A DNA stretch of 64,000 nt from the NCBI GenBank assembly GCA_051294375.1, contig CM119264.1:17310278-17374277 (forward strand), given 5' to 3'. Below, one piece after another: positions 1 to 64,000 of this stretch. Every line of letters begins with the position of its first letter. The stretch's first letter is position 1. This DNA is from Paraspadella gotoi (lineage: Eukaryota; Animalia; Chaetognatha). Under the pieces are notes generated by a model, which ran no database searches, was not told the origin of the DNA, and saw only the letters and a list, made by a program, of their open reading frames with translations. The translations under genes and the position numbers were made by a program.

Positions 1-292
1 GATGATCTCCAACTTAACCGATTACAAAGTGGATGTCTAGTTTCGATTCGGTCTCTGCCTTTTGCAGCCGCCGGTTGTTCCTAAAGTTTTTTTACACTTT
101 CGGGCTACTTGGTTGTGGATATTTTGTTTTGTTTTATTTTGTTTCGTACTGTTGTTTGTACTACCGGTTTTATCGTCGGCGTCGCTGTTCTCAAAGCAAA
201 AAGAAGTGAATGTTGTTGTTATCGTTTTCGTCTGCTGTTTTTGTTCGCCTCGATTTCTTCCGTTTGTTTTTTCTTGTTTCCATTTGACGCAG

Positions 293-461
293 TTCGTCGA
301 TCTCAGCCTCGGGGTCTGGGAAAGACGTCGCCGAGCAAGTCGTCGTCCCCGACGTCATCGTCGTCATCGTCGTCGTCGTCATCACCGTCGTTTTCTTTGG
401 AAAATTTTTGTTCGAATGGGAATTACGGAGGAGGAAGAGGATCGAAAGGAAGAGCGAGTTG

Positions 462-548
<87 letters not shown>

Positions 549-706
549 TTTTTTTTTTTTTTCTCCTCTTCTCTTCTCCTCTCTCACGCCCAGAGGCGAC
601 GCGATCGGACGCCGACTTGTCTGGACGGATGGGCGACATCCCGAGCCCCGGCTCCGTGACGGCGCCGTTGACGACGAAAACGACGATGAGCACGACGACG
701 ATTTAA
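293..706 (+). CDS. 3' end (last two exons, 293-453 and 594-706) of a putative single-pass membrane protein; 5' part not identified
   Basis: Acceptor ...ttgacgcag at 292. The exon reads SSISASGSGKDVAEQVVVPDVIVVIVVVVITVVFFGKFLFEWELRRRKRIERK (hydrophobic run then basic stop-transfer cluster). It needs a GC donor (A|gcgagt at 454) and the acceptor cccag at 593 after a (CT)n tract; the phase-1 join gives KATRSDADLSGRMGDIPSPGSVTAPLTTKTTMSTTTI*. No family recognised, and the hydrophobic run overlaps a GTC repeat. Confidence 0.35.
468..546. repeat. (CT)n microsatellite
   Basis: Perfect CT run, representative of dozens in the window (e.g. about 7699-7815, 9596-9698, 10009-10094, 42999-43127). These produce the SLSLSL/ERERER pseudo-ORFs. 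Confidence 0.97.
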
Positions 707-1561
707 CCGCAAAACCAATTTGAAAGCTTTTTTTGTCTCGTTAACAGAGAAAGAATTTGTATCGCCTTTTTTCCCCCAAAAAAGTTGACGTTTGTCTAAG
801 TCATAGATTTATAGTTTTTCGCTTTTGAAGCTGTCATTGTCGTTTTGTGTTTTTTGGCGATTTGTTTCGCTCGGTTGTTTTACTGTTTGATTAGCTATCG
901 AAGAAGGAAAATTTAGTCTCAACTTAGTCTACTACGCATTATTTATGAAAAAGCTATTACATACCTACACATGCATAACATTTTCTAATTTTTATATTTT
1001 TTAAATATTTTTTTAAATCTTTTATTTGTATTTTGTTAATTTTATATTTATTTTTTATTTATAATTTAAAAATAAAATTTCACTGATTTTATGAGGAATA
1101 AAATAGAGTGATGGAGGCCTTAAACCACCAAAGCCTGTCCAAAGTCAGGGGCAAGATAGCTTATTTATTAAATGAATGGATAATTTTTATATTGGTTGTA
1201 CCAATTTCATAATAAAGATATTCGCCGCATTAGCTAAACCACTAGTGGCCTAAACTTATATTAAGTTGCAAACAAATATTCAGTTGTGCAAGTTCAACCA
1301 CTTAAATCAGAAAACAAAAGAGCAGGATATTTATATTCACAATTGATTCCTGACTACGAGATGTGGCGCCATTGGAGCAATCAGGAACTTTATTATTCCA
1401 GGGAGAAGATTTATTAAAAATAAAACTGACCCAAACTTTCACTTGATAAGTTATTAGTAACGTTACTTTCTGCGTCGTTTGAGTTTGATCTCTGACGATA
1501 TACGGTATAAAGTTATATAAAGAGTTTAGGATTCATTAAACGAAAGTTTCCCATTCAAGAT

Positions 1562-1633
<72 letters not shown>

Positions 1634-4600
1634 CCTTTGGTTTGGTCCTTATCAGCTGACTTTTTAGACTTTTACTCCAGTTGAAAGAGAACCTGAGACC
1701 ACCGAGTTTTTAATGCTTTATTACGACAAAGATGCCTTACCCTAAACCTAATAAAAGAGTAACCTTCCCTCGATTCGATTTCGCCGAGAGCATCCCCGAC
1801 CTCCCGCTACATTCCGCCTCGTCGAGGCAATGGACTGGAGAAAAACTTTTATTTGGATGGAAATGGCGTAGGTAATAGGTATTAAATTATTTTTTTCGTG
1901 CTATAGGCTATAGACTATTGTATAGTTTTTTTCGCTAATTTGGTCTTTGAGGTATGGTTAATTTTATTTTATATACTGATATTTACTGATACTGATAAAA
2001 AAAGACCATGCGGCTGATTTCCGCGAAAATGAGAATCGAGACGGGGCATTCTCGCGGGAAAACATTATCGCGTGACGTCAGCGAGGATCAAAAGGCGCGA
2101 TTTAATTGCCATCTCCGATAGGAGGAGCCAGAGGTAGACTGACTGGATTTAAAAGCTGTAAAATCTCATTCCCGTTATACTCCCACTTTATCATTTCTTT
2201 TTATTGATTTTTCTATCATTTCTTCGTTATTTCTTTATCTTCTAGCTTGCTTTTTTTAATATTTTGTACCATTTTTTTTATAAATAATATCATTCTATTT
2301 ATGGCCGTATTATTTTTTATGCTGTTGTTTCTTTATTTCTTCCTCCTCGTGTTGGCTCGTCGTTTCTCGCGTATTTTATCTCATGATTTTTACGAGCCTT
2401 TAAATTTTGACTCGGAACCTCCATTAAATTCTTTGTTCGCGACAGAAATTGCGGTAAAGTCAGAGACAACGACGGGTCTGATACCTGGTCGAATTACAGC
2501 AGGCACCAAAAATCGCGGGATGGACAGGAGGAGAAAATTAAAGCGTATTATTCGTGATATACATTGTTGCAAGAAAGTAGTTCCGATTCAGTCATTTTCG
2601 TAATTAACACGATATTATTGGTATCATTTGTGGGAAATCATTGTTAAGCACAAATATTTTTGAAGGAAAATCATTGTCAGAACTAATAAAAAAAAATAAA
2701 AAAAACAACATGAAAAAATTTAGGAATGCTTTAAAAGAGCTATTTCTATAAAAATTCTTCTAATTCTATAAAAATTACATGAAAAAAGAATTAATACAGA
2801 ATGTAACACCATGAATTAACAACGAAAATCAATTATTCTTATAAGCCAAATTAGCCCATCTTATTAGCTTCCAAATAACGATGATTTTCATACGAAGATT
2901 TTTGCCTCCCCAATCCATCCCTTTCCTCTCTAACTCGAAACATTCCGCGCCTCATGAACTTTTCCGCAAATCGTTTTAGTCTTTATCCTCGAAGAGAAAA
3001 ACAACGAAAGAAATTGGAAGATAAAGGCGAATGGCCGGCGTGCCGAATCCCTCGGCAGCCGAATTTAGCATCAGAATGAGCCTTAACTTCTAAAGAAAAA
3101 TGTTGAAAAAAGATTTTAAAAAAGGAAGATTAGCAAAGTTTTTGAATTTTTTTAAAACGATTTTATTTGTGATAAAAACTTTGTGGAAAAACTTTGCTAA
3201 TCTCATACAACAACGAAAGAAAGGATTATACCATGAATACCAAAAAAGGAAGAAAAAAAAAAACAAGATAAAACTCGTGGAGAATTATAAACCCAAATGT
3301 TAATATCATGAATCGCAGTGGAAAAAAACTTAGAAATGAAATAAAGGGTGATAAGCGTATTTTGAACCCGAAGCGAAAGCCTTACCTTGAGCGCGAACCC
3401 ACTTACCTTTAACGCGTCGTCATTCGCGCGCCACGTTGACTTCCCTTTGTTGTTTTTCCCCGCTGCTCGTCTTTTCCCTCCGATTGACTTTCTTGCGGTG
3501 AAATGGCAAACACTGGCAAAACACTTTGGGTTCGGTGGCAAACACCATAAAAACTCTTCCAAATAGGAAATGGTGAAAACTGAAATAAAGTAAACGCTGG
3601 TAAAAACCAAACATTACTGACAAATCGTTAAAGGAAAAAAATAATTTTTAGTTTTATAAATTCAATGAAAATAAAATAAAATTAACCTTAAACCTTAACC
3701 TTAAATTCGATTGTCAAATAGAAAATAAACCAGCAACGTCACTTATAGTATATATAAGGAAAAACAGAAAGAGAGAGTAATAGAGAAGAGAGAGAGAGAG
3801 AGAGAAAGTGAGAGAGAGCGTCATTCCGACTTCCGGCACATCCGGTCCTCCGGAGACCCGCGTCGGCTGACACTGAGTGTTCTTTTCATTAGTTCGGTAA
3901 CAGGAAACCGAGTGTGAACCCGACGGCGTTTGAGGTCAGCGGAGGAAGGTGGGAACCGAAGGGGGGGGGGCTGAGGAGGTAAGGGGAGGGATGGAGGAAA
4001 GAAGCGAAGGGAGGAAACGTCGAGAGACAAAATGGAGGAAAAAGATTGGAAATGGACAAGGGGATGAAGTGACGGGAGACAAAATGGAGGAAAAAAGGAA
4101 TGAAAAGAGGAAAGAAGTGTTGGAATAGATAAGAGAAGATAGGGAAATAAGAAAGGGAAAGAAATTAAAGGGAAAGAGAATGTACGGAGATAAAAGATTG
4201 GAAATGGAAAAAGAGGAAAGAAGAAGATGGAAGTGATGGAATAAATTATTGAAAATAAGGAAATAAAAAATGGAAAAGAAATGAAGGAAAACAAATTATA
4301 GACAGAGGATATAAGATAGAGGATAGAAAATAAAAGATAGAGGATAGAAGATAGAGGATAGAAAATAGAAGATAGAGGATAGAAGGAAGTGACGAAATAG
4401 AAAATAAGACTCAAAAATTAAAAATTGAAGCGAATGAAGAAGCAAAATCTGGAAATAAAAGATTGAAAATAATAATAATACATATAATACAGGATTGTAA
4501 AATAAAAAGATATTAAATGATTAAAAAACTTGTGTTCTCAAATTTAAGATAAAGATCAAAAAACAAAATGGTAATAGCCGAGGGAAAGGAAATGTTATTT

Positions 4601-6256
4601 ACTTGTATCTTTTATGAACGTCCATTAACCTATTTAAAGTTAACGTTTGAAATTTAATTATCACGTCTACAGCTTCAATTCGCAACCAGCTCGTCCACAT
4701 CAACCAACCCGTTGTCACCTTCTCTTCCTCACCCCAATCGCCTCGAGTCGGTTTTTCAAAAGCCACAACGACGTTATTAAAAATTTCAATTTCGCAATTT
4801 CTTTCCGCATTGTGCGAGCGAAGCCAAAACACTGAATTTCCTTAGAATTTCAATTCCGCTCGTTTTTTTTTCCTTCTCGAGGTTAGAAAAGAAGAAGAAG
4901 ATGAAAAAGAATAAGAAAGAATAAAAAAAAGAAGAGAAAAATAAGGAAAATAAAAAGAAGACGGAATAAAAATTCTTGCGTCCTGAGGAAGTCTCGAGTT
5001 CGAGCCTTGATCGCAGCTGAGCTAAAAATGAGAATGCCGCGGTCCGGACGTTACGTACTATGAGGTGGCATTGGAGGATATCAGGATACCGAAGTTTCGT
5101 CGTCTTCGTCGTCTTTTTCTTTTTCCATTTCCTCATCATCTTGTCCGAAACAGTCGGGATAATAATAACAACAGCAACAGTAACGGTTGATTCGCAGGGA
5201 CGACGGAAACGTTAAATATCATCGCGACGACGATGACGACGACAGCGACGACGACGACGCCCCGCGATCGCGAATCGGGTCGAAGCCAAGAAGATCCAAA
5301 GATTCGCTTCCGTCAAGTCGACCGTGAAGAAAGAAGGCGACGGGGAGGACGAATGGAGGAGGAGGAGGAGGAGGAGGAGGAGGAGGAAGACGAGGAGGAA
5401 AGGGCGGAAGTAGAAGATAAAGAGGCAGATTGGGAAGAGTAGAGGGAGGATCGAAGGTGAGACGGTGGGCAACGAAGGGAGTGGAGAAAAGGAAAGAAAA
5501 AGGGAAGAAAGGAAAGGGGTGGGTTAAGGCGGGATTTTAGAAAGAAGAGGATGGAGGAAGAGGAGGAGGAGGAGGAGAAGAAGAAGCGGGTGTCTGAGGT
5601 GGAATTCGGTTGCCAAAGAATCACAACCTGTCTTCGGCTCCGGAAGCAATGGAGTGAAGCATCAAAGGCGATGGAGCGAATTCGGAGGATGATGACGACG
5701 ATGTGGGAGGTTTGGAGGAAAAGGGAGGAAAAGGAGAGGAAAAGGAGAGGAAAGAAGATGGATGACGACATGTAGGGCGGCGGGAAAGGGCAGGGGAAGG
5801 AAGAGGAAGATGAGGTGAGGGGAGGAAAAAGAGAAAAGGGGGAGGGGAAAGAAAGGAGAAAGAGGGAAAAGTGGGAGGAGGGAGGAAAAGGGAGGAAAAG
5901 GAGAGGAAAAGGAAGTGAATGATGGAGAAGGTGGATGTCGATCGGATGGGATCAGGAAAATAGGGAGAAGGGGAGACGAGGAGCAAAGACGCCGGAAATC
6001 GGTTCGGTTTCCTTCCTTTCATTTCTCGTCTCTTNNNNNNNNNNATAATTTATTTTTGAAAATACACTAAACATCACTAATTGAAAAAGAGAATTCAAGA
6101 AAAGGACAGGAAGGAAGGAAAGGAAGGAAGGAAGGAAGGAAGGAAGAAGGAAGGAAGGAAGGAAGGAAGGAAGGAAGGAAGAAGGAAGGAAGGAATTCAA
6201 TGATTCGTTGGTTGATGAAGTCGCGATTCTTCTTCGACGACGATGAATGGAAAACA

Positions 6257-6289
<33 letters not shown>

Positions 6290-7696
6290 TAGACGGCCAA
6301 CGGACGACGTCGACGAGGAAGACGAAAAGCCGCCATTAGGCACGACGCCAACGCCTTAATCTCCTCACATTCTCGACGCCTCCATGCACTTCCGACAGCT
6401 AAAACTTAAAACTGTGACCACACTTCTCACAAACCTCTACCTCGTATGTCCGCGCGAAGCAACACGATGGGTATCACATGCATGCGGGTGCATTGCATTG
6501 CATTGCAGGCGCCTCCTACGACGATTGGCGAGAATTGCAACATCCTAGTGAGAAAGTTGATGATTATTAGTCTTTGGTAAAGTGCAACACAAGTCGGTAC
6601 AAGGCCCCCCCCCCAAAAAAAAACAAAAAAAACTACAGCTCCACTAAATACTTTTTTAAATGTCAATATTCAGCAAACCCGGTTCGTCAGAAACGTTCGA
6701 ATCATTATCGTCGACGTCACCATCTTCGCGTGGTCGTTCCACAAACTCAATAAACTATTATCAATTTTCAAACAGCTTATACCCTACGTGTACTTGTTTA
6801 GTTAAATTTGCTTTCTTCCCTTCGGAATTGAACAGAATTAAAACAATGAACTCAGGATGCAACTACTATATTTGCAAAATTACAAAGACAGCCGCACAGT
6901 CGAGTGTCGGGCGTAGTAATTTCAAAACACTTCCGACAATCGCTTTTCACCTCCATTCCTCCTTCGCTCTTTCTCTTTCCATCCTCTTACGATGGCGCCT
7001 CGTCCGCGCCGAGAAAAACAAATGCAGCGCCAAAAGTCGCCCTGGCGGACGGCGGGGGAAATGAAACGAAAAAGAGGATCTTCTCGTTCGGCGAAAGACA
7101 AGTGAACAATTGGCTGCGAGTCCTCGGGGACCGTCTCGGCGGGTCCCGATCGGTGGAGCCGAGAGGGGAGGCGGAAAGGGACTGAGAATGGGAAACTAGA
7201 GTTTCCTTCGAGTCTGGCTTAAAAACTGGGGGAAAAAAAAGAAGGTAAGTTCGGTTCGGGTGAGGTCGTCGGAAGGCGACTGGCGTCGAGCGTCTCGCTA
7301 ACGACGTTGTTTTCGTCGAGGAAAAAAGGAAAGGAAGGTTGAGGTGTGGACGAAGGTCTTTGGAGGAGGAAGGAAAGTTTTAAAGAGAAGAATTTAAAAT
7401 CGAAACATCGCGAATTTTCACGACTAGAAAGAATATATATTCGCACTTGATTGTAATTTTTATCGAATGATATCAACAAGTTTAAACGTTTGAAAATCAA
7501 TCCTAATGACTCCTACCAGCTGCCCACCATTCGGGAGAGATCCACCCCCGCGCTGAGGCAATTGAAGAGGCGAATAGTTCTTGTCTCTTCATCTCTGGGG
7601 ATTTTCGTGATTACACTTGGAACCAGAGAGAAATTTCACCATACGTTAGGTCCCTTACCTTAGAACTCATTATTTTCCGACTTCCTCAACTATCTG

Positions 7697-7819
<123 letters not shown>

Positions 7820-9061
7820 CTCTTTGTTCTCTCTCCTCTTTTCAAAAGTCAATTTTTCGTACTTACTCAATATCTATCGCTTTTAATTTATTTTTAAAAA
7901 AAATTTAAATTAAGCAAAAAACAAAAAAATCCTTCCGTCCTGCTTTTTAAGATCCCTTTCCCGCTCCGCCTCACCTCATCCCGCTGCTTCCCTCCTCACC
8001 CAAATGGAGAACCGAAGCATAAAAAAAAGATACAAAAAAAGATGGCTCCGCATAAAATTCGATGTCGTCCCATCAACGCCGGCGTTTCGGGCGCCATCCC
8101 AGTGGCGACGCGGGGATGGCGGAGAGGCGCCGCCATGCCTGAGTGACGCCGCCTCTTCCGCGCCATTCCCAAAATGGGCGAGAATCTCCGATGTCGCGAA
8201 AAAAAAAATCAAAGAGAAAAGATGACGATGCGAGATTGGCGCGTCAGGGACAGACAGTGTAGTTGAGGATTTTATTAGCAATTCACAATTATTTTAATTT
8301 CTGTCAAAAAAGATATATTTTTGTACGTTTGCTTTGGCGATGAGTATGTAAAAAGTAAAAACTTTCATCGCACCTACTGCTTTCCCGATCACCCATTCGT
8401 CGCCCTCCTCCCTTCACATCCACGTACTCAAGAGAGAAAAAAAAATCTAGTTTCACATGAGGACCGTAAATCGAAATGGGGCGACATCAAAGCGCGACGG
8501 CAGAGTTTGGAATTACCCCACTATAAAACAAAAGGTTTTCGAGGCGAGAGCGGATCGCGCCTTCGTGCGCGAAAAAGGAGCAACTCTTTACTTTCGTTAG
8601 GGAAAATTCGCCAGAGTGCCGGCACACTGTCAAAATATTTTTCGTTAAAAAAAAACAAATAGATAAATTAATAATATAAAAGAATAATAAACCTTCTACC
8701 AAACAAAAAAGCCACTTCTTAAACTGAAAGCAACTACAACATCCGCATTTTTTAACTTTCAATAATATGATTTTTTTCAACGTCCGGCGTGCTTGAGAAT
8801 GCATGACAATCTGAAAACCCCGAACTACCCCCCTCTTAACCCTGAGGTAGATCTCGACCAAGGGACGATCCTTCATTCCCGACGATAACGATCGATGACG
8901 ATTTGTTAAATTAAGCGAAAACCTCTTTTCTCTCTTCCTCTTCGTAATTACACAGCGACAAGAGGCCTTTCATTCCCAATTGACTTTTTGTTTCTGGTTT
9001 ATTTATTTTTTGAAACTTTTATTTCACGGTGGATATAAGGAGACGGGAGGGACTATGGTCG

Positions 9062-9286
9062 GAGGCCACATGGGTCGGCGGAATGTCGACGACGGCTCCT
9101 GCGGCTGCGGCGGCGCAGAGGCGGCGGTAATGACAGGCTCGGCTCGCTTGTAAAGCCAACTCACCCGTTGGTTTACGATTTAACTTTCCCGATGGTTGGT
9201 TAAACGGTGTAAGAACGCCTTGTTATTTTGCTCGTCCGCCCGGGGGAGGCTGTAGGAGCCCGCTGGCCTCGCGGCGTGGCAACCTC
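9062..9286 (+). ncRNA. Candidate rod/Y-shaped structured RNA, unidentified
   Basis: Nested long-range helices with G-U pairs on the + strand: 9062-9069/9276-9286, 9072-9080/9261-9269, a 13-bp contiguous helix 9094-9106/9248-9260, and 9129-9138/9217-9227. Two apical hairpins (9148-9178, 9179-9204). TATAA at 9034-9038 about 28 nt upstream; A14 immediately downstream. Confidence 0.4.
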
Positions 9287-9591
9287 AAAAAAAAAAAAAA
9301 TCAAACCGGTCTCCCTTGTTCTTTCAAATTTTTATTTTAGTACTATTTTTTATCGCCGTTTTTTCAACGATTTAAACGAAATTTTGATTTCGAATTATCG
9401 TATAAATCTTGAAACTTGATTCAAAGGGCGAAATCAAAAGGTGAGTTACGGGCGAAATGAGTCTCCCGAATAAAATGTCTTTAATGCGACGTGGCAGACG
9501 TTACGTACAATCGGAATCCGAGGTCTGTTTTAATAATAGTCAACGTGACCAACTCTTCCTTCATAATTTCCTTTCGAGCGGAACGGTACAC

Positions 9592-9702
<111 letters not shown>

Positions 9703-10005
9703 TTGTCGTTAATCTTTTGAAGACATTCAATTAGCGACATTAACGTTTGATACTAATTCTCCTGTCGAACAAAAGATAGCTTTGAGCAAATATTTTACAT
9801 AAATAATTATAGCGATACCAAAAAACGTAGTACGTTTACTGAATTTTCTTCCATCTGTAAATCTTGACTAGTAGCAAGTAAAGGAGACCACAGAAAACTT
9901 TATGTCTTCAAATTGGTCATTTGTCGGTGAGAAATTCAATTAAAACTTTTCTTATTCATTCCTCATGATTTGTTACGAGCATTCCCTTATTTCCTTCCTC
10001 CCTCC

Positions 10006-10097
<92 letters not shown>

Positions 10098-12355
10098 AAA
10101 ATGCCTGTGATTTTAATTTCCCTTGTCGAATTAGTTGTTTTTCTTTTCAGATTTTGACAGAAGTAAAACAACGCCTTTTTAATACAGTGACCGAAACAAC
10201 AATAATGATGGGTTCGAGAGAAGATTGTTTTAAATAAATTGATAATAAAATCATTAAGCAAGCAAGCAAACCATGAGATCTTCAATTTTATTGATTGTAA
10301 TTGAAATTATGGATGCAGTGCCTTCAGAAAAAAGAAAGTAATATTAAGCGTATTGACTTACCGTATCTCCTAATTTAAAATATTATTCTTTTGTTACACA
10401 TACTTCGAGCGCCCCGATTAAAAAAATACTATTTCTAAGCTCGACTGTTACAGCTCAGCCCGAGGAAGATAATTATTCTAATGGCGACACCTATGCGACA
10501 AAAGCACTCTTGGCAGAGTTAGCGAAAGACAGAAAGAGATGGAAACGGAGAGAAAGGGGAGAGGAAGAGAGGGGCATAAGGGATAGGAAGGGAGCGAGAG
10601 AGAGAGAGGGAGAGAAAGAGAGAGACACTAGCACCCCCATGGCGTCGCTGATTTAATTTCGCTGCCTTTAATGGCGCCAAACGACCCTAGATCGAGTAGG
10701 ATTCAGGATGGGAATAATTATCTCGGCGTCGTCGTCATTTGCGGCGGGGGCTGCGGCGGCGGCGGCGGAAACGGCGGAGGAGGCGGCGGCGAAAAGGAGG
10801 CGGCGTCGAAGGCGGTGGGTGGGAGGAAAGCCGCAAACGAGCGAGGAAGAATCGACTCGGAGGTGGAAAATCGGTCGCCGGGACATAAGACGACGCCGTG
10901 TTGATTATATTTTTGCAAAAGGAATAACAGGTATGGAATTTACATGGAAGCATATGCTTCAATAAAACAAAGAAAAAGGTCAACAAAAACTAAAGATCGA
11001 AAATCGATATTAATTATCCCTCCTCGGTCGATTAAGAGTCATGGCTGACGTATTTTATTGATTTTGATTTTCGTTTTACAACGCATCGTAAATTTTTCAT
11101 TATTTTCCCTTTAAGTACCAAATTTCTTGCACTTTGGATTAAGCCCTAGAATATTGCACGATTTTGGGACCGTTTTTTTTTATTAGCGTAATGCTATGAC
11201 AACAAAATATAATATAATTTAATTAAGAGCAGCGATTTCTATAAATTACCGCTTTTTGCAAAATACTTTCTGCTTTCTACTTATTTTGGAACGGAGATGT
11301 AACTCGTAAAAGAACTAAAAATTAATTGGAAACGGAAGGGAAACTTGTAGCTTTAATTCGCGCTTACAGTTAGTAGCGGTTATCGCAGCGTGTTAATTTT
11401 TTGGGAGGTCCCCCTTCCAGAAGAATTACGTCGGTTAAACATGCGAAGAAAATGTACGGGGAGAGCAGATCTGGAGCCGCCCCTTTATTACCAGTGGGAA
11501 ACCCATAAAAAGCCTACCTGTAATTAATTTAATGAAAAAAAATCTTAACGACGCAGAGAAAGAGGTTTGGATGGGAATACTTTTCTGGTTTTTAGATTGG
11601 ACTTACTTATTTGTTTCTGGAAGGTTGTTCTGTTATTCCTTATTTCTGATGTTTGAACTAAGAGCGAGTCCATTGACAATGGACATAATTCATATTCATA
11701 GAGAGTTCATTGAAGGTTTAAAACATTAAAGGATTTTATGACCAATTTTAGGTAATAAAACAAAAACATGAATTTACCTTTTTTCTTTTTTTGCATGCGC
11801 TCATACTCGTAAGATGTCAGATCGGTTTGGTCCTCATTTTAAAAGTAAACAAAAGACAATGTGGGAGAAGCGAAGATGGGAATGAAAGAAATTCAATTTA
11901 AAATCCCCCTTCTTTAAAAAATTTTTACAAATACGCTTCAATCTGAAAATTATCATATCATAATTCTTTAAAATTAATTAATACAAAATAATTCTGTAAA
12001 TTTAACGAATTAAGAATTTAAAAAAAAAATCATTTAAACTCAAAATGAATTATAACTAAATTATTAACGAATTTTCTCGAGTCGCAATGACAATAAATTT
12101 AGGAGCAACGTATTAAATGAGAAACTAGAATTACCTGTAAAATGGATATTCAATAATCAACCATAGTGAATGACTAATTCAGTATAATTACTGAAGTTCT
12201 TTCAATGAAATAAAATTGCAAATTCCAAATAAAATTGTAATTTCCAAATAAAATTTTTGATACTTTAAATCGAAAAAAAGGTTAGAAATATTCACAGATC
12301 CTAATTGAAACAAAAACTAAGGGGAACATATACATCAGTGTATCTTATTCGACAT

Positions 12356-15005
12356 TCAACAAAGTTTGCAAGCTTTGTTGCAATTTTTGAACATAAACCA
12401 AGGGTTTTTGTCACACTCCCCCCTGTTGGCCCACTCTTGACACCTTTCGTGATTATTGCTACAATTCTGGCACAGTCCACAAGCTTTGGGGCAGTGAGGA
12501 ATCATGTAGTGGCCGTTGTTGCTGCACTCTCCTCTATTCGCCCATTCGTCGCACCGATCGTTTTTGTCTGTGCAGTTCTCGCCTCCACCGCTACCATCAC
12601 CACCATCACCACCATCTCCACCATCACCACCATCTCCACCATCCCCGCCATCTCCACCATCCCCGCCATCTCCACCACCATCTCCAGATCCGCCGTCACC
12701 ACTTCCGCTTAAACCTGTATTCTGTCAAGGGTTTTTAGAAACAAATTTGGTGATTACTTTTTCCTTGGTGTAGTTCATTAAATAAAAAAGAACAAATTAA
12801 TCTGCCGTATTATAGTAATATAAAGATACAATTTTTTTTCTCGTTTTTGCTTGTAAAAATTAAATTTGCATACTTGTTGTATCCAATTAATATAACTCGG
12901 CACCCGGACCCACACGCCAGGGCTGCCAATCTTGTTGCACTTTCCGTCTCCGAAAGAAGTCACTCCAACAACGTTATATTTTCCGTCTTTGCGCTGGCAA
13001 GAAATCGGACCTCCGGAGTCGCCCATGCAGCCGCCCACTCGGCCATCGCCGAAGCAGAAGTGAAAAGCGCGGCTTAACTGATAAGTAACATACCAGTATA
13101 TGGTGCTATAAAAGTTATATTCGATTCATATTATATTCTGTCTGTCTCATTTGTATAATATACTGTATAATCAAATACAAGCGATCATAGAGGTCGGTTC
13201 TTTTCCAGCGCAAAGACGGTTTTGTGGGGCGTCCGGGTGCACTCTTTTGGAAAGACTAATATTTATATATTTATACTAATATTTAATATTTATTAAACTT
13301 GAAAAAAAAATGGATACGAACTATTTTTTAAATCATTTCAATAAAAATTTTATTTTTAGAGTTCATGTTTTTATTTATCGTTTTTTTTTAAATATTTTTA
13401 TCCATTTTAATGAACTTAATCTCACTTGTTTAATCCAGTTAATGTAACTAGGAACCCTTGTCCATATCGCTGGACTCCCGATGACATTGCACTTTCCGTC
13501 ACCGAATGAGGTCACACCGACAACGTTGTACTTTCCGTCTTTGCGCTTGCAAGAGATTGGACCTCCAGAATCGCCCATGCATCCGCCCACTCGACCGTCG
13601 CCGAAACAGAAATGCCAATCGCGACTCAACTATATAAGTTTTTTTTCTTAATCCAATCGTTAGCTATTCGTAATCGTGACTCGAGATGTTTACAATCATG
13701 AGTTGGTAATAAATTCAATATCCCAAACCTGAGACCATCTCCTCCTGCAGTCTTCGTATTTCCAAATCTTTGAACCGACCGTTTGCAATCTCTCGTCCCA
13801 TTGGTTACTGGCACTTTTCATGGTGAAGCCCCAGCCGGATATGTGGCAAAACTGACCTGAGAGGTTTGGTGAAAATATTCTATGTTTTTTTTTTGTTGTC
13901 ACTCATGGAAGAACACATGGGAGAACTCACCCTCATAATCTTCTCCCTGATTTGGAAGGCATGCTGGACCCACGGCGGCGTTGTCGAAAGAGATTGGTCT
14001 TGACATTTTTAACAAAGCGATGTCGTGATAATTTCCGATTCCGCCTATGTGTAATGGGCAAGTTTAAAGAATATAGTTTAATGATGCGCTTAAAGTTTGT
14101 CAACGTATGATGGGCGTCTTTTACTATGCTAACTCACCAGTGTATTTTGGGTGCATGATGACTCGGCTGACCGAGTGTTTGACTTCGTAGGGATCGTTTC
14201 TATTCACGTTGTGATCACCAACGATGACAGTAAAATGAGAAGGGTTGGACCGACTCTCTTTCACGCAATGACTCGCGGTCAGCACCCAATATCGGCTAAG
14301 GATGGAGGCGCCACACGTTGAGAAAGAGCTTGCGCCTTTAAAGTTACAAATACTATACGTCATTTTATTTATTTTTGATTATTTATCAATTATTATTAAG
14401 TTAAAAAAACTCTTCATAAGGTTGCAAAATCAATTAATCAAACCGACCCTCAATTTGCACGCGATTCTAGAAAAAAAATTTTTATGTAATAAAGTCCACA
14501 GACAAAGACGATGGAACTAAAAATTTATTGACTAAATTTTAATCATAAAGAAAAACCGTTCAACCGTGTTGAAACGTATCAAAGGTTTAAATAAAATCTA
14601 GTAATCTCCATCATTTTATTGAACTTCCTCTTTCTCTGACTCTCTCTCTCTCTCTCTCTCTCTCCCCATTGGGGCGCTCTCTCTCTTTTTCTCTTATCTG
14701 GAAGAAATTCTTTTCTTCAAACTCTGCGTTTTGTTTATCCTTTGTTTACCTCTGGGCCAAGAGACTCTTTAGTGAAGCCTCGTTTTTAATAAAATTAACC
14801 CCGTCAACGCGAGAGCCTAATCAAGTCAATTCCATAGAGCCTTACCCGGTCTGCGCCTGATGAGCCTGGCCATCCACGGCCACTCCCCTCTGTTGGCTTC
14901 GTGGCCTCCGACGACCCGAGACGCCGGCCCGCGTTTTCCGCATTCCGGAAACGCGCTGACCACGCCAACACAAAGAAGCAACCAGCAAATGTGACCGCGT
15001 AACAT
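12356..15005 (-). CDS. Secreted S1A (chymotrypsin-like) serine protease with Gly/Asp linker and two C-terminal ShKT domains
   Basis: Exons 15005-14846, 14335-14138, 14044-13931, 13856-13729, [13629-13426 or 13077-12874], 12721-12356; all GT-AG and phase-consistent. Signal peptide MLRGHICWLLLCVGVVSA, activation site R|VVGG, WPWM, catalytic motifs TASHC, DIALL, GDSGGP. The last exon encodes (GDG)n plus two six-Cys ShKT repeats (CTDKNDRCDEWANRGEC...CPKACGLC; CSNNHERCQEWANRGEC...CNKACKLC*). Confidence 0.95.
12874..13077 (-). other. Protease catalytic exon 5b (duplicated exon, copy B)
   Basis: 204 nt, phase 0/0, ttatcag acceptor and gtatgc donor; encodes LSRAFHFCFGDGRVGGCMGDSGGPISCQRKDGKYNVVGVTSFGDGKCNKIGSPGVWVRVPSYINWIQQ. 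Confidence 0.92.
13190..13240 (-). promoter_or_regulatory. Intronic element complementary to the duplicated catalytic exons (putative splicing or editing RNA-pairing element)
   Basis: GC-rich island in an AT-rich intron. 13205-13219 is the exact reverse complement of 12983-12997 (exon 5b, 15 nt), and 13207-13219 of 13535-13547 (exon 5a, 13 nt). 13190-13195 complements 13008-13013 and 13560-13565. 13231-13240 is the exact reverse complement of 12900-12909 (exon 5b only). Confidence 0.75.
13426..13629 (-). other. Protease catalytic exon 5a (duplicated exon, copy A)
   Basis: 204 nt, phase 0/0, tatatag acceptor and gtgag donor; encodes LSRDWHFCFGDGRVGGCMGDSGGPISCKRKDGKYNVVGVTSFGDGKCNVIGSPAIWTRVPSYINWIKQ. 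Confidence 0.92.
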
Positions 15006-15047
15006 TTTTTTTTCGCTTTTCCGACGAGATTAACTCAGTTCTGAATC

Positions 15048-15054
15048 TTTTATA
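15048..15054 (-). promoter_or_regulatory. TATA box of the protease gene
   Basis: TATAAAA on the minus strand about 43 nt upstream of the ATG at 15005; a GATA motif (AGATAA) lies nearby at about 15081. Confidence 0.6.
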
Positions 15055-15482
15055 GGCGATGGCATACTTTAAGTAAGAAAAAGATAAAGTTATTAAATAA
15101 TGATCGTCACGTCTGAACTAAATATCGCTTGGCTCGTCAAGTGAGGCGCAAAACAAAGGGTTGTTGTTATTGTTATCAACGACTCATATCAAAAAGTAAA
15201 AGAAAACAAATAATTTCTTTGTTTGATTAAATCGAGTCGACGATCGATAATTTGCGTATCTTAGGTGAATAATAATACTGATTTTATTTAATTTTATTTT
15301 ATTCATTATGTTATTTAGTAATTTAATTTCATTTACTATTATAATTACCTGATTCCTAAAAAAAATTAAATACTTTTATCAGAGTTTTGAGTCCTCGGAA
15401 TTACTTTTTTTCGGAATCAGCGAATCAGGGATCGGAAACGGAGTAAGTTAGAGCTTTCTTTTAATTCTTTGTTGTCCATCGT

Positions 15483-15525
15483 CCAATAAGACATCTAAGT
15501 TAACGTGAATGTGACGTCGACCAAT
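15483..15525 (+). promoter_or_regulatory. CCAAT / CRE-like / CCAAT cluster, putative promoter of the nucleoplasmin-cyclophilin-LSM14 unit
   Basis: CCAAT 15483-15487, TGACGTC 15512-15518 and CCAAT 15521-15525, about 190 nt upstream of the nucleoplasmin ATG. These are short motifs and may be chance. Confidence 0.35.
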
Positions 15526-15707
15526 GAGATGTATTCCCTCGTAATCTTGGCTGATGCGACGGCAGGCAAAGTGGGGCAAATGATTGATACTCGAGTCATT
15601 AATTATTATTTCGTAGTATATGATTCATAATTGTATGTCGCAATAGTAGTATTTAATATATTCTGGTTTCTTTTTAATTCAGTTTTAAATTGATTTTAAT
15701 TTGGAAA

Positions 15708-16440
15708 ATGCCGGCCCTGGCAGAGAATATTACGGCAGAGAATATTACGTCTCCCTCCAAAGAGGCCACTCTCTCGAAAGGAGTTTTAAAAGAAACGAAT
15801 GGTCTGAGCGCAACAAAGTCCGAAAACAATGACCTTAATGAAATCCCACTTCTGCTGCGGGAGGAATATTTCTTATGGGGCTGCGAATTATCCAAGTAAG
15901 TTTTGGTTTTACTACGAAGTTTAATTCGATGAATTAAAAATTTCCCCCCCCCCTTCTCCAATCTAATCGAGATCTTGTCCGGAAGTAACCATGGAAGCTC
16001 CTACGCCCAAGAGGCCGGAACATCATTATCTTCATATTCGCCACGCCCTTCTATGCGATGACGCCGTCGAAGGCGATCGCAACATTGTCGAAGTCCGTTA
16101 CGTCGACTACTCCGGAGCCGAGAAACGCCACCGCATCGTAGCGCTCACGTTGGGTCGGGAAGAGTTTGCCCGACTCGACATGACCGTAACTTGGGACGCC
16201 GAGCATCCTCTTACTCTGCGACTGATTAAGGGTTCGGGCCCTTTGACCATCTCCGGGAATCACATCGTCGATCGCAGCGTCGATTCTTGCATCGAGGAAG
16301 ACGAAGCGTCGAAGGTCGAAGAGCAGGAAAAGATGGACGAGGATCACGTTCCCAAGAAAAACGCGATTGACAAAGATACGAAGGCAACCGACGAAAATGC
16401 TAAGCCAGACGAACTGGCTGCTAAAAAAATCAACGACTGA
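15708..16440 (+). CDS. Nucleoplasmin-like histone chaperone
   Basis: Exons 15708-15895 and 15972-16440 (gtaag donor; GAG acceptor at 15971 forced by frame). Nucleoplasmin core motifs FLWGCEL, NIVEV and LRLIKGSGPLTISGNH, followed by an acidic, Lys-rich tail. Confidence 0.9.
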
Positions 16441-16684
16441 ACTCTTAATATTATTTCCTTTTTTTCAACTTGTATGGCACGTTAGATTTGAGGCCGTTTT
16501 GATTTTCGCGAATCCCACGTGCCGAACATGTCGGATGGAAACTTCCTCATTTTGATTCTTTTACTTGCATCGAAATAATACGTCTGCCTGATGAAATCTG
16601 TCATTGTTGCGATATTTTATCTCGGCTGACATATCACAGTGTGACAGATTCCATTGTTGCCGATACTAATCAGTTTTATTTTAG

Positions 16685-17283
16685 ATGGATCTCCCAGTGC
16701 AGCTTCGATATTACGAGACCGAAATGGACATTACTGCTGACGGCGTACTGCTTGGTACCCTTATTATCGAGCTCGACAGGCGCCCAACTCGGAATGCCGC
16801 CGAAAATTTCAAAACGCTCTGCACTGGGGAAATTGGCTACAGCTATAAAGGGAGCAGGTTTACTTTCATTAGACCTGGGATCGAATTTAAAGGTAATAAA
16901 TTTCCAATTTGATCGTTATGCATCGGAAAACGCTGATCTTTTTTTTATATTTCTTACTGCATATCTTCCATTATAATTTTATAGCTGGCGAACTCAACAA
17001 TCCGGACATTCCTGTCGTGAGAAATCTTCAACACGAGATTACCGGACATCAGCATAACAGAAACGACGTAACCTTTGAATTTAAAGGAGATGACAGCGAC
17101 GGAATGCGCTTTGTCATATGCTCAACGAGGACTGGATGGATGGACAATAAAAACTGCCGCTTCGGTCAGGTTCTGTGCGGAGGCGATGTCCTCGACAAGA
17201 TGGAAAAATATGGTTCTCCAGATGGCACTGTTACCGGAGATGTTTATATTTCTCGCTGTAGCCTGCGTCGTTGCCCGTTTTAA
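16685..17283 (+). CDS. Divergent cyclophilin-fold protein, probably PPIase-inactive
   Basis: Exons 16685-16892 and 16985-17283. AENFKTLCTGEIGYSYKGSRF, FVICSTRTGWMDNKNCRFGQV and DKMEKYGSPDG align by eye with cyclophilin A along its whole length; active-site positions are substituted. Confidence 0.88.
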
Positions 17284-17358
17284 TTTTTTTATGGAAGTCG
17301 TAACCAATTTTTATAACTTTTTTTAGATAATAACGGCCAGTTTTTAGGATTTTTTACA

Positions 17359-20300
17359 ATGTGTTCGAGCACCGGAGGGGTACCCTACTTGGGTAGCAAA
17401 ATCAGCCTCATTTCGAAGGTAAGTAGAACAAATTCAAACTGTCCATTATTGTTATTCTTTCTCGAGCTAGCGATATCGAGTTTGAGTTTCGCCTGTTTTG
17501 GATGCTTTTAACGTAACAAGTAAACTACAAGAAATGAGTTTTATTCTTTATTATATTATGTGAAAAGTTTCCAAGCGGACGAATGAGTTACTTCTTACAT
17601 GAATGTTTTTATGAAATTGAACGATTTGGAAATCTCTACTTTAATCAATTTTCAGCTTGTTTCTTCTCAAACTGTCAAAACGAGATTTAAGGTCATCTGA
17701 TCTAATACGAGGCAACATCTTTCACAATTTTAATTTCCTCAACTTAGGCCGATATTCGCTACGAAGGCATCTTGTACACTATCGACCCGAACGAATGCAC
17801 GGTGGCGCTGGCAAAAGTGCAGTCCTTCGGTACGGAGGACCGCGCTACAGAACGCCCCGTCCCTCAACGAGAAGAAGTTTACGAATACATTATCTTTCGA
17901 GGAGGCGACATCAAGGATTTGAACGTGTGCGAACCGCCCAAGGCGCAGATGACCCTCGCGCATCTACAGGTTAATGCATTAACATTTTGGTATATTGAAC
18001 CTTTAAAAACGTTTAATGCTTTTTTCGTAAGGATCCTGCCATCGTTAAACAAAGCGGTCCCGTCTCGGGTTCATCGAATTCTTCCGCGAACGCTTTCTCC
18101 AAAACTAGGTAAAACTGCCTTCCGAAAATGCTGGATATGAACCGAATTTTACATAGTTCTATCTTTAGTGCCCCCATCGTTCCGGCACTAAACACCGCCT
18201 TCAACAATGCTTTAAACGCGCTTCCCACTTCAATTCACTCGTCTAAAACGTCACTGGCCACGCAGAATTTTATCACGGCTAAATTGGCCGAGGCTGCAGC
18301 AGCTTCAAGGAAAGCTTCGGTGCCTCCACCCCTCCAAGTTTCGGGCCTCAAATCTCCGGGATCTAAATCTCCCTCGCCTAAATCACCGACCAAGTGCGAA
18401 CAATTTACCCTTTTTTTTCAAAACTTATATAAAATAGTACGCTGAATACTTTTAATGTTCAACCAATTTACAAATTCTATAAACAATAGTACATCTTTAC
18501 CAGAGCGAAACGATCGCCGAACAACAAGCGCCGGGGCAGTGGCCGCGTCATTCCTCCTTCGACCCCGAAAGAGGGCCTTTTGGCTGAGATGGCGGCAATG
18601 GCCGCGCTGCCTGCCGAACAAACGGGCGATACTTTGACCGCCGAAACTGACAAGATTGTACCTCCAACGGTGTCGCAGTCCGCCGAAGGTTCGCCTCCAA
18701 AGGGCAGCCGACGGCGAAGGTTCGTAAGATCCGAGTAAGTATCGCTCCTTTTATTAAAACTGCAGGTACTTTCTCTTAATCATTCGATTTTCCATCGCCC
18801 CAGAAGGAACGCTGCCATTCCCCGCAGTTCCGTTAGTGGCACGCCAATTCTCGGCGTTCCCGATACCAGCGTTCTTCCCACTGGTACGTCAACGCCGGTG
18901 GCAACTGCCCCCCCGATTGTAGCGGCCCCATCCGTAGAAATGGCATCAGATTCAAAGCCTCAGCGATCTCCACGTCGCCAAAAGTCTTCGAAACGAAGGT
19001 TAATTCTTTCACCTTAAATATATTGCACATTTAAACTTTCTTAACCTGATATTTAGCCAAAGAACTTCTCGCCATTCGGTCAGCAAAGATCCGCCCGTAG
19101 AAAAGGTAGCTCCTGTCCTTGAGCCTCCGGTCCCTGACCCTGCTCCACAGCCTCCTGTGACAACGCCTTCCGGAAATGTCAGGGGTCGCAACGTCAGAGG
19201 CTTGAGCAAGCAGCGCAGTCGGGGCCAGCCCACGAACACTCGGGGTAGCCGACAATCAAACGCGAAAAACCTTTTTAATGGAGGCTTCAATCAAGCTAAT
19301 TATTTTCAGGTTAGATCTGCACTAGAAAATCAACTGCGCTTCAATCAACACATTTACTTTGCAGGGTTTCCAAGCTGGATTTAACCAAGCCCTGCAACAA
19401 GCCTATTTCAACGCCAGCGTCGGCCTTTTTGGATCCCCGATGCAGCAGCGCGGTGGATATAACCGTGGCCGAGGTTAGCTTTTAACATTTTAGTTTTTAG
19501 TTTAAAATTCATTCAACTATTTTGATAAGGCCGCGGTCGTGTCCTATCGCGCGGAACCGGTTATGTTACGCGCGGTGGAGTCCAAAGTAGCGGCCAAAAT
19601 TACAACGCCAATTATGGCACTGGCGGAACTCGACGTGGAGTCTATTCTAGCGGAGGCTACATTGGAACGGGTCGTCCAGTCTTCGATCCTTGCGCTTTTG
19701 TTGGAGATTACGATTTTGAAGAGGCAAATTCTAAGTAAGTTAAAACAAATGCCAGAAAAATTTCGTGAATTCTTAAATTTATTAAAGTTCATAACAGATT
19801 CGATAAAGGAAAAATTCAAGAGGAAGTCCACTTTGTTCAAGAGTTTGTCGATCAAGAAAAAAATATATCGTTGGACAAGTCAAACGAAGCAACAGTTAAA
19901 GGTAATATGAAAACTAATTTTAATTTTCCCATTTTTACATCATTGCCATTTACAGATGCAATTACCAAACTTTCCTCAAAAGATGCAGCCTCGGAAATAT
20001 CGCAAGATTACCCGGTCATCTTCAACCAAAATGGAGAAATATATTATGACAAAAGCAAATCTTTTTATGACAAAATCAGCTGCACTTCCCTCGAGCAGAT
20101 ACAACATCCTCAGCAAATTGTTCAATCTCAAGGTTTTTATTCTGGTCCTAATTATTAATTAAATTTTATGTAAATATATATTTCACCCAGCCGGAAACCG
20201 CGTAACCTGGCGAGAGGCACGCGCACTCAACAGCGAGACTTTCGGGGTTCCTTCTGTCGCTGCTGCACGTCGCTTTGTCCAAGGTGGCGTGCCTCCAGCC

Positions 20301-20968
20301 CATGCTCAAAACATCTACCGTATCTCGCCCAGCCCTCGCGGCCGTGGCAGCCGCAGTTTCTTTCGTGGCTCTCGAGGCTGGAGCCCTCGCGTGAGGGGTT
20401 CGTGGGGACGCGGTCGCGGCTATATGGGCACTTCTTACTACGCGGGTAAATCACAAGTTGATGGCAATCACTTATTCTATCTGCATACTTATACTAATTA
20501 CCGTAGGTCATATGAATGACTACCATGGAACCGACCCGAATCGTCATCTGACAGCAGCTCTGGCCGCTGCCGCCGCTGCTTTACCCCAGAAGAGTGCTCC
20601 CGCTTTCCCAACTTCGCCTTTAATGCAGTCGGCAGTTAAACTCGCGGTCTCTAACGTTGATGGCCCATTGACTCCAGTTTCCCGTAATTTTAATGTTTTT
20701 AAAAAATAAATTCCAATTCTATTATTCATTGTTCTATTTCTTAAAAAAAATATCGCCTTTTTCAGAATCTCGACTCGTATTGCAACCAACGCCTTCCAAC
20801 ACGCCCGTCGCTGTCGCGCCATCTGCTTCTGTCTCCGAAGCGCTTTCTAACGAACCTGTCGTAATCATGTCAGATGATGATCCTGTGGTCGATCCCGGCC
20901 CTGTCCAGTGCGTTCGGGATGAAGTGCTGAAGGATCATGGGGAGACAGTGGCGACGCCGACTGATTAA
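17359..20968 (+). CDS. LSM14: LSM14 / RAP55 / Trailer hitch / Scd6 family mRNA-storage protein
   Basis: Exon 1 17359-17418 ([20 protein letters not shown]); exon 2 17748-17969 ([32 protein letters not shown]...[19 protein letters not shown]); exon 3 starts DPAIV. Later short-intron exons encode RGG-rich tracts, an FDF-like motif ([11 protein letters not shown], about 19703-19735), an FFD-box-like motif ([14 protein letters not shown], about 20042-20083) and a TFG box (LNSETFG, about 20226-20246). Probable stop at 20968; internal exon boundaries were not all resolved. Confidence 0.93.
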
Positions 20969-21635
20969 ACGTCCAACGAAGCTTTTAATATAAACAATTT
21001 TTTTGGATCATCCACTTTTTTATAGAAAATATTTTGTAAAAGGATCATCTCGAAACTTGATGGAATGTCACTATTAATCCAGATTTCTTATTAGGTTCCT
21101 AGCTAATTCATCTACGGGGTATGCTAAAATCTAGTATTTATAGTAGCTTTTTCTTAAACGAACTCTTTAAATTTTAGTACACCCCTTAAATTTTCATACT
21201 TTTGGGTATAGTTAGATGTAGGTAGTACTCATGTTTTCGTTATTAAATGCCTGGATGATTTTGTCCAGACACTTTGTTATTGTTTTGTTACGCCCATTTA
21301 ACTTTACTGCTGGTCTCCTTTTAAACAACTCGTCGAAATTTGTATTTTCTGAAAATAAAAACATTAAGTGACTTCTAAATTTTGTTTTTTTCACTGTTAA
21401 TACTTAACAAAAGCAACATTGTGCTTATACGAATAATTAAGATCAGTTATACCTTTTTTAAAAAACCAACTGCACATTTTTTCAATCGCGATTTGGTCAC
21501 TTCCTGACTTCGACAATTATCACGGACAGTTTTAACTCGCAAGTTTTCCTCTTTTATTTCAAAACGAAGATTATCGGGCATAACCCCAAACGTCACTAAG
21601 AAGGAAATGGCTTTTTGTTAAAGCTAAAGCTTTGC

Positions 21636-22165
21636 ACTTCGCCTCCTAGTCATGCCTGAGGGCCGAGGAAACTAACACCTTCCCACCGCTTAGCCCCTTC
21701 CGACGGGGGATGGCACGGCTGCTATGGGAAGAACGAAAGTTTTCCAAAGCCCGGGTGAGTTCAGGAGAGAACCCTCCCTTTAAACGCAAAATGATCGTAG
21801 TTGCGTTCAATGAAAACTAGGGAAGAGTAAGAAAGTCTTCCCCTTGGTTCGAAGTAAGCATCGTTAAATTCGGCTCGTTTGTTGCGCGCCCCCCTCGAAA
21901 ATGACCACGAGTTGAGATTCAAGCCCGAGGGGAGCGCGGCGATCCCCGAAGCAGTCGATAACAGGGCGAAGTAGGCGTGCCGCCAAGCACGTATGATGGA
22001 ACGATGCCCAGGACGTCGAAAGTCCTCGGCGCTCGCCCACGTGGTGGCGCGGCCGCCATTGTGACGCTCGCAGCTTCGCGCAGAAACGGGGTGGTCGCAG
22101 TGTCCAACATCCCGTCAAGAGACTCTTCCATTATGAAGGAAGAAGTGAAACTAGTCACATTTTCT
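21636..22165 (+). ncRNA. Candidate large pseudoknotted structured RNA, unidentified
   Basis: GC-rich island of consecutive hairpins with G-U pairs on the + strand: 21727-21745 (GAAA tetraloop), 21783-21807, 21820-21842, a long helix 21870-21897/21926-21958, 21975-21992, 22011-22025, 22086-22115, 22125-22142. Two perfect crossing 8-bp helices: 21636-21643/21965-21972 and 21858-21865/22000-22007. No recognisable coding exon. Confidence 0.5.
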
Positions 22166-22264
22166 CTTCTGGCGAATTTGCGAGAATGAATAAATCGGTG
22201 AGAGTCGGGCATTAAATATCCGAGATAAGAGCCGTCGACTATTGCGCAATAATACGAAAGAATT

Positions 22265-22479
22265 GAAGCAGTGACGAAAACCTACTGAGGCTATTCTATT
22301 CCTTTCATTTCTAATAATATTATTCGATTAAATAATAACCAGTAAATACTGATGCTTATTTTTGCTATTTTATTGCCAAACATTTTATCAGCGTTTTAAA
22401 TAAAATTTTTTTATAAGTTTAAATATATAAAACAATCTTTTAAAATTATTTGGTAAAACTGAGTTTTCGTCACTGCTTC
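22265..22479. mobile_element. MITE-like element with 17-bp perfect terminal inverted repeats
   Basis: GAAGCAGTGACGAAAAC (22265-22281) and GTTTTCGTCACTGCTTC (22463-22479) flank an AT-rich core; no clear target-site duplication seen. Confidence 0.55.
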
Positions 22480-22815
22480 CTTTTTTCTTTAAACTTACGG
22501 CCCGATCTTCGTGTCTCCAGTCTCCACACCCAAAAAACAAACACTTGAGTCATCGTTCTATAACCAGCATAATACTTGTAATTCCGAGAATGTGTTATTG
22601 CCTCAATGCGACGCAATATGAAAAATCAAATATATTCCTTGGGTTAACATGAAATAAATTAATCGAAGGTAAACGAACTAAATGAAATGTGCTTTCAATA
22701 TATGAACGCGAACCACTGTTAATCCTTGTTTACCGGATCCCTGTACTTAACGTTAAATCTGGTAATTAAAACTCTTTAACTAGCCATTCTAAACAGAGCC
22801 CATAAAAAATAACGG

Positions 22816-23266
22816 ATAAATTTTACTTTCGCCGACCGCGGTTTAGGCGGCTTTTGAAAAATGTTTATTTTAACCTTAACCTTTCCCTAACCCCGGTCGG
22901 CGAAAGTAAAAGTAACCCAAAATTACTTGTTTGCTAATCTAATCTCCAAAGAGTTAAGATTAATAATTTTATTCGCCAACACACCGGCCACGTCTTTTGT
23001 TTCAAATTCTCAGTTCTGCGATAATATCACGTACAGCGCCAACTCTGTAAGGTCTACTTTAGTTTCTTTGGTTAAAAAAAAATTCTAAATTATTTGTCAG
23101 TTGTCTAAAATATAGTGGTCTTATTTAATATATTTGCACGATAATATGGACAGGGATGTTAGTTTTATCTTCTGGAAGTAGAGGGAACATCTACACAAAA
23201 CGAGGTTAAAAATATTTTCTGCCTTAGGTTTCGAATTAGACGCGGTCGGCGAAAGTAAAATTAATC
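22816..23266. mobile_element. MITE-like element(s) with one left and two right inverted termini
   Basis: TTTTACTTTCGCCGACCG (22821-22838) is inverted perfectly at 22894-22911 and again, slightly longer, at 23241-23266; internal TAACCT/TAACCC-type repeats. Confidence 0.55.
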
Positions 23267-24926
23267 AAACAATAAATATCGTTCTTGTTTGGAAGTCATT
23301 TATATTAAAAAAATTAAAATAACTAAAAGGCCGAACTGCTTAACTGATACTATGCTTTCAGAGCTTTACTCAATAAGTGACTTGTCGGTTAGTCAGCCTG
23401 TCGGCCTGTTCCACTAATGAATTAAACGCTTGTAATTCAGTTATTTGCTACATTACTTTCGTTAATATTTGGCCAATTTATTAAAAAGCGTTCGAACACG
23501 AAAACGTATTTATTGGAACAAAGATCAAGCATATCCTTTATTTAAATTGCATAGAATCTATTTACAATAAAAAAATTACACGAGGGGACAACTTTCTTTC
23601 GTAAACAATCAACGGCTTGCACTTAAGTTAAGTCTTAACGGCGTTCCAATCGCAGAGTCGGTGACGATTGAAAAACTGAAAAATTATTCGATAAAAGTTT
23701 GTGTTTCCCTTTCATATTATCGCGTGCAATATTCTGACCTTTGTCCCCTCCTTCCCCTTCCAAATCACGAAGCAAAGTTCCGTAGGTTTTGAAAGAATCC
23801 AATCTGTAAATTTATCATTCCAGCTTCTTGAGTAAATTCAGGCGAAATTAAGTCTCGTATTACTTTAAAAGTGTAATGACCTGATCGTCACTTACGCCGA
23901 TGATTCCCTCAGCGGAAAAGTCGCTTCACCTTCTTCATTGGAGGTCTGTGAATTCGTAGTCACTAACTGGGCGGAGGAATTTGGCGAAGTCAAATCCTCC
24001 GATTCCCCAATCACATCTAAAAAAACGTATCGGCGGTAAAAAAAAATTGTTCGTAATGTATATACTACATTAAATACGCCACGGGCTCATTTTTTTTATT
24101 GACCTTTTGAAGGATCGGAATAATCAGAGGAAGAACCGAGAAGTTGAATTTGTTGAAGCAATTGTTGTTGCCTCATTGAAAATTGGGATTTCGGATTCTG
24201 ATCGTAAACAGAAATTCATATATTGTTTACTATTTATAATGTTTAGACTTGAAAACAAATTTAAGGATGAATCAATTTTTTTGTACGTTCACGTACGAAC
24301 AACGGAGTCCTGACGCCGAAATCTTCTCCCTCTCCTTCCCTTCTGAGACGCGGCGTCGTTTGACTCGCCGTCCACGTGGCCATCGCGACGTCCAACGCCG
24401 GCGCGCCCCCTTCGCAATCCACGGCGCTCCTGTTTGACAAGGAAAGCCAAAAGAGTCATTCCATACTTTGGGCCCCGCTATTTTTTTTTTAACTAAAAAT
24501 AAAGATAAATATTAAAAAAATGTTGAGAAGGAAACAGAAGTTGGGCATTTACCGTGACAGCCTGGCTTCTAAGTCACTTACCAAATCCAACCAACCCTTC
24601 TTCCCATTTCTCTCTCTCTCTCTCTCTCATGATCGTCAAGAAATTTCCTCGTATCCAAACACGATTAATCGAAAAATATTGAAACTTATTTTGCCACTCC
24701 TCATAAAAGTCGCTGGTGTTTCACACTGAATTTTAATGAGGTAAAAAAAAATCCTTAAAAAAAACAAAAGTGAAGAGACAGTGATAACCCGTTAAATATA
24801 GGCAGTCTCAGAGCTTCAGATCAGGCTGAAACACCTATAACTATTACATCTATATATATAAAAGGTGAAAAAAAATGTTTTCAACATTCGTTAACGACCA
24901 TGAGTCATGTTAAGCAACACTATTTT

Positions 24927-27900
24927 TTACAAGGGCGCTTGGTTGGTTGAGGTTGAGAGCGGATTGAGCCGGTTGAACTCAGAGCTTTTTCGCGTCGAAT
25001 ATGAATCCAACCTTACGTACGTAACTAAACCTCCCATTCTCTCTCTCTCGCTAACGCCTTCTCGAGTCTCGACTCGTAAATATTTGATTTTTTTCCTAAC
25101 CACCGCGCGTTAATATTTAAAATTTTCAATTTTTTTTCTTTCTTCAAACCAGAATAGAAAAACACTTTCTTTTTCCCTCTTCCTCCCGCGTTTTTGCCCA
25201 TTTGTATTCGAGGGGGGAAAAAGTTTTTCGACTTTCGCGTTTCTTCGAGCCGGCGCAAGGCCCAATCTTTTACCCCCACCAGTAAGCCTTCCTTCCTTCA
25301 CCAATTTTTTTTGCGACCGGACGCAAAACGGAATAAACCCATAAAAGAAATAAAAAATAAAAAAAATTTTAAAAAATAAAAAAAAAAAACAATTTTTTTT
25401 CAACTAAGGCGAATTTTATGATTTTTAAAGAAAAAAAATGTATCGGTATCGAAGGCAAAGGCTGCTTAAATCCGGATTTTAAAAATATCCCTGAAACCTT
25501 CACCCAAACCCGCATAAAGACACCGACCTGGGTAGAAAAGTGAGAGTGTTGGCGGCAAAATCCCCAGATGTAGAAACGACGTTCAGGGTTGAGATTTTAG
25601 GAAGAATTGAGGGATTGTATCCTTGAGTTTTGGCCACGGCGATGGCGGCCAATCCTCCCCCGGAAGCCTTTGAGCCCGATGTCATTTGGAGCGGCGATTG
25701 GTAAATGTTTCCGACGGGGCTGTGATTGTTGTTACTGTGAGAGGAAAGAAAGAAAAATTCCGTTAGGTTTTTTTTTTCTTTTAATAATCTCTTCCAACGT
25801 ATCAACTTTATTCCAAACTTTCTGGTGTCAGTTAATAATAAGGTCTTCGTTAGTTAATAAACTTTTAATAACTTTTATTTAATAAACTATAAATAACTTT
25901 TATTTAATAACCTTTTATTGAACTTTTTGGTGTCTATAATAAGGTTGTTTGATCTACCAAAACTTCACCTTTGGTTGCTGCTGCTGACTATACTGCTACT
26001 GAGGCTGTTGTTATTGATGTGATGTGCGGAAGCGACTGCGAGGCCTGAAGGATGCGCCGACCGGTTCCTTCCTTTGTCGCAATAATGCCGGCTCTTGCAA
26101 CAGCAGCAGCAGCAACAACAGAGCCAGTGTGATTTATTAACAACAGTGATCAAAAGTGACAGCAAGGCGGCGACAAGCATAATTCCGCAGACAATGGCAA
26201 CTTCCACGGGACCCAGACTGTGACAAATAAAGAGGGAGAAAGAGAGAGTTTAAAAAAAAAGGGGAGGCCAACGTGCTTTTAAAGGGCGCCGCCCGACAAA
26301 TTAGGCGTAACTCGATTTGTTTACGCGGCTTTTCCGCTCAAGGGCGCTACGAGTGGGGTTAGGGGGCGTGGAGATGTTTAGAAAAGAGTTGGGCCGAAGG
26401 TTGCGAAGATATTCCCTTTGACAGTAGAAAGGATAATCCAGCAAATATAAGAGAGAGGATGAGAGATAGTTAGCAAGTCCGCTAAAAACTATAAATCTTG
26501 AATAAGACTTTAATGACCCTTCCCACCCAAAAAAAAAAAGAAATGAATCCATCAAACAATGAATCGCCTCACCAATAATGTGACCAACAAACCTGACGTC
26601 AAAGTCCGCGTCAATGTAGTCGTCGCCGTGCATGACGTGTGGACCGTCATAATTGACGTCGTCGCTGGCAGAGTCTTGAACGCGCCCCAGGTCTTTGGCC
26701 ACGGGACGCCACGACACAACCTTGTGGGTTCAATGGTACGAATGGCGCATGATGGTTATTACCTTCATAACGAATTAGTTTTTGATTTAAACCGTATTCA
26801 ATTATTCATAATCCGTCATAATTTGAAAATGAAAAATAGGATACCCAAAATGGAAGATCGCTGGGTAGCACTTTATGATATAACTCCACAAACTCCCCAG
26901 ACCCAGACCGGTCTTATAACTACACTTAATCACCAGCAATGACGTGGGCGAAGAAAAAGAGTTAATAACAAGGTAGTGCAGTACTTGGCGGAAGAGAAGG
27001 AAGATAAATTGAGATATGGCTTCGGTTCGCAGAGAGACGAAAAATAATGGAAAATCGGGGGGGGGGGGGCGTGGGGAAATCGGCTCCTTGCAACAATCCA
27101 ATCCAGGCGCTGTTTTCGTAGAATTGAAAGCGTTTTTTCATCCCTTTTTTTTCTCTCTCTCTCTCACCATTTCTCTTTCGTCCCACTCTTTTCCTCCCTC
27201 CATTATGAATGCTTCGTATGTATAGATTTCTTTTCGCTCTGTGATGAGTTCACGCCTTCCTCTCAACTTGACCCCCGATACAATAAGTTCGACGGAAAGA
27301 GAGAAAGGGAGGAAAAAAAAAAGAAAGGTCGTTAAAAGTAAATGAATTATGATAAAGACAAAGAGGAAGACATATAGAAAAAAGTATACAAGGAGATTAT
27401 AGGGAAATAAATTTTAATAAGAGAGTCGTTAAATGTAAAAAGATTAAAAAACAGAAACAAATCATGAAAAATAGAAAGGAAAAAGAGATTAGTGGAAATG
27501 ACCGAAGAAAAAAAAAAGAAAGGGAAGAAAGTCTTTATTTTAAGACGCAAAAACACATCATAGTTGGAAAAGATAAAGTAAAGTACATAGTAGAGAATAT
27601 TTTATAAAGAAAGGGGGAAAAGTGACTAAGAAAAAGTAAAGATAATATTGGATGGGAACACTGGCAGAGCAGAGCTCAAAAAAGAAAATTCGGTACGTGA
27701 TGGCCTATATAATATTGTATAGGAGGCAAACTTTAAAAAAAGGGTTAATTAACCTGATCCTATTTTAATTTTGTTTTTAACTGTAATCTTGACAAAGCCT
27801 CCGAGATCTACGTATACGCAGAATAGGTGGGTCGGTTTCTTTTGTTTTTTTTTTTACGACGGCTGACGTAAAGGAACACAAAAATTCCAAATTCCAAACA

Positions 27901-30900
27901 CATCCTCGAAGAGATAGGCAACCGAAAGAAGAGATAGAGAGAAACCGGAGAAGAGAGACGGAAAATAGTTATTCTCTCGGTCTAGCGCTCGGCGCCAAAG
28001 CGCTTCCATCCTAATTCGCCACATCCCTTTTCCGTCCCGTGAGTTCGACTCCATCCAATATATTAATTCTTTTATATCCTTTTTTTTTCTTTTCCGATTG
28101 GACGGCTCGGCGCTTTTGTACGTGTTTCCGTGTATTCTAAAATTCGAACGCTCAATTTTGGGTATATATGTTTTTTTTAAAAATTTCAAAAAAACAGTAC
28201 ATTGTCCGATATTCCATTTGGAGTCATCTAATTCTTTTCCTACGATTCTATTCACAACATTTTTTTTTGCAGAATTTTTTTTTTTGCGAATTCTTTTAGA
28301 CTTTTTTTCTTTCCCTCTCTTATCTAGAGCTTTCGCCTCCTCCCTTAATTCCTAATTTTCTGGTATTTTTTTCCGCCGCTTTTTTTATCTCGAAGCTCCA
28401 CTTCTTTTATTTCGTATGTTCTTCATTTTAATTTCTTCATTACGCTCGATAATCTTTGTTCCGCTCTTATTTTTTTTTCATGCTTAAATAAGTCTCCTAT
28501 TATTGTTTCTCAAGCATAAGTGCATCATTAAGCAGCGTGAGAGTGGAACTAAATGTTATCAAATTATAAATTTTTTTAGAATTTTTCTCCACTTTCGCTC
28601 GCTGGCTGGGTTTATTTCAAAAATCATACATTCTTCACCGAGACACGTCATCCATTTCGCGCGTTCCGGGACGACTCTCGTCTCAGTCAGACATCTCTCT
28701 TCTCTCTCTCCTCGTTCTGCTCCGTCTATCTCCTCTTCTCTGCTGTCCGTCTCGCCTTCCATCTCGCTCTCTGTCGTCCTTCTTCGATTCATTATTTCTG
28801 CTCTCGTCTGATCACACTAAGACCATTCTCCGTGCTTAGTCGAGCTTCTCTCCGAGACAGGGTCGGTCGGAGCGCCGTCCGATCTCGCACGTCGCGGGTC
28901 TGATCCGTCTTCCGTCTCTTAAAGTCCCCCTGTGTCATGATATTGCGCCCCCTGTTCCTCCATGAACGGTTTCTCGCGGCTTATAATCTAATATTTGATT
29001 GGATTCCTACTTTTTTTTTTTTTTTTTTTTTTTTTTGTTTTCTGCTCCAAGTTTTCCGGGATGACAAGTTTCCGGTTCCTCACTTCCCCTCCCTTCTCGA
29101 AAACCACTCATCTCTATTTTTGACATCGACTTTTCCTCCTTTCCGGTTTTTTTTATTCCTTTTTCCCCATTTCACCCTTTTTTCCCTTCAAACTGATTTT
29201 CCCCCGTCCCTCAATGTCCCAACACCCCCTGCCCCTCTCATCCCACCCCAGTTTCACGGTTTCTGATTTTTCTGCGTTGCATACGACAGACGCCGTTGCG
29301 ACAAGCAAGACAACGGAAGCAGTACAAAGAGCGATTGAGGGACCTGATGACAAATTGTCCGTGACAGCAATGCGTAGAACAAAAGCGCTCCAGGTGAAGA
29401 ACAACCAGTTTCTTGCTATTTAATTAAACTGGCATATGACTGTTATATGATTAAAATATATGGTCAAAATCTTTAAAAAAAAATATTATTTCATTTCAGA
29501 TAACAAAAAAATTCTCCGCTATTTTTTTTCCTTCCCATCCTTGTCATTTTCCAAAGAGAACAAAAACCTTCTGACAACAAAGGTTGCGCTCAACAATCCC
29601 GGTTTTTTTGTTTTTTTTTAATTTTCATTTCCACCTTGATTATGCAAATGAGGATCAACCTCGGGAACGAATACTCAGTTCGTAAGCTTTTGTCCGTCCT
29701 CGAACAATCATTTACTAACTACATAAATATTTTATAGAGTAAAAAAGATTAACAATTAAACATAGCGTTCACTTCCAGCAAACCTGAGATTCTGGCAGAA
29801 TTTCGATGGTTTTATAGATGAAGTCAAAGTCTTCGTCAATGTTGTCGTCGTCTTGGTCGTCGTCGTCGTCGTCGCCGTTGAAATGACTATGACCGGGATA
29901 TCTTTTCCTCACCACGAGTGAGATCAGGTAACGACGTTCTTCATCGCTGCAAAAAAAGAAAACCACTTTAGGGATTATGTATCTTTACAGATTCGTTGCT
30001 TCAACTATATATAAGTTTGTAAAACAAAAGAATTGTGTTATAACTTGAATTTACCTTTCTTGGTCTTTGACCTTGCCCTGCGCTGCAAAGGCGGGGCCAT
30101 CATTTGGGGTCGGCAGAGTTTTGAGGAGAGACTGACTGATGAAAAGAGTCAACTCCATCTTGTGACCATTTTGTCGAACTCGTTGATAAAGAGCGCCTGG
30201 TATTGAAGAAGGAAAGATAGGAGAGTGACCAATTTTGGGTTAAATATTAAGGTTGAAATTAAATTCTGGGAAAAACGAACAGAAATGGGGCACTCTGGGA
30301 AAAGAGAGCCCAATTTTGAAGGTTTAGTCCAATGTATACTTGTAGTTACTTGTATAGTTGTATACTTTTATGTACAATGATTCATATAATCGTACTGCTT
30401 TACCTTGCGTGGAATGTGAGGTGTAGTTGAGATGCAGGAGATTGTACTGCGTTGCGCTTGAGAGTCCTCCGAGACGCCAAGAAATGTTGTTCCACGATGG
30501 CATCGGATTCGACAAAATCACGCACCTGGGAGTCGTACACAAATTGTCGAGAGAAAATTCTTGCCGTTGTTGGTTTGTTTTTGGGATTGAAATTCGATTT
30601 TTTTTTTAGTTAAAGTTGTTTATTCACATGCAACTTTGAATTTTTATCTTTATTGTAATTCTCGGATGCACCATCGCCATGAAAGATTAAGAGCCACCAC
30701 GGATAGATCACCTAGTGACTTGGGACTGTTATTTAAAAAAATTAACAAACAGGTCACTGCGGACGTCGCCATTAATTACAATATAGTGTTTCAACTGACT
30801 ACCGTTTAAATTTGTAATCCGTGCCCTCTATTAACATTTGTTCCGGTCGAATAAAAGTACTTACGAGAGGAATTTGAATTCCGACGCCGATTCACCGCTG

Positions 30901-33900
30901 ACGTCTCCACGAAGAGAGCGTCTTTCTTTGAAAGTGTGGGAAATCTTGGGAGCACTTTGAGGATCGGGGCCGAACTCGGAACGGAGGGCAGAATGTTTGT
31001 CGAGGCGGGCTCTCTCACCGTACCACCGCAGCCTGGAAATTCGAATTCGGGAGAGAGGAGGTGGAGGCTCAAAGGAAGAAAGAGAAAAGCGGCGAAGGGG
31101 AAAACAGAGAAAAGAAACAAAGGATTCACACGAAATTTTGTTTGCTTCTGCTTTTTAAATAAGATTTAGTTGATATAATGCCCATATCGAATTGCGGTAG
31201 AGGAACAGAACGAGACGATATTTTATATTTATCTTAACTCGTTGTTTCTTATCTGAAGCGCCATTTTTAACGGTGGTTTCGCATGCCTTAATTTGTTGTT
31301 TTTATTCTAATGGCAATTTTTTTCGTTGTTTTTATCCGAATTTGTTGTTTTTTTTTTTTCATCTAATCGCTAATTTTTCGCTTTTTATGCATTTGGTTTT
31401 TACATCCTATGTTTGTCATTGTTTTATCTAAATCGATGAGATCGGTACTCTCCTCTCTCTCTCCTCTCTCACTCGTTCGCGCTCACTTTCTCTTTCACCG
31501 GTGGCACTTCCTGCGAGGTTCGACCCAAACACATGAAGCGTCAAAGTTCGATTGGGTTGATTCACGGAGGAATGGAGGGATCGAGAATGGCGTGGACGCG
31601 GGACCCGCCCCCACTCAGACGTGACGTTAATTTTAAGTACACTAGAAAAAGATTAGAAATGGATTAGTAATTCATTATTTATTAAATCTATGAAAATTTT
31701 ATGTACAAGTCCAACCGAAGTTTAAATCACCCTTTTAGCGCACTTTTCTTTTGCTTTTGGCATACACATAACTTTTTTTCACAAAGACATATAATTTTAA
31801 ATACAGAAAAAATTTAATAATCATAAATAGAACTATATATATAATTATAAAATCCTAGTTCTGCTGGGCAAGGGCCAAAAAAACATACTTGAAATTTAGA
31901 CTAAATGATGCAGTTAAGGACCGTGTTATTCTGCAGGGTGTGTGAGTAGTTTCCCGAGCCTCGCGTGTCCAAGAGCCATATAGATGTTTTGCGGGTGGCC
32001 GCCCCGAGGATTGGCGCGGCATTTCGCACTCGATCGAAAACTCGCGAGCTGGACCCCATGGCCGTTGAGTCGACCATGGTGCCTGGGGTGAGATGAGGAA
32101 AGCGATGGGCAAAAGAGAGTAAAAAGAAAAAAAAAAGAACATCGAGAAAAAAAAGGGTGCGGTTATGTTTAAGGATGATTATTTATTTTTTCAAAAATGA
32201 AAAAGGTTAAAGAACTGGTCGATTGGAGGTTGATCGCATTCTTACCTGAAGAGTCGGAATTTTTGCCCATGGATGTCGTTCGCAGACAATCTGTGAAAAA
32301 AAAAATTAGAGAATGTTAAGGCGAAAAGATTCACAAAGTGAGCAAAGCCTGCAGTCTCTCAACCATGGTTCCATGGCTCCCCTCAACGGCAAAACATTAA
32401 CTCAAGCCTCCGGNNNNNNNNNNNNNNNNNNNNNNNNNCTATGTTCTGTCACTTTGTTTTATCTAAATCGATGAGATCGGTTACTCTCTCTCTCTCTCTC
32501 TCTCTCTCACTCGTTCGCCTCACTTTCTCTTCACCGGTGGCACTTCCTGCGAGGTTCGACCCAAACACATGAAGCGTCCAAAGTTCGATTGGGTTGATTC
32601 ACGGAGGAATGGAGGGATCGAGAATGGCGTGGACGCGGGACCCGCCCCCACTCAGACGTGACGTTAATTTTAAGTACACTAAGAAAAAGATTAGAAATGG
32701 ATTAGTAATTTATTATTTATTAAATCTATGAAAATTTTATGTACATCAGTCCAACCGAAGTTTTAAATCACCCTTTTAGCACATTTTCTTTTGCTTTTGG
32801 CATTACACCATAACTTTTTTTCACAAAGACATATAAAATTTTAAATAACAGAAAAAATTTAAAGTAAATCATAATGAACTATATATATAATTATAAAATC
32901 CTAGTTCTGCTGCAAGGGCCAAAAAAAAATACTTGAACATTTTAGATCAATGACTGCAGTTAAGGACCTGTTATTCTGCAGGGTGTGGTGAGTAGTTTCC
33001 CGAGCTCCGCGTGTCCAAGAGCCACATATAGATGTTTTGCAGGTGGCCACCCGAGGATTGGCGCGGCATTTCGCACTCGATCGAAAACTCGCGAGCTGGA
33101 CCCCATGCCGCCTGAGGCTCGGACCATGGGTGCCTGGGGTGAGATGAGGAAAGCGATGGGCAAAAAGAGAAGTAAAAAGAAAAAAAAAAGAACATCGAGA
33201 AAAAAAAGGGTGCGGTTATGTTTAAGGATGATTATTTATTTTTTCAAAAATGAAAAAGGTAAAGGAACTAGGTCGATTGGAGGTTGATCGACTTTCTTAC
33301 CTGAGCAGTCGAATTTTTGCCCATGGATGTCGTTCGCAGACAATCTGTGAAAAAAAAAATTAGAGAATGTTAAGGCGAAAGATTCACAAAGTGAGCAAAG
33401 CCTGCAGTCTCTCAACCATGGTTCTCAAATGGTCCATGGTCCCTCAACGGATTAACTCAGCCTCCGGGATAAACAACACTCTCGAGTCTTTGTGCCACGA
33501 GTTACACTACTTTTGCACGGGTATCCATCCTCAACGCTTCAACACTCCGGCGCACGCGCGGCCCAATAAATCAGACGCGCTCGTTTGCGCCTCTCGCGCC
33601 ATTCGCCACGCACGCCTCGTCCCGGGGGCGTCGCCCGCGGCAACGAGTCTTTCACCTTGACGAAAATGAATTTTCAATTCCAAACAATTTGATCGGAGAA
33701 GCGGCCGAACGGAAAATTAAATTTAATCCCTCTCGGTCGCCTATTTTTTATTCTACTTCCGGCCTCTCGCCTCTCGCCTCTCCCTCACTGTTTTTTTTTT
33801 TTTTTTCCCTTGTCTCCCCGTTTTCTCTTTTTCTCTATTTATCTTCCTCCCTTTTTGCGCCCTCCCATCCTCTTTGTCCACATCAGACTGAAAAGGGACT

Positions 33901-34275
33901 GTTTTTTCGCGTCATTAAAGCCTCGCTTATCAGTGGAAATGATTTAGATACTTTTAAATTTAAACTTATTAACTAGGGGGCTGGTTTTGTACGCATGGAC
34001 AAATCGAGAAAGAGACTTTCAACGTCGAAGCTGATTGAAATTTTAAAAAGTTTTTACCAAAAAAAAATTCATTATTATAGAATCATCTTATACAAAAGAC
34101 AGCCTTACTAATATGGAAACAAAATAATTATAGAATTGCACCTTGTAATCTGTAAATATGAAGACATTACTGAGCTTGGCGAAGTGTAAATTTTACGAAT
34201 TTTCTCGACTACGAACAACGAACCGTTTTTAAAGGTGATAAATAGAATTAAATCTACAATGTTCCCGACCATCTG

Positions 34276-34316
<41 letters not shown>

Positions 34317-35298
34317 CTGCTCTTCTTTTCCTATCTCTTCTTCTCTTTCCTATCTCTCTCTCTCTCTTCTCTAATCTGCTCTCTCTCTTTCTATCTCTTC
34401 GTCCGAGTGACTTACGAATCATTAGACACGAACAATGGATTTTTAGGTCGCTAACTTTCGTCGCTAACTTACGTCGTAATCGAGTTTTTATGACAGAACT
34501 TTAGACATTCTCGATTTTCGGAGATCAGTAGCTGTCTGCATTCCTTCTTCGTCTTAGTTCATTTATTTATGACGGTTATAACAAGATAAAGCCAAATAAA
34601 ATCACATCTTTGAAAATACTCCCATATCTCTTTAAAATTAACTCGCCTCTGTTTAGACTTGTCTGCCTTTTCAGGTTTTCTGATCGGCTCTCGCCGCGTA
34701 TCCTGACGAAGAACGACCTGAAAGATTGGAAAGAATTATTAATTTAAATTTAAACAACAGTTGATAGAAGTAAAAAAAAGGGGGGAAAAAATTACATTTT
34801 GTACGTATATTCAGAAAATAATTAAAAAATTGAGTAAAGATCATGTTTTCTAATATTTGTTTATCGGGGTCAGGGAAAAGCAAATCGCGTGATTCCAAAA
34901 TTTTGCAAAAGGTGAAGACTCCCTTAAACCGCTACGTGTCGTACGCCCACGGAACGCTCCTTCATCGTCACCCTTTCTTTCTAATAACTCATCGTCTTCT
35001 CCCTCCTCTCACGCCAAAAAGGACATCCAATTTTCCCGACGGAACAGCGGCCTGGAAATAGTCTTACCGCCATTTGTAAACATAAACAAACTTGTAGAAT
35101 CGGGAAAGGACAAGTGGGAGGGAGGGTTGGTGGTGAAAGCGGTGAAAAAAAGAGGAAAGGCGGGGAACTAGAATTGGATGGCGTCAACCTAACTTGTTCA
35201 TGTACAGTTTTGATCATTTTTTCGCAGGGTTTGACGTTTACTGCTCTCTTCGGGAGGAGGAAAAGAAAACTCGAATGATTTTGTTTCGATCGCGGGAG

Positions 35299-35392
<94 letters not shown>

Positions 35393-38300
35393 GAGAGCAG
35401 AGAGAGAAAGTCGGGGGTGGTGTTGATAGGAGGAAAATCGATTAACCTTTAAAAGTCGGGAAACGGCAAATGTTTACAATATTTACAAATAAAAACATCG
35501 TCTTCACGGCTCAATTTTCTGATTTATGAATTAAAGAAACATATTACATAAATTATAGATTTAAATGTTTTCCTCGTGGTGAAATCATCGATTTGAAAAA
35601 AAAAAAAAACTCGTGGGAAAGGTTACTTTTGAATCTTCTAACCTCTAAGCTGTGAGAGATGATGAACACTGAACAATTTTTTTTGGAACGCCTAGCGGAA
35701 GATGACAGCGTTTCAAAACAAGCGACGGGAAAAGATAGATTTCTTTAGCGACTTATGGAAAGGAGGAGGAAAAAAATACGTTTTAAGAAAATTGTAGGGG
35801 ATGGTTAGAAACATCGAGCTGATCGTGTGAAAAGACTAGTTACGGGAGAGGGTAAAAGAGGAGGAGAAAAAAAGGGGCGCGTCGTGAGAAGTGAAAAGCC
35901 TCGGGCGTGGAAGGAAATAAATTCCTATCGAAGAAGTGAAGAGTCTCAGTTTGTGAAAACTCTTCGACACGAAAGACTCGGGTGAAGAATGATGATTGAG
36001 ACAAATAAAAAAAAAAAGAGCAAAGCGAAGCGAAGAGGAAAACGAGAGAAGAATGACGGGACGAAAAAGAGGAAAATATACATCTTTTTTATAAAAAAAA
36101 AAAAGATGAAAAAAATAGAAAAGCGAAAATTTGATAGGCGCAAATCCCAGATCGGAAAGGAGGGGAAAAAATGTTGAGAAAATGTGAAGGAGGAGGATTG
36201 AGAGAATGGAGGGAGGGAAAAAGGAAGGAGGTGGGGGAGAAATAAAAAAGGAGACAGTGTAGCTAGCGTGAAAAAGCTGATTGTACATGTGGATGAGAAA
36301 AAACATTATGGTAGGATTTTTTTAAATTTGATTCGAAGTCAATTTAATGTGATACCAAAAAACATCATGCTAAATATTGTTATGGCTTTGGTATTGCATT
36401 GAATTCATTTTATGATGCTTTTATATATTTTCAATTAACCTTATGTTAATGATAATGATAATGATAGTCTTAAATTAAATAGCATTCTTTAATCTTTTAT
36501 TTGTTTTAAATTAAACCTCTCATTTTTTTAGCTTTCGAAAGTAATGATATATACAAATGGGCGAAGTAAAAAGCACTAATGAAACATGAAACGAAGCAAA
36601 GAAAAGCAGTTAAAGCAGCATTGAAGGGAAATAGAAAAGAGTAAACCTTCGTCGTTGTCGAAGGCCGAAAGGTGAGAGATGAAAAGAACTAGAAAACGAA
36701 TGAGCAGAAGAAATGAAGGAATGGTGTGATCAGTGAATCATTGACTGGAAAAAACTCTTGTTCTCCCCTCTGTCTCTGCTCCCTGGCCATTTAAAAAAAA
36801 AATTTGAGGAGAGAGACACAGAGACCGATCGAGAGGGTGTAAAAGGAAGAGTGAAAGAGTGAGAGAGGGAGATGTGAATAAAATTTTGGCGTTTGAATAA
36901 TTCATTAATTTCCGCCGTCGAATCGCGAAATTCAAACTCATCCCTCGTCGGGGCTTTTTAGGTCGTCAAAACCGGAAGCGAGCGGATGGGGAGCGGGGCG
37001 CCGTTCAAAGGGGGCGTCGTTCAATGGGGCGTCGTTCAAAGGGGGCGTCGTTCAAATTTGGATTGGCAAGTTGGGAATTGGGGACTGGTATGGGGAGACT
37101 GGAGAAGTTGGATTGGGAAGCAGCTAGAACAGGGAAAGTGGATTTAAGACTTGTTCTAGTGGGGCCGATTCAAGAGAATGTTAAAAAAAACCGCAAAGAA
37201 GGTGTGGAAAAATCGTTAATGTGGTTGGAAAGGAGAAAGGGAGACGGTGAAGGGGGGAAGATATGAGAATAGAAATAGGAAAACGGGAAGGGTGTGATTG
37301 AGAAGGAAAATAGGAGAAGAGACGAATAGGGAAGTAATTAAATGAATAAATTGAGCAATATAAGCCACATTATACTCGGTCAAAAAAGGAAACAAAATCC
37401 TAACAAAAATCCCAATGAAAACTCAGTCAATTATCGTTTATTATTTCAGTGACTTAAATTAAAATCCATCTTTTTAAATTGCCAAATCAATTTTTGCTTG
37501 ATGATTGGGTGACGGAGGAAAACATCCAAGAGGAAGGGAGGAAAGTGAGGAAGGAAGAAGGAAGAAGAAACGATGAAAGGAAGAGTTGGTGAAATAGAAA
37601 TTATAGTCGGGGCGTGAGGAAATAAATTGAGGAGGATCGAAGTGAGTTGAAAATTAAATTAAGGATTTTGAGGGGCGTGGAAATTGAGGTTGGGAATGTG
37701 GTGCAGATCTCGAAGCAGCGGGGAGTCAAAGCGGTAAGAGAGGATGAGGTGAGGGCGATGGTTACTGGGTAAGGTTTAGATCGGGTATGAGAGGAGAGGT
37801 GGGAAATTTATACGGAAGATGAAATTTCTTTGCCATATTGTGAATAAAAACTCGACGTAGACTTTTCCTGTGCTGCTCAGCCTCATTTCAATTACTGAAT
37901 ACGCTAAGACACCTCTACTTAATTATCCGCACTTTCCGCGTTGCCCCAAACGTATGCCGACTCTGGGTAAACGAGACGGGACCGCTTCATACAGAAGTCG
38001 GTCATTGAGGCTCCTAAGCTTAAGATGCATCGAAAGCAGAACTGTAAACTTGGTAAAATATTTCTACACGCAATGGATAAATTCAAAAGGAAAAAAAAAA
38101 GGAAATAAAAGAAAGAACAAAGAGAGCGAGTGAGGAAGAAAATGTGAAACATAGAATCTGTTTTTCACTCTGATTTGTTAAAAAGCTTTTCTATGTTAGA
38201 ATTTATGAGTGCAAAGAGAGAACGGGGATTGAGAGAGAGCAAAGCTAAGGAAAAACAAAAACAAACCAAAGATTCTGGTTTTTCTTCGAAGAGATCAAAC

Positions 38301-41300
38301 GGTTTGACAAGCTTTTTGGCGCTTAGAGAGAAATCCATCTGCACGCCGGGAAAGAAAAAAAAACTGAATCTATGCTAAGAGTGGAAGCGGATGAGTGAGT
38401 GAGAGAAAGAGAGATGAGGAGGAGAGAGAAGGAGAGAAGAGAGAGAGAGGAGAAGAAAGGAGAGAGACGAAGAGAGAGGAGAGCAGAGATCGGCAGAGGA
38501 GGAAAGAAACGGAAGAAGCGTCTGGGGGGAGAGAGGTGCGGGCTGGGGCCTGCCGGGAGGAAAGAGAGACTATCTGAGGAAAGACCGTGAGGAGTGACGA
38601 CGAGACGAGAGCAGATCGAGAACTGCCCCCACTTACTTCCCTGTGGGCAAAAGGAGTTGCCGAAAAAAAATGAACGGAGAGATATTCGTATCCGCAAGAC
38701 ATTGGAACCGACGCGCGGCTCCAGAATTTGTGGGAAACCTTGAAGAGAAAAAGGGAAAATTATGCGGTGAGGGAAAAGCGGGACACGGAGGCGGGAGGGG
38801 GGGGGGAGAATCATGGTCGTATACAAATCTCACTTTTTTTGGGCATTCTCCATATTTTCGGTGTCAAGCCCGATGAACATAGGGGTTTTACTGTTTTATT
38901 GTTTGGTCTTATTTGGTCATAAGGTATATTCTTTAACACCACAAGTAGCAGAAGGTTTTATCGTTAGTCTTCAGGAAGAATATTTTTCTTGATATTTTTT
39001 TAACAAAAAACCGTGACCTATCACCGATCAATAAATTTGGTTTTATTTCCGTCTATTTTAGTCCCGTCAGCTCGTAACGATTTCAAAACGAAAATGGAAA
39101 GAAAAGAGGGAGAGGGAGAGAGAAAGAGAGAGAGGAGGATGGATCCTGAGCCCGAAGCGACTATTAAGGCAGGAGCCGATCTTAATTTTTGGACGGCGGA
39201 GTCGGCATCCATTTTGAATTTTAGTTATTAAATTTTGATATGAATAAAACCGCCCTTAGCTGTTAAAATTATCCATCGAAGACTTTTTAGCGTGATATTT
39301 TCTATGCCTACAAATGAGTTAGTAATGTAAAAAATAGCGGTTTGTAAGAATTTATTATTTTTATCTGGTTGTATAACCTAAATATAACTTATATTACCTA
39401 TATCAGTAGTTGTGACTGTTGTGACGGACGCACTATCTACTAGTATCTAGTATATCTGTAACAGTTTGCCAGTTTGCCAGTTTGACGTCTCGTATCGCAT
39501 GTGATATTTATGAAAATCACCATGAAGAATAGGATATTTGAGGTAAGAGTCAATAGTAAGCTCTCGAGGTCTATTAAACAAGTTATTTCGTTGTTTTGCC
39601 AAGGACTCCTTGATCTATTGCCTACCCACCGGCGACGTTTCCGCCGTCTCAACACCACCCCTGCCGCCGCCGCCGCCGCCGCCGACCCGACGCCGCCGCA
39701 TTCTTAAAACGATGACCTCTTGTTTACGGTTGCCTTTTCTCTCAGATTCCAAGTCGTAAAAACAAAACAAAGTCGATGCTGAGGAAAAAAAAAGGGTGAA
39801 ACGAGCCAAATGTTGTCGTACGCCTGATTTATTGCGCCGCGAGTGTTTTCGAACGAAACTACATCATTTTATTGTCGTGGGTTTTCGTCCCTAAATTCCG
39901 ATGGAAACTCGTATTTCAATGCAGCATTTGGATTTTTGAACGACATGTGTTTCGAACCTCAGCTGACCCAATAAACTTATTTGTCTGTAGACGTTGAAGA
40001 TTTCGCTCTCTCTCTCTATTCTATATAATGATCAGTGAGTATTGATTTTGTTCATCATCACGTTGTACTGTATGTGAATATCGTATATATTTCAAAAAAA
40101 ATTATACAGTGAATTTTTCTTGACAAAATCTATTACCAGATATAAAAGTGAAAGTAAAGAAAAAACGGTTAATATAAAATAAGAGGAAGCACGAAGTGTG
40201 CAAATGAAAGTCGCTGATGAAACGGAGAAAGAACCAGAACTGAGCGAGGCCTAAGGAAAAAAATATAAAGGATAAGGAAATGGCATAAAATACGCGGCCA
40301 ACATGAGAACGAACAAGAGTCAATCGATAATAAAAAAAAAAGCCATGTTGCCAATGAAAAACTAAGCGCAATAAATTTTTTTTAATGATGCAAAACCATG
40401 ATGTCTGACCAAGACGCAGACAAAGATACATGAAGACGACGACAACGACGACGACAAACGACGACATCGACGACGACATCGACGGCACCTGACAAAGACC
40501 AACTTTTTTTCACCAACGACAGAAGAAGAAAACCTGGAACGGAACCCGAAAACCAGAGACTAATGGAACCGGCGATAGGGGAGTTTTCTCCTTTTTTTTT
40601 TCTGAAAGAAATGTGGGATGAGGAAAGGAAAGAAAGAAAAAAGAAATCGAGGAAACGCGTTAAAGACACTCAAATTGGTCAGATGATTTTTAAAAGGGAT
40701 TCGTATAAGATTAGTGCTTTCTTGAAACACTAAAAAAATCTAAAAAGCGGAAAAGTGAGAGCATTTCTCAAATTTATCTGCCTCTATAATGTGAGAATAG
40801 GTTACGACGATCTTTTAGTAGACCATAAATCATCAATGTGAGATTTATGTCGGATTCATAAAAAAATAAATCAAATATTTTTATAATAAAAAAAAATTTG
40901 TTCTCGTTAGATACATTGTTCACCCACTTCGTCCACCTTTCGGAGACTCGTATGGTTTTCTCCGTCTGTCTTTCTAACAGAAATACTTAGGTAAAGAAAA
41001 AAAAGTTTTGCAAACGGAAGGGGTTAAAACCGTCGAATGGAAAAGGGAGGCGAGTGGCTCCAGCTGCGGCAAAGATAGCGGCGGTGTCGGCGGGCGGTGT
41101 CGGCGGTCGCGGCGGCGGCGACGACGACAACGACGACGACAACGACGACGCCGGCTCCGGCGGCCAGTAAACCTCAATCCGAGTAAAAAAATTCCTCTAG
41201 GAAATCTCCAGGAAGAAGAGGGAAAGGCACTTTCGTCGCCGCTCCGCCCTAATTGCGCTTTTGAGAGACATTTAGTGTTAATTAAAGGGTTTTTGAGAGG

Positions 41301-42997
41301 AAAAGGGTCGGACGAAGGGGGGAAACCCGTGACAGGGGTGCCAAGGCTTCGAGAAAAGTGTTTCGGAGACTCTGAAGATAGTTTCGAGAGAGGAAAGGAA
41401 AGATGGATGGAGGTTGGTGGCGGAAAAAAATGAAATTTTGGATACAGATGGTGTCAGTTTTATTTAAATTAAAAGACAAATACATTAGGAGTAAATGGAC
41501 TTGAGTTTATTTTTTACTATGAACCATATTGAATACACTCGTTTGATTGAAATTAGTATTTTTAAGGGAGTTGGATTTTAAGCTTAATAGAACGAGCTAA
41601 GCCTCCCCAATACCTCGTCCACTTACGCGGCATCTCAGATTGGAACCGAAGTGAGAGTAGTGAACTTTGAAGGCGAATCTGCTGCTGAGAATCGAAGTGT
41701 TGGGGTCGAGAAACGCGTCCAGGGGCTGAGGGGGTCGGGAACGGGGTCCTTGCGGGTTGCTGGGCTGCTCCATCTTGTCGGTGGGTGGGGGCGAAGGAAA
41801 CGAAAAGGGGCAATCATTATTGATAAATGAAAATGAAATGAAAAGGCTTGTTTTTTTTTACTCTTTCCTTCTTCATCGTTTTCACACTTTTTCTCATTTT
41901 GTCCTGAGAATGTGTTTAACCCTGATATCGTTTTAAAGTTTGTTAATTCCAGAATCATCGTTCATTTTGTTAAAAACGATTTTATATCGAAAGGCATCGT
42001 TATTCCATAATTTTCCGGGGATCGACTTTAATCATTTATTCCAACTTTCAACGAGAAATAAAATTGTTTGTAGTAATCAACTTTGAAAAACCATTTGAGC
42101 GTCAATTCCGCCGAAATCTTCACTTTCGATTTAATTAAAAATTGGCTCACGGGTTTTTAGGATTTTACCTTCAGGTCCGGAATCTGTTTGTAGTAGATTT
42201 TATAAAAATCATTTCGCCGAAGAACCCAACCTACGAGTTATTCTTTTTCAGCTTTTGCTATTTTTTTTTTTGGTTAAAAAACTGCGAAACTCGTCACGTG
42301 ATTCGCCTCGCGTGATCTCCCGCGCGAATTAAATCTCGTGACGGTGATCCTTTCAAATGAATAATGAACTTTTGAGCCTTCGACTCTTCGACTCGACCTC
42401 CTCTACGACGCGACGCCTTTTCTCCCGTACCTTACCTTTTATCCTCACCCGTCTCCCTCAGCTATTTCGCTTCTTTCTTCTCTTTTCTTCTGGACACATT
42501 TTATTTCTTTTTTTTTCAGTCTTTGAGGTTGTTGCAAATTGAAAACAGTAAAATGTACATATTCTCCCTACAACGATTTTCCCAGCTTTTCGTAATCGTT
42601 TTTTTAATTATTAAAAGAAGATTATTTTTTATCAAAGTAATCTTTCGTTTTTTTTTAGCCTATCTCTCAGAATAATTTTCATTTATCCAACTGAGTTCAT
42701 ATGACTTTTAATCCTCTCTGATCCCCCTCCTCTTCCTCTCTCGCCCACTTCTCGCGCTCATATTTCAGCATTTCTGAAAATTCCGTCTCGCGAAATTTCA
42801 AAGAAAGAAAAAAAAATCCGAGTTGCTCTTTCTTTTTCGACCTTGAATTGTGAAAGTCAACAATTAAATCAAAATTTGAATTCAAGGTTTTTCTTCTTTA
42901 GAGAAGGATATTGGACTTAATATGTATGTTTGACATCGTATTTGTTTGTGCTTGCACTGTGTGGTACAACTACTCTGTTAAGAGTAATTGCACTTTG

Positions 42998-43037
<40 letters not shown>

Positions 43038-43058
43038 CCTCTCTCTCCTTTCTCTCCT

Positions 43059-43127
<69 letters not shown>

Positions 43128-44891
43128 TTTCCCTTCCTCCCTCTCTCTCCCCAGCCACCTGCTTGGAGTGGACAGTCTCGTTGTCGCGCACCCAAACCAT
43201 TTCCGGTGATGGAGACCCCGCGAACTCCACGCGGCAATTCAGTTGAACGTTCATGTCTAGGGTGAGGGATTGGAAAGGGATTGGGAAGGAAGCAAGGAAG
43301 GGAAGGAATGTCAGGAGAGTGTGAGGTACGGAGTTACGGAGAGAGGGAGGAAGAAAAGGAAAGAGATGGAAGGAAAGGAGGAAGGATACTTGAGAAAGAA
43401 AGGAAGGAAGAATGAAAGTAGAGAGGGGAGGAAGGGAGTAAGAGTGAAAGAAAAAGGTGAGAGAAGGAGAAAAAAAAAGCATTAGGAATTTGCGACAGAT
43501 GAAACAGGGAGGGCAGCGAAGGAGGAAAGGAATAAAAGACTGCAAGATTGATGAAGGAAAGGAACGAGTTTCGAATGTGAAGGAGGTCATAAAGAATTGA
43601 GTCGTTTTGAGGACAAAAGGGTGGAAAAAAAAACTTGAAATCTGAAAAGAAAAAAAAAGAAAGAAAAGATTTAGGAAATGCGCTCGACTGAGGATTATTA
43701 AAAATTATTATTTCGGGCTTTTTAATAAAAATCTTTGTTAAAATTACGTTCGTAAAATACATATAGGAAGGCGTGAAAGTATCTAGCTTGATAAGTGTAA
43801 TCGAACCGTCCCCGACTCGTTTGTCGACAAAGAACTCAACACCTAATTAAAGTCGAAAAAATATGGCGAGAATTTTGGCAGGTGGTTTACTGGTCAGTAC
43901 GGAAGTGTTAGTTTCGCAAAGAGTCAGTGAATGAGGAGAAGTGAAATCTCCTAATGGAAACAAGTCAGTTGGATAAACGGAGGAAGATTTTCACAATTTT
44001 TCACGAATTCATGTATTCACTTGATAAAAAAAGATAGCAGACGAGTTAGTGAATGGAGAAAAGCAGATGTAATGCAAGTATAATTTATACTATAAAAGGG
44101 AAAAAGAAATAAAAAAGAAAACAAGAAAAAAGAAAAAAAAAGAAAAAAAAGAAAACCAGAAAAAAAAAGAATGAAACTAGAAAAATAAGAATGAAACAAA
44201 AATAGGAAAAACTGGAAACTGGAAAGTAAGTTTTTCGCTTGACATGAAACAAATTTTTAAATTCTCTATTTATATTTGGAAGAATAAGCAATTAAAATAG
44301 TAATAGACTGAGAGATGCTGAATATGATTTTAGAGATACGTTTAACAAGTGAAGAGAGAGTGTCTGATTAAAACTAATCAAGAGGTTCCTTCAAAGATGA
44401 AGCGCAAGTGTCCCGCGAGATTCATAACTTTCATAAATTCCCTTTCTTTTTTTCATCTCTCTCTCTCTCTCTCTCTCCCTCTCTCTCGTCAGATCTCCCT
44501 CGGACTATTTTTTGTAATGAAATAATTTTTTTCAACATTTCTTCAACTAGTAATAAATTCTTTGATCGTATTTTTTTTATTAGTACCGATGGGAGGCGGC
44601 CTCTTTATCTTTAATTCCTTTAAATTATTTAAAGCTACCTTCAAAATGTTCGCCCGACTTATTATTTAGCTTATTTTTTACTGTTTTTCTTGTTTGCAAA
44701 ATATTTCTGTCGCAGCTTTTGGAAGAAGAAAAAAAAAACCCGAGAAAAAAAATATGACTTTAAACACTCGGACTCCCACTACCGCCTCCTGCTCGCTTTG
44801 TTCTGCTCAAATTAAACTTTTCTCTCCAGTTTCAAAGTTTTTTCGTGTTTTGATTTTTAATTATCTCAAGGCAAAGAGAGAACGGGGAAGC

Positions 44892-44950
<59 letters not shown>

Positions 44951-46268
44951 GAGCACGAGCGGGTATGGGAGGGAGAGAAAAGTCTGGAAAATGAAAACAA
45001 ATGGAAGCCGTGATTAATCTCCATCGATAAAAAAAAAAGGAGAAATAAAAACAAAGCTCCGAATGAAAACTGGGAAGAAACCACGAGGAGAGATTCTTTT
45101 TTACTAACTTCGCTCTAACGAGTTCGTTGTTTATATTCATCTCTTTTTTTTTGTGCGACCTCACATTTCTTTTTTCTAGGAAATACAGAGTTTTTCTCTT
45201 TTTCCTTTACTTTCTTTCTCTTTCTCTTGTTTTTTCTTTCTATCTCTCATTCTTTTTTTCTTTCTCTTATTCTTTCTTTCTATCTTTCATTCTTTTTCTC
45301 TTTCTCTTATTCTTTCTTTCAATCTCTCATGCTTTTTCTCTTTCCCTTATTCTGTCTTTCTCTCTCTCATTCTTTTTCTTTTTCTCTTATTCTTTCTATC
45401 TATCTCTCATTCTTTTTCTCTCACTCTATATCTCTTTCTCTTATTCTTTCTTTCTATCTCTCATTCCTTTTCTCTTTCTCTTTTTCTCTCTTTCTATCTC
45501 TCATTCTTTTTCTATTTTTAACGCTCTTTTCGGTTATATTTTCACCTTTCCCCCCCCCTCCGCTCGCAGCCCGCGAATTTTCTCCCAACGGACTTGCCAC
45601 AACCATCTTTTCTCGTCATTAGGTTTTCCCTGCATCGCAAATGAGGTTCCTTCTTTTTATTTAATTTTTTTTCTCGCCATTTTCCTTTTGTATTTTATTC
45701 CTTTTTTTTCGCCCTTCCCATTTCCTTGTAAACCAGCTCTGACTCTGCCAGAATTTTGTTGTCTTTTATATTATTTCTTTCATCTTAATTTTTTTAGGGA
45801 TTTTTTTTCTTTTTACGCGTTGAAGTTCTTTCAAACTGGGGCAAGTTCTAAAGACGACTGGGACGATGAAGAAAAAACTCATTTAAAATTTTCTTACGTT
45901 TCTTTTCACCCTAGGCTTTTCCTCTCCTCTCTCTCTCCTCTCTGTCTCTGTCTCTGTCTTTCTCTCTCTCTCTCTCTCTCGTTCTCTCTCCGTCCGACGG
46001 TCTCAGCTTCTCTTCTCCTCTCTCTCGGTCCTCCATCGTCGTCAATCATCTCTCGTCTATCATCTCTTCGTCTCTCTCTCTCTCTCTCTTCTTTTTCAAA
46101 TTCAATTTTCTTTTGCACCGAGTATGATTCTATATAAGTTTTCTGGTTATTTACTTTAATAATTCCAGAACATAACTGAAATGGAGTCTCGAAATTTAAT
46201 TATGGTCGTTTCATTGCCTTTGTGCACCTAAATTTTTTACCAGGTTTTCTTTCATTTTCTTTCTTTCT

Positions 46269-46327
<59 letters not shown>

Positions 46328-47375
46328 ATCTTTGCTTTCTTTCTTTCTTTCTTTTTTTCTTTCACCGAGTATTTTCTCTTTTCAAACCGAACACGAAGTT
46401 CCTTTTATCTTTCATTGTTCTACTTTTCCTTTTTTTTTCTTTCCTTCTCGTTCCCCATTGTCGCGTTTTTCTCACCTTCTTTCAAATGACCCAAATGAGT
46501 TGGCAGGCAGTGAGGCACCCCGATTACGATCAGCGCCGCCTGAAAGAGAAAGCGGGAAAGGGGAGAAGGGGTAAAAGGTTGGAGGGCGGGGGTGAAGAGA
46601 GTGGGTTGAGGGGCGTGGAGAAGAAAAAAAAATCTCAGTAGGATTTCTTTTTTCAAAAAAATCAATTAAAAAGGCGAGACGAGAAAAGGGAGAGTTTTTT
46701 ATCCTTTTATGCTTTCGGTTTTTTTTTTCCATCCCCTCATTTTATTTCTTCACACAATCTTCATTTGCTTCGTAATTCAAAAAAGAAGAAAAAAAGAAAA
46801 GTTCATTAGGGAGAAAGGAAAATCCTCTCGTCTCGATTTCGGTAGTGTTGTATTATCGTCTATGTTGTTGTCGTCGTCGTTCTCGTTAACTTTTTCGTCT
46901 TTGTCATCGAAGTATTCGCTGTCGTCGTCGTCGTCGTCGTCGTCCCTGTAATCGTCCACTTTATGTGAGTCGTAACCCGCACCCTTTCATTTCGTTTTTT
47001 TTTTGTTTCACCCGACAAAAAGAGACGGAAATTGAGCCTGCAGTTTTGTTAATTTAGTAACTTAATTAGTAACAATGTTTGTTAAAAATAAGTGGACGTT
47101 TGTTTTTTTTTTTAAATTTTCTTTCTTATCCGCTGTCTCACACATCAGTCTACTTAAAAATTATTTTGTTTGTCCATAAGTTGTCTATTCTCTTCTGCGC
47201 TTTTTTAACGAAACTCAATAGATTGAATGTACAACATAAAAGCTCCCGATAAGGCAGTAATTGATGTTAATGGGCGACCTGCAAAAGGTTGGAGCATTTG
47301 TAGATCCCAGCGTCAGTCAGTTGCGCCTCGTGAATCGTCAGCGAATATTTGATGATAATTCGCTCCGTCGTCGGC
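24927..47375 (-). CDS. Multi-exon Ig-superfamily single-pass membrane protein (several Ig domains, FN3-like segment, TM, Cys8 run, cytoplasmic tail); 5' end and some internal exons unresolved
   Basis: Phase-consistent exons: 47375-47279 (LTIHEAQLTDAGIYKC), 46539-46476, 43256-43159 (VQLNCRVEFAGSPSPEMVWVRD), 41773-41627 (HFGSNLRCR), 38738-38637 (VSHKFW...LSVHF). Less certain exons near 33300-33345 (DIHGQKFDC), 33000-33135, 30900-31035, 30405-30525 (WRLGGLSSATQY), 30055-30197, 29775-29947 and 26593-26720. Then 26217-25969 (TM VAIVCGIMLVAALLSLLITVV plus CCCCCCCC), 25734-25528 and 25011-24927 (stop). Confidence 0.65.
31407..33467. repeat. About 1-kb direct duplication flanking an N-gap (probable unmerged contig overlap)
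   Basis: 31407-32413 is repeated at 32439-33467; the copies abut the gap 32414-32438 and differ mainly by 1-3 nt indels. Confidence 0.9.
36995..37056. repeat. Four tandem copies of a 15-16 bp GC-rich unit
   Basis: GGGGCG(T/C)CGTTCAA(A/T) x4. Confidence 0.9.
45190..45520. repeat. Pyrimidine-rich minisatellite
   Basis: Degenerate units of about 20 bp (TCTTTCTTTCTATCTCTCAT / TCTTTTTCTCTTTCTCTTAT); source of the 336-aa F/S/L pseudo-ORF. Confidence 0.8.
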
Positions 47376-47523
47376 CTGAAGAAAAGAGGGGGAAAGAGAG
47401 GTAGGAATTAGAGAAGAAGTAAAGAGAGAAAAGAGAAGGAAGATTATCATAAGAATATCATATAAGAATATCATAAAAATATCATAATTTAAATGTTTTT
47501 TGTCATTTATTTATCTTCTCCTC

Positions 47524-47606
<83 letters not shown>

Positions 47607-50600
47607 GGATCTTCCTACGGTAGGCCATTTTTTTTTCCACTCCATACTTTGTAACTTCTGCCTTCACTTTATTCGACTTTTTTTTTCTTGCCTCGCCGAC
47701 TGCAGTTCGCTTTTCCGCCTTCCTTTCTTTTCCTTTCCTTCTCTCTCGTTCCCTTATTTCCTCTGGCTTTGTCATTATTAAACATTTCCATCATCCCTTA
47801 GTAACATTTCTTTGTTCAGCTCTTGATCCTCCTTCTTCTTCTTTCTTCATAACGCCACCTTGCCTTCGATTGCAAAAAGAACATTGGCGGATGAGGCAGT
47901 TAAAAAAAAAGACGAAATCAAGCGAAAAAAAATAAAATATGAAAAGGATGCTCTATGGATGTACCCTGGCCGATGTGGCCGTTAATGCTTAATAGTTCTC
48001 ATCTCTTTTATGTTTTCTTCTTTTCTCCTGTCCGTTTAAGTAGGAATCATTTGGCCTATCCTCCCCCTTCTCCTTCCCCTTCTCCTTCTTCTTCCTTCTT
48101 CTTTCTTTTCTTTCTTTCTTTCTTTCTTTCTTTTTCTCTTCTTTCTTTTCTTTCTTCTTTTCTTTCTTTCTTCTTTATTTCTCTCTTTTTCTCTGTCTTC
48201 CTCCCCTCTCTTTACGCCCAAGAAAAAAATGTTCATAAAGNNNNNNNNNNNNNNNNNNNNNNNNNNNNNNNNNNNNNNNNNNNNNNNNNNAAAAAAAGCG
48301 TGGAGAAAGGGATGAAGCGGCGAACTTTTTTTTTTAAGCGATGGTAAGTTAGACCTTTTATATCCTTTTATAGCCCTTTCGGTGGAGGGAGAGGATGATG
48401 AGGAAGAGCAAGGGTAAAAGTAGTAGAAGGAGGCCGAGGAGAAGGTTTTATGTCTTCCCTGTATTTTCTCGCCCGCTCGTTTTTATCCGTCACTACGATC
48501 GCGAAGTGAGCCGATCGGGGGGAAAAAAATGAGCCGATCAAAACTGAAACTGTTCGAGCTTGAGTCTCAGGTAGCGAGAGACGAACTGAATCGAAGATGA
48601 GGTAAGGTAAGGTGAGTTGATCGAGAATCAGGCTCTTGGGAAGCGAGATTCTCTGAATATTTCTCACGGGTTGAATGATGAGTTATCTATTTATTCTTTT
48701 ATAATATACGTATATATTCAATTGAATTATTTTGAATTTCATAAATAAAGGGGAAAAAACTGAACCAAAGCAGTGAACTGGGGCGATACTAACGATAAAT
48801 AGTGTGAGAGAGAGAGAAAGAGAGAGAGAGAGCTGAAGTCCTGTCCAGCATTTTAAGCCAAAATGGCATGAACAGGAACTCCCACAGTCCAAATGGGTGA
48901 TAATGGCCGTCTTGTTTGGCGATCGGCCTCAGCCACAGGGGATCTGGTGATTACCTTTTACACAGATCTATTTTTGAAAAGATGGTCACCAGCAATTGTC
49001 TTGCGTTAAAATCCATCAAATGACGGAATTTAGGGTAGCGGTCATCTACTGTAGCTGCGTTTAAGCGCCTGTAGTCGCCGCAGGGGCGTAGTGAAACCAT
49101 CAGGTTTGCGTACTACATGCAGAGGGGAGGCCCATGCAGATGTGGAGGCGGCGTATTATCCGAGCTCCTCCATTTTTTTTAAACTTCAGCTTTGGCGGCA
49201 GCCTAGCTGGTCTGGTGCAAGACGGGGTGCACGGGCGTGGACTGGAGGCCTTGGGTTGGATATGGTGCTTACACCATGTTTTGGGGGGAGAGACGGCTTT
49301 AAACACCATTTGGTAAGCTCAGGGGCGTCACTAAAGAGTGCTGAGTTACGGCGGTCACGAAACATGGAGAACTCGTGGTGGTGGCGCAGTGAGTGGCGTC
49401 TGTGTGCGTGGCTGGCTATGACTGATGTGTCAAATCAAGCAGGAATGCGACGGCTGGTGATCAACACCAAGGTGGTGTTCCATGAGGAAGTCTGCACCTA
49501 GTATGGGTGTTGCAACATCAGCTATAGCAACAAGGTAAGGAAGAGCTCGTTCCCCAGGCGAACTGTCATTCTCACGTACACCATAGAGTGCGATAGGAGA
49601 GTCATGCGGCGCGTAAAAGGTGGCAGTTTGCGGCAGTAAGCGAGCCTTTGATGCCGGCAGGATCTGCTTCAGCAGCGGGCGCGATCGGCGTCGGTGGCGG
49701 GAGTAGCGTAGCCTCGGACCCAACCATCGACTAACCAGTCAAGGCCGGCGTTAAATTGTCGCGTACGTTAAAACAATTTGTAATCAGTGCTTGCCGGGCG
49801 GACACGGCGACTATCGGGCCGCCGGCGTTGGCTTTGGCTGGTGCCATTGGGCAAGAAGCACCTTCACAGTGGATGCTTCACGTTCCATAGTTGTAATGAT
49901 AGTAGCACTTTTGTTTCACCTGGTGGAGGTTTTTGTGGGCGTCGTCGAAATGTTGGTGCTCGCCGTGGTTGTTGGTTGGTCCTTGGCAGACTTGCCGAGG
50001 GCGGGCTTGTGGCTGCCATGGGTGGTGGACGGCGGACAGCATTGGCATTATGATGGAGTGTTCAGGGTCGAGTACATCAATGGGATCTTCGTACTCTTCT
50101 GTGGAGAGGAAGGGTCTGGAAAATTCATTCTTCCAATTTAGTGCTTTGATGGCATTTACTGTTGCAGAGGCTGTGGGCGGAGCAAGAGGTGCGGAGCTGT
50201 CCAGTTGGTAAGTAAAATTCCTCTGCTCCTTAGCCAATGGCATCTAGCTTTTTTCCATCTTTACAGGGCATTGGTCACGAACACTTGAATGAAGAGGCAG
50301 TTTCAAGCAATAGCAGCAATGACATGAATCAAGAGCTTAAGATTAACTGGCCTGCTGCCCCCCCAGAGTTGATTCCAAGGCGGAAATTGGATGGAGGTTG
50401 CTCCTTTCATGGGATGTCATCTTCAGTAGTTTCATGGGCTTTCTGGTTCTTTTTGCGGACCATAAATTCATTTATAAAGGTGAGAGTGGAGAAAGCGTGT
50501 AGGAATTCGCAGAAAAAGAAGAGTCCTGACGGATGACGCTGGAATGAGACGGTGCTTTCTCAACTGGGATTGCGGCGAGTATATGCGCGGCCCTTTGTCG

Positions 50601-51200
50601 ACTGAAATCTCGTTGATGTTGGCAACCCGAAATGCGATGTCGGCGTGGCCAAGCCACTCTTTCTATGTGATTCGGCATCGAAAGGCGCAGCTTAGGCGTT
50701 CTTTGTCGCGATGGAAAGGGAGGGTGCCTGCTTGCGCGGGGCCCCCGCGTATGGGAAGTGTCCGAGTCCGAGTTTCAAAGACGTTATACTGAGGTCTCCG
50801 CGGGTTTTTCCAAGAGCGACGCGGTTCCTCAAACCTCTTTGGTGAGTGCGTCCAGAGCTGCTTATAAGTCTTTGAATGATCGGGCGAGCGACGGAAGTGG
50901 CCGGGCCCGGTGGCGCCCCCTCGCTCGGTGGAGCAAGCTTGACGAATCGATGGTTTTTCAGAGCGGATCAACATATGCGTGTAGGACATTGTCATGTTTC
51001 GCGAGGTCTTACCACGTTGCGCGACTTGCGGGGTGGGAGTTCGCCGGTAGCCAGTTTGAATTTTAGAGTAAAAGTTTTTGATTCTTATATTTTTTTGTTA
51101 GAGAGAACGGACGGAATTATTTTTTTTTTTAGTTTTTTGTTATTTGTTTTTTTAATTGGCGAGGAAAAAGGGCCAAAAGTTTTTGTATATTTTTTTTTTA

Positions 51201-51216
51201 ACGTCGGAATTCACCA
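51201..51216 (-). promoter_or_regulatory. Primer-binding site, tRNA-Trp-like
   Basis: TGGTGAATTCCGACGT 2 nt after the LTR end; resembles the tRNA-Trp PBS TGGTGACCCCGACGT, with mismatches. Confidence 0.65.
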
Positions 51217-51218
51217 CG

Positions 51219-51877
51219 TGTTGGCAACCGATAAACTTAGTTTCAGATCAGAATTAATTTTATTCGCCCAAAACAAGAGACAAAAAACGTGAATGAAGGA
51301 AAATATCAGGAGATGCTTAGTCTAAATTTCATAACAAAGGATAAACGGTTATGCCAGTTTGGTGAATAAGGATCAATTGACCTAAGAAACGATGGTAAGT
51401 GAAATTGAGGAGGGAAAGAGTTCATGCGTGTTTCTTATTGAGAGAGATATCGGTTGACCACAATATGTTTGATTTTGCTGCCTAAAAAAACCTAATATCC
51501 GGCAGAGGAATCTTGAAGGTTAGCGTCTATAGTATATTGCATTTACATAAAAGGGCACGAAAACGGAGTAAAAACAGGATAAAAACATAAATAAAAACAG
51601 GATAAAAAATTGTCGTCATCAAAATAAAAATATATGCAATTGTTAAAACGCATGTTTTTAAGAAACGGGTTGGCCGTCCATAGGGGGCAAGATCGGAGCG
51701 TCTCAATAAACCCCCGGCCACGCGTTTCCTTGATGGCTACGCGTGAAATTCGCGGAAAAAAGGGTAAAATATCTTCTCCCAATTTCGACTGAGATTGGTC
51801 GAGACCCGCCATCCAGGACCGCAGGAAGAGCTTGCATTTTGCGATCCAAAACGCGAAGGGGGAGCGCGCGCCCAACA
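51219..51877 (-). repeat. 5' LTR of the gypsy element (659 bp)
   Basis: TGTTGG...CCAACA inverted termini; minus-strand AATAAA about 40 nt from the 3' end; followed after 2 nt by a PBS. Confidence 0.75.
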
Positions 51878-52134
51878 CAAAACAACTTTATTTATTAAAA
51901 ATGGATAAATAAATTAAATGAAGTTTTATGTGTGGGTATGAAAATTTATGTGATTAAGCTGGATATAAATTTTTGGATGGAATCGTAAGGGAGTGGAAAA
52001 GAGTTTTAAATATAAAACAAAAGACATTTATTTAAAACTTTTAAAAGTTTTCTCTCTCTATTTTCTTTCTTATGATCAATTTATTTATTGAATTTATTTA
52101 TAATGATTGACATAGCATTCTTATATGTCATTTA

Positions 52135-52276
52135 ATTTATGCCAGTTAACCAAAGTTATGCCGGATTGAGAAAATTATGCCAGTTTGACCAAATTATGCC
52201 AGTTGATTAATTTGCAAATTGACAAAATTATTCAAAATTACAAATTATGCAATGTTGACTAAATTATGCTAGTTGG
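52135..52276. repeat. Degenerate minisatellite with a unit of about 19 bp
   Basis: Several copies of AATTATGCCAGTTGAC(C)AA-like units. Confidence 0.75.
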
Positions 52277-54989
52277 TATTGGCGCAGCTAATGGTAATGA
52301 TGATAGATTTATTAAGAAAGGTTTGTTAGATTTGTTATGTTACGATTTGTTATGATTCTGTTATATCACAAATTGAAAGTCACAAAAATATTACGTGATT
52401 TTATCATTCGGATTAGCTTATTTCCGCTTAATTATCGTAGGCAGATCCGACATTGTTTGCTAAAACTTGTTTTCATTACATTCGCAGGGTAGGCCCATGA
52501 GAATTGCGACTCGACTCACCCTTAAGCCCCGCCGCACCCTCTGCTTTCCGCGCGTTTGAAACTCGATGCGACTCATGAATCACAAAGTCACAAAATCATT
52601 TAAAAAAAAAACCGAGTGAAGGGAGAGGATAAAGAGATGAGAGGTTAAAAAAGATTGAAGGAGAGAGAGTTTTCGGCAATGAGGAGGGGAAACGGGTGTA
52701 AGGGTGTGAGACTCACAAGCCCTGATTCGGATTTAGTTGTACTGGACTGAGAAAGATAAAGCAAAATAAAAAAAGGAAATGAACGAAATCAAAACCATCA
52801 AAAATAAAATGTAAATTAGAAATGTAAATCAGGGATTAAAAAAAATTCGTTGGCGGAATGACGATAAAAGGGAAAACTGAAATGAAAGGGCTGAATTTAG
52901 GACAGGAGAGAGAGAGGAGGAGATATCATGAGCAAATAGTTTTCAATTTTTTTAATCAAATCACAATGAGAATGCTATGACTAAACTTCGTTTTCCCTTA
53001 CGTTCTTTGGTAAAAACACTTCGACATTATGTTATCGACGACTTTCTCTTTTCATGAAAGCTGTCAAAGCTGCCTCTCTTTTTTCCGGTGGATAATAAAT
53101 AAATAAGGTGCGACCAAGAGGTGCGTTCACATAATTTTCTTTTCTGACATTCGTCGTCGAAGGCGAACGATACATCAAGCATCGAAAAGAAAAAAGATTC
53201 CGTCTTTCCTCTACTCTTTGCTCGAACACAACCCACGTGATAAAACCCATTCAAGAGACAAAGTCAAAAATGACTCTTTGTGGCAGCAGCGACGCGCGAC
53301 TTCATCCACTTCGATGTTGAGTTCTGCTCTCTCTAAAAACCGCGTCCGCGTCGCCCGAATGACAAATCACCGAAGAACTCGATGGCCCTGCAAAAGAACA
53401 GAAGTTCCTTGTCACCTGCCGAAAAATCTTGTATCTTTTGACGAAATTTCGCCTTCGTAGTGTTCGCGAAAACCCGCGAAAAAGCCTCTCGGAGGTTCGC
53501 CGCGGACTTTTCATCAATCAGGACGGGTTTAACGGGAGAACGTATTTCCCTTTCCATTTCCTTTTTTTTTTCCCTCCTTAACCTCGCCTTCTTTATTTTT
53601 TACCTATGATTCATGAGAGGAGAGAGAGGGACGAGAGGAGAGAATTCTTTTATTTTCCTTTCATTTTTCTTTGAAAAAGAATGGTCCATTTATCTTCAAG
53701 TCGTTTTTAGTTAAGTTATTATCCTATATTTTTCTCCCCGCGCCTAGTCGGGCGAGGCGGCCGGATCTCAACCGCACGGACAGACGGATGGAGACAAATT
53801 TCTTCGACGATCGCGAATTATTTCAACCGAAATTAAGTCGGGAAAAGCCGAAGCTTTGCAACGAAGACGTTCAAAAGCGAATTTCGAAAGCAAACGGCAG
53901 AAATGCTAGTATTTGATAACTCAGGATTCATAAAGACACAGAGAGACAACGTGCTCTTTGAGATCTCATTTTAAGAACATTTCATTTTATTATTTTACCA
54001 TTTCCCACTGATTAGGAATTTCGTAATTATCATTATTATTATTATTATATTATTATGTATTATTTTATTATTATATTATACTATATTATAGGCCTCTCTT
54101 GAAAATTTTTGTTGCATTCCTATTTCAAGCAAGAGATTTCAGACTTAATCTCTCTTCATTTTCTTTTCGCTTCCAGTTTTTCCCCCGTTCTAAATAAAAA
54201 AATAATCTGTTTTATAATTTCCTTAATTTAACTTCATTACGAGGCAAAATAGAGATGGATTAGCTGAAAGCATTTTTTCATGGTAATTTGAATATTATAT
54301 GAATTTCTGCGAGATGTTTATTATAAAGAAACCCATTTTGCGAGGTTTATTTTGAATATATAGTCGAAATTGTTGTCTATTGTTCTTCAACTGTCTGGCC
54401 AACTGTCCATGCCTCATTGCCCTATTTCAATGAATAGCCGACCTCTCTCTCTCTACTTCTTTATTCATCTGTATCCTTTCTAAATCTTTCTCCTTCTTCT
54501 TAATCCCCGGTCTCTCAGCAGTCTTCTTTCCATTTCCTCAGTTGGACAAAGTCCATCCTTTTATGTCAGGCCGCCATCTTTCCACCCTGCTCCTCCTCGT
54601 TTGCTCTCGCTCTTCTCTCGTCCTTCCTATTTTTTCATCTTATATCATTCCGCTTTATAGTTAATTTTCATTTACATTCTCAATACTCATCCGTTTCCTT
54701 TAATTTCTCTCTTTCGTTGTATTATTTCATTTCAATCATCGAATCGTTTCATCATTTAAATATCTTAATTTTTAAAAATTCCTACTTTATGTTAAAATTT
54801 ATTCATTTCATTGCATTCATCGCTCATTTCATTGAATTATCGCTTTCATCTCCTTTCATTCGTTCCTTCGTCTTTTTCATTTCAAACATTAAATCGCACA
54901 TCGTCTTCGTCGATATCGTCATCTCACAGGTGCAACTCAGGTGACGGTCAGGTGCTGAACGTCTCGTCCGAGAACGTGGAAAGACATGA

Positions 54990-55041
<52 letters not shown>

Positions 55042-55291
55042 TGAGAGAGAGAGGAGAGAGAGAGAGAGAGAAATGATTTATGTTCTAAAGAAGAAACGGG
55101 CTGAATTCCTCGTAATTACTTCTTACGCGTTAAAGACCAGACTAACGACTTCAAGAAACAAATGTTAGCGCCTTCCCACTGAAAAATATTACGCCTCGTT
55201 TTACGGTCTCGAGGATGCCAGCGCCGCGACGGTTATGAGAAAAATATTCAGTTTAAAAGTTGAAAATAACTCCTCAAGTCGAAGATAAAGT

Positions 55292-57820
55292 TTAGTGGGT
55301 ACGGAATAAAAATGTTGTCGATAGACCGAGAGAGTATAAGAGCGTTGCTAATGGTAACGTAAAGGTCGCGCGTTTGCTCTTTATCTCTCCCTCTAACATC
55401 ATTTTAAATTCTTATCGTTGATGTCCGGTATTGAAGTTTCACTGTTAAGGCTTTCGATGGCATTGAGGGACCTGATGCGTTGACGTTTTTGACGCTTATT
55501 CATTTGCTCGGCCGATCCCGTGACGGTCGATACGCATGGAATCGTTCAAATTCGAAAACTGGGAATAAGACAAACTGACATAACTGGGCTGGGGTCCAAA
55601 AACAAAATTGAGGGAAAAAAGTTAAATATTTCAAAATGAGACTTGTAGAGTCATTAGTTCTAATTTTAAATAGAGTCAGACAGTTAAAATTTGAATTGAA
55701 ATCATAAAATCTGGAATTGGAAGTAAAAAACGACAATATATAAAATTAGTCAAAAGGCGGTCCACGGCTGAGGGGAAAACTGCAGGCGACTAAAAAGGAC
55801 AACAGGTTAACACGTTAATGATAATTGCTAATACATGAAAAACGGTGTATTGTGAAGAGTGGTTCAAGTAAAAAAAATCTTTTGAACGACAATAAATGCA
55901 TGGTGCGTTTTCGATAATGTTAAAATTTTTTAAAAAATGGCGAAATGTTTTTGATTATAAATTATTCATTGGTAATTTGACCCTAATGAGAAATTTGTCA
56001 CCCGCTGACGATAAATTTTACTTCAAAAAAGTGATAAAAAGACGGATTTCCAAGCAAATAGTGAGACTGCCCAATCCCACCCACGCGAGCCTACCAAGCT
56101 CCTCCAACGTGCCGGTTAGCTGACCCCATTTCCGCTCACGATCCGGCTTATCAGTCGTTCATCAGATTCTTCGCACGTTTGGTCACCGAATGGCGTATGG
56201 ACAGCCTCAACGAGCACTGATGGTGTCTGGAGCCGTCCTGAAGATCCTGAACATAAAATCCCAGCCGTTCGTCGACGACGACATTGAGGGAAATCGGTGG
56301 GCGAGTGCGATGTCGCCGAATTCCAAGAGATCGAGGAGAATCGATCGCGGACATTCGAATCTGCTGAGGAGCCGCGTGGGCAATCACATTCATACTTCTC
56401 CTTCATCCCAAACGCACCTGTGACGATGCCGTAGATGCATGCAAGCGGGCCACTTGTACGTTGGCCATCAGCACCGGTGGCTCTGCGATGCGTTTTGCAG
56501 ATTGCGCGTCTCCGACGACCAACTTCTTCCCGTCCGGTCGAGGGTCGTGGCAGACGTTGCCGAGGCAAAATCCGTAGACGTGTTTGAACAAGAAGCAGGT
56601 CGACCGGGAGCGGGAATCCGGCCGTCGAGGGTGGCAAATGGAAAAAGTCTGGAGGAGCTTGAAGGATGCAGCAGCTACCATTTGGTTCTGAGCGGAAAAT
56701 ATTATAAAGTTACTGATTTATTAAAAATGAGGATTTTGTGTTGATCAATTTTAGCTCCTCATTACCCGTGCCTCGCCTCTTTGTCACCTTCCTCTCCGCA
56801 GCTGGCATCTCCGGCGATAAAACCCCTCATATCCACGGAACCCGATCTGTGCCGACCAGTAGCGGATCTGACTGTCCGCTGACGGCAAGTGCACAAGTTA
56901 GCAGTGTTACGTTGCGATAATGAGCTCGTACGCGCGTTCCGTTCCGGCCACAGCTCCGTCACCGGCGTTGACGTCCTCCAGTCGATTCGCCGGAAAGGGA
57001 CTTGCCCAGATGAAAGAGGCGGACGAGGCGAGAAGCGTCGACGCATCGTTGGGCTGGGCGGCAAGTGGGCGAAATTGGGAATTGGCGTCGCGGCCTTCCC
57101 GGCGAATTTTCTCGCCAGGTTTCCTGCCTTTTGGGACGCGTCCCCCGATAGAACCTCGGGATTGCAATTCCGTGACGACCGTTAAATTCCGAAAGTGTGC
57201 TTCTCGCTGATGTAAAAACGGCTCGCACTGGATGCTGAGAGATTTTGAAAAGGGAAGGCGAAAGGATTTTTTTCTATTGTCATTTACACATGCATATACG
57301 TACAATGTCCTACATTAACGCGTTGTAAAAATTCTAAATTCAACTTAATTAAAATTTCTAAAAGTGAGGACTATGAAATGAACAACATTGTACTAATGAA
57401 TATTTATGTTAAAAAAAATTTATTATAAATTTTATAATTAACGCAGTATGGCCATATGTCATTCTATTCAATAATCAATTCAAAATCTAATCTAACGAAA
57501 TTATGATCTGGAAGGAAACAAAAAACGTTTATAATGATATTTTCGGACGAATTTCTTAAAATGAGCGTCTTAGAAAAAAACAGTTAAAAATTACCATTTG
57601 GATATTCTTCTCACGCGCTTGGGTAGAGTTGGTGACGATTCCGCCGCATCTCTGATCAAAGTTCGGCACACAACCAGTCACTCTCGCGGCGACAGAATTC
57701 GTCACATTGACATCGGATGTCATTGAGTTTATCGATAGCGGTAAGTTCCCAATCGACCCAGGCAAGAACCTTGGTGAGAAAAGCGAATTAAGTATCTCTT
57801 CTTTTTCTTCTCTCTCTCTT

Positions 57821-57901
<81 letters not shown>

Positions 57902-58147
57902 TTTTTCTCTCCTCTTGCCCATACAATTCCCTTTAAAAATGAGTAACAAATGTACCAGCAGTTGATAGAACATAAACCTTCCTAAAAAACAACTGCACGA
58001 AAAGCCCAGACTTTTTTTCGGTGTCGACTTAGACTCAACCGGTTTCCATGGAGACTGCGACGCGATTCTTGCGATGACGAAGGAAAGCAGCAACAAGTTT
58101 AATAATCTTTGGAAAATGGCATGACGTACATGCAGACTGGTATCCAT
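55292..58147 (-). CDS. Secreted/cell-surface somatomedin-B (SMB) domain protein, possibly GPI-anchored; frameshifted in this assembly
   Basis: Exon 1 from ATG 58147 has a signal-like stretch (LLNLLLLSFVIARIAS). The SMB exon lies at about 57769-57615 (clean in the second copy). Further Cys-containing exons at about 57235-56770 and 56687-56120. The last exon ends TFTLPLATLLYSLGLSTTFLFRTH* (stop at 55292). Frames shift within exons. Confidence 0.6.
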
Positions 58148-59009
58148 CTTTATATACGATATAGCAAGTTCTGCAAGGTAAAGTTAAATTGAAAGTTTGT
58201 ATCACTGAAAAGATTTTCCCCTTTTGTTTCCCCCCTTTGGTTTTCCGGTTTTTTCGCTCGGCACCTGAAGCGCAATAGTTTGCCGTTCGCCGTCTTCAAC
58301 TGCCAGTGACGACCAAAGAAAATACTATAGTTTTTCTTGAATGTAATAATTTGAAATAATGTGATTAAAATTTATTAGAAACATTAAAAACCGTCGTATG
58401 AATCTTAAAAAAAAATTATTTTGGTAAAGCGTTAATTTCAATCTTATTCTTATTTACTAAGCAAGTAGATTCAGTTAATCTATTCCTCGTAATAAGCGGA
58501 CTTGAGGCTTTCCTCCGTCATCCGCGACGCCGTGCAACGCTTTCGCCTCAGGTGCAGCGATCGAAATGATCTCCACATGGCGGACGAAGGCCGGGAAAAT
58601 CAGAGTCGCAGGAGAGAAGAGAGAGAGAGAAGAGAGAAGAGAGAGAGGAGAGATGAGAGAGAGTAGAGGAGAGAGAGAGAGAGAGAGATAGAGAGAGAGT
58701 TTTGCATATATTTTTCATTTCGCAAGCCACTCTTTCTTCTTTTGTGGTCTCTGGTTTGGTCGTGCCATTTTTTACAATTCTATGACTAAAATATCTTGAA
58801 CACGAATCATTAACCTGAAATTTCTAAGATTCAATATTTCGAAAGTTTGAAGTTTTAAGGTCGAAACGATTGGCGCTGTTCGAATTTGTGATGACGGTGA
58901 CGTCAATTGAGCATCTGCAACTGGGCCCGTCACAGTCTTGAGAATGGCTCTCGTTCTCTTGCTCTCTCTCTTCTCTCTCTCTTCTCTCTCCTTCTGTCTC
59001 TCTTCTCTC

Positions 59010-59057
<48 letters not shown>

Positions 59058-60369
59058 CTCTCTCTTCTCTACTCTCTCCTACTCTACTCTGCATTCTCAT
59101 TCTATCTCTCTCTGCGGTAAAGTGATCAGTTATGTCGGCCGCGTTTGTACATCAGCCGACGAAATCAGGTCGTCGAAATGTTATTCCCGGCAGATGGTGC
59201 GCTTTGTTATTTTATTCGAAACGAGGGTTAGATCGTCAGCGCTGGCCATAGGTGTCCAGATTTTGAGGAAGAAGTGACGATGACGATATGTTGCGTTTTT
59301 CGCGGGGTCACTTTAGTTCGCTGGAGAAGAGAGGAGGGAGTGCAGGGGTGAGACGGGAGGGATGGGGATGGGGCTGAGAAACAGAAAGGAGGGAAATTAC
59401 TGATATCCTAGTGATATGATTCGCGGCGTCAGGGAAACGCGCAGTTACGAAAACGTCGTACGGACGATGAAAAAATGTGGAGACGGAAATGGTGGTGAAA
59501 TGGTGGGGGGATGGCGTTGGTGGTTTGGTGTGAGTAGCGCGTGGAAGTGAAATTAAAAAAACGGAGGCGGTGAGAACGAGAGACTCTGTATCAGGGGCGA
59601 TTGTTCATGTATTGTAAGTAATAATTAATTGTAATAACCTTAATATTCCACTGGTTTTTCTGGGTCTGATCTCAAGCCTAAAATTCTGAGATAATCCAGA
59701 CAAGCAACTGCGGTAGGATGCGTTATGATTGAAGTTAATTTCGTGCCGGTGAAAAGCGAGTGGTGACGATAATGATCGAGTCTTCACAGATGCAATGCTG
59801 GAGTAAAGTTTACTGCAGTCGCCTCTCTATTTCCCATCCCAATAATTTAATGACTTTTCAAAGTTCGATATGAAAAAGTAATTTGAGAATCATTTTCCTG
59901 CGTCTATCTACTCGAAATTAAATGAAGACAATTTTAAAATTTGCCTCGACTGTCGGTTATTGATAGACTTAAGTACAATCGTATAATGTATATAAGTAAA
60001 AAAAGTCGTGGAGACTTCAAACTCCCCATTTCTTTACTGATCCATTTCTCCCCACCTCGTTGTATTCACGAACGAGGCAATTTATATCCAACGTAATCCA
60101 ATCAAAACCATAATGTCTTTTAAATCGTCTTTCATTTTCAAACGGACCGAAATGTTTCTGAGAAAGACGACGACGACGACGAGACGATGAACTTCCATTC
60201 ACCGGCTTCAACATCGAAAATGGAAAGAGTTTCGATCGTTCTCTCTTCTCTCACCTCCCGCCCTTAACCCCCTCTTCTCCCCTCCACAACCGGCACCACC
60301 GCTTGCTGCACTTACCCAAACAGAACTTCAGTCGAGGCCGCCCATAAACGACGCGTCGAGACGAAAATG

Positions 60370-60401
<32 letters not shown>

Positions 60402-60667
60402 AGAAAACGTTTTGCCGTTGTTTCCGATTCTCTAAGTGCCGATGCCCAGAATGTTTGTAGCGTCTCTCCTCTCTCTCTCTCTCTCCTCCTCTCTCGTCTC
60501 TCTCTCTCTCTCTCGTCCTCTCTCTCCTCTCTCTCTCTTCTCTNNNNNNNNNNNNNNNNNNNNNNNNNTGGAGGGGGAGAGAGGGGGTAAGGGCGGGAGG
60601 ATGGAGAGAAGAGAGAACTGATCGCAAACTCTTTCCTTTTCGATGTTTGGAAGCCGGTGAAATGGAA

Positions 60668-60706
<39 letters not shown>

Positions 60707-61810
60707 TTTCTCAGAAACATTTCGGTCGTTTGAAAATGAAAGAACGTTTAAAAGACATTTGGTTTTGATTGGATTACGTTGGTATAAATTGCCTTCGTTC
60801 GTGAATAACAAGAGGTGGAAGGAGAAAAAGGATCAAGTAAAGAAATGGAGGAGTTGAAGTCTTCACGACTTTTTTTTACTTATATACATTATACGATTGT
60901 ACTTAAGTCTATCGTAACCGAGAGTCAGGCAAATTTTAAAATGTCTTCATTTAATTTCGAGTAGATAGAGCAGGAAATGATTCTCAAATTACTTTTTCAT
61001 ATCGAACTTTGAAAAGTCATTAAATCATCGAGACGGGAAATAGAGAGCGATGCAGTAAACTTTACTCCAGCCATTGCATCACCATCACCACTCCTTTTCA
61101 CCGCCACGAATTATCTCAATCATAACGCCATCGTATCACAGTTGCTTGTCTGGATTATCTCGAATTTTAGGCTTGAGATCAGACCCAGAAAACCGTGAAA
61201 TATTAAGGTTATTACAAATAAATTATTAAATTACAATACATGAAACGATCGCCTGAGACAAGTCATTCAACGCCCCTGAATACAGAGTCTCTCGATTTCA
61301 CCGCCTCCGTTTTTTTTAATTTCACTCCACCGCTACTCCACCAAACCACCAACGCCAATCCACCCCCACCATTTCCACCACCATTTCCGTCTCCACCATT
61401 TTTTCATCGTCCGTCGACGTTTTCGTAACTGCGCGTTTCCCTGACGCCGCGAATCATAAGTCACTAGGATATCGTCATTTCCTCCTTTCTGTTTCTAACC
61501 CCCATCCCCCCATCCCCCCGTCCTCTACCCCACTGCACTCCCTCCTCTCCTTCTCCAGCGAACTAAAAAGTGACCCGCGAAAAAAACCACATTCGTCATC
61601 AGTCACACTTCTCCTCAAAATCTGGGAACCTTTACCAGCGGCTGACGACTAACCCTCGTTTTAGAAAAAATACAAAGCGCCACATCTGCAGGAATAACAT
61701 TTCGAAGACTCGATTTCGTCGCTGATGTAAAACGCGGCCGACATAACTGCATCACTTTACCGCAGAGAGAGGATAGAGAGATAGAGAGATAGGGAGATAG
61801 AGAGAGAGAG

Positions 61811-61878
<68 letters not shown>

Positions 61879-61890
61879 GAGAAGAGAGAG

Positions 61891-61941
<51 letters not shown>

Positions 61942-62200
61942 AGAGAGAGAGAGCCATTCTCAAGACTGTGACGGGCCGTTGTCGATGCTCATTGCCGTCA
62001 CGTCATCACATTTCGAACCGACGCATCGTTCGACCTTAAAACTTAAAACTTTTCGAAATATTGCATCTTAGAAATTTCAGGTTAATGAATTCGTGTTCAA
62101 GATATTTTGTCTAGAATTGTAAAAAATGGCACGAAAACCAGAGGACCAAAAAGAAGAAAAGTGGCTCTGCGCAATGAAAAAAATATGCAAAACTCTCTCT

Positions 62201-62272
<72 letters not shown>

Positions 62273-62276
62273 TCTC

Positions 62277-62311
<35 letters not shown>

Positions 62312-62983
62312 GACTCTGATTTTCCCGCGCCTTCTCCACCATGTGGAGATCATTTCGATCGCTGCACCTGAGGCGAAAGCGTTGCACGGCGTCGCGGATG
62401 ACGGAGGAAAAGCCTCAGCGCTTTTCGAGGAAGATTAACTGAATCACTTGCTTTAGTAAATAAGAAGTAAGATTGAATTAACGTTTACCAAAAATTTATT
62501 TTTTTAGATTCATGACGGTTTTATGTTTCTATAAATTATTACACATTATTTCAAATTATTACATCAATGAAAAATATTAATTTTCTTTGGTCGTCTGGCA
62601 GTTGAAAGACGGCGAACGGCAAACTTTGCGCTCAGAGTGCCGACGAAAAACGGACAAAGGGACAAAAGGGGAAAATCCTTTTCAGTGATACAAACTTTCA
62701 ATTAACTTTACTGCAACTTGCTATAGTAAATATAAAAGTGGATACCTCTGCATGTACGTCATGCCATTTTCCAAGATTATTACTTGTTGCTTGCTTTCCT
62801 TCGTCATCGCAAGAATCGCGTCGCAGTCTCCATGGAAACCGGGTGAGTCTAAAGTCGACACCGAAAAAAATGTCTGGGCTTTTCGTGCAGTTGTTTTTTA
62901 CGGAAGGTTTATGTTTACAACTGCTGGGTACATTTGGTACCCATTTTTAAAGGAATTGTATGGGCAAGAGAGAGAAAAAAGAG

Positions 62984-63063
<80 letters not shown>

Positions 63064-64000
63064 AAAAGAGAGATATTATTCGCTTTTCTCTACCAAGGTT
63101 CTTGCCTGGGTCGATGTGGAACTTACCGCTTCGATAAACTCAATGACATCCGATGTCAATGTGACGAATTCTGTCGCCGCGAGAGTGACTGTTGTTCCGA
63201 CTTTGATCAGAGATGCCGCGGGATCGTCACCAACCTCACCCAAAGCGCGTGAGAAGAATATCACAAATTGTAAATTTTTACTGTTTTTCTAAGACGCTCA
63301 TTTTAAGAAATTCGTCCGAAAATATCAAATTATAAAGTTTTTTGTCCTTCCAATCATAATTTCGTTAGATAGATTTGATTGATATGAATAGAATGACAAT
63401 ATGCCATACTGCGTTAATTTTAAAATTTATAATAAATTTTTTTTACATAAATATTCATTAGTACAATGTTGTTCATTTCATAGTCCTCACTTTTTAGAAT
63501 TTTAATTAAAGTTGAATTTAGAATTTTTACAACGCGTTAATGTAGGACATTGTACGTATATGCATGTGTAAATGACAATAGAAAAAAATCCTTTCGCCTT
63601 CCCTTTTCAAAATCTCTCAGCATCCAGTGCGAGCCGTTTTACATCAGCGAGGAACACACTTTCGGAATTTACGTCGTCACGGATTGCAATCCCGAGTTCT
63701 ACTCGGGGGACGCGTCCCAAAGGCAGGAAACCTGGCGAGAAAATTCGCCGGGAGGCCGCGACGCCGAATTCCAAATTTCGCCCACCCTTCGCCGCCACGC
63801 CCAACGATGCGTCGACGCTTCTCGCCTCGTCCGCCTCTTTCATCTGGGCAAGTCTTTTCCGGCGAATCGACTGGTGGACGTCACGCCGGTGACGGAGCTA
63901 GTGGCCGGAGGAACGCGCGTTCGAGCTCATTATCGCAACGTACACTGCTACTTGTGCAACTTGCCGTCAGCGGACAGTCAGATCCGCTACTGGTCGGCAC
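56849..64000. repeat. Inverted duplication of at least 3.4 kb centred on an N-gap
   Basis: 60569-64000 is the reverse complement of about 56849-60286; spacer 60287-60543 plus gap 60544-60568; the arms differ by frequent small indels. Confidence 0.93.
62738..64000 (+). CDS. Second, inverted copy of the SMB-domain gene (runs off the window)
   Basis: Exon about 63098-63248 encodes GSCLGRCGTYRFDKLNDIRCQCDEFCRRESDCCSDFDQRC (eight-Cys SMB pattern); donors gtgag at about 62843 and about 63249; acceptor ctctcag at 63620. May be an assembly duplicate. Confidence 0.55.

What the first reader, a model, noticed from the sequence alone, without database searches (positions are those of the whole stretch)
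13190..13240. Intronic antisense 'selector' that can base-pair with either catalytic exon
Seen: the intron between exons 5a and 5b contains, in pre-mRNA sense, GCACCCGGAC...CCGUCUUUGCGCUGG-AAAAGAACC-GACCUC. The second block pairs with exon 5b (15 perfect bp, extending to about 30 nt with mismatches) and with the homologous site in exon 5a (13 perfect bp plus GAGGUC). The first block pairs only with 5b (10 bp), nested correctly. Pairing with 5b loops out its 3' splice site; pairing with 5a loops out its 5' splice site. The target codons (TCT TGC xAG CGC AAA GAC GGA) keep identical third positions in both exons, while many flanking codons have diverged. Known: competing RNA pairings drive mutually exclusive splicing in Dscam1, 14-3-3zeta and Mhc, mostly via intronic docking/selector pairs; intron-exon duplexes are also ADAR substrates. 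Inference: a single central intronic masker toggling between two coding targets next to the catalytic Ser codon, possibly also directing A-to-I recoding (CAG Q>R, AAA K>R/E).
Basis: partly seen in the sequence, partly recalled or inferred. Interest (0 to 1): 0.9.

Follow-up and report, generated by a model that had tools for sequence, protein, structure and literature searches.

The report
Intronic antisense toggle between twin exons
In an invertebrate protease gene, twin active-site exons are spliced one-or-the-other, and a 60-base antisense stretch in the intron between them is predicted to pair with either exon's coding sequence and likely silences whichever one it holds.

Summary
Observation confirmed and extended. 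A minus-strand chymotrypsin-like protease + 2xShK gene has twin 204-nt exons 5a/5b. RNA contigs of one run show e4-5a-e6 and e4-5b-e6 and list no double or skipped joint. A short intron, distant branch point, U12 sites and frameshift decay do not explain this. The intronic element (13181-13240) is predicted to form 33-34 pairs with either exon over the catalytic Gly-Asp-Ser codons, at near-equal energy (-49.3/-50.0 kcal/mol), plus a 5b-only block. It is a 5a/5b mosaic. It is not an inert remnant of the duplication: the exons are synonymously near-saturated, yet 15- and 10-nt cores are perfect. Best reading (0.6): an ATE1-like central competing pairing with targets inside coding exons. Against: no orthologous DNA was obtainable, full-length folding favours 5b at 0.999, and splice sites are not directly masked. 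A younger neutral inverted copy is not excluded. Editing was not seen, but contigs hide minority edits. The scan's notes held no such finding elsewhere.

The parts
14846..15005 (-). exon 1 (coding part: signal-peptide-like start, propeptide, VVGG start of protease domain)
   Evidence: joint 14334/14845
14138..14335 (-). exon 2 (Pfam Trypsin; TASHC catalytic His motif)
13931..14044 (-). exon 3 (DIALL catalytic Asp motif)
13729..13856 (-). exon 4, constitutive, joined to either 5a or 5b
13426..13629 (-). exon 5a, 204 nt, phase 0-0, GDSGGP; Ala at chymotrypsin position 226, as in all aligned relatives
13535..13574 (-). target of block B in exon 5a (codons 19-32; 13-nt perfect core 13535-13547)
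13078..13425 (-). intron 5a-5b, 348 nt, GT-AG, 19% GC outside the element
13224..13240 (-). element block A, complementary to 5b only (10-nt perfect core 13231-13240)
13181..13219 (-). element block B, complementary to both exons; 5' half closer to 5b, 3' half closer to 5a
12874..13077 (-). exon 5b, 204 nt, phase 0-0, GDSGGP; Gly at position 226 and Val at 229, seen in none of the aligned relatives
12983..13022 (-). target of block B in exon 5b (15-nt perfect core 12983-12997)
12900..12915 (-). target of block A in exon 5b (codons 55-60), ending 26 nt before the 5b donor site
12356..12721 (-). exon 6 (coding part): Gly/Asp linker and two ShK-like domains

Best explanation
Exons 5a and 5b are twin, mutually exclusive exons, and the antisense element between them likely enforces this by pairing with the coding middle of one exon at a time, which would silence that exon and leave the other free. 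Shown: the gene structure, both single-exon splice paths, the complementarity. Predicted by folding: the element first captures 5a while 5b is not yet transcribed, and switches to 5b once the 5b target appears, where block A adds a second clamp. Inferred: the paired exon loses exon definition (enhancers buried, intron tethered to the exon), so exactly one exon is masked at any time. Also inferred: the isoform ratio is set kinetically, by whether 5a is committed or released before 5b is defined, not by equilibrium. The two products differ at 8 of 68 residues, including Ala/Gly226 of the S1 pocket (role of 226 recalled).
For: RNA-run contigs form two paths, e4-5a-e6 and e4-5b-e6, with no 5a-5b or e4-e6 joint among the 7 and 4 joints listed. 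Other causes fail: the intron is 348 nt, has an AG 30 nt before the acceptor (no long AG-free zone), has GT-AG ends without a U12 donor, and 5a+5b keeps frame without a stop. The complement is far above chance and is the only such intron-exon match in the gene. Block B is near-isoenergetic for both exons (-49.3 vs -50.0) through a mosaic: 5a-specific pairs at codons 20 and 21 (1.9-2.9 kcal/mol each) and a 5b-specific pair at codon 28 (4.3-5.6). Its 3' half aligns better to 5a (0 of 20000 shuffles) than to 5b (26 of 20000). Block A matches 5b at codons whose residues differ from all 26 aligned relatives at codon 57, so it postdates or tracked the divergence. 5a/5b have pS 0.71 and dN 0.08, while the cores are perfect. 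Third positions are 7 of 7 identical under the core. The nascent fold gives P(core with 5a) 0.994-0.998 until 12990. Precedent: ATE1 R3 between exons 7a/7b, whose mutation raises double inclusion (PMC7797038, passages).
Against: No orthologous DNA: the one locus fetched is 50% identical over 51 residues and no genome is held, so conservation and covariation are untested. Full-length folding puts the core on 5b at 0.999, even with block A forced open, yet a 5b path is well represented, so the model needs kinetic trapping that was not tested. Predicted accessibility of the six splice sites changes by at most 0.07 when the element is blocked. There is no G-U strand asymmetry: -49.3 vs -48.7 and -50.0 vs -50.2 on the opposite strand. 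Uniform decay of a 5b copy is not rejected (p 0.07-0.23). The synonymous run has p 0.20 if its place is not fixed in advance. The RNA evidence is contigs of one run, which drop rare paths. The two exon depths (173.6 + 206.1) exceed the flanking contigs (214.8 upstream, 158.7-193.7 downstream), which I cannot explain.
Confidence: 0.6

Rival explanations
1. The element is a neutral, inverted, two-piece copy of exon 5b made well after the exon duplication (template switch or repair insertion). Exon choice is then set by proteins or splice-site strength.
For: Uniform decay from 5b is not rejected (11 differences in 58 columns; p 0.07-0.23). No wobble asymmetry. 15 other non-simple perfect inverted repeats of 13 nt or more within 1 kb occur in the window (17 kept of 651). 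The match to 5a follows partly from exon homology.
Against: It needs a roughly 60-nt internal deletion or two pieces, a landing place between the twin exons, 5a-type bases at codons 20 and 21 while block A is wholly 5b-type, and the longest 5a/5b identity run (16 nt) under the core. It leaves the mutual exclusivity without a cause.
Confidence: 0.22
2. The pairing is functional but tunes the 5a:5b ratio, mainly as a 5b silencer, or activates rather than masks. Exclusivity comes from something else, as with ATE1 R2-R5, SCN9A ISRE1-2 or the Dscam1 balancers.
For: Equilibrium strongly favours the 5b duplex, and block A is 5b-specific (-28.1 vs -9.9). In ATE1 and SCN9A some pairings shift the ratio without loss of exclusivity (passages).
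Against: The 5a-specific pairs and the balanced block B are not needed for a pure 5b silencer. No second structural module was found: the best other intron-intron complement is 11 nt, reached by 1171 of 5000 shuffles.
Confidence: 0.12
3. The element is an editing-complementary sequence that guides ADAR recoding in one or both exons.
For: An imperfect 33-34 bp intron-exon duplex is the right shape for a site-selective ADAR substrate (established knowledge; duplex).
Against: RNA contigs over both exons have 0 other letters, so no majority edit. Among 26 aligned relatives there is no Arg at codon 28 and no Arg or Glu at codon 30, though they are not known to carry the element. ATE1 R1-R5 were reported not to be ADAR substrates.
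Confidence: 0.05
4. The element is an inert inverted remnant of the exon duplication event itself.
For: It lies between the copies and is equidistant from both in block B (9 differences to each).
Against: Synonymous sites are near saturation (pS 0.71), and the upstream intron flanks keep no detectable similarity (408 of 1000 shuffles; downstream 35 of 1000). At a branch length of 0.5 the chance of 25 unchanged core bases is about 1e-5. Block A matches derived 5b codons.
Confidence: 0.01

Closest known systems
Human ATE1 exons 7a/7b, R1/R3/R4 competing pairing (PMC7797038; passages seen)
   Same: One element in the intron between two duplicated exons is complementary to homologous sites belonging to each exon; pairing hinders one exon; the paper links the ratio to energy difference and elongation rate.
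   Different: ATE1 targets R1/R4 are intronic, lie just upstream of the exons and overlap the 3' splice sites. Here both targets lie wholly in coding sequence 55 nt or more from the acceptor, over catalytic codons, with an extra exon-specific block. ATE1 is conserved and proven by mutation; this case is neither.
Dscam1 exon 6 intron-exon balancer pairings (PMC12962786; passages) and exon-resident selectors in beetles (PMC8042237; passages)
   Same: An intronic element pairs with sequences inside alternative coding exons and competes among them.
   Different: There the intronic partner lies upstream of the whole cluster, and pairing promotes downstream exons or balances choice. Here it sits between two exons and can pair backwards or forwards.
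Docking/selector systems of Dscam1, 14-3-3zeta, Mhc, MRP1 and bidirectional srp (PMC6071210; abstract, introduction, part of methods and passages)
   Same: Competing RNA pairing in tandem-duplicated exons; duplication of one arm of a stem gives two competitors.
   Different: Their docking sites are in flanking introns and loop out whole exons. No significant flanking docking site was found here, and the duplicated arm is the exon itself.
Editing-complementary sequences such as GluA2 Q/R and R/G (recalled, no call)
   Same: Imperfect duplex between a coding exon and a neighbouring intron.
   Different: No edit seen here in contigs; the element has two alternative exon partners.

Membership tests
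Tandem-duplicated mutually exclusive exons | Homologous adjacent exons of equal length and phase | tested here: met
   204 nt each, phase 0-0, 160 of 204 nt and 60 of 68 aa identical
Tandem-duplicated mutually exclusive exons | Each exon is spliced alone to both constitutive neighbours | tested here: met
   Joints 13629/13729, 12721/13426, 13077/13729 and 12721/12874 in run X9
Tandem-duplicated mutually exclusive exons | Double inclusion and double skipping are rare | tested here: inconclusive
   No such joint listed, but these are contigs of one run and rare paths are dropped
ATE1-type central competing RNA structure | One element in the intervening intron complementary to homologous sites of both exon copies | tested here: met
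ATE1-type central competing RNA structure | Targets are intronic and overlap the 3' splice sites | tested here: not met
   Targets are codons 19-32 and 55-60; splice-site accessibility almost unchanged
ATE1-type central competing RNA structure | Conserved across species with compensatory changes | not testable with these tools
   No genome; no orthologous locus
ATE1-type central competing RNA structure | Disruption causes double inclusion, compensation rescues | not testable with these tools
   Needs minigene or oligo experiments
Dscam/14-3-3zeta/Mhc docking-selector | Docking site in a flanking intron pairing with intronic selectors | tested here: not met
   Element vs intron 4: 4 nt; vs intron 5b-6: 8 nt; best intron-intron match 11 nt at chance level, 1171 of 5000
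Steric, U12 or decay-based exclusivity | Very short intron or distant branch point, mixed U2/U12 sites, or frameshift on double inclusion | tested here: not met
   348-nt intron, AG at -30, donors GTGAGA and GTATGC, no stop in 5a+5b; branch point not mapped experimentally
ADAR editing-complementary sequence | Imperfect exon-intron duplex of about 20 bp or more | tested here: met
   33-34 predicted pairs
ADAR editing-complementary sequence | A-to-G differences in RNA against DNA | tested here: inconclusive
   0 differences in RNA contigs over both exons; minority edits would be invisible

The most novel reading that the evidence does not exclude
One intronic antisense RNA element, co-evolved as a mosaic of both exons, alone enforces one-of-two choice by binding protein-coding sequence over an enzyme's catalytic codons. 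It works as a co-transcriptional strand-displacement switch (5a captured first, 5b invading with a private second clamp), freezes synonymous sites in both exons, and toggles the S1 pocket (Ala/Gly226) of a secreted protease.
Probability: 0.35. Interest if true: 0.75.

Novelty: new variant of a known kind. Interest (0 to 1): 0.58.

Why it matters
It would be about the smallest self-contained design for mutually exclusive splicing: any exon with an antisense arm in its intron becomes a one-of-two switch the moment the exon is duplicated. This extends the Ivanov-Pervouchine duplication model to the case where the duplicated arm is the coding exon. The whole unit is about 1 kb, so polarity (masking or activating) and kinetic versus thermodynamic control are directly testable in a minigene. 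It would also show RNA pairing constraining synonymous codons at an active site, and splicing tuning protease specificity.

Tried and rejected
No genome was held. The metagenome scan gave 1 locus from 154 pattern matches, 50% identical and not an orthologue, so no covariation test was possible. The exon 1 peptide search found nothing because of the length window. The representatives search returned mostly generic trypsins in its best 150. None of 26 aligned relatives is 5b-like at codons 54 or 57. Apparent exon swaps among 'merc' proteins were not used, as they may be assembly chimeras (inference). A 4-nt insertion next to the element in run X4 (13181, and again at 15101) duplicates a GATC site; I read it as a proximity-ligation library artefact, not an allele (inference). 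DNA contigs of X5 cover the element without differences; X6, X7, X8 and X1 do not cover it, so there is no polymorphism test. A low-depth X9 contig over 13209-13374 shows no substitution; too thin to use. The wobble strand-asymmetry and uniform-decay tests were negative. An 11-nt intron-intron complement is at chance level. Rfam gave 1 hit at E 0.79, below its gathering score. The element is not a repeat in this window: blastn found only itself, the exon matches and two 10-nt chance hits. Taxon stayed unresolved: nearest named LSM14 relatives are annelids and molluscs, while the nearest Atlas cluster of a relative protease is mostly Arthropoda; paper search was uninformative. The DNM1 paper was not held. 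PMC7430681 and PMC11802352 passages added nothing on exon-internal targets. No supplements were opened; those of the Dscam1 and ATE1 papers may hold closer cases.

Full report
Gene. The finding lies in a minus-strand gene: exon 1 15005-14846, exon 2 14335-14138, exon 3 14044-13931, exon 4 13856-13729, exon 5a 13629-13426, exon 5b 13077-12874, exon 6 12721-12356; all introns are GT-AG. Either spliced form gives an open frame for a protease domain (Pfam Trypsin), a Gly/Asp linker and two ShK-like domains. The best solved relatives of exon 5b are chymotrypsins. By that alignment exon 5 spans about residues 175-240, with Gly189 and Ser195. 5a and 5b differ at 8 of 68 residues, including Ala/Gly226, Ile/Val227 and Thr/Val229; that 226 shapes the S1 pocket is recalled. 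All 26 aligned relatives that cover the site have Ala226 and Thr229 (rows are sequences from 8 clusters, not independent events), so 5b is the derived copy. The organism is an invertebrate animal; its phylum is unresolved.

Splicing is mutually exclusive at contig level. Nine runs hold the stretch. One, X9, is guessed to be RNA, and it shows 7 intron-sized joints with GT-AG ends that the DNA runs lack. Its contigs run e4-5a-e6 (depth 173.6) and e4-5b-e6 (206.1), each unbroken across both joints. No 5a-5b or e4-e6 joint is listed. An abundant third path should have split these contigs (inference from how such graphs are built). Limits: one run, rare paths dropped, piece tables cut (70 and 13 rows not shown), and depth cannot rank parts. 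The summed exon depths exceed the flanking contigs, which stays unexplained. The usual non-structural causes fail. The intron is 348 nt, the second longest of six. An AG lies 30 nt before the acceptor, so there is no long AG-free zone for a distant branch point. The donors are not U12-like. Double inclusion keeps frame with no stop.

The element. In an intron of 19% GC sits a 57% GC island. Block B (13219-13181) is predicted to form 33 pairs with 5a (13535-13574) or 34 with 5b (12983-13022), covering the Gly193-Asp194-Ser195 codons and the following loop. Block A (13240-13224) adds 15 pairs with 5b at 12900-12915. Chance is excluded: 2 of 42 intron-exon pairs reach 13 nt; 1 and 2 of 5000 intron shuffles reach the observed lengths; 0 of 1000 element shuffles reach the energies. 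The window does contain other inverted repeats: 17 of 651 pass a complexity filter, 2 are these, and 9 belong to one fold-back at 59.9-60.9 kb.

Signs of selection, and their limits. (i) Age: 5a/5b have pS 0.71 and dN 0.08, so an unselected copy dating from the duplication could not keep perfect 15- and 10-nt cores (about 1e-5 at branch length 0.5). (ii) Mosaic: block B has 5a-specific pairs at codons 20 and 21 and a 5b-specific pair at codon 28, giving -49.3 versus -50.0 kcal/mol, while block A is 5b-specific at -28.1 versus -9.9. (iii) Third positions are identical in 7 of 7 codons at 26-32 versus 25 of 58 elsewhere: p 0.008 at the site, 0.016-0.038 for the five core codons, 0.20 for such a run anywhere. 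Codons 19-25 (3 of 7) and the block A target (2 of 6) show no excess. Negative: no G-U strand asymmetry; uniform decay of a younger 5b copy is not rejected (p 0.07-0.23); no orthologous DNA was obtainable.

Mechanism. Folding of growing transcripts puts the core on 5a at 0.994-0.998 until the 5b target is complete, then on 5b at 0.97-0.999; the full-region ensembles differ by about 9 kcal/mol. The element is therefore predicted to be always bound to exactly one exon, which is the logic needed to block both double inclusion and double skipping if binding silences. How binding silences is inferred. The splice sites are not base-paired by the element and their predicted accessibility moves by at most 0.07, and looping alone need not block the spliceosome (PMC10790352, passages). 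Loss of exon definition through a buried exon centre is my preferred step. Because equilibrium would silence 5b almost always while a 5b path is plentiful, the outcome must be kinetic. I give this model 0.6, a neutral younger inverted copy 0.22, a ratio-tuning or activating role 0.12, editing 0.05 and an inert duplication remnant 0.01.

Editing. RNA contigs match the genome at every base of both exons. Majority recoding is not seen; minority editing cannot be judged from contigs.

Comparison. It works like human ATE1, where R3 in the intervening intron pairs with R1 or R4 and its mutation raises double inclusion (PMC7797038, passages). It fails ATE1's feature of intronic targets overlapping 3' splice sites. 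Intron-exon pairing in alternative exons is known for Dscam1 balancers (PMC12962786, passages) and beetle selectors (PMC8042237, passages), but with the intronic partner upstream of the cluster. SCN8A has an intron-exon 5b pairing (PMC12772994, passages). The arm-duplication model (PMC6071210) would produce this layout if the duplicated arm is the exon. My searches (open-access library only, listings seen, eight papers opened in part) found no central element with both targets wholly inside coding exons, and no protease example. The DNM1 paper could not be read. The scan's own notes gave no matching finding.

Verdict. A real feature in a really alternatively spliced gene; a new variant of a known kind; function likely but unproven. 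Interest 0.58.

Noticed in passing
window 15991-17283 (+): A nucleoplasmin-domain ORF (Pfam) is followed within about 250 nt by cyclophilin-like exons (recognised by eye, not scanned). It may be a nucleoplasmin-cyclophilin fusion, reminiscent of nucleoplasmin-FKBP chaperones (recalled), or two close genes.
   Followed up: partly
window about 17650-20700 (+): LSM14-like gene; its closest unnamed relatives are 902-948 aa, about twice the length of the named LSM14 proteins listed.
   Followed up: partly
runs X1, X7, X8, X9, laid on window 12992-13062: The organism has a paralogous protease (13 differences in 71 nt). Its DNA and RNA contigs share the same flank, so it seems to lack the intron that precedes exon 5 here.
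   Followed up: partly
window 59931-60942: A long imperfect fold-back (9 perfect arms up to 43 nt) around an assembly gap at 60544-60568; transposon-like or an assembly artefact.
   Followed up: no
window 22265-23262: Three perfect inverted repeats of 17-22 nt, two sharing one arm; possibly transposon ends.
   Followed up: no
window 13406-13416 and 12772-12782: An 11-nt AU-rich complement between the intron start after 5a and the intron after 5b, placed like a downstream docking pair but at chance level.
   Followed up: yes
window 13115-13126 and 13169-13180: A predicted AU-rich intronic stem directly 3' of the element that would shorten its path to the 5b acceptor; present in both conformers.
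   Followed up: no
window 49000-51100: ORF fragments resembling a degenerate retrotransposon gag/protease region (by eye).
   Followed up: no
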